The notes beneath the pieces are model-generated. The model had not been told where the DNA came from and searched no databases. It worked only from the letters and a program-made list of their open reading frames with translations. Made by a program: the position numbers and the translations under genes. Below, piece by piece: positions 1 through 64,000 of a DNA stretch of 64,000 nucleotides; position 1 is the first letter of the stretch, and every line of letters begins with the position of its first letter. The DNA lies in assembly GCA_951406725.2 (NCBI GenBank), contig OX597826.1, forward strand, positions 11,160,001 to 11,224,000, written 5' to 3'. The DNA comes from Octopus vulgaris (taxonomy: Eukaryota).

Positions 1-13564: not shown

Positions 13565-14079
13565 TCACCGAGACGACGAGAAAACGAAGCATGTCTTTAC
13601 ACCTCACGAGCGTACTGAACTTATTTCGCACGTGACGTTTGGTAAACCTTGTGGTGCTGGAGCACAATTGTTAGAGCATTGGTCAAAATACCTTCCTGTA
13701 TTGGTTCCGGTTTTTATGTTCTGGGGTTTCGGAATGCAGACTTAATCTATCGTCAGGTTGAACACCAGCACCTAATATTTGGTCCCCTCTAGCGGAGTTC
13801 ACTCAATGATAACCATACAAGTCTGGATTCTGTTCTGAGTTTAACTGCCTCCCTCCGGTCTAGGAGGGCCTGGAAAAGAATGAAGGACCATTCACTTCCT
13901 GACTAAGCGGTAAAAATACAACAAAATGTAAAACATGAAAAGAAGAACCGTCCACATCCTAAACACAGCATTTTCTACACTATGGTACGTCTCCCTAGTG
14001 TACGCTTTTTCATAATATGATCACACATGTTGTTACATCGACGTCCATCAGTAAATAACAGAAGCCACTTAGCGTCACT

Positions 14080-14440
14080 TACACCGCTTCCGCCGCTGCT
14101 CCCACCGCTTCCGCCGTTGCTGCCACCGCTTCCGCCGTTGCTGCCACCGCTTCTGCTGCTGCTGCCACCACTACAGTCACCGCTTCCGCCACTGCAATCA
14201 CCACCATCATCGTAAATGCCACCGCAACCGCCGCCGCCACCGCCGCCACCGCCACCGCCATCACCACCGCTGCTGCCACCGCCGTCACGGCTGCCACCGC
14301 AACCGCCGCCGCCACCGCCGCCACCGCCACCGCCATCACCACCGCTGCTGCCACCGCCGTCACGGCTGCCACCGCCGCCGCCGCCACCACCACAAAACAA
14401 ACGTAATAATAACAACAATAACAACAACAACAACAATACT
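14080..14440. repeat. GC-rich (CCG/CCA)n low-complexity tract with ~21-nt and ~63-nt internal duplications
   Basis: ccaccgcttccgccgttgctg repeats; about 14217-14295 is duplicated immediately downstream. Confidence 0.85.
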
Positions 14441-14937
14441 TCACACATCACTAACAACTCGCACAGCTGCCACTCTGCAATGCAACAAGCCATGCACTAC
14501 ATACTCTGCACAACAATTCCCTATTCACTATAAAACAACTCATAACAAATGTTACAATCAGCACAACAGCCAATCCAGGAGTAACATAACACATTACTTA
14601 ATGTCTACATAATCACCTCCCGATACAAAACAACAAAACCACAAAATGACATCAACAAAGACAAAACAATAATGGAAAGAAAAGCGCAAGAAATCAATGT
14701 GACGACTCGGGGGCTTCTACAGAGTCGATGGTCCTTTTGAAATAACCAGCAAATCTCCATCAAAAGCAGTCACTCTACCGTCTTAAATAAGGAAAGTACG
14801 CAATAGATGTCATAGTGCTAGAAAGTTCTAAATAGGAGTGATGTTTACGGTTGGAATGGTTTTGGTTATTTAAGTTTGGTGGCTCAAGGGTTGACCTAGG
14901 GTTAAACAAAAATAGTAACCACAGCAGCGAGATTCCC

Positions 14938-15027
14938 CTTCTTCTTCTTCTTCTTCTTCTTCTTCTTCTTCTTCTTCTTCTTCTTCTTCTTCTTCTTCTT
15001 CTTCTTCTTCTTCTTCTTCTTCTTCTT
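14938..15027. repeat. (CTT)n microsatellite
   Basis: Direct run. Confidence 0.95.
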
Positions 15028-15929
15028 GGCCCCCGGACCATATCTCTGCTCACAGCTATCGGGTCAGTGATTACTGCCCGTAAGTGCGTGCTCTGTTTTT
15101 CCATTCTTCAATCTCTCATTAGATGCAACGCGAAGTTCCGTCAGTGAATAGGTCGCGGTTTCAAAGTGACGAAAATATTTTGACACCAATTAAATTTAAA
15201 TGTTGAAGTGAAACTAACGGTTTTTTTTTGTGTTTCTTAAATGGCTTACAAACATCTTCCACGCTGCAGTTGTGTTTGTGAATCTCTAAATATATTTCCG
15301 AAAATTTGATTCGAATATCTATGAGAAGTTACAACTAAAATTTCTTGGGATTAACATAGAATCTTGCCTCTCACAATATAGAAACATTTCTCGTGACACC
15401 AGTCGAGAAAATTGAAAAGGCGTATTCCCGGATGATAGCCTGGGATATGTGCTGGAACAGCTACTCTGACTCGCGGAGCTTGCACTTGCCGGCGGCAATC
15501 TCTGCCTCAATAGTAAATCAAGCTAATAGTGTATTAAATGCTATTTCTTTTTACCTTTTAAATAACGATATTTTGTGTGTGTTGAATTAGTACACCAATC
15601 CCACCGTCTAGGTTAATGTTTCAGTAATGTTTACATAGCTACTATCCAAAACTGTACGAAACGTTGGAGTATGCAAACACATTTCTACACTCCTCTCCTC
15701 ACAAGCAAAAAAAAAACCCCTCAATAATGATGATAATGACGGTGTTGGTAGTGGCTTTTTTTATTGCTACCATGCTACGAGGGCTTATTCACACAGGAAA
15801 GAATGTTATAAGAGTAGTGCAAACAAGTGAGGATACACAAAGTTATATAAACTCAAAAGGAAAGGCGAAGGTATACTGTAGATAGAATTCTACTAAGAGA
15901 ACATTTTTATACTTTCACATAATAGTTAA

Positions 15930-16511
15930 TGGCGCAGGAGTGGCTGTGTGGTACGTAGCTTGCTAACCAACCACATTGTTTCGGGTTCAGTCTCACTGCG
16001 TGGCACCTTGGGACAGTGTCTTCTACTATAGCCTCGCGCCGACCAAAGCCTTGTGAGTGGATTTGGTAGACGGAAACTGAAAGAAGCCCGTCGTATATGT
16101 GTATATGTATATATATATGTGTGTGTGTGTGTTTGTGTGTTTATTTCTCCCCCAACATCACTTGACAACCGATGCTGGTGTGTGTACGCCCCCGTAACTT
16201 AGCGATTCGGCAAATGAGCCCGATAGAATAAGTACTAGGCTTACAAAGAATAAGTCCTGGGGTAGATTTGTTCGACTAAAGGCGGTGCTCCAGCATGGCC
16301 GCATTCAAGTGACTGAAACGAGTAAATGAATAAAAGAAAATATAAATAGGCGCAGGAGTGGCTGTGTGGTAAGTAGCTTGCTAACCAACCACATGGTTCT
16401 GGGTTCAATCCCACTGCGTGGCATCTTGGGCAAGTGTCTTCTGCTATAGCCCCGGGCCGACCAATGCCTTGTGAGTGGATTTGGTAGACGGAAACTGAAA
16501 GAAGCCTGTCG

Positions 16512-16542
<31 letters not shown>

Positions 16543-16772
16543 GTATGTGTGTGTGTGTATTTGTGTGTCTGTGTTTGTCCCCTAGCATTGCTTGACAACC
16601 GATGCTGGTATGTGTTTACGTCCCCGTCACATAGCGGTTCGGCAAAAGAGACCGATATAATAAGTACTGGGCTTACAAAAAATAAGTCTCGGGGTCGATT
16701 TGCTCGACTAAAGGCGGTGCTCCAGCATGGCCGCAGTCAAATGACTGAAACAAGTAAAAGAGTAAAAGAGTA
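15930..16772 (+). mobile_element. Two tandem full-length SINE-B copies (15930-16330, 16348-16772)
   Basis: Both have the head ggcgcaggagtggctgtgtggta, an internal (TA)/(TG) tract and the tail ggtgctccagcatggccgca..tgactgaaac. Confidence 0.93.
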
Positions 16773-17279
16773 AACACAATTGTTATTTAATGAAATATAA
16801 TTAGAAGCGGTATGCATAAAAAAACAAACAAATCACGTCGGGTTCGAACACTTAATAACTTTGCAGATTATTCCTTCTATAAGAGTGACCTGATACATTC
16901 AAACGCCTCCGTAAGTGTTTTGTTCTTTGTTGGACGGATCTACATTTGCTGAGCTGGCGCTTGTTCCGCGAGATAGTATATTATTGGAGGAGCTTTCACC
17001 GATATTTATTTATCCAATGTCTTTTGAACTATTCTGATCTTATCTCCTCCTCTCTAATTAGTACGCCGATCCCATCACCTAGGTTAATTAGTTATTTTAT
17101 TGCCACTGCGGTCCATGCATGCATACAAAAAACGTTACAAAGGCGTTTCTAAAAGATATGTTTATTGTTTGAATGCCTTTGTTCATGTGTTTATTGGTTG
17201 AGGATTGATTTGGAGATAAAAGTTCACGATGACAACAACAACGACGACGACGACCACAGCCACCATTATCATTTCATCA

Positions 17280-17740
17280 CCTATTTCTTTACTACCCACA
17301 AGGAGCTACACACAGAGGGCACAAACAAGGACAGACAAACGGATTAAGTCGATTATATTGACCCCAGTGCGTAACTGGTACTTACTTAATCGACCCCGAA
17401 AGGATGAAAGACAAAGTCGACCTCGGCGGAATTTGAACTCAGAACGTAACGGCAGACGAAATACCTATTTCTTTACTACCCACAAGGGTAGGACAAGGGT
17501 AGGACAAGGGTAGGACAAGGGTAGGACAGAGGGTAGGACAGAGAGGACATACAAGGACAGACAAACGGATTAAGTCGATTATATCGACCCCAGTGCGTAA
17601 CTGGTACTTATTTAATCGACCCCGAAAGGATGAAAGGCAAAGTCGACCTCGGCGGAATTTGAACTCAGAACGTAACGGCAGACGAAATACCGCTGAATAT
17701 TTCGCCCAGCGTGCTAACGTTTCTGCCAGCTCGCCGCCTC
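17280..17740 (-). mobile_element. SINE-A dimer with internal 11-bp tandem (ggacaagggta)n
   Basis: Junction gaaatacctatttctttactaccc near 17458-17481; tandem at 17485-17540. Confidence 0.9.
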
Positions 17741-18500
17741 TTATCGTCTCATCACCATCATTATCATCATCATCACCAACAACATCAATAACATTATCAG
17801 CAACAAAGAAGATACGAAATCCTGAAGTAAGAAGAGAAAAAAAAAACCTCATAAAAGACAAATGAAAACAAATCAAAACAGACGTTGCACACATCTTATG
17901 AAGATGATGTAGTAACTGCTGTGTATGGTGAAGCGAGGATTTCTAAGCGGTCTCAGGGACTGGGGACAAGGCAAGTTTTAAGACCATCCTCGGAGCTGCG
18001 ACCTGTAATGGTTTGGAAAAAGCAGTTTCCGGGTTCTGCTATTGTTGATGCTGATTCTGCTGCTGTACACCAGTCCTTTTCCTTCTCTGATTGTCCAGTG
18101 CCTCAGGGCGTGGGTTTCCCTGCTACCACACGTACGTCAGTATTCTTCTTGCTTTTCTCTCTGCACCGACTGTTTGAGAATGACGTTCTGGTGTTCGGAG
18201 TTCAAAGATAATCAAAACATGTATGTCCAAGTAATCTCAAACGTATGTTATTTCGTGTCACCTCTGCATCTACCACCTGCCCATGCTGTGCTGCAAAAGT
18301 AGCAATAGACTAAGGGTCAACTTTATTATCAACGATTTTCACCATGCCCTTCATATTGTATAACCACATATTTTGGAATACTAGCAGTTTTGGACAGGTA
18401 TGTGACGCTCACGCTCAATCTGTTTTCTTGGTTCGTCCTCAGTTTTGAGGGCGAATTAACACTTCTATAAATCCTAACCAGGTCGATGGAAACCACATTG

Positions 18501-18730
18501 TCATCATCATTGTTCGACCGTGGTCGAGACAATGGAATTTACTATGCTACGCCAGACTTCACGGTCCATCATAGCATGACGGAGGTCTTGTTGCTGGATG
18601 CCTGTATCCCTGGAGATTACATCAGGGTAGGAGAGTGTGCGCCCTCTGGTATCGCGAGTAGATGGCTTCCAGAGGAGAAGAGAAGAAATTGCCTCGTTTT
18701 CAGCTCTACAACAGCTCTGCTTTTGTAGCA
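18501..18730 (-). mobile_element. RTE-clade LINE 3' fragment with (TGA)n tail
   Basis: Highly similar to 60702-60910; CCRAENEAISSLLLWKP..RGRTLSYPDVI. Confidence 0.88.
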
Positions 18731-19530
18731 AACGTCAACTGAGTCTTCTCTTAATTATTACTTTGAAGGCATATTAAAAGCACTTATGTTTTTCAAGAGA
18801 CAAAGATATGCAACTCTTACCCTTGTTCTTTCTTCGATAAAATCGTTTGCTAATGACGCAAGTTTGTTTCATAATATGCCTCTCGTATATATTTATATTT
18901 TTCTAACCTAGTGTTTGCATTTCTTTGTAGCTGGCAATAGCGAAGTTGCTGTTACTGCCTCCGTTGTTAAAGTTTTAGCAACACACTTAAGTGTGATGTA
19001 GAACGAAGGTCAATATTTACAACCGGGGAATGTTTGCAAGATTATGTTTTCCTGTGTACTCTTCAGTGTTAACATCTGTGTTTGAGATCGCATCTGCTTT
19101 CTTAATTGTCATTGTCTTTATATTTATTTGGGATTTTGTTCTCACAACTTACGAAATATTTTCTCGAAATTCTTGAGGTTAAGTACACTGCTACCGCTTT
19201 TGCGGTTAGCCACTCTTACCCTTACCCTTACCCAGGAAGAAGCTGTATTGAAACACAAGTTAACAAATATTTATAAAATGTAATATAAACACAGACAATG
19301 ACAAACCTTACATTTCCTAACCCAAGATAAACAGGGTGGATAAAAATGTTTCAAAACCTTCTGTTCGGGTATAAATAATAAAAGAAATGTAACTTTTTTT
19401 ATAAGTAAAACGTGGAGAAATCGAGTCTTCTACAGAGCTATCCTGAAGATGTCCAGTCACACCAAAACACAAATAACAACAACATCAACGTCAGCAACAA
19501 CAATAATAACAATACCAACAACAACAACAG

Positions 19531-19561
<31 letters not shown>

Positions 19562-19989
19562 AGTAGCAGCAGCAGCAGCAACGACGACTGTTTTAACTTT
19601 AGCACAAGACTAGATATTTTTAGGAGGATATTAGCTGATTAAATCGACTCCATTATTTGATTGATACCTTCTTTTATCGTCCTCGAAAGGATGAAAAGCA
19701 AAGTTGAGCTCGACAGAAATTGAACTTGGTGGTCAACCTTATCGAAAGTTTTTAATTGACCTGAGTTGATCATCTAGTTTTATCTTCTGAATTCAAATTC
19801 TTTTGGGGCCGATGAAATAAGTACCCGCTGAGCTCTGGTATCGGTGTACTCAACTAGCCCCCTTTCTCAAAATTTCAGGTCTTGTACCTATAGCAGTTTA
19901 GTTCACTCCTAGATCACAGAATAACAGTGGATGCCTGTAGACATGAGAAGGTAGTGCGGTTATTATTATTATGGTCAGGTTCCAACCCT

Positions 19990-20240
19990 GGGCCGCAACA
20001 ACAAATTCCACCCGCCACACTTCTCAGTTCATCATCACTACCTTGCAGGTCCAGGAAACATTATAGGCTAGTTTCTGCAATCAAATTGTCGATGTAAGCG
20101 TGACGACGTGTCCAGATAGTCGCAGTCGTCTTTGCCTTATCTTGCTGACTTTCGGCAGATATCCATAAAAAGCATTTATCATATGTTGCTGCTATTTCAC
20201 AATCTGGGCAGTGTGCTGTTATGACTTGTAGCCTGAAGTA
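19990..20240 (-). mobile_element. Old RTE-like LINE remnant
   Basis: Minus frame YGYLPKVSKIRQRRLRLSGH parallels YGKLPPVS..RRVQFAGH at 60869-61558. Confidence 0.6.
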
Positions 20241-20269
20241 ATTCAAATTTTACCAGATAACAGATTTAC

Positions 20270-20989
20270 TCGATGAAACACACGAGCATAAAACAATAGA
20301 AGAAAGCCGATGTTGACTTGTTGAAAGCAGTGTGCAGAAAGAAAGTCAGCGGCCAGAGAGAGGAGGAGGAGTGAGAGAGAGAGGGAAAGAAACCAGAAAG
20401 GGTGAAAAATAAGAAGGAGAGAGATAGGTAGAGAGGAAGACAGACAGGCAGGGAGGAAAGGTCAAGTAAAGAGTTAAGAGTGCGCGTCATAATTATTGAA
20501 ATAAAAACTTACTTGGAGAAGAAGAAAACGACGCACGTCTATATGTATATATACATGCATATATGAGTACATGACTGCTTTCAACAAGTCAACATCAGCT
20601 TTCTTCTGTCTTCCGCAAGCCGATCTTCAGAATGCGTTCTAACGAATTTTTCCACCGTCTAAGCTTAAAAAAGCCCTTATTGTTGGTTTCCTTGTCCTGT
20701 TTTTATTCTTTATTTGTACTGTTTTCTGCTCTTACCTTCGAAACACGCATTGAGTCGAAACAGGGGCAGCTGATGAAGGGGAATATTCCTTGTATTGTTT
20801 GTCTGGTACTCTGTTTTTTCGTTGTTAAAAAAAGTCCGTTTCTTTGTTTGATTTTATGTTTTCGTTTCTCGTTATGTTCTACGTTTATTTGTGATGTCCT
20901 GTACTCATATATGCATGTATATATATATACATATAGATGTAGGTATGTACATATATGTATGTATGCATATGTTTTATTTATTAAATTGT

Positions 20990-20993
<4 letters not shown>
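20270..20993. mobile_element. Family F1: minus segment (20270-20570) abutting plus segment (20574-20993), an inverted arrangement
   Basis: agaagaaagccgatgttgacttgttgaaagcagt is inverted to actgctttcaacaagtcaacatcagctttcttct. The motif copy at about 20726-20781 lacks the GTGT-H strand because of a deletion. Confidence 0.8.
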
Positions 20994-21069
<76 letters not shown>

Positions 21070-21408
21070 CGGAGTTGTTTTGACTCTTAGTTCTAGCAAT
21101 GCTGGTGCTGATCAGTGCTTTTCTTCAATTTAGTGAAGTATACATTTCTGCCTTTAGGTTGTAAAATTGCGAATTAACCACCCATATTATATATATACAT
21201 ATACATAAATGCACGTGCGCAGGTGCGTATATACACACTCATACACACACAAAGCACATGCGCACACACACACACTCACACACACACACTCACACACACA
21301 AGCATATAAAAGAATATGCACATATTTGAAGCTTCATTTGGGTGGAGCTTTTAAAATTCACATATGTATGTGGAAATATTGAATCCTCATAATGGTGTCA
21401 AGTAATAG

Positions 21409-21492
<84 letters not shown>

Positions 21493-21649
21493 ATATATAT
21501 ATATATATATATATATCGAACTACCTCTTTCTCTCTGTCTTTTCTCTCTCTCTTTCTCTCATATCGTACCTTGCTCCATTATTATTCATATTGAATCAAT
21601 TTACAGATGTGATTTAAAAAATGACTCCACCCAAATTAATTATTCAATA

Positions 21650-21868
21650 CAATAATCCCTCGACTATCACGGGTGTGACCTTTACAGCCCCGACCCCGTG
21701 ATAGCTGAAAACCCGCGAAGAAGAAACAGTACTTTATATTTTTTTATTATTTTTATAATTTGTATATATTTATTTTATTATAAATGCAAAATAGCATCAC
21801 GGAGGAATCGACGTAAGCTTAAATAATAAACCGCGATAGGCGAACCGCGATATGGCGAGGGATTACTT
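21650..21868. mobile_element. Tigger/pogo-like MITE
   Basis: TIR-like caataatccctcg / cgagggattact in a TA context; homologous to 23401-23648. Confidence 0.75.
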
Positions 21869-22019
21869 ATATGTATAATCTTCTTTATACTTGTATGCTA
21901 TGTGTGGGTATGTGTTTGTTTGTGTGTGTGTGTCTGTGTTTGTTTGTGCATATGTCAGTTTGTGGACATATCTGTGTGTATATGTGAATTTGTGAACATA
22001 CATGTGTGTGCATATGCCT

Positions 22020-22098
<79 letters not shown>

Positions 22099-22285
22099 CC
22101 AATTTCATACACATAGATATATTTACACAAGCACACGGCCAACACACGTCATTATCAACATATAACTATACACATTTTAACTCACAAATAAACACACAAA
22201 CGTACATATCTGAGTGCTACACAAACGCTCACATGTATCAGTACCGCCACACACCTACAGACATACACACATACATATATAGTAT

Positions 22286-22327
<42 letters not shown>

Positions 22328-22393
22328 GTAGATCCCTCCCACTATCTTTCTTTTTTCTTTGTCAGTATATAATTATACATACATACATATATG

Positions 22394-22445
22394 ACCAAAG
22401 CCTTGTGAGTGGATTTGGTAGATGGAAACTGAAAGAAGCCCATCA

Positions 22446-22500
<55 letters not shown>

Positions 22501-22755
22501 ATATATATATGTATGTGAGTGTGTATTTGTATTTGTATTTGTGTGTGTGTATTTGTATCTGTGTTTGTCCCTCACCACCGCTTGGCAACCGGTGTTGGTG
22601 AGTTTACGTCCCCGCAACTTAGCGGTTCGGCAAAACAGACCGATAGAATAAGTACTAGGCTCACAAAGGATAAGCTCTGGGGTCAATTTGTTCGACTAAA
22701 GGCGGTGCTCCAGCATGGCCGCCGTCAAATAACTGAAACAAGAGAATAAAAGTAA
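22394..22755 (+). mobile_element. 5'-truncated SINE-B
   Basis: gaccaaagccttgtgagtgg...ggtgctccagcatggccgcc. Confidence 0.9.
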
Positions 22756-23400
22756 AATGAATATATATAGACATACATACATATATACCTATATACATAC
22801 ATATACATATGTATACTTATGTATACGTATATATATATATATATATACAGATATAAATTTATACACGTATAAATATGTATATATATATATATACACACAC
22901 ACAAATAAATATGTGTGTGTATACATGCACACGTACATGTAGAAATACACACACACACACACACACACATACACACATATATAAGTATAATCCTACATAT
23001 TTGTGCGGATCAATATAATCGGTGCCGATTTATACATTGATATTGCGCGTTAAAGTTTTTAAGTTATACAATACTTTTAAAGCGGTCTTTTCATGTATGA
23101 TTTATTGTCTCATTGATTTACTTATGGCAATCAAATTCCCTCCCACCCCCAACGCAAGAGAAGCCATGTTTACGGACAGATTTTTCAACATTTTTCAATG
23201 GCTACCATTTAGCATAGCAGACAATGTTTCGTTTCAAAAAAAAAAATAAATAAACGCTAATGTTTTATTTTTCTCTGTTTATTGTATATTAAATTAATGG
23301 CGTATGACGTGGTGAAGATAGCGATAAAGAAGTGTGGTTCTTCAGGTGAGTTGTGTCTGCAAAATCAGTTTCGTTTCCTGGTTGAAGTACTTTTCATATA

Positions 23401-23648
23401 CAGTAACCCCGCGGCTATCGCGGGTTTTACGTTCCAAAAACCACCGCGAAGGGTGACAATCCGCGATGTAGAAACAGTACTGTACTGTATATATGTTTTA
23501 ATTTTTATAATTTGTATATATTTATTTTATTATAAATGCAAAACAACACCACAGAGGAATTGATGTAAGCTTAAATAATAAACTGCGATAAGTGAACCGT
23601 GATAAATGAACCGTGATAAGTGAACTGCGATATGGCGTGAGGTTACTG
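23401..23648. mobile_element. Tigger/pogo-like MITE
   Basis: ta|cagtaaccccgc ... gcgtgaggttactg with CAGT termini; subterminal gaaccgtgataa repeats. Confidence 0.8.
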
Positions 23649-23752
23649 TGCTGGTGCTTTACTCATCATCTATTTATACATTTCCATTATATATATATAT
23701 ATATTATACACATACACTCACATATATATATTATATACATAACGATATATAC

Positions 23753-23841
<89 letters not shown>

Positions 23842-24229
23842 CAAGTAATATTACTCTCCACCAAGACTAAAGTACCATAAAAAGTAGAATTATAAATATG
23901 CAAAGCGGATATACACGAAGTACGATCATTGCTAGAAATAGCAACCGGTAAGCTATTGGCGATATGTAGAACTTCATTGAATGTTTACAAGCAGAGATAT
24001 TTGCGGGTGGTCAATATGGGAAAATTCTGTCTTCCCTCTACGGAGACCGGTAGAGGAATGAAGGATAATTCAGTACTGCAGTTTCAAACTTTTCGGATCA
24101 CGTGGGTGAGGGCGAATCCGATTGGTTATTTTCAGTTGAATCTATCATTGACGATCAAATTATAAAATATCCACTACATCTCTGCCAGTCAAAATCAGAA
24201 CCAAGATCAGTGAATAAAGCATCATAAAA

Positions 24230-24472
24230 GATTGTTTATGGAAGACCAGCAGTCGCCCATGCATACAAGCTTTCCCTCTCCACGCTACCTATGTTATTGA
24301 AGGGAAAGCCAAAGGCCGATACAGCTTGGCACCTGGGACGTCGCCAATCATTTCTACAGCTGAATGAACTGGAGCAACAGGAAATAAAGTGTCTTGCTCA
24401 AGAACACAACACACAGCCTGGTCTGAGAATCGAACTCACTACCTCATGATTGTGAACCCTACTTTCTAACCG
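24230..24472 (-). mobile_element. SINE-D (tRNA head, CORE-like body)
   Basis: Minus strand gagttcgattctc (B box) followed by tgtgttcttgagcaagacacttt..ctccagttcattcagctgt. Confidence 0.75.
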
Positions 24473-25034
24473 GTGTGTTAAATGTTACAAAAAAATTTCC
24501 TCTGCCTCAGAAATTCGTATCTAAATTGCCAAATGGATATTACTAAGAACAACTCCATCTGAAAAGGGGAGATGATCTCAAGATTCAAGAATTAGTCAAA
24601 AACGATACGCGTGGACATGTATTTCTTGTTCAATTGCCTTCATCAGCGTAACACTTGTCCGACCTTATCTCAAGCTGCCATAGAACTTCAACGGATACAA
24701 TACAGAGAAAGAAACAGTTATGGCTTAGTTAATTTGCACAATTTGATTTAAGAGGAATAACTCAAAATAGACATTGGTGTGTATTCGAATAACATTGTCA
24801 AATTCCAGTATTAAAAAATATTACTACAAAAAATTGTTGATATATTAAAATTATCTTCACCTCTAGATGATGTATCATACATAATTGTCAAATGGAAATT
24901 ATGACCAGCTACATCTGAGAAGAGTCAAGAGCCTTCCAAAACTGACTTGACATTAACGAAGTATATAGGATTATTGTCTGGAGTAGGCAATAACTATTTT
25001 CTACTCAGTTTTGTTATAAGTCTAAGTTCTTATT

Positions 25035-25455
25035 TCTTTATTTCTTTATTGCCCACAAGGGGCTAAACACAGAAGAGACAAATAAGGACAGACAAACGAA
25101 TTAAGACGATTACATCAAGCACAGTGCGTAACTGGTACTTAATTTATCGACCCCGAAAGGATGAAAGGCAAAGTCGACCTTGGAAGAATTTGAACTCAGA
25201 ACATAACAGCAGATGGAATACCTATTTCTTTACTACCCACAAGGGGGCTAAACACAGAGGGGACAAACAAGGATAGACAAACGTATTAAGTCGATTACAT
25301 CGGCCTCAGTGCGTAACTGGTACTTAATTTATCGACCCCGAAAGGATGAAAGGCAAAGTCGACCTCGGCGGAATTTGAACTCAGAACGTAATGGCAGGCG
25401 AAATACCGCTGATCATTTCACCCGGCGTGCTAAGGATTCTGCCAGCTCGCAACCT
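25035..25455 (-). mobile_element. SINE-A dimer
   Basis: Same internal junction gaaatacctatttcttt near 25216-25232. Confidence 0.9.
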
Positions 25456-25854
25456 TAATTTCTTTTACTGCAGGAGATAAGGTCGGACAGTTGATGAAGG
25501 CTACTGATGAAGGCTACTGAGCCAGGATCTCGTGTCAACTACTCTCCTCTCATCTTCCAGCAATATGACTGTCCTTTTGAGGGAGATCTGATTGTAGGCT
25601 GAATTTCACTGCCATTGCATAAGACACAACAATTTCCGATTGGTTTCTTCCAGGTTGAATATTCCGAAATTATCGGTCGTCGTCGTCGTCGTGATCATCA
25701 GATCATCATCTGAATCATAAACATCCATAAACATCAACAAGTCAAACCATCATTAATTATTACGATTATTTAATGTCTTAATTTCTATTCTTATCTTCGT
25801 CTGTATTAAAAAAAAAACAATGAAGAAAGAAAGAAGAAAAAGAAAGAAATCACC

Positions 25855-26050
25855 ACCATCGCCCCCATTACTATCACCACTGTCGCTATTGCCACCGCCG
25901 CCGCCAAAACTAGGAATAACAGTACCATCACCACTAACACCACCATCATCTGACCACAACCACACCACCACCAGTAGCAGCAGTAGCAGCACCACCACCT
26001 TCACAACCACCACCACTACCACATTCATATCGCCACCAGCATCATCACCG

Positions 26051-26084
<34 letters not shown>

Positions 26085-26238
26085 AACTACAACAACTACT
26101 ACTGCTACTACTACTACTACTACTACTACAACGACAACAACAACAGCTACTACTACTACTACTATAACAACTACTACAACAACAACAACAACTACTGCTA
26201 CTACTACTACTACTACTACAACAACTACAACTACTACT

Positions 26239-26272
<34 letters not shown>

Positions 26273-26279
26273 AACAACA

Positions 26280-26335
<56 letters not shown>

Positions 26336-26345
26336 CACCATCGCC
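25855..26345. repeat. (CCA)/(CTA)/(CAA)n low-complexity array
   Basis: Direct runs. Confidence 0.9.
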
Positions 26346-26548
26346 ACATCCACCATTTTTAGCGAAAGCAACAAATGCATGATAAGTTTTAAATTGTCCA
26401 AAATTTGTTGAAATTAAAATGTCATTAGAATATTCTAGAAGAATCTTTTCCATCTTGTCTCTGTTCTCTCAGTCTCTCTCTTTCTCCTTCCCACCACGTC
26501 CTTTCTCTCTTCCACAGCTCACTTTCTATCTCTCTTTCCTTCTTTCCC

Positions 26549-26580
<32 letters not shown>

Positions 26581-27002
26581 CACACACACACGCACCATTA
26601 GTTCCGTTAGAAGTTCACCCTATCTTCACTAGATGTCGTCACTTGCAAGCAGCCAGCCGAAGAAATAGACAAAAGAAAAACAAAAAAAAACAAAAAAACA
26701 ACAACAAAAACAAAAAAACACACAAAAAAACAAAAACAAAAGAAGCGATAAACAAATGTCTGTGAGTATGTGCAGAGATGAATGCGAGTGAGTGCGTCTG
26801 AATGTGTATGTATTTTTTTGTGCGTATGTATATGCGTGTGTGTGTGTGTGTGTGTGTGCATGTCTATATTTATACATATGCGCGCGCTCACACACATGTG
26901 TATTTATTTATTTATGCACGTGCGCGCATGTGCGTATATGAGTCTATGCGCGCACACACATATATGTATATATACGTGTGTGTAAGTGTATGTGTTTGCT
27001 TG

Positions 27003-27044
<42 letters not shown>

Positions 27045-27081
27045 CATATAAAATATACAGTTATATATATGCAGATATAGT

Positions 27082-27149
<68 letters not shown>

Positions 27150-27813
27150 GAGAGTGAGAGCGAGTGAAGGCAGAGAGAGAGGGGGAGAGAGAAGAGCGAG
27201 AAAAAGACAAAAGTGAGAAAAGACAAAACAATATATTTTCTTCAAAATTCATTAATCATATTTTTTCTGACTGCCACTGGCAAAAATTGGGAAGCTTTTG
27301 TTGATTTAAGAACAAAAAAAAAAAAAAATTAAATGAAAAGAAAAGAAAGAAAATTAAAGTTGAACGAGTGAATCGACACCATCAATTGTTCATACAGAAC
27401 GTATGAAGAAATGGCTAAGTTCTACAGACACAGGATTCTATAATGAGACCGTGTAGAGAATGGTGACGTATGGCGCGGTGAAGGTACGTACGTGTGTTTG
27501 TTGCGAGCGCGACGGTTTGAGCGGAAGAGTAATGTGAGGTTATGTGGGTGCAAAATATAGAATTGAGTGTTGCTTTGGGTTATATTTCCGCTTGAGAAAG
27601 GTTAACAGTACCGCCAGCTCTTTACATCAACACAGCGTTGAAGTAAAGTCAGTTAAGACTCTCACACTTCGAATTACTAAATCTTAGGCAATCGTATTTA
27701 TATGTAGATAATATGATATTTTCTATACATTAGGCATTAATTATATTTCCCCTAGTTATGTATGTTTGTTAGCAGTATGTTTATGCATGAACTTACCTGT
27801 ATATATACGTGGG

Positions 27814-27845
<32 letters not shown>

Positions 27846-27985
27846 TATACACACATATATATACACACATATATATAAATATATATGTATGTGTACATGA
27901 ATACATATACACATAACATACGTGCATACAGCCATGCATACAAACACACGCAAACAACAATATGAGAGTAAGAAGACTCTTTATT

Positions 27986-28105
27986 ATACGCTACGCTCGT
28001 TTCGACCCATCGTGCATCGGTGCCTCCTGGGTGAAATGGTGTACAAACTGTTGTGGTGCATCCTAGGTGCAGATATGTCTCCGCAGGTGGCTTGTCAAAA
28101 CGCAC
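27986..28105 (-). ncRNA. Degenerate type I hammerhead
   Basis: Minus strand gtgcgtt TTGACAA gcc...ggtc GAAAC gagc GTA gcgtat. The core carries two substitutions; the element lies in TA-rich microsatellite. Confidence 0.5.
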
Positions 28106-28134
28106 CTACAACTATTACTGATATATACAAACAC

Positions 28135-28202
<68 letters not shown>

Positions 28203-28251
28203 ATATTTCGGAATGATCATATTGCCAGTTTAGCCAATAAAATATTTAAAC

Positions 28252-28289
<38 letters not shown>

Positions 28290-28291
<2 letters not shown>

Positions 28292-28826
28292 CTTCTTGTA
28301 CTGTATTTTCTTGTAATTGTATTTTTATTTTGTATTTGTTTTAATTGTATTGTTTTTACGTCCTGTTTTTGTCACTTTTTTTTCCTTGTTTTTGCCCCTC
28401 TGCGAAGGAATTTTATCTAATTCCTTCGCAGGAAGGATTAGTTCATCGAGACGTGTACTGTCCTACCTTCGAAACACGCTAGTCGAACTAGGGACAGCTG
28501 ATGAAGGGGATTTTTCCTGTGTAGTTGTCTTGTATTCTGTTTTTTCGTTGTTAAAAATGGTCCGTTTCCTGCTTGTTTTACTTTTTCGTTTTCGTTTTTC
28601 GTTTTTCGTTTCTCGTTTAGTTCTACGTCTAATTGTGGTGTCCTGTACTCACGTATATATATTTATATATGCATGTATATATACATGTAAATGTAGGTAC
28701 GTACATATATGTATGTATGTATGTATGTATATATTTTATTTATTACACTATTGTATGACTGAGCGCCATCGCGTCGATTCGATTCGTTGCGTTTCGTTTC
28801 GTTTCGTTTCTCCTTCTTCTCTAAGC

Positions 28827-28832
<6 letters not shown>
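28290..28832 (+). mobile_element. Family F1 copy in (TA)n
   Basis: Homologous to the reverse complement of 2231-2700; (TA)n on both sides. Confidence 0.85.
28438..28509 (+). ncRNA. Scrambled-order hammerhead-like motif (F1)
   Basis: ttagttc..CGTGT A ctgtcc ta ccttc GAA ACACG ..gaactag ggacag CTGATGA a gggg. Confidence 0.62.
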
Positions 28833-28882
<50 letters not shown>

Positions 28883-28918
28883 GTACATACATATATACAT
28901 ACATACACAAACACACAC

Positions 28919-29012
<94 letters not shown>

Positions 29013-29259
29013 ATATACAAACATATTTACAAACATATTTAAATGGAAAACAATAAATAACTTCATGTAACTGGTCACAGATTGCATATCCGTAACTTTT
29101 TGCATATACCACTAGCAAATTATGCTTACGTAACTTTTGGCTTCCTGAAACAGCTGTCGAATTAAGACATTGGAAAATTTCTTTATAAATATTTTCTCTT
29201 TTTCTTTATTTTATTTTGTATTGTGTTCTGTTTATATATACATATATACAGACACACAC

Positions 29260-29353
<94 letters not shown>

Positions 29354-29368
29354 TTATAAAAATGTCAT

Positions 29369-30507
29369 CTAGTTTCAGCTCACGAGCTGTGGCCATGCTG
29401 GAGCACCACCATTTGGTGTTGCTACATTATTTTATTTCACGAATGCTTTTTAGCAATTGACATTTGGTGCATGAGAGAGTTTGATGCTGCTGCCCTCAAC
29501 TGCACCTCCTGCCGCGAAGTTGGTTCATCTGGGACACCTGACAGGAAGAGGTCCAGCCTTATTTTGAAGACACCTACATCAACCCCATACAGGTCTCTCA
29601 GGTCCTTCGAGAAGATATTGAAGAGCTTTGGTCCTCTGAAGCCCAGGCTATTGCAGTATCTTGTCCTACATCTTAATGGCAAATTTGGAGTCCTTGGCAC
29701 TATGCAGAGGCGCCCACTTCTAGTATTTGTGTAACTCTCGATGCTAAAGTTTGGGACAAGTCCTTCCAGGGTCTTCCAGATGTATATTATGGCATATTTT
29801 TCTCGCCTACATTCAAAGGAATAGAGTTTTAATCTCTTGAGTCTTTCCCAATAGCTTATATACTGCATAGAGGCTATCTTCTTCGTGTAGCTTCGTTGGG
29901 TTGCCTCAAGTTCTGTGATTAATTTGACACTGGTTGGTGACCATAGCTGAGAGCAATAGTGAAAGTGGCTTAGGACAAGTGTCCTCCAGAGGACCATCAT
30001 GGTTTCCTGGTCTCTTGTTCTTAAAGTTCTAAGAATCCATCCGGTCAGCCGCCTACATTTCATTGCCAATTTAGCAACATGCATATGAAAGGATGCATCA
30101 TTATTCATGTAAATGCCCAGGTCTCGCACTGATTGTGCCTCTGGGATTGCAATCCCTCCAGGTCCAGTGTATTTATTGGGTATTGCATTTAGTTTTGCAT
30201 GCTGATAGCACAAAGCTTGACACTTTTCAACATTGAACTGCATGCTATTCTTTTCAACCCACTTGTATATTTCATTTAGCTCACATTGCAGGTGCATAGT
30301 GTCTTCAGGGTTCTGTATTACCTGTGAAACTTTTGCATCATGTGCATAACTTGTGATCGTGGCTCTCTGTGTGGCTGAGGGCATGTCTGAGAGGGCCATT
30401 ATGAACAGCAGTGGTCCCAAACAGTGCCTTTCGGGACACCGCTCACTATTTGCGTGTCATTGGCGGTGGCCCCATTGGCTACTACCACCTGACTTCTATC
30501 CTTCAGA
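29369..30507 (-). mobile_element. 5'-truncated CR1/Jockey-group LINE (RT plus C-terminus, ORF 29437-30420; catalytic YADD mutated to YAHD)
   Basis: SGVPKG.. / GPLLFI, YAHDAK, RDLGI, YCSQLWSP, YWERLKRLKLYS; 3' UTR at 29369-29436. Confidence 0.92.
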
Positions 30508-30610
30508 AAGTCATATATATATATGCATATATATATATATATGTATGAGTGTGTGTCTATATATATATATTCTTTTATTCTTTTACTTGTTTTAGTCAAA
30601 TGACTGCGGG

Positions 30611-30783
30611 TTAAACACAATATATACTTTATAATATATAACAATATTTACATGCGATGGAAACATCTCACTATGTTTTTAACATGTCTGGTGTTTTAAC
30701 ACGCAATCCTCTGGCTATGCGCACATGGCATGTTTTCATCGCATGAAACTATTAGAAGTTCATAAAAATATACATTGTGTTTA
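30611..30783. repeat. Imperfect inverted repeat / hairpin element
   Basis: Pairs taaacacaat/attgtgttta and catgcgatggaaacat/atgttttcatcgcatg. Confidence 0.75.
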
Positions 30784-30942
30784 ATACATAATATCTATCT
30801 CTCACTAGATTTTTTGTTGATCATGCCATCACGGAGCATCATATATAATCCGAATTAGGGACTTTGCAGCCTTCGAAACATATGTAGAAAATAATATAAA
30901 GGAATTTTGTTAAATCTTCGTTCAGCTCCATTTCTTCCTACA

Positions 30943-31001
<59 letters not shown>

Positions 31002-31050
31002 GTAGGAAGAAATGGAGCTGAACGAAGATTTAACAAAATTCCTTTATATT

Positions 31051-31136
31051 ATTTTCTACATATGTTTCGAAGGCTGCAAAGTCCCTAATTCGGATTGAAT
31101 AAGGAGTCCATTTTGCAGCTTTCTCTTCAGGAAAAT
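31051..31136 (-). ncRNA. Type I hammerhead ribozyme
   Basis: Minus strand attttc CTGAAGA gaaagctgcaaa...tttgcagccttc GAAA CATATG TA gaaaat. Confidence 0.88.
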
Positions 31137-31863
31137 CCAGGAACTTAATTCTCCAACAAAATGCACAAGAAGCTTAACTCAGAACTTTTTCATATTTTGT
31201 TCGCCCGAGGGCAGCTTGTTAACTCGATTGTGCAAAATTCTTTCAGATGCCCCCACTGGAAACGGCATACCTTTCTCTCATACCAATGAAGTCTAATATA
31301 GATAACCCCTGGATTTCCTAAAAAAATTGGAAAAAAATCTGAATAAAATTTGAAAGGGGATATCCCTTCCCTGTTAGTATAAGAACTGCTAGTTGTCAAG
31401 AACTGCTGCCATCCCTGACAGCAACACTGTATCCTGCCATGGCCATTGTGGACACCCCCCTCTCTCTATCAAGTAGTCACATACGAACACACAGACACAG
31501 TTTTTTCAGTTTCTTGACCATTAATACCTGCTATATCTCTCTCTCTTTCTGCCATCGAAACACACTGTCACACATACATAGACGCACACACACATACATT
31601 AAAGAAATTTCTCACACTCAAACACTCTAACACTCATTCTTAAAATAATTCAAATATAAACACCAGTCATACAGAATACATTCACACTCTTCTGCCAACC
31701 GGATTCTGACCTTGAACTATCTCAACGGACAATCTCTTCTGCTTTCACCCAGTCTGGCGTCAACGCATATAGATAGACAGTTTGTGTCATTTATTTCATG
31801 GGCTCCTCGTGAGCGATTGTCGAAAAGCTTCTTGTGCATTTTGTTGGAGAATTAAGTTCCTGG

Positions 31864-31949
31864 ATTTTCCTGAAGAGAAAGCTGCAAAATGGACTCCTTA
31901 TTCAATCTGAATTAGGGACTTTGCAGCCTTCGAAACATATGTAGAAAAT
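31864..31949 (+). ncRNA. Type I hammerhead ribozyme
   Basis: attttc, CTGAAGA (31870-76), long stem II, GAAA (31932-35), CATATG, TA, gaaaat; predicted cleavage after 31943. Confidence 0.88.
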
Positions 31950-32140
31950 AATATAAAGGAATTTTGTTAAATCTTCGTTCAGCTCCATTTCTTCCTACAC
32001 TTAATATATAAAACTTCAAATTTCCGCACTCGTAACTTCAACCGTGCTTTTTCTGTTGTGATTTTTACTACCCAGGTATCGGTTATCATTTGAATTATCC
32101 GTAATAAGATAATTCATTTATCTACTTCAATATGTATATA

Positions 32141-32176
<36 letters not shown>

Positions 32177-32207
32177 TGTATGTATGTATGTATGTATGTA
32201 TATATAT

Positions 32208-32564
32208 AGGCGTAGGAGTGGCTATGTGGTAAGTACCTTGGGCAAGTGTCTTCTACTATAGTTTCGGGCGGACCAAAGCCTTGTGAGTGGATTTGGTAGA
32301 CGGAAATTTAAAGAAGCCCGTCGTATATATGTATATATATGTATATATGTATATATGTATTCAAAATTTGACCTCGTGTGTACCGTTGGCGATTTTTTTA
32401 CTCTATCTTCCCTTCTCTGGATCTTTCCTTTTCCTATGTTTCCGACCAAGAGCTCCGCTCGAAACGTTAAACCCTCCTTCTTTCCTTCTTTCCTGAGCGT
32501 CCAATATTACTATATTTGTTCCACGTCCTCGCGTTGTGTTTTTTTTATGTTTTCTTGTTTGGAT

Positions 32565-32625
<61 letters not shown>

Positions 32626-32858
32626 TTATGTGTGTTTATGTGTTTGTGTGTTTGTGTTTGTCCCACCAACATCGCTTGACAACCGATGCTGGTGTGTTTA
32701 CGTCCCCGTAACCTAGCAGTTTCGGCAAAAGAGACGGATAGAATAAGTACTAGGCTTACAAAGAATAAGTCCTGGCATCGATTTGCTCGACTAAAAGGCG
32801 GTGCTCCAGCATGGCCACAATCAAATGACTGAAACAAGTAAAAGGGTAAAAGAGTATA
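32208..32858 (+). mobile_element. SINE-B interrupted in its internal (TA)n by a ~200-nt HHR-bearing insert (about 32360-32568)
   Basis: SINE 5' half at 32208-32325, 3' half at 32640-32858. Confidence 0.88.
32438..32472 (+). ncRNA. Minimal type I hammerhead with degenerate core
   Basis: gttt CCGACCA a gagc tcc gctc GAAACG TT aaac. Stems are intact; the core has two substitutions from CTGACGA. Confidence 0.65.
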
Positions 32859-33266
32859 TATACATGTATGTCTGTATATTTATATATATATATATACATA
32901 TGTCTATATATATATATGTATGTATATATCTGTATATATATATATATATATATGGTTATACATACATATATAAATATGCATATACAGATATGTATATATA
33001 TGTATATACATACATATATGAAGCCTAACTCTGTTCATCTACATTGCTACATTCGTATCTTATTGAATTGGATTTCTCTTATAGCCAACGTTGCTGTCTT
33101 TCCCTGGATGAGGAGAGAGCAACATTTAAGAGGAGATTCGGTTAGAGTTTTTGTTATGACATCATTAATCACATAATTTTATGTTAAAGACTCAGTTGGA
33201 AGTCGAATATTCAGGGATTCATCTGAAGTTCTAAGCAACGGTTAACAGAAATTCCAACTTTTCAGT

Positions 33267-33566
33267 ATGTATGTATGTATGTATGTATGCATGTATGTAT
33301 GTATGTATGTATGTATGTATGTATGTATGTATGTATGTATGTATGTATGCATGTATGTATGTATGTATGTATGTATGTATACATGTATGTATGTATGTGT
33401 GTATGTATGTATGTATGTATCTATCTATCTATGCATGTATGTATGTATGCATGCATGTATGTATGTATGTATGTATGTATGTATGTATGTATCTATCTAT
33501 CTATGCATGTATGTATGTATGTGTGTGTGTTTGTGTGTGTTTGTGTCTGTCTGTCTGTCTGTCTGC

Positions 33567-33648
<82 letters not shown>
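33267..33648. repeat. (TATG)n/(TCTG)n/(TATC)n compound microsatellite
   Basis: Direct runs. Confidence 0.95.
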
Positions 33649-33797
33649 GCATAGGATTTGGAGCATCAAATAAACTTTTTGCTGTGTCTGTTTTGGACCT
33701 CAGCATTCAAAGCTGAAATCTTGCTGAGAGCTGAGATCAATTTACCTTTCATCTTTTCGAAAACGATAAAACACCGGTCAAATATTGGAGTTGATTC

Positions 33798-34100
33798 TTG
33801 GCCGAGTGGTTAGGGCAGCGAACTCGCGGTCGGAGGATCGCGGTTTTGTTTCCCAGACCGGAATTTCTGTGTGTTTATTGAGCGAAAATACCTAAAAGCT
33901 CCACGAGGCTCCGGTAGGGAGTGGTGGCGACCCCTGTTGTACTCTTTCGCCACAACTTTCTCTCACGCTTTCTTCCTGTTTCTTGAGTAACGCTGCGATG
34001 GACTGGGGTCCCGTCCAGCTGGGGGAAGGGGGTACACTTACGCCACAGAAACTGGGAAACCGGGCCCATGAGCCTGGCTAGGCTTGAAAAGGGCGACGTT
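33798..34100 (+). mobile_element. SINE-C with alternative 3' half
   Basis: Head tggccgagtggttagggcagcg; 3' part ctgcgatggactgg..cccgtccag..cagaaactggg. Confidence 0.85.
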
Positions 34101-35774
34101 TTTTGTTACATATCTCTCTCATTACTGACGCAAATTATTATAATTGCGTCTATAATTGATGGAAATTACTATATAAGATAAAAAAACACCCAATGGAATA
34201 CCAAAAGATATCAATTGTAAGGCAACACAATTCTATGACAATTACTTGTTAAGAAAATCCTCAAAAGGCGTTCAGCTACCTGATGGTACACTATTTCTTT
34301 GAAGATTTTGTTGAATGCTATTCATGCGTAGGGTAGGAGTGATGGTGTAAAACTATTCGTTTGCTACGGTTAATGATTGTGTGTTAGTACTGTTGAAAGA
34401 GACAATCTTGCTATGTCTTTATTGGAGGATATTTTCAAGATTTGTGATTATGGAAGTAGTTTAAGTTTGGCGTGAAATGTCTAACTTGCGTCAGGTTGAC
34501 GCCTTTATGCAGAAAGTCACGGGGAAGTGTGAGCAGGAGTCTGTGTGGTGAGACCTAACAGCGAGGTTATTAATGAACAAAGGCGAGATTATGGGAGACA
34601 CAGCCAAACATGTATTATGAATATGCAAACGTATATAACACACGCGTGGACACGTGTGTCAGTGTGTGCGTGCGTGTGTATGTATGTTTGCGCACATAGA
34701 AATATATTCAGATAAGTGCTCACTCCTTAATACATTCTCATACGTTATTTCATTCACTGAGAAAGATATACACATTCACATCTACATATCTTCGGATATG
34801 TACTCTCAAACAAACACACATGAATATGCAGGCACGCACACACACATGCATATATAGTTACTTCACAGACAAACAAGAATTCGCAGGTATGTGTACTTAT
34901 CCACAGCGCTTCATGCATACGGTCTGTAACATTAGCGCAGATAAAACGCCATTGACACACACGTTTATATACATAATCTACAGATTCCCATTCGTTCAAT
35001 CACATTCACGTATTCACACATTCACCACACAGAGACAAAGGCAGAGAGAGAGAGGGAAGCCACGCGCATCAAGACGCACACATACCTACGTTGAGACGTG
35101 TAACAGCTGCAATAGAAATGTTTTCAATTTTATGAAAATTCTGTTTCACTATTCAATATTTGAGAACGGTACACATTCTCTGAAATTTAAACCAGTTTCT
35201 AGCCAAGTCATAACATGCTTAACAAATTCTAGCGATTCAGCCAGAAGCAGCAGTAACTTTTAAATGCTTATATTTATTTATAGAAGATATTCAGGAGAAA
35301 ATGATAAAAATAGAGAAACATTTCTATCTTGTATATATTTGGTAAAATATTTCACCTGTATTTGTGTGTAGACGCTGCAGTCCTTGTTACAATCCTATTG
35401 TCAAAAATACATTTTGTAAGTCCGTGATGTATATTGAAAACTGATATTTAATGATTGCATTAAAAAAATAGCTTGAAATAACTGAGAGATGAATATTCCC
35501 CTGGACAGTACAAGACGCCTAAATGATATTACGGATATTTCTATCTGGTCGCTTTGCCTGCTATAGGCATTAGCCTAATCTTCCCGCAAATCTATCAAAA
35601 CCTGGAATTTTAAAAACAAACCGAAGGTATTGGTTAAAGTAGACTTTTATGTCTAAAAGGAAAGAGAAGACAATCAATCTCTTGATCGTGGATCTGATCT
35701 GGAAGTAAACAGCAGCACAAACGTAACGGAAACAGTAACAGTAATAGCAACAAAAGCAGCACACCACCACCACC

Positions 35775-35918
35775 TCTATCGGTCTCTTTTGCCGAATCGC
35801 AATGTTTAGGGGACGTAAACACACCAGCATCGGTTATCAAGCGATGTTTGGGGGACAAACACAGATACACAAACATACATACATACATGCATACATACAT
35901 TCATACATACATACATAA

Positions 35919-35983
<65 letters not shown>

Positions 35984-36070
35984 GACGGGTTTCTTTCAGT
36001 TTCCGTCTACCAAATCCACTCACAAGGCTTTGGTCGGCCCTAAGCTATAGTAGAAGACACTTGCCCAAGA
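35775..36070 (-). mobile_element. SINE-B internal fragment
   Basis: Reverse complement of the SINE-B body. Confidence 0.88.
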
Positions 36071-36394
36071 TGTCATGCGATTCCCGGATAGAGTGGCGCG
36101 TTGCGTTTTTGGTCAAACCACTTCATTTTATGATGCTCCTGCTCACTTAGTTGTAAATAGGTAACTTTGCAACGGACTAGCTTTCCGATCAGGGATGAAC
36201 GTGGTCTTGCTCGCCCAGCCGGTAATGATGCCCCTTCACCAAGCCAGCGGGGTGGAATCATCCAACAACTGAAACGATGCCATGAGTACTGTGATCAGCA
36301 ACGCATAACAGTATTCGACAGTCTTGTCGATTACGATCATGTGAATATGCAATACAATTTGTTTTTATCGTATACTATTTTCTACTAATGTATA

Positions 36395-36451
36395 CTGGAG
36401 GGGGCTTCAGCCTGATGAGATACAACGATGTCGAAACACCAGGTGTTCCAG
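36395..36451 (+). ncRNA. Hammerhead-like motif with imperfect stem I
   Basis: CTGATGA (36412-18), gata/tgtc stem II, GAA ACACC a GGTGT t ccag. Confidence 0.5.
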
Positions 36452-38316
36452 AATCGCTTGTGCCAATGAACTGATTGTGTTATGAACACATATTCATCGT
36501 AAAATAGAAGCTGTTTTCCTGTGATGTACAATCAGCTATATGAATGTGTATATGTGCCAATGTTGCTTAGCTATCGAGAATTAGAACTATATAACAAAAA
36601 TCACAATAGGTTGGTGGGACCTTTAAAGCCCCAAACGAAATACTTTACTGTATTTAGTAAAGTTTCATCAATTTCTGAATTCAAATTCAACAAGGGAAAA
36701 CTTTACTTTTAATCTTTCCGGATCGGAAACAATAAGTGTCAGTGAGGTGTTACAATCAATATGATGGACTTTAGCCATTCCTCAGAACCAAAGGCTTGTG
36801 ATCATATTTAAAATTAATAGGAATTATATTGTTTATAATAGACTGGTGCCCTATTTCGAAGTTAACCTTGTATATAATTCACTTAACGCTATTAAACCAG
36901 ACTCCTTAGAACTTAGAAAACATTTATGTTTCGCTTTAATGTTATTTCATTTAATCCATATCTTTCTGTTGTTACCAGATGTTTTCTGTTATCTTCCATC
37001 TTAAACTAATCTTCATTTTCATTTTTTTCAAAATATTTCTCTCATCATTCGTTATATTTCGATTCACCACCATCAATTATTGCCTATTAATAGTTTCTAT
37101 TTTGATATTGTCAGCCATTAATGTATTTCTATTATATTAAATGTTAATGTCGGCCATTAGTCTGTATCTGTTTGATACTCTATGTATTTATTATCATTCA
37201 CTTGTCTATCGAGTCAGGCACCAATTTTGAAAATACTACATCTTAATTTGAATTATATACTATTTTCTGTTTTGTTTACCATTTTTCAGTCATTATATAG
37301 TATTTTCATGTTGACGTCGGTTTTTTTAGAATTTTTAGTTGCCGTTCAATTATATAATTTTAACGCCGTACATTTCTTAATACTATCTCTCACTTTCTTT
37401 CCTCGCTTGTTATTTCCTGTTAAAAACCTTGATGTCTCACCTCTCCAACTTTTGATTCTTTAAAGAACGTTCATCTCCATTCACTGATGTATTTTAATTC
37501 GTGTTCAGTTTTGAAAGTTTATCCACTGATTGTTGGAAATAATGTACTTTATAGTCGCCCAAGAGACATCACTCGGTTTTGTAAGCATCCCTAGTCAGCC
37601 ATGTTTGATAGTGACAAGAATAGCAAAGAAATCCCAGCTGACTTTTTCGATCACCTTAATCAGAATCCACCTCAAAATTGAGAGATTTATTTCTTTAAGA
37701 CAAGGAGGACAAAGTAGTAGAAGACCAAAATATCAACTTGAACAGCAACAACAATAACATAACCAAAAATAACAACGAGGAAGACGATTACAATAATGGA
37801 GGTGATGATGATGACGACGATACATAGATAGAAGAGAGAGCAAGAGCAAGAAACAGTGGTAAAGAGATATGATGTCTTTTCTCACCAGCAGCTTCTTTCT
37901 CTAGTACACTATGTTTTAACCTGTCACACACACATGACATGGTATCATCTCTTTTTCTTGTCTTTATTTTTGAAATTTCGTTATATTTTTTGTCTTTTTT
38001 TCTCTTCTTTATCTTCAATATTGGTATTTTAAACTTCATCTTCTATGTGTGCAACTGGGAGCGTAAATTCCGAACGCGACAGAATCATAATAGTTGCGTG
38101 TGGTAGCGAATACACGCGCGTACAATAACACATACAGAACCACACACACACACACACAAACACGCATAGACACACGCATAGACACACGCATACACATATA
38201 CATGTCTATTTATGAGTTTATATACGATTATATTCTTACGTATACACTTGAGTATAAATTGATAAATATATTAATAAGTATGCATGTGTGTGTATATATA
38301 TATATGTGTGTGTGTG

Positions 38317-38348
<32 letters not shown>

Positions 38349-38798
38349 CAAACATACGCATATATATACATAGATACATACACACACACACACATATATA
38401 TATACGTACATACATATATACATACGTACACACACACATACACACACACATATATATATTCATGCACATATATACATAGGCGTGTGTATCTACGAACGGA
38501 TAGATATATTTGTATGAAGGTACGTGTCTGTGCGTGGCTTGTGCTTGCGTATACGTGTATACACACACACATATACATCTATGCATATAGATATACACTC
38601 ATTTGTATACAAATATGATATACATACATACATACACATATACATACAGACACACACACACACATATATATATATATATGCGTGTGTAGTGTGTATCCAC
38701 ATTCACACGTTCGTATGCTTGTATGTGTTTCTAAGTTCATAACAGCTTACGAAAACAAAATAATGAAATAATAACAATAATATATATATATATATATG

Positions 38799-38829
<31 letters not shown>

Positions 38830-39151
38830 CTATATAATGTTATGCTGTCTAAATAAGATGTTATGAGATATGGAAATCTGAGAGAAGGATACGGGAAAAG
38901 AAAGAAATCGGCTGCTATGGAAAGGAAAACACCAAACACTCACCAGGAATAAATTCCACAAAAGAAATATCATGTAATTTTTAGTGATTTGTCTCAAGTT
39001 TTTTTTCCTGAATAAACGCAATGAAATTATTTCTTTTGCGCCTCTGGTGAGAAGTGTGGAATAGATAAATATTCAATAAAAAGCGTTTATCAATGTTAAA
39101 TTCTAACGCATTGACGCAGTAATGTTGTCAATGATATAAATTATATATATG

Positions 39152-39184
<33 letters not shown>

Positions 39185-40689
39185 ATGTGTGTATGTATGT
39201 ATATATAAAATATATATATATGTGTATATGTATACATATATGTATACATATACAGACACATGCACACAGACACACACACTAACATATACATAGTATTCAT
39301 ATGTATGTAAGTACGTACGTATGTATGTACGTACGTACGTATGTATGTATGTATGTATGTATGTATGTATGTACGTATGTATGTATGTATGTAAAATGGA
39401 ACGAAAATTGCTAAGCTAATACAACTGTTGATAATATAGAGAAACAACAACAACAAAAAAAGCCAGAAAAAAGACAAATAACTGACTGGATGAATATTAT
39501 AAATAGTTAAATAAATAAATGAAAGAATTAATAAATAAATGAATAAAGTAATAAAAACAAAGGATAAATAAATAAAACCTTTTTACTTGAAATCAGATAT
39601 TTCAGTTTAAAACATTCAATTAATAATACATTGAACCAATTTTCTAAAGATAAGAAAAATAAGAAAAATCCCTGTTAGGTATCGGGTCTGTTTTTATTTT
39701 TTCATTGTTGAATTCATCATATTAATAGTTTAGCTTTCGGGCAAAGCTGAAGCCGTAAAGATACTCAAACGCTGAACAACTAACTGTGTTTTATAGGCTG
39801 CCAATTCACGAAAAAGCTGTTAAAATTATAATCGACTAATTAGGTGCAGATAAGTAGAGATATATTTAAAATTTTCTAATAGATGTGATGTGGAAAAACC
39901 GGAATAATATAAATAAAAATGTCTGAAATAGGGATTAAAACATGCAAAGAGATTGAATATATTGAAATATTTGGTGATGAGCGCTATAGCACAAGAGATG
40001 CAAATAAATAAATAATAATTAAGGCGAGAAAAATAAAACGATTTGATGAAAAGCTCTTAGTTTCTGGTTAGAGAAAATTCACTTAATTTCACTACCAATG
40101 GACAAGTATTAATGCCTTGCAGTCGTATTCTTCTTCGTGAATATGTCACCCTATGTCAAATTAAGAAATAAATATATATTTGGAAAAGCGAATTAAAAAA
40201 ATTATTTTGATAAGCAAATTTTAAAATATGTTAATTTTTTTGGGGGGAAGTGGCAAAGGTTCCCACTTTTTTGAGATTTATGGAATAAAATAGCGCGGCA
40301 ATCATAATATTCTCACATAAACTAACAATGTAAAAGAGGCGAAGCCGCATCTCAAATTCAGTTGATAGGAGGAATTTTTTGCCGCTAAATTTACTCAGAG
40401 AAACAATAGACTAAATATATTTAATACAATCCATTTGGGAAGTGCCTACATAGTTGCTGGATATATTAGAAATAGCAGGCAAATCTCCCCCAAGTCTCAT
40501 TCAGCCATCCTAAAAAAACGGTAGGACACGTTTTGTAGTGTAATCTTAGAATATCCTAATCATACGGGATGCTCATGGAAGGAATACACATAAATTATAA
40601 GCTTGCGCATCAGGATTGATTTGAGGCTAACAACAACAGCCAATATTTTTACAGTTACAGAATCCTAGAAGTAATAAATAATAAGTTTT

Positions 40690-42400
40690 GCATCTAGTGC
40701 TATTTTAAGATTAGTACCTGCGTACAATATTCCATCTTCACTTTTCTTTTACTAGTATATATTGTACTTCGCTTAGTCCATCTATTCCTAAGTATTTTTT
40801 GTGTGTTTTGTCCCATATCTGTTTTTTCTTATCCAGCAACATTTAGTTTTTTTTTTCTTCTTTAAGCTCCGTGTACAGTCTGCAGCAGCGTTTTTAGTAT
40901 GTTATTACCTTCAGCGTACAACTTGAGGTTGCCTATACACAAAATATATTGTCTTCCGGTATTGTGTTCCGATATAGTTTCTTTCGGAGTCCAGTCTTGT
41001 TTGATATCGTAATTAAAGATGTTAACGTCAAGAAGGAAAGGAGTAGAGAGAGGGATTGCTTTGTAGCATCTTTATTCTAAAAGATAGAGTATCGGTTTCT
41101 ATAATGTCCTCTTTCGTCTGCACCGCCGGAATTGTTTTTTCGTTTACTGATTATGTAGTTTATGTATCAGCTTGTTATTTTTTGCTACTTAGTTTTGGAT
41201 AATGTTCCCAAGATCAGCGTCTGTGGGAAATATGTCATGTTCATTCCCTTCTTTCAATTTTCTTTTTATCGTAAGTTGTAGCTTTTTTTAAACCAGTAAT
41301 TGATCTCTTTTCAACCATATATGCCTTTCTGACATTTTCCACGCCCTCAAGAAATAATTACAACAGATTTAGAACTAATGTTTATTTATTCTCTGGGATA
41401 TTATTGTAGCTCCGATTCGTTAGTCTTGGAGTTTAAGATGGTATTTTCTCTTCTGACACAAGTTAGGGGTTGTTTCCGGCTCCATATGTTATTACATATT
41501 TTTGGTAGCACTTTTATATGTTCCTATTGAATATTTTGAACAGGAATTTGGTTATCTTATCATGTCCTTATACCTATTTCTTTACTACCCACAAGGGGCT
41601 AAACACAGAGAGGACAAACAAGGACAGACAAACGGATTAAGTCGATTACATCGACCCCAGTGCGTAACTGGTACTTATTTAATCGACCCCGAAAGGATGA
41701 AAGGCAAAGTCGACCTCAGCGGAATTTCAACTCAGAACGTAGCGGCAGACGAAATACGGCTATGCATTTCGCCCGGCGTGCTACCGTTTCTGCCAGCTCG
41801 CCGCCTATATCATGTCCTAATACCGTTTAGTTGTTTTTGCTGTTGTAATTTTCAACGTCTGGACTATTTCTGTTAGCTTCTCGCGATTGTTCAACAGCTT
41901 TGTTTATCATTTTTGAAAACTCTAGCTCTCAACAAACCCTGCACCGACCTTAGTCCTTCACAGTTGTCTTCTCTTGCTGTTCTTGCTGCATTGATTAATA
42001 TTTTGTTTTTACATAAGTTCACGCTAAAGATAAATCATTTGGTTTCGAATCTAACTATTTATTTTTTTCAAATAATCGTTGCCATTTTTTCAAACGATCA
42101 TGTTCTTTGCAATTTAGCGAGGACCATCTGTATCAAGCATTCTCTTCTGAAATTTCTATGTATTTTATGTTACATTTCTATAATATTTGCCTCTCCTTTT
42201 ATTTTCGGTTTTGTCCCTTCTTTATTGATTTCATAAACAAGTAAGATATCTTTACGCATATTTTCCCCCCTTTTCTGTATGTTTGTGTTCCTTGTTATTT
42301 ACTAAGGTTTTCATATTATTCTATGAATATATTTACAGGAATATACACTTTCCGTTGCAACAAAAGTACCCAGAACCTATATTATGTTGTTTAAGCCGGT
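40690..42400 (-). mobile_element. Highly decayed LINE remnant (possibly R4/Dong-like), interrupted by SINE-A
   Basis: A-rich coding-like minus strand with short W-containing fragments; adjacent to clearer R4/Dong pieces. Confidence 0.35.
41575..41807 (-). mobile_element. SINE-A with ~17-bp TSD
   Basis: tatcatgtcct[t/a]atacc at 41558-41574 and 41808-41824. Confidence 0.92.
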
Positions 42401-42412
42401 GATTATTATTAA

Positions 42413-42617
42413 TAAGGCAGCGAGCTGGTAAAATAGTTAACAACCCAGACAAAATGTTTAGCGGCATTTCTTTAGGGTTTACGTTCTGAGTTCAAATTCC
42501 ACCGAGGTCGAATTTGCCTTTCATCCTTTCGGGGTCAATAAATTACTGAAACATTGGGGTCGATGTAATCGACAAGTCCCCTCCCCTCAAATTTCAGGCC
42601 TTGCGCCCTCAGTTGAA

Positions 42618-42620
<3 letters not shown>
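42413..42620 (+). mobile_element. SINE-A
   Basis: aggcagcgagctggt...gttctgagttcaaattcc. Confidence 0.85.
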
Positions 42621-42665
<45 letters not shown>

Positions 42666-42753
42666 GTTGTTGTTGTTGTTGTTGTTGTCGTTGTTGTCGT
42701 TGTTGTTGTCGTTGTTGTTGTCGTTGTTGTCGTTGTTGTCGTTGTTGTTGTTG

Positions 42754-42818
<65 letters not shown>

Positions 42819-42832
42819 ATCATTATTACTAT
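42618..42832. repeat. (TTA)n(TTG/TCG)n(TTA)n array
   Basis: Direct runs; abuts the 3' end of the R4/Dong LINE. Confidence 0.95.
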
Positions 42833-42834
42833 TT

Positions 42835-43815
42835 ATTGTCTTTGCAGAGCTTCTATCGCTGGAGATGTACTACGGTGTCAGCTGTTCACTACCAGTGAAC
42901 TAAGGTAACACCCCTTATTTTTCGAACACCATCCAGAGTATTCGAGCGGTTCCAAGCAATGTTATTTTCTGCAAGTGCTCCACCCTTATTGCAGCCCCAA
43001 TTTGTTCTATGTACTTCTCAAGATTTTTACTCAGCGTTCCCAGGGCTCCGACAATTACTGGTACCACTACCACAACTGCTTAAGCTTCAAAGCTAACCTG
43101 TCGGCATTTTTTTCTTTCTTATCACATACCTTGTTGTAAGCTTGGCATGCTATATCTATAATCCAGCATCGTTTGCTTTCTTTCTCAATTAACACTATGT
43201 TTGGTTTCCTATTCTCCATCTCATGGTCGCACTGAATCATAAAATCCCGTAGGATTTTTGCATTATCATTTTCGATGATGCCTTCGGGTTTACGTTCGTA
43301 CCACTTTTTTGTTCTATCAAGTCTATACTTGTTGCAAAGTGTGCAATGGACAATCCTTGCTATATTGTCATGACGTGTCTTATATTCTTTCTGGACTAGT
43401 GGCGTACATTGATCGGTCATATACCATACGGTTCCTCCAGTTTGTCCACAAATTCTGCACTTATTCCTTTCCGATGTGTTCTCTATTCTGCATTTTATGA
43501 AATTGGTTATTAATGCTTGTTTTTGGGCAGCACAGATTAGAGCCTACGTTTCCGGTTTTAAATCACTTTTAGTCATCCACAGCCATCTTTTTTCTCTGTC
43601 TGTCTTATCTTCAACATCCCTATGAAATTGACCATTCATTCTTTTCTTTACCCACCTATTTTCAGTTACATTCATTCTCAAATGTTTGTACAGTGCTTTA
43701 TCTTTGCAATCTTTCATCCTACACAAGCCTTACCTTCTTACTTCTAGTAGTAGCAGTTCTGTGACATTTTTTACATACCATATTCCGTCCGTTTAATTTC
43801 GACTTAAGTATCAGT
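42835..43815 (-). mobile_element. R4/Dong-like LINE 3' part (restriction-like endonuclease)
   Basis: MNGQF..W.WM.KSDLKPET, YKTRHDNIARIVH, NRKPNIVLIEK..CWIIDIAC; ends in (TAA)n. Confidence 0.88.
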
Positions 43816-44100
43816 CTCTTGAAGAAGGTAAAGCTAGTGCCAATTATTGTTGGGTCCTTGCGAACAGTATTAGAAGGCATCAAGGAGAATATAAAGAAAA
43901 TTGGAATAGAGTGCCCAGTAGCACTCTTACGAAAGGTTTCCTTCCTTGGCACGGCCAGAATAATCAGGAAAGTTTTAGATAGCTGAAAAGAACGGAGGGC
44001 ATGGTACCGTAGGCTGCAGGTTATAAGCCTGCTACGCATGCAAAACCCCGGAAGCTCCATCAAAACCTGCGATAAAGAGAAAATAATAATAACAATAATC
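43816..44100 (+). mobile_element. Second R4/Dong-like 3' end, opposite orientation
   Basis: VKLVPIIVGSLRTV..LLRKVSFLGTARIIRKVLDS* followed by a UTR and (AAT)n. Confidence 0.8.
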
Positions 44101-44483
44101 CTTTTTACTAAAGGCACAAGGCCTGGAATTTTGGGGGAGGGGACTAGTCGAATACATCGACTCCACTGTTTCACTGGTTCTTTAATTTATCGACCCCGAA
44201 AGAATGAAAGGCAAAGTCGACTTTGGCGGAATTTGAACTCAGAACGTAGCGATAGACGAAATACCTATTTCTTTATTACTCACAAGGGGCTAAACAACGA
44301 CAGACAAACGGATTAAGTCGGTTACATCGACCCCAGTGCGTAACTGGTACTTAGTTTATCGACCCCGAAAAGATGAAAGGTAAAGTCGACCTCGGCGGAA
44401 TTAGAACTCAGAACGTGGCGATAGACGAAATACCGCTATGCAATTCGCCCAGCGTGATAACGATTCTGCCAGCTCACCGCCTT
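44098..44483 (-). mobile_element. SINE-A dimer
   Basis: Junction gaaatacctatttcttt near 44258. Confidence 0.9.
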
Positions 44484-44492
44484 AATAATGAT

Positions 44493-44525
<33 letters not shown>

Positions 44526-44559
44526 AATAATAATAATAATAATTATTATTATTATCATT

Positions 44560-44940
44560 AAGGTGGCGAGCTGGCAGAAACGTTAGCACGCCGGGTGAAA
44601 TGCTTAGCGGTATTTCGTCTGCCGTTAAGTTCTGAGTTCAAATTCCGCCGAGGTCGACTTTGCCTTACATTCTTTCGGGGTCGATAAATTAAGTACCAGT
44701 TACGCACTGGGTCTATATAATCAACTTAATCCGTTTGTCTGTCCTTGTTTGTCCCCTCTGTGTTTAGCCCTTTGTAGGTAATAAAGAAATAGGTATTTCG
44801 TCTGCCGCTACGTTCTGAGTTCAAATTCCGCCGAGGTCGACTTTGCCTTTCATCCTTTCGGGGTCGATTAAATAAGTAGCAGTTACGCACTGGGGTCGTT
44901 TTAATCGACTAGTCCCTTTCCTCCTATTGTGCCTAGAGTC
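44560..44940 (+). mobile_element. SINE-A dimer
   Basis: Junction aaagaaataggtatttcgtc near 44782-44802. Confidence 0.9.
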
Positions 44941-45866
44941 GATATAATAATAATTATTATTGCCATTGTGCAATATAGATGACGTGATACGTTTTCTGTT
45001 GGTGAACTTTCAATGAAGTGTAATGTATGTGTTTAGGTTTCACTCTCACTCGCCCAATACCTGCAACTGTCTCACTCATTCTTCTCTCTCATGTAATACA
45101 GTCGTGCCCTTTTGGTGATAGCATACACCCTCTCTATTTCTCTCTCATTCCTTCCTTTCTACGTTCTCGTAGTCTAATCTTTTTATTCTATATTTGCAAT
45201 AAACAGCCTGTTCAATATGTAGCTAGCTGGAAGTTGAGATCTGTACATTGTGACAAAAACCAAATGGAAAACATTGAAAGGAAAATTTCAAAAGATTAGT
45301 TCACTGTCCTATTGGGTTTCACGAAACTAATCGAATAACGATTAGTTTGCTGAGAATAATGAAAGCGAGCCAACAGTTGGCTTAAAGGCTAAACACGATA
45401 TTCATCCGTGTCTGTGTGACTAAACGTTAACATATCACCCAAAAGAATGCACATTACTCGATAAATCCAACGCAGAGCTAATGTAATAACATCAACGGCG
45501 ACAATAGGCAAGATCAACGTTATCGAATAACAACAAACGAAAGAAGATGAGCAAATAAATAGATAGATAAATAGAATTGATAAATAAAAGGTAAAAGCTT
45601 GAGTAAACGGACTGAGAGGGAATCTGAAGTATTCAGAAATAATTGACATTCGATAAAGACGTTTAAAATCCTTGCATGAAAAGATATTAAAACAGAGACA
45701 CTTCTCCTTGGCACAGAGTCATATAATTTAACTCAGATATAGAACGGACATTTATCAGCATCAGTGAAAAGTCTTTCACAGTACGAACTAAAGTTAGAAC
45801 GTGTGGCAGTTATTTAGCCATGGGTGTGCTACCGCTTACGAAGCAATGATAATATTATATTATTTT

Positions 45867-46495
45867 AAGGCGGCGAGCTGGCAGAAACGTTTGCAAGGCG
45901 TGGCGAAATGCGTAGCGGTATTTCGTCTGCCGTTACGTTCTGAGTTCAAATTCCGCCAAGGTCGACTTTGGCTTCCATCCTTTCGAGGTCGATTAAATAA
46001 GTACCAGTTCCGCACTGGGGTCGATATAATCGACTTAATCCGTTTGTCTGTCCTTGTTTGTCCTCTCTGTGTTTAGCCCCTTGTGGGTAGTAAAGAAACA
46101 GGTATTTCGTCTGCCGCTACGTTTCTGAGTTCAAATTCCGCCGAGGTCGACTTTGCCTTTCATCCTTTCGGTGTCAATAGATTAAGTGCTAGCTGCGTAC
46201 TGGGGTAGATCTAATCGATTGGTCGCCATCCCCAAAATTTCGGGCCTTGCGCCTAGAGTAGAAAAGAATATTTTATTATTTTAAGGCAGCGAGCTGGCAG
46301 ATTCGTTAGCACGCCGGGCAAAATGCTTAGCGGTGTTTCATTGGTCTTTACGTTATGAGTTCAATTTCCGCCGAGGTCGATTTTGCCTTTGATCCTTTCC
46401 GGGTTGAGATAATAAGCATCAGTTGTGTGCTGGGATCGATGTTATCGACTTACCTACTCCCCCGATATTACTGGTTTTGTGCCAGAATTTGAATC
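45867..46495 (+). mobile_element. SINE-A dimer (45867-46270) followed by a monomer (46283-46495)
   Basis: Heads aggcggcgagctggcaga; junction aaagaaacaggtatttc. Confidence 0.9.
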
Positions 46496-46826
46496 AGTAT
46501 TTTGTTTCTTTGTGTGAAGGGCGTATTCAATACTGACATATATAAATGATTTTTATATTTAGCTACATGACCGTAACTTTATCGATAAAAGGAATCAGGT
46601 TACATGATGTCATACTATGAAAATCATAAGAAGTGTTTCTAAGTCGAAAAATGCTTGAGTTAGTAACGAATTCGACTCACGGAAGTTTAGCTTTCGTTCT
46701 AATAATCAGGATTTCTAGGATAATATATATATATATATATGTAGGTCCCGGGTTGAGTCGGGGTTAACCACAGTAAATAAGGTACTCAATACATAGCAGA
46801 GTAAATTAATTTATTTTATAGAAGGA

Positions 46827-46875
46827 GCTTCTACAGGACTAGAACTGTTTCATTCAAATGAAATCATCAGGAAGC
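46827..46875 (-). ncRNA. Type I hammerhead (minus arm of palindrome)
   Basis: Identical to the plus-arm motif at 46874-46922. Confidence 0.75.
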
Positions 46876-46922
46876 TTCCTGATGATTTCATTTGAATGAA
46901 ACAGTTCTAGTCCTGTAGAAGC
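46874..46922 (+). ncRNA. Type I hammerhead (plus arm of palindrome)
   Basis: gcttc CTGATGA tttcatttgaat GAA ACAG ttctagtc CTGT A gaagc; U-U at the base of stem II. Confidence 0.75.
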
Positions 46923-46928
46923 TCCTTC

Positions 46929-46960
<32 letters not shown>

Positions 46961-46964
<4 letters not shown>

Positions 46965-47183
46965 TCGTTTTGGGATTTGGTTTGCAAGATTCTTTATATG
47001 AGTTCGTGTGTTGAAGCATATTCTGTTGTATCTGGGGAGAGTCAAAACTATTGAAAAACTTGCAAGACGCAACTAAAATTTTAGGACAATAAAAATAAGA
47101 AAAACGTGGAAATGTCACCGGTCAGTATGTTACATAATAAAACGCAAAAAGAAAATGACTCTCCTCAGACATAATAGAATATA
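46961..47183. repeat. Repeat F2, direct plus inverted pieces
   Basis: tctggggagagtca (about 47031-47044) versus tgactctcctcaga (about 47156-47169); homologous to 5963-6115. Confidence 0.7.
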
Positions 47184-47483
47184 TAGATGTTATTGAGGTC
47201 AAATGTCTATTTGGAAAGAGATCATTAGGTCATTAGCATTGGGTGTAATTGAAGGAGACTTGCTTAAGCAAAACATTGTTTCGAGAACTTGATATGTTGG
47301 ATCGTACCCATTGCTTACAAAAAAACTCAAAGCTCGGAAGTGTAAATGTTTCTATCAAACATTTATATGAAGTTCTTGTTAATAATGCTCTTCATCACTG
47401 AATTGCTCTGTTTTTCGATATGCTGAAGTGTTGCCAGGCTGGAAGGACAGCGTCGTTTAGGAACTTGGCGACTGGGTGCCAAT

Positions 47484-49268
47484 TTAAAGCACTTCATCGT
47501 TAACATCTCCAAGATTTTTAGGAAAACAATCAAGAGGACTAAAAAGATAATGCCTTTTGATGCTCATATTCGCGCCATTATCACGAAAAGTTGATATCAA
47601 GTTGGTAACAAGGTCTTTATGGTTTTCACTGTTGTGTTTCCCTAGGAAATTTTGCACTACGTCTGCAAAGGCTAGCCAAGCTGATGCTTCATTTTCGCTC
47701 ATCGTTTTCATGAAATTTGTGTCCTTCAAGAGCTTATGGATCTGTGGTCCATCGAAAATCCCTGCTTTAAGCTTTTCAATCGTCAAGTCTGGAAATATAC
47801 TGAAGATAAACTTGAAGCACTCTCTATTTTTGTCAAGAGCTTTGACGAATTGCTTTATCAATTCGAGTTTGATGTGTAAAAGGCGGGAAAATGATCTTAT
47901 CTCGCTCAACTAAAGGTTCTTCCAATACATTGGCCGCTCTACATTGATCCATATTTATTCGAGGCGGCCGGTCTTTCTTAACATAGTAGTTTCCTTGGTC
48001 TCTACTGTCCCACATGCAAAGAAAGCATGGATATTTGGTTTAACTAGAAGGCTGTTCCATGAGAAAATTCACCATGGAAAAGTCAACGCAGATGACCCAT
48101 TTATGATCATGATATAGTATCTTCTCTAAAACCAACTTAATTTCTCTATATTTTTCCTTCAGAGTTGTTGAGTAGCCGAGTGGGACAGAGCCATACACAT
48201 TTCCGTTATGTACACATTTTAAACTACGCTTAGAGCTGTCTATAAAAAGACACCATTCCTCTGGTTTGTACTCCTCAATGCCAAGTTTATTAAGAAGCCT
48301 ACTGACATCTCTACAGTAAAACAGCTCTTCCTCTTTTGTGAAGATAGGAACTCTTCATGCCGGTTTCGATAAAAGGTTATACGGACACCCTTTTCTAGAA
48401 GAGTCTTCTCTTTCAGTCGAGAAGGTAACAGTTCTGCAGAATTTTTGGGGGAAGATCAAGTCACGAATTAGATCATTCAGCTCTGAGAGAATAGATGAGG
48501 TAAAATCGAAACTGAAAAGTCTTGATCTCTAGTGTCTTCTTCAGGTGATGAATCTTCTTTGGTTGGGGATAAAGTTAGTTATCTGAGGCAAAACATTGAA
48601 GACAGGAACAGGAAACTCTTCACTGTGTGGAACCAGTGTAATAGCAGAGGCAAGATTAGGATACACGAGCGTTTGTCGATTTTTCGGTTAATACTCTTCA
48701 AATGTAGGTTACAAGAATAGCAGTCGTCCACGTGATTATGGGGCTCCTGCCATAACATTGGTATAGCAAACCTCATACTGTTCCTTGTCCCTTTAGTCCA
48801 TTGTCGTAAATGTTCTGTACATTGTTTGCAGACGCTATGCGGTGCCCAATATTTATCTTGGTCTCCCAGCTTCACCCCAAAATATGCTTTTTCGATTTTC
48901 AGCTAATGTGTATTCGCCACAAACAACAAACCACATTTGGAGAATTAACGCAACACTTTCTCATTTTCTATTGCTTTGTTCACCACAACATCTAAAACGT
49001 ATGGAAAAAGAAAAGATAAAATTTAGAATTAGAATAGGGTGACGAACACTGCGTACTGGACGTACACGCATACATAGTGACTGTAGGGATGTTCAATGAC
49101 TTAAAAACTATATCTGATGGGTTAAAAAGGTTATATCTGGATTCAGGAGACCGATTTTGTAAAGTATGATGTCTATTTCCTAAACACCAAAAACCTTGTA
49201 GACCAAGTTTTATAACTTTTAACCCTTTCTCCAATAAAAGACACCCTCTAATGACGGTTAAACAGTGA
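47484..49268 (-). mobile_element. Decayed DNA transposon, probably CMC/Chapaev-3-type transposase
   Basis: KLGDQDKYWAPHSVCKQC, FAIPMLWQEPHNHVDDCYSC, LHIKLELIKQFVKAL, KLKAGIFDGPQI, GANMSIK.HYL..FPKNLG; possible CACTG terminus at 49268. Family assignment is from recall. Confidence 0.7.
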
Positions 49269-49822
49269 TTTATCAGCGAGTTTATTATCTTAGTACACTA
49301 TAAATCATTATTCATTACCTTTCTTCTATGAATTCATTGCCATTCGTTTGCAACTCTGAAGATTTCTTCACTAAAACTTCTGACTCTAAGCCATTTGTAC
49401 TTAATATAACAATTGATACATATGCTTCGAATTACTTAATGGTCAATATGTTTTATCTTCCAGAGTACGTCTCCTGTATGTTTTGTAACTTCATACTTAG
49501 CCACATTGTGTATCACAGCTTTGCAGATCCTTCGACGACTCTCAAACGTAATGTAGATTATGCAGATTACACGCAGTCGTCTCTTTCACCCACGCAGAAA
49601 AAACAGTGTATGGTCTTTGTACCGGAATTAATTGAACCAATGTTTCTGGTTCCTTTATAGAGTAAATCCTGTACAGATTTTTACTCTTCACTAAAGTTTC
49701 TTTGCAAACTTTTGTTTAAGCATTACATGTTTCTTCTTCCAGATGCCTCTAATTCTCATATATTTTCTTTTTCTTCTCCTCTTTATCAAAACAAAACATT
49801 CTACTCTTCAACCTATCAAAAT

Positions 49823-50240
49823 CAGGAGTGTCTGTGTGGTAAGTAGCATGCTTACCAGCCACCTGGTTCCGGGTTCATTCCCACTGCGTGGCACCTTGGG
49901 CAAGTGTCTTCTACTATAGCCTCGGGCCGACCAAAGCCTTGTGAGTGGATTTGGTAGACGGAAACTGAAAGAAGCCTGTCGTATATATGTATATATATAT
50001 GTATATGTATGTGTGTGTCTATGTTTGTGTGTCTGTGTTTGTCTCCCCAATATCGCTTGACAACCGATGCTGGTGTGTTTACGTCCCCATAACTTAGCGT
50101 TTCGGCAAAAGAGACTGATAGAATAAGTACTAGGCTCCCAAAGAATAAGTCCTGGGGTCGATTTGCTCGACTAAAGGTGGTGCTCCAGCAAGGCCGCAGT
50201 CAAATGACTGGAACAAGTAAAAGAGTAAAAGAATAAAAGA
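49823..50240 (+). mobile_element. SINE-B full copy
   Basis: Head, body and tail all present. Confidence 0.92.
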
Positions 50241-50427
50241 GATGATCCTGCACATTATGTGTATCTGTGCTTAGGTTTCACATTGTGTTTAAAATCCTTT
50301 TACGTAAAATTCTCCGACAATATTTGTTCTAGAATGACTCTGATCTTTATTTCTATTTATTTAGTCCCTTTCAGAAACATAGAAATCTAAGGGATATTTG
50401 AGATGAAATTACACAATCTTTCCAATT

Positions 50428-50705
50428 TGCTGTTAATTTATCTCTGAACACATTCTGTTACTTATGAACCGAGTTTCCGTTTTAGCACCATCATTAGTGC
50501 CACGGTCATTATTCATATGTTTCAAAATAATAGGACTAGTTGGAGTAAATTCCTTGATACCGGTGGCTTTTGCTGTTAATTATTATGAACAAATTCTGTT
50601 ACTTATACCATTTTAGCACCATCATCAGCACCACAGTCATTATACATACGCTTCAGGATAATGGAACTAATTGAACTAAATTCTTTGAAATCGTTGGCTT
50701 TTTGT
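50428..50705. repeat. Diverged tandem duplication of a ~140-bp unit
   Basis: tgctgttaatt..attctgttacttat..ttttagcaccatcat..ggcttt occurs twice. Confidence 0.85.
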
Positions 50706-51734
50706 TCATTATTAAAATTCTTGAGTATAAGAATTTTGCTGTTTGTTTATTCCAAGTTTATTATTGCAGCTGTGTATTTTATCTACTATTTTTATAAGAT
50801 TAACTAGTTTCCCGTTTAATGCTGTTGCATTTAATCGTTAATCTATTTAAAACATATTAGGTATTTCAGTTGTTAGTCTTTTGTCTATTATATTCTTGTG
50901 TTAGCTTTATAGCTCTTTTTTCTCAGAATAACACCTCACTACATTTCTGATTTATTTTTATCTCTGTGAATTATATGTGTACTCTGATCAGTTCATCTTG
51001 ACCTTCTCTGATTTGGCCAGTACAAGAATCTGTCAGCGTACAGAGTTGACACGAAAGCATCAAGTTTATCAAGTTGATCAACTAGAAATAGCAACCAATT
51101 CTACTTCAAATCATATCTTACCAACTTAAATAAGATTGGATAATTGTTATGCGGATAATAGTTATAATGGAACCCCCCCCCCTACGTGATGAGTGGTATG
51201 TGGTAGTCGTTCCAAATACTTTGACGTAGGACTTCGAGACAGTGTCAGTCGAACAGTCGGTTATAGATAGATAGTCGTGTCTTACTTGCCTAACTATACT
51301 GCTATACCGGAGTGGGTGTTATAACTACCCGACTGAAGATTACAACAGTGGCGATCAGGAATTAACAAACTCACAAGGAATTAACAAATTTACGAGGATT
51401 CAACAGACTCACAAGTAGTTATGAAACTTACAAAGGTTTTTTTGTGCGAATTTTACTGTATACAAAATCGTAAAATTATGGAAGATTTGTTGGCCGGTTT
51501 GCTTGAGTTGCAAAAACAACAACAACAACAATTATTACTACAACAAATGCTACAATTAAGGAATAGCAAGTCGTCCAAAAATGCTGAAATGTCGAGGAAT
51601 TTCCATGTTGGATATCCTGGTATTTCGAGGATGAAAGCTTGGATGTGTAGTTACGTGTACTGGCCAAAAATGGATACAGAAATCGAAAATTTAGTGAAAG
51701 GCTGCCGAGGAAGTGCGCTAGCGGCAAAATTACC

Positions 51735-51962
51735 CATTTCTTTACTACCCACAAGGGGCTAAACACAGAGGGGACAAACAAGGACAAACGGATTAAGTCG
51801 ATTATATCGACCCCAGTGCGCAACTGGTACTTATTTAATCGACCCCGAAAGGATGAAAGGCAAAGTCGACCTCGGCGGAATTTGAACTCAGAACGTAAAG
51901 ACAGACGAAATACCGCTACGCATTTCGCCCAGCGTGCTAACGTTTCTGTCAGCTCGCCGCCT
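51735..51962 (-). mobile_element. SINE-A, 3' part of a chimeric insert in the Gypsy integrase
   Basis: Consensus-like copy; shares TSD ggcaaaattacc with the 28S fragment. Confidence 0.93.
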
Positions 51963-51990
51963 CTTTTTCTCTTCTCTCTCTCTTTTTTTT

Positions 51991-52092
51991 TTAAATATTT
52001 GCTACTACCACCGAGATCTGCACCCGCGGTCATCTTCACCCAGGTTCGCGCCCGCGGCTTCCATGCACGCCGCGGCGCCCTCCTATTCGACC
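51991..52092 (-). pseudogene. 28S rRNA internal fragment (~100 nt)
   Basis: Minus strand cgaataggaggg...GGTGCAGATCTCGGTGGTAGTAGCAAATATT matches a highly conserved eukaryotic LSU segment. Confidence 0.92.
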
Positions 52093-54276
52093 GGGCAAAA
52101 TTACCGACGATAAAAAGTGAACCTTGGCCAAAAGTAGATGTTCCATGGTCAAGACTACACATCGATTACGCTGGTCCCTTAAACGGTTTATACTAATTAG
52201 TGGTAGTAGATAGTTTCTCTAAATGACCAGAAATTTGTAAGTGTAAAAAGCCAACCTCCTCAACTGCAACAAACTTTCTACATGAGCTGTTTGTGAGATT
52301 TGGCGTCCCTGACGCGATAGTGTCTGACAATGGAACGCAATTTGTGTCTTTTGAAATTTTTAAAACGTTCGCTGTAGAACATGTAACTACGGCGCTGAAC
52401 CATCCCAAATCTAACAGACAAGCAGACACTTTGTCGATGCGTTCAAGAGAGCCCTAAGAAAGTCGAATAAGGAAGTCACGGATGAGGTAGCTCTACAACA
52501 ATTCTTAAGCGTATACCACCGTGTGACACCAAATCCAAACACACCAGTAGGTATTCCACCAGTGGAGCTGATGTTTGCGAGGAAAATAAAATCAGTCTTC
52601 GACAAATTGCTGACTGGTAAGAAAAGAAAAACTGCAATGGATAACACAGCAAGATATTTCAAAATGGATGAAAATGTATTTGTTAGGGCATATAAGAACG
52701 GAAAACAAAGTTGGGAAGATAACGTGATTACCAAACGCATAGGAAAAATGCTATATTTGGTTAAAGGAAGAAAAGGGGTATAGAAAAGACACCTGAATCA
52801 AAAAAAAAAAAAGATTCGCTGAGAGCGAACCCAAGAGAATGGAAGAACCAATGGAATGGTTATATGATACACCAATGCAAGTTAATGTGTAACTGTATAA
52901 AAAAGAAACCTAAAAAACGGGAGGTGGGGGTGATGTAAAAATTATTGCTAATAAAAAGGAAATAAATTACACTTTCTAAGAAAAAAAGAAGACTTAAAAG
53001 GGGCTAATAGTAATAATAGAACACCCCTCTCACGTGACGAGTGATATGTTCTAGTCGTTACAAATACTGTGACGTAGAAAGTCGAGGCAGTGTCAGCCGA
53101 GTAGTCAGTCATAGATAAATAGTTGTGTCCTACTTGTCTAACTAACTATACTGCTATACCGGAGTGGGCGTATAACAATCGACAGAGGATTACAACAATA
53201 ATATAGTCCTGCAAATGCCAAAAAAGACAGAAGTATCACTGATGGTATACTCTTGATCATAAAACTGATCGATCAAGGTTAACCTCGGAATAAAAATATA
53301 TCAGGCACATAAAGTGACTGAAATAACCTTTATGTGGTCTATCAATATGCTTGACGTAGCAGTCAAGTCTTCTTCAGCTTACATGATAGCGTCTAGAGAA
53401 AAAAAAGCACAACAACCTTTATAGTTTTATAAATTCCTAAACTGACAGATGTCATAAGTGGAACACTTTTGATCATAAGTCTACTCAAGCTGGGTCCAAA
53501 TAGGGTTAAACAACAACAACAACAAAAACAACAAACAACAACAGTAACGACGGCGACGACAACAACAACAACAACAACAACAACAATAACAATAGCTGTT
53601 TCTATTAAGAACCACAAATTTAATTAATTGCAGAAGTTGATCTCGCGCTTTGAAACTTCGTATAGATATCTATGCCTTTTGATACCAACCCCCTTGAGAC
53701 CTTTCCTGTTTATATGATACAAACTTCCTGTTTTAAATAAAATCTCTCACCAAATTTTCATTTTAATTTATAATCCAAACCTCTGCTTAACGATGACAAA
53801 ATTTCGGAGTTATACTTCTCTGGCAAATGATCTGCGACCGTGTGTTAAACCATTTAAAAACACAAGTGTTAACTTCACAGCAACACTTCGATTGTCTGTC
53901 AACGATAGCTTGTATGGACATTTCTAGATTTTCATATCGTCTTCCAAACTTTTGTCCTCATAAATTCAGAATGTCTCTACATGGCTAGAAATAACACGCA
54001 GCCAAATTTACCTGCCTATCACATTAAAAGAGACAATATGGTCTACGCGTAAGATAAAACTTCTCTTTATTTATTTATCATTTGGTGTCACTGACGAGAT
54101 TCCATTGAGTTGTAGTTGATCCGATTCAGTCACCAGGTGGCAGCTGGTGCAACGAAAATTTTTACGCCATCTGATAAATGTTTAAGGGAAGCCAACAGTT
54201 TTTGCGTGGTATTGAATGGTTAATACGTAACTTACACGCTGTTGGGACAAAATTATTTTACTAAATTCTTCTATAT

Positions 54277-54466
54277 GGTCGCAGGCGTAGCTATGCGGTG
54301 AAAAGCTTGCTTCACATCTACATAGTTCCGGGTTCAGTCCCACTGTATGGTTCCTTGGGAAAGTGCCTTCTACCATAGCCTCGAGCAGACTAAAGTCTTG
54401 TGTGAGTGGATTTGAAAGAAGCCCCTCGTACACACACTTATATAGTTATACATGTGTGTGTGTTTA
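54277..54466 (+). mobile_element. Diverged SINE-B 5' part
   Basis: gttccgggttcagtcccactg..ccttgggaaagtg..gtgagtggatttg. Confidence 0.8.
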
Positions 54467-54474
54467 TGATTGTC

Positions 54475-54894
54475 GGATTTTTTCGGTTTGAACGGCAGTT
54501 TTTTAAAAATAATTTCTAGGTAACCAAACACTTTTAAACTTCGTATACTGGTAGAATGTGTTTATAAAACATCTTTTTCTCTTGGCTATATTGAGAAAAG
54601 TCTATAGTTTGTAAGATATTTGTTGTTTTCTTTCTTCAATTTCTGCAATTTCAACCAATCACTGACGTCTATTGAGGTAAAAAACACATTCTGTGCCGTA
54701 TGAATATGTCCCTCGTATAAGAAACAGATTGGGTTTATTTACATTTGTGAAGAAGAAAAGATACCCTTCCCCCACCCCTAACCCTAACCCTAAAATAGAT
54801 TGAAATGCAATAGATCGATTCTAGGGTCATAATTATGGGTGACAATTTCATATGACACCACTAGAAAAAACTGCCGTTCAAACCGAAAAGATCC
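54475..54894. mobile_element. Non-autonomous DNA transposon, 30-bp TIR, 8-bp TSD (Merlin-like GG..CC termini)
   Basis: TIR ggat[t/c]ttttcggtttgaacggcagtttttt matches 29/30; TSD tgattgtc/tgactgtc; internal (CCCTAA)3. Confidence 0.85.
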
Positions 54895-55814
54895 TGACTG
54901 TCTACCACCACCATTTGTTTTCTTATCATTTCGACCTCGGTGGAATCTGAACTCAGAACATAAAGAGATTAAAAAATGCCGCTAGTATTTTATCCGTCGC
55001 AGTAACGATTCTGCCTTTAGAATATGTATGATACTATTTGACAAAATATAGTTGATACTCAGAGTGGATGCTAGTGTTTAACTTTTGCAGGTCATGTCGA
55101 GTATACCTATGATGAAAGACAAACTAATGAGACCATCCCAGCTTTTCGGATATCAGGCACAAGTAGATTGGTGAAATGAACCGGTCTCTATTGAAGACGC
55201 CAAAATGTGATTTGGAAGATTTGCTGCGATTTCTTGCATGCGGGCGACCGCTAACACAACCCCTCGTTCGTATAAGATTGACATTTAAGACCAGAAGAAA
55301 AACACAAAGCTATGACTCACGCACACTCATATACACATACGTACAAGCATGGACATGCACACACACACACACACGCACAAGCACACACACTTATACACAC
55401 ATATAATCACACGGTCATACGACATGATCTTCCGTTCCTTTGACTTATTGCTTTAGCCTTCATGACTAAGGTCATGGTACAGTACCGCCTTCATATACAT
55501 ACATGCATACATACATCATACATACACGCATACACATACATACATGCATAAATACATATACATATATAAATATGTACATACATAGACATATAAAAGCATA
55601 CATATATCCAGGCACATGCACACACATACGTCTCTGTATCTCTTACTCTTTCCATCTCTCTCTCTCTGCATATTTATATGTGCATACATAAATATACGTT
55701 TGTATGCATATATGTATGCACGCATATACGAATGTGTGTATATACATTTACGTATAAAAAAATATATATATGTATGAATGTATGTATATATATACATATT
55801 TATATATGTATATT

Positions 55815-56036
55815 TATATTGCATATATATGTATATTTATATACATATATATATATATATATATAAATATATATATATATGTATGTTTGCCTATGCAGAT
55901 ACAAAGATATTTCCAATTGAGAAATAGATAGATAGAAAGATAGATAGATAACTTGACAGACAGATAGATAGACAAAGAGATAGATAAATAGGTAGGGTTA
56001 AAGACCGATAAGCAGATATATAGATAACTGTAAACA
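55815..56036 (+). repeat. Local duplicate of 58543-58732
   Basis: Shared cagatacaaa.atatttccaattgagaaatagatag..agggttaaagaccgataagcagatata. Confidence 0.85.
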
Positions 56037-56455
56037 CGAAATAAACGCAATGAAAGACCAACACTTCCTAAAACTCTTTCTCGGAATCTATAAATCTGAT
56101 AGAATAAAACGAATGAAAAATAAAAAAAAAAAGAACATTTAATAAAAAGAAATGTTAAGTTGAGATTAGTTTAATCAAAATGAAATGAATGGAGCTAAGG
56201 AGAATGTGAAGAGGAAAAAAACACACACAAAATAGAAATGAAATGATGTGAAATGACTGCTAAAGCCTCAACAAAAATCAGTTATCAAAACATGGCCGAC
56301 GTTGTCGTAAAATAAAAGTAAAAAATAATAATGTAATGTATAATGATATTGGCGTTTTCTCTCTTATTCAAGAAGCTGTCAAGCGCAGTGGTATAAATAC
56401 ATCGCAGGACTGAAGACGATGAAGAAAACGGAGAAGTGGAAATATATACATATAC

Positions 56456-56526
<71 letters not shown>

Positions 56527-57524
56527 AGGAGTAGAGGACGAGGGAGACAGCTAAAATACGAACGGCAATAACAAGAAAAAAGAGAAACAAAATTAAAAAT
56601 AAACTACAAAGAAAAAAAACTAAAAGAAGGAAAAAATAAAGTTGAAATGGTATTACCGTAGGTGAGAATCTATAACGGCCTATGGTATGAAAATTGAGAA
56701 AGAAATAAAAGATCGCGGCATTCGTTGAATAAAGCGCTCGTTAAAAAGGGATGTATTAAACGAAGACATCTATTTCAGCTACTGCCATATTTGTCTGTTT
56801 ATAAAAAGCCTTTTTGCAGATTCTACATTTATTTGTCTCTTTCGTTCTGTTTGCCTGTTTGTTCGAGAATCATACGTCTGCTTTAATATACGGTTTTAAC
56901 AGCTCAGATATGTCATATACTTGTCTCTTAACATATCGGAGCGTGCTGTTATGTTTAATGATAGCATAATGTCTATCCATAAGTGTATTCTAGCTAAGAA
57001 TTTTATGTACACACATACATACACATTTGAATACACCAACACATCACATACACACGTACAAACATACTTACATATTTACATACATTTATCACAGGCAATA
57101 AACATACACAGATTCTAACACATACTTATGTAGTTAAAATTTACATATACACTTATGTCTGTATTAATTATGCATTTCAATGGGAATACATTTATATTTA
57201 TACAACCCACTGATATACATACATTCATATTTGTGTGTGAGTGTGTGTATGTGTTTTCAATTATATATAAAAATAGCAAATGTTACTAAATAAAAGAATA
57301 AATATGACTGTTTTTTTAAACTACTTTTTAAAGTGTTTCTATGTAGATACATACACACATGCACAGACTCGCACACAAACACATATTTATGGGCGTAGAC
57401 GTGGTTGCGTGGTTAGGAGTTTCGTTTCATAAGCACTGCATTACACGTCTTGGATATGTATTTTCTGCCATAGTTTGACTGTGTCTATTGTGGCATTTGA
57501 ATCCAGGCATTTGAACACAAGTGC

Positions 57525-57890
57525 TTTAGAAAGCTGCTACGCATCCCGTGTACACAGAACACAGAACGAAGAACTTTCCCAGGTAGCAACTCAACAAACA
57601 CACTGGCAGACAGGAACCACTCATGCGCAGGTAAAACAGACGAAACCTGGTCTATTTTACCTGGTATGGTTACGTATCCTGCTACAAATTCCTTCCAAGA
57701 CTACTCTTCAGGGCAAAACCTAAAGAGGGCAACAGGGAGGCAGATAGAAAATCCTGATTTGACTACATCAAAGATTGGACAAATCTCACCATCACTTCCT
57801 TGCTGCATATAACAGAGAGCAGAAACCAGCCGCGACGGCTGACTGCATTGGGGTCTAGAGCGACACTCCAACGACTGACCGCACCAGTCG
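57525..57890 (+). mobile_element. Decayed RTE LINE 3' end
   Basis: Fragments YTEHR, GRQEPL..QVK, SKTTLQG, DYIKDWT and PQR are typical of the RTE C-terminus. Confidence 0.7.
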
Positions 57891-58054
57891 AAAGAAAACT
57901 TGACAAATGATGAATTATAGTTTGATATTGACCAGTGAATCGTTAGAGCATTGAATAAAATACTCTTCGCTATTTATTTCGGACCTTATGAGCTCAAATA
58001 CCACTCAAGTCGCGCCAAGATAAACTTTGCACTTCGTCCTTTCCGCTAATAAAG

Positions 58055-58172
58055 AAGTCTTTCTACGGTCATAGCCTTTCTCTTTGGACTGCCAGACTCT
58101 GGAATCCTCTTCCGTCTCATTGCTGTCCTTCTTCTTATGACCTGAACTATTTCAATTCCAAAGTAAATCCAT
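58055..58172 (+). mobile_element. CR1/L2/Jockey-group LINE C-terminal remnant
   Basis: [36 protein letters not shown]. Confidence 0.65.
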
Positions 58173-58209
58173 CCCGTTCGTTTTAACTTCTCCTTCATAG
58201 ACCGTTACA

Positions 58210-58454
<245 letters not shown>

Positions 58455-58937
58455 CCCCCTCTCTCTCTAACTATCTATCTATCTGTCAATCTATCTATCC
58501 AGATAGATAGACAGATAGACATATGTATATGTATATACATATATATTGCATATATATGTATATTTATATACATATATATGCATGTATGCCTATACAGATA
58601 CAAATATATTTCCAATTGAGAAATAGATAGATAGAGAGATAGATAACTTCACAGACAAATAGACAGACAAAGAGATAGATAAATAGGAAGGGTTAAAGAC
58701 CGATAAGCAGATATACAGATAACTATAAACACCGATTTTTGCTAACGCATTGTAGCGCTCAGATCTTTTCAAACCACAAACTTCAGATGCAAAACAATGC
58801 CATATTTACTGGAGCACCCTTTTGTCACAGCTATTCTATGTATCCTGAACGCTTGATATCACTACCAACACAGTAAACCAATGGATTCCTTCGTCGATTT
58901 CGACGGTGAACATGAAGATGTTAAATCAGCTAAATTT

Positions 58938-58972
<35 letters not shown>

Positions 58973-59157
58973 GCCAAAGGTAGAGCCCAGTAAATGATGA
59001 CGTTTAAAAAATAGATATATATGCATGTGCGTGTACGCATGCGTGTATATGAAAGTATTTTTTAATTTGTACGTGTACACTTGTATTGGCATACATGCAC
59101 GCCAAACACACACACACACATACACACACAACCACATATATATGTATATGTATATAT

Positions 59158-59207
<50 letters not shown>

Positions 59208-59629
59208 GAATGTATGAATATATAAACATATACACGCACAAAGGCATAATACTCATACACATAAAAATACGCACATATGTATACACAGTCCGAGAAGAAT
59301 CGTTCTAATAGAACGCTTAAATGAAAGCTGAATTTCAATAAAATTCTTTAACATTAAAAATCAATAACATTTCGTCAGACGAACGAAGGTCAAGTGCTAA
59401 ATTCTTAATGTCATGTAATCTTTAATACGTTTCTGTAATCAAATTCTTCATTTTCCGTATATGTGAGTGAATGAAAGATATTTTTCACCCTGTTGTCTTA
59501 TAGTTCATATATAGCATGAAACTGAAGAGTCAAGTACTGTAGTGGAAATATAATAATAACAACAACAACGACAACAATAGTAACAACAACAATACTAATA
59601 ATAATCATAATAATAATAACAATAAAGAG

Positions 59630-59985
59630 GAATTCTTATGGGTGCAAAGATCAATTACACATAAGTAAAATGATTGTAGAGAATTGCCGGAGCAAAAAGA
59701 CCCTGAGTATGTCGTGGATAAACTGCAGGAAAGCCTTTGGTAGTGTCCCACATAATTGGATACTCAAGGCCTTTGAGATATATAAGATCTCTGCTATCAT
59801 CTCCAAATTCTTACAAGGTAGCATGACCAAGTGGGACACACGTCTCGATCTAAACCATAGTAATGGGATTCAAACGAGGCATCTTTCAAGGTGACTCCCT
59901 CTCCCCATTACTCTTTTGCATGGCACTGATCCCACTCTCAAACGAACTAAATAACACCAGGTATGGGTTCAAAGTTTACAATACG
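59630..59985 (+). mobile_element. R4/Dong-like RT fragment
   Basis: KDQLHISKMI, WINCRKAFGSVPHNWI and RGIFQGDSLSPLLFCMALIPLS; preceded by (AAT)n. Confidence 0.85.
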
Positions 59986-60622
59986 AGCCCGAAATGATGA
60001 AAGGTGCATCGTGTCCTTCAACAGGGTGCAAACTTGTTCTCGAACGGTGCACCGTGTCCTCAAGCAAGATACTACATTCATGTTTCCCCAATCCACTTTG
60101 CTAAAATTAGGTACCAGCAGCAGCAGCAGCAGCAGCAGCAGAAGTTGACGCTATCTTTGTCAACCCCGTGACAGGCAGATATTCATCCAGTGTAGAGTGA
60201 AAACATCTTCATGGAAGAAATAGCGGCCATCTAATATCTATTTCCGCTATAGAACAGTCATCTTCATCGACCAAGTTTCCCCATTGACCCCTATATGATG
60301 AAATTATCAATAGTGGACGGATTAAAGGGGGATTTTTCTTTCTGAATTTCAAGTGGTGGGATGAGGCAGCTGGATTAAATGTTCTGAAGTATTTTGTCCA
60401 GAATCTAGTACAACTTCCACGTCACTGTCACTGTCTGCCATTTTGATTATGCGATATATTAACCTCCTTTCCCAACGATCAAATAAAAGTCATTATAATG
60501 GAAGATGCACCCTACACGCTAGTGTCTAGAGCAGTGGTTTATTCAGGAGGACCGTTATGGCCATTGAATGTCTACAAGTTCCTATGATATTTTTATGATT
60601 AAATATTATTAGGAATTGTATT

Positions 60623-61728
60623 TACTCTTTTACTTGTTTCAGTCATTTGACTGTGACCATGCTGGAGCACTGCCTTTTTAGTCGAGCAAATTGACCCCAG
60701 TCATCATCATTGTTCGACCGTGGTCGAGACAATGGAATTTACTATGTTACGCCAGACTTCACGGCCCATCATAGCATTACGGAGGTCCTGTTGCTGGATG
60801 CCTGTATCCCTGGAGATTACATCAGGGTAGGAGAGTGTGCGCCCTCTAGTATTGCGAGTAGATGGCTTCTAGAGGAGAAGAGTAGAAATTACTTCTTTTT
60901 CAGCTCTACAACAATGTCCAGCAAACTGGACTCTCCTACCTTTCACAAGAGATGACACAGGTGGTAGTTTCCCATATATTTGCATTTTGGTTGGATGGCG
61001 CTTCCACGAGAGATTTTGAGCTCTCATAAGGAGGCGAGTGTAGGTTCCAACCAACCGCCTCTCAAGCTTCTTTGATAACCTCCAGGTTTCTGAGCCATAT
61101 AGTAGAATTGGTTCGACTGTGGCTTTGAATATTTCAAGTTTGAAGTCTCTATTTAGATTTGATGACCAGATCTTATGCATGTCATTACAGGCTGACCAGG
61201 CCATACCCTTTCTAGTTAGAAAGTCTTTTCCAGATGATGATATGTATGACCCAAGATATTTATAATCAGAAACCATATTTAAAGGCGCACTGTTGAGAGT
61301 ATGGATGATGCAATCACTGTTGGACAGGCACTTGTTTATGTATTCAGTTTTGGCCTCATTGAGGTAAAGACCTACACAATTTGAGGCTTGTTCAAGAGAT
61401 TGTAAAAGAGACTGGGCATTGGAGAGAGAATCACTGATAAGAGCGATGTCGTCAGCAAAGTCAGTGTCTGTCAAGTACTCAGCTGGGTGTCTGGAACTTC
61501 TTCTTGGTTTTATTTCAAAGCCCTTGCCAGAGATGGTATCAACTGACATACGTAGCACATAATAAACAACAATGATGAAGAGAAATGGGGCGAGTGTGTC
61601 TCCCCCCAGTACTTATTCTTTGTAAGCCTAGTACATATTCTATCAGTCTCTTTTGCCGAACTGCTAAGTCCAAGGGACGTAAAAACACCACCATCGGTTG
61701 TCTAGCGATGTTGGGGGGACAAACACAT

Positions 61729-61761
<33 letters not shown>

Positions 61762-61952
61762 TATATATATATATATATATACATATATACGACGGGCTTC
61801 TTTCAGTTTCCGTCTACCAAATCCACACACAAGGCTTTGGTCGCCCGAGGCTATAGTTGAAGATACTTGCCCAAGGTGCCCCGCAGTGGGAATGAATCCG
61901 GAACTATGTGGTTGGTAAGCAAGCTACTTACCACGCAGCCACTCCTGCGCCT
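60623..61952 (-). mobile_element. SINE-B split by an RTE insertion (60623-60701 plus 61604-61952)
   Basis: The two halves join seamlessly at the duplicated ccccagt. Confidence 0.9.
60702..61603 (-). mobile_element. 5'-truncated RTE-clade LINE (RT ORF 60869-61558)
   Basis: GDTLAPFLF, LTDTDFADDIAL, YKYLGS and LLYGSETW; (TGA)n tail; TSD ccccagt at 60695-60701 and 61604-61610. Confidence 0.93.
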
Positions 61953-64000
61953 TAAATGCTTAAATATTTTGCGTATTGTAGAAATATAACCAATTTATTG
62001 CACATACATTTTAACAACGAAATCTTATATGGACTCCCAAGGGCCATATAGATCCCCAAGGGCCATATGGACTCCCAAGAGCCGTATAGACTCCGATTGA
62101 GAACCACTGCTCAAGAGAGATGATAGTTAAAATAGAGTTAAGTTTTACAATATTTAAATTCGAAATCTAATAGATATAATGATGACAGTCAGTGTGACGT
62201 AAGTTCCTAGTGAAAAGAATTGGCAACTAATTTTGATTCTCTGTTTTATGTATTTCATGCACTGAGTTAAATAATGAGTATGCGCATGGCATAAGCGTCA
62301 CTCTTCCTCTTTCGCTATCTCCAAAGCTAATAATATTGATCAGCCGTTGATGAAGAATACTTATCAGTCATCATGAAATCATGAAAGATCAAATAATTGA
62401 CTCTGTTTATTACAGTAACGAATGGAATAATTAATATTTATCCTAATCCTTTTCAATTACTTCAGCACTCAAATTATCTCAGACATGTCCGAAGCCTCTG
62501 TCTACATAACATATCGATTGAATATTATATTAATTTACAATGAAAGCCTCAAACACATTCAGCTTTATTCATATCCGTTAAAAGCCCAGTTAGGCTTTGC
62601 AACCAGTCACGACAAGCTACATATTTCACGCTGAACATAAGAACATGATTGAAATATTAAATAAATTCAATATGATGTAAGCCATTATTCCATTATGATC
62701 TAAATTATATAAATTTATCGCTTATAGAAGTACGCCATCCTCATGACAAACGACAGTTAACATTAAACTGTAATTAAAAATATTTATGTAGTGAAGAAAG
62801 AAAGAACATTAGTTCAATAATTAATATTACATTAAGGAAATACAGGAGACACTTCTGGGCATTCTTCGGCTTTATTGGTTCTTTTATTAGATCTTATCAA
62901 CTTTTACCAGTCTCTTGTTTATCCCCTGTTAGACCTGGACAAGCAGACCTATAACCAACAGCATTGCATCCCTGAATATCGCGTCATATTTCAGGTATTG
63001 CGTATCCAGGCCATTACAATTCAATGTGTCTTAACGATAACAGGAAGTATTTTGAGGTAGATTTAGTTGATACTTGTACCAGGGGAAGCAATTACGAAAA
63101 TGCTTCCCCGTTGCCCCAGGGTTTGTCAATGTTCGGTCTACAGATGATCTAGACTTCGATTATAATACTTCAGCAGACATCGGACATAACGACAGAGCTG
63201 GCTGGGCTCTATAAAATCTTACCTCATTTCCCTTCTTGTAGTGGCAACATTTGCGAAGGCAGACAGAGCATAAAAGACATCTTCATCTTGGCAATCGAAT
63301 CTATGAAGGTATTAACAACTGGTGATTTCCAGGGCAACACCAACAATGTTAAGACTGAATGCAGCATCGTATTACTTAGACAACAAATACTGGACAGTAA
63401 GGGGAGAAATGTGCACACCCTATACATAGTCTAAAGAGACTAATAAAAATAACTTGAGAGTAGGTGCGAAAGTCTTGAATAATTACTCTGCTGGATCAAT
63501 TTAAATAAACTGAACGAGAAACATCATATCAGCAGAAATTTATACTTAGTTATATATCCTACAATTTACAAGAAAACCAACGACATTGACAGAAATAGTA
63601 GCCTCTCCTGGACATTTGAGATACGTCTTTATTTAGAAAATAGCTACAAAATACCTGATTCATAAAAAGGATAAGGATGATGTTAAGCCACCACTATCAT
63701 AGGATAGAAATTATCGACTGTATTATACTAGCATTAGCTTCCTGAAATTTCCCACAAATTAAAACCTTTCTATGAGATATAACATTGCTACTAAACGTAC
63801 TTACAATGCTATCTGCAAGAAGCGTTGGTCTGATAGTCGTAAAAAAAAAACGCATGTGAGAACCAGAACGTATTCACGTCTTTAAAAATAAAATTTACTG
63901 GAGGAACATTCAAATAGAAACAAAGGGTGGAGCGAAGATGATAGAACAGATATGTTTTATGGGAAAGGGAACACCAGTTGTACAGTAATATTTTAATCAT

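Follow-up and report, generated by a model that had tools for sequence, protein, structure and literature searches.

What kind of mobile element leaves two nearly identical arms, each with an outward-pointing hammerhead motif, around a non-coding interior, together with a third, partial arm that faces one of them across a TA tract? Such a locus lies in an AT-rich, microsatellite-dense region of the Octopus vulgaris genome, of which we analysed a stretch of 64 kb (the window). A preliminary description had interpreted it as a young, non-autonomous Penelope-like element (PLE) that mimics a TIR transposon. We consider it probable that a member of a high-copy Penelope-like retroelement family with hammerheads inserted here recently in 5'-truncated form, leaving the interior, arm C, and a tail on the plus strand; arm B is likely an inverted second copy that arose in the course of this integration, and arm A probably a third, short one that was primed within the (TA)n tract as well (Table 1).

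Table 1. Features of the locus, in coordinates of the window
Feature	Coordinates	Strand	Description
Arm A	30846-30944	+	99-nt 5'-truncated terminal-repeat piece, preceded by (AT)3
(TA)26 tract	30946-30997		Likely target site; centre of the 250-bp A/B palindrome
Arm B	30998-31175	-	Inverted, 5'-truncated terminal-repeat copy; 177/178 identical to arm C
Type I hammerhead motif in arm B	31051-31136	-	Core 31130-31124; predicted cut between 31057 and 31056
Interior	31176-31824	+	649 nt, multicopy, without detected coding similarity, continuous with arm C
Arm C	31825-32002	+	Sense terminal repeat, pLTR-like
Type I hammerhead motif in arm C	31864-31949	+	Core 31870-31876, stem II 31877-31931, helix III palindrome 31935-31942, predicted cut 31943/31944
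One-sided extension (tail)	32003-32101	+	Begins where arms A and B stop; right end approximate (32101 up to ~32130)
TA/TATG microsatellite	32131-32205		Likely right-hand part of the target region

The only difference between arms B and C is a C/T transition within a CpG at 31908. The outline of near-identical inverted arms of about 178 bp, with an outward type I hammerhead motif in each and some 650 nt between them, was thus correct, and the youth attributed to the element was borne out as well. One difference in 178 positions translates into an age of ~0.8 million years, with an upper bound of 4.3 million years, at the rate of 0.0036 substitutions per site per million years given in the accessible text of PMC13282606, here taken per lineage and with gene conversion assumed to be absent. 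What the preliminary description had missed is that about 100 nt of repeat continue to the right of arm C. As for the interior, it likely represents either the element's 3' UTR or its non-coding body.

Arm A matches the outer part of arm B at 98 of 98 positions and arm C at 97 of 98 (over 30847-30944). Its start lies inside stem II; of stems II and I it keeps the 3' strands, together with GAAA, helix III, and the cleavage site, and it lacks CUGAAGA. This agrees with the initial account of a third arm that holds the GAAA-side half of the motif and forms an inverted repeat of ~98 bp around (TA)~25. In the resulting 250-bp palindrome of A and B, the sole mismatch is the pair 30945/30998, adjoining the TA tract. 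Just left of arm A lies an old inverted repeat (30611-30784; 77% over 56 nt), possibly a decayed MITE, with no second copy in the window.

In arms B and C alike, the motif combines a stem I of 6 bp with the core boxes CUGAAGA and GAAA; between these boxes lies an interrupted stem II spanning 55 nt, the first pair of which is G-C. The palindrome ACAUAUGU as helix III and a GUA triplet make up the remainder. A hammerhead descriptor found both of them and one unrelated site in the 64-kb window (31870 plus, 31130 minus, and 655 minus, respectively), and had no match in 100 shuffled 64-kb windows. The unrelated site (~570-661, minus strand, core 655) is likewise a type I hammerhead motif, in which stem II is long and helix III is the palindrome ACAAUUGU; it is single in the window, and a TATG microsatellite follows ~150 nt downstream. 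A four-copy repeat at 1504 minus, 2519 minus, 20739 plus, and 28470 plus contains words that resemble the hammerhead core in permuted order (GAAAC followed by CUGAUGA or CUGAAGA), with no stem I discernible by eye. Rfam reported no hammerhead family for 31000-32115 at E<=10, where it gave five chance matches; the long stem II is probably the reason. Across the whole window, none of the 150 matches listed (of 225) exceeded the gathering score, and most were microRNA models placed on microsatellites and hairpins.

Folding predictions suggest how these motifs might act. For one monomer, the MFE structure (-18.6 kcal/mol) contains stem II only, without stems I and III, and the hammerhead fold lies 1.5 kcal/mol above it. 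When two monomers cofold freely, they adopt the dimeric hammerhead (-46.4 kcal/mol), in which helix III is intermolecular and 8 bp long. The motif is thereby predicted to work as a dimer, via its 8-nt palindrome, in tandem copies. Since the motifs of B and C lie on opposite strands, neither has a partner in cis, and no tandem of the arm was present within the 64-kb window. To call both motifs complete hammerheads is therefore appropriate with regard to the type I motif, present in B and in C, and has to be qualified in that they are of the dimer type and have no Rfam hammerhead match.

In folded transcripts spanning both arms, of either polarity and with or without arm A, the core was paired with a probability of 1.0, and stems I and II had a probability of 0. 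Upon removal of the opposite arm, stem II formed (0.87-1.0) and stem I did not (P<=0.001). The self-inhibiting fold suggested earlier is hence predicted for a transcript across both arms; a lone ribozyme, for its part, would not be expected to fold as a monomer in any case, and this predicted dimer requirement would render an antisense block by the opposite arm redundant. Any such transcript would pair into a duplex of 178 bp, and this appears more likely to feed small-RNA or editing pathways than to regulate cleavage.

Regarding coding content, no reverse transcriptase (RT), GIY-YIG, or transposase family was detected by Pfam in the six read-through frames of 31000-32120. Two word-indexed protein searches, each with one plus-strand frame, returned no match, and neither did phmmer with one plus-strand frame against 1.84 billion proteins; these comparisons with large protein databases covered two plus-strand frames of the interior. 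The interior, described as non-coding and proposed for a protein check for GIY-YIG and RT, thus showed no detectable coding sequence in these searches. Two readings are compatible with this: a longer, coding element of which the interior is the 3' end, or a non-autonomous family of which it forms the body. A peptide stretch of arm C reminded us of what we take to be the C-terminal motif of a PLE endonuclease; this candidate was dropped, as neither the word-indexed search nor phmmer gave a match. Because RT and GIY-YIG were sought in this copy and not found, we do not file it as an autonomous PLE; a mobilising partner would have to act on it, and it is the architecture that connects the locus to a PLE enzyme.

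Among 10 open reading frames of the window that were compared with Pfam, RVT_1 was found only in that of a neighbouring LINE. This minus-strand fragment (29437-30456; 339 aa, stop-free) carries a degenerate catalytic motif of the LINE reverse transcriptase; it has 25 relatives at E<=1e-30 and is 57% identical to an Argonauta hians protein. Of the three relatives with a name, two come from Argonauta hians and from a source whose label begins with "Octop", in line with an octopod host. Stop-free frames at 43067-43543, 47484-47909, 59526-59894, and 60869-61612 presumably correspond to fragments of other retroelements or transposases.

Is the structure a singular one, or does it belong to a family? 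Sequence of 31000-32115 is shared in part by at least 20 runs from 10 studies and four organism codes, with none containing more than 0.48 of its words; no RNA data set is named among the runs listed. When contigs of four runs were aligned to this stretch at 85% likeness, every one of the 30 bins was covered in each run, mostly by contigs that are 90-95% alike. Since diverged contigs cover the bins throughout, arms and interior represent a multicopy family. Coverage did not drop after arm C: in all four runs, bins 32026-32101 had 1.2-2.1 times the median depth of the arm C bins, summed depth not being equivalent to copy number. The high-copy sequence of at least 100 nt adjoins C, and not A or B. 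Pattern scans for the arm had no match in metagenome contigs or in viral contigs.

The junctions were examined among 32 listed pieces of 9385. The joint of interior and C was bridged by a diverged contig (run X5, record 24, 31781-31873, 11 differences). None of the listed pieces bridged B and the interior at 31175/31176, and two of them started at 31175 with 11 and 14 unaligned letters. No listed piece bridged C and the extension, so we infer this linkage; over the compared stretch (31000-32115), no piece in the four runs spanned the whole locus. Most likely, the plus strand carries the element in the order interior, C, extension, and B was added locally as an inverted copy. Joints within other copies were also considered: 14 of the 15 joints listed (of 20) were head-to-head inversions of an antisense arm to a sense arm, at 11 different B-side positions, with depths of 13-116, like those of single contigs, and short sides of 21-29 letters at 85% likeness. 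The inverted arms in these 14 joints measured 41-155 nt, compared with 178 nt here. Because the inversion points differ among copies, arm length varies from copy to copy, unlike in fixed TIRs.

Ends of other copies run into TA-rich sequence as well: 11 contigs of run X5 stop at 32010 in TA repeats. A sister variant departs from the arm at 31989/31011, has another last 10 nt, and reaches TA-rich sequence ~10 nt later; other copies contain ~25-28 extra letters near 32030 that are absent here, and loose ends occur at 32030. The base at 31831 is common to B and C, and all depth at this position reads otherwise in four of four runs; arm A shares the bases of B and C at the six family-variable sites checked outside 31908. 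Both observations point to a single template. Arm A probably arose in this insertion as well, as a third, short product primed within the shared (TA)n tract. As all ends sit in microsatellite, no target-site duplication is readable.

MITEs and other non-autonomous TIR DNA transposons have inverted arms around a non-coding interior and sit at TA-rich sites, all of which applies to our locus. B, interior, and C might accordingly form a fixed element bounded by TIRs, be it MITE-like or derived from a PLE and now mobile as one unit with inverted ends of 178 bp; 32003-32101 would then be a different, adjacent repeat. B and C indeed end at the same base, with TA-rich sequence beyond both, 11 contigs of run X5 end at 32010 in TA repeats, and the joint of C and extension is bridged by no listed piece. 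Nevertheless, we rate a fixed unit as very improbable, given the 11 inversion positions and shorter arms of other copies, the two pieces that begin with unaligned letters at 31175, the single bridge from interior to C with none listed from B to interior, the depth that holds after C, and the lack of transposase similarity in this copy (Pfam, six frames). In contrast to MITEs, moreover, arm length differs by copy, the family passes one arm, and the arms carry a ribozyme motif. Since the family continues beyond C and inverts at 11 positions elsewhere, the arms are not fixed termini, and mimicry of a TIR transposon cannot be upheld as an element property. Rather than a new, TIR-imitating kind of element, the arms most likely represent what a shortened Penelope-like element ordinarily leaves behind. 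That selection has kept the opposite arm as an antisense lock on the ribozyme seems hardly credible. Pairing of the core in every fold of a transcript with both arms would suit such a lock, but stem I stays unformed even without the opposite arm, 11 of the 14 listed inverted arms stop short of CUGAAGA and are too short to cover the core, and the layout is a known by-product of integration.

Arm A allows more than one explanation. It might be a snap-back copy of B, generated when a break in the self-complementary (TA)n self-primed and the product was then joined to the left flank, an origin that we regard as possible, if doubtful. The complete match to B, which extends to the C at the site of the T in arm C, and the centring of the palindrome on the TA tract are consistent with this course, and the accessible text of PMC3846280 expects tail-to-tail repeats from 3' self-priming. 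However, the base next to the tract differs (30945 is C, whereas a foldback predicts T), although one change per 100 bases is not rare at such an age, and the C/T site, being a CpG, could have mutated in arm C alone. A snap-back would affect A only and leave the PLE reading of B and C intact. Perfect palindromes of 250 bp are unstable and difficult to sequence, and the palindrome of A, (TA)n, and B could also be an assembly artefact in which two loci of the same young subfamily were mis-joined via the TA tract. No run or contig compared spans the palindrome, to which we attach no weight as evidence, as the compared stretch of 31000-32115 begins to the right of arm A and the TA tract, and short-read assemblies are troubled by such insertions according to the part of PMC8557442 available. 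Still, the window contains no N, most family contigs are only 90-95% alike, so that there is no default reason to expect another locus identical to this one, and TA repeats flank A on both sides, as they would after insertion into one tract. A mis-join is, in our judgement, quite unlikely.

Taking the preferred reading, a truncated PLE insertion with an inverted second copy, as a basis, we propose the following course of events. An RT/GIY-YIG enzyme of a PLE, encoded elsewhere and acting in trans, would nick both strands of the (TA)n target. One nick would prime cDNA synthesis from ~100 nt into the tail, and this cDNA would copy C and the interior and stop at 31176. Arm B would arise when the other nick primes at a nearer site, 32001, which is 58 nt past the predicted ribozyme cut, or when the first cDNA folds back. 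The two products would then be joined head-to-head at 31175/31176. By either route, 32001 could be favoured as an end because of the native TA-rich stretch that directly follows it. For arm A, flanked by (AT)3 to the left and (TA)26 to the right, the simplest origin would be a third product of 99 nt within this tract.

The layout follows a pattern published for PLEs, as far as the accessible portions of the literature show. PMC8557442 describes an inverted 5'-truncated copy at the PLE 5' end that gives rise to flanking inverted repeats, a tail of 30-40 bp, often at one end, and (TA)n targets. In Adineta vaga, inverted pLTRs of 181 and 212 bp with junction palindromes were reported, head-to-head being the common form and tail-to-tail the outcome of 3' self-priming (PMC3846280). 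A PLE enzyme was found to cut and extend both strands, and two internal RT start sites define the tail (PMC11167929). Pairs of hammerheads on opposite strands, 100-700 bp apart, in Schistosoma mansoni were ascribed to truncated PLEs, and little or no activity was seen for monomers (PMC4209133). Penelope is among the families expanded in coleoids (PMC8967140), and 31 recently active Penelope-like families are reported for Octopus vulgaris in PMC13282606, the accessible text of which does not contain the word "hammerhead". No hammerhead was described for cephalopods by title or abstract start in the literature searched, which comprised mostly papers free of subscription and did not extend to Repbase and Dfam. 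The repeat libraries behind PMC13282606 and the supplements of PMC8557442 may already contain this octopus family.

As far as described in the available text of PMC8557442 and PMC3846280, the closest known counterparts are units of endonuclease-containing PLEs (Penelope/Poseidon, Neptune, Nematis, and Hydra). They share with our locus a terminal repeat with a hammerhead, an inverted, 5'-truncated copy located at the 5' end, an apparently one-sided extension, AT-rich or (TA)n targets, and a short pivot palindrome (AAGCTT here). In contrast, the copy studied here has no RT or GIY-YIG and no upstream direct pLTR, possesses an extra tail-to-tail arm across the TA tract, and has a putative tail of at least 100 nt rather than 30-40 nt. 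With the type I hammerheads of metazoan PLEs (Cervera and De la Peña 2014, PMC4209133, in the parts available), our motifs have in common the topology, the G10.1-C11.1 pair, and a short palindromic helix III that predicts a dimer; they differ in a stem II over 55 nt versus 7-8 bp in S. mansoni, in having no bulged base between positions 9 and 10.1, in cores that are 740 bp apart, and in the missing Rfam match. Non-LTR retrozymes, as characterized in the accessible sections of PMC7229834 and bioRxiv 10.64898/2026.07.22.740005, are likewise non-coding, contain type I hammerheads, and were proposed to originate from PLE terminal repeats; unlike the locus studied here, with its inverted motifs and no tandem in the window, they form short head-to-tail tandems with a hammerhead in each unit. 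Taken together, architecture, hammerhead type, and TA targets support the Penelope-like assignment made in the preliminary description.

The head-to-head layout occurs a second time in the window. A perfect 120-bp palindrome beside (TA)16 (46815-46934), unrelated in sequence to arms B and C, carries in each half an outward type I hammerhead-like motif with CUGAUGA, a short stem II, GAAA, a 4-bp stem III, GUA, and a 5-bp stem I, and the MFE structure of a half is a three-way junction of hammerhead topology. This suggests that the layout is routine in this genome.

A further observation concerns the points at which inverted arms begin in other copies. In three of the 14 listed, the first base of the arm is precisely the one that follows the predicted cut, a coincidence with P = 0.0016 if the ends are taken as uniform over the 40 positions that hold 10 of them, and with P = 9e-5 over the full range. 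The sample of 14 arms is small and was filtered by the tool, two other arm ends coincide at a position that is not the cleavage site, and the cut site adjoins the palindrome. It is conceivable, if unlikely, that the locus represents an undescribed cephalopod PLE family in which a dimer-type hammerhead with a long stem II cuts the element RNA in the germ line, and that three cDNAs from one template entered one TA tract.

Our analysis presents the locus as a tidy example of a published insertion pattern, from a family whose ribozyme variant is missed by Rfam. Its 250-bp TA-centred palindrome is a candidate fragile site, and the 178-bp inverted arms are a candidate source of double-stranded RNA; siRNAs were reported to arise from Penelope inverted repeats in the accessible text of PMC3681739. 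The function of PLE hammerheads is termed unclear in the available part of PMC8557442, and in that of PMC11167929, cleavage was dispensable in vitro and no RNA-seq reads ended at the site. If the coincidence of arm ends with the predicted cut held true genome-wide, insertion junctions would record ribozyme cleavage in vivo.
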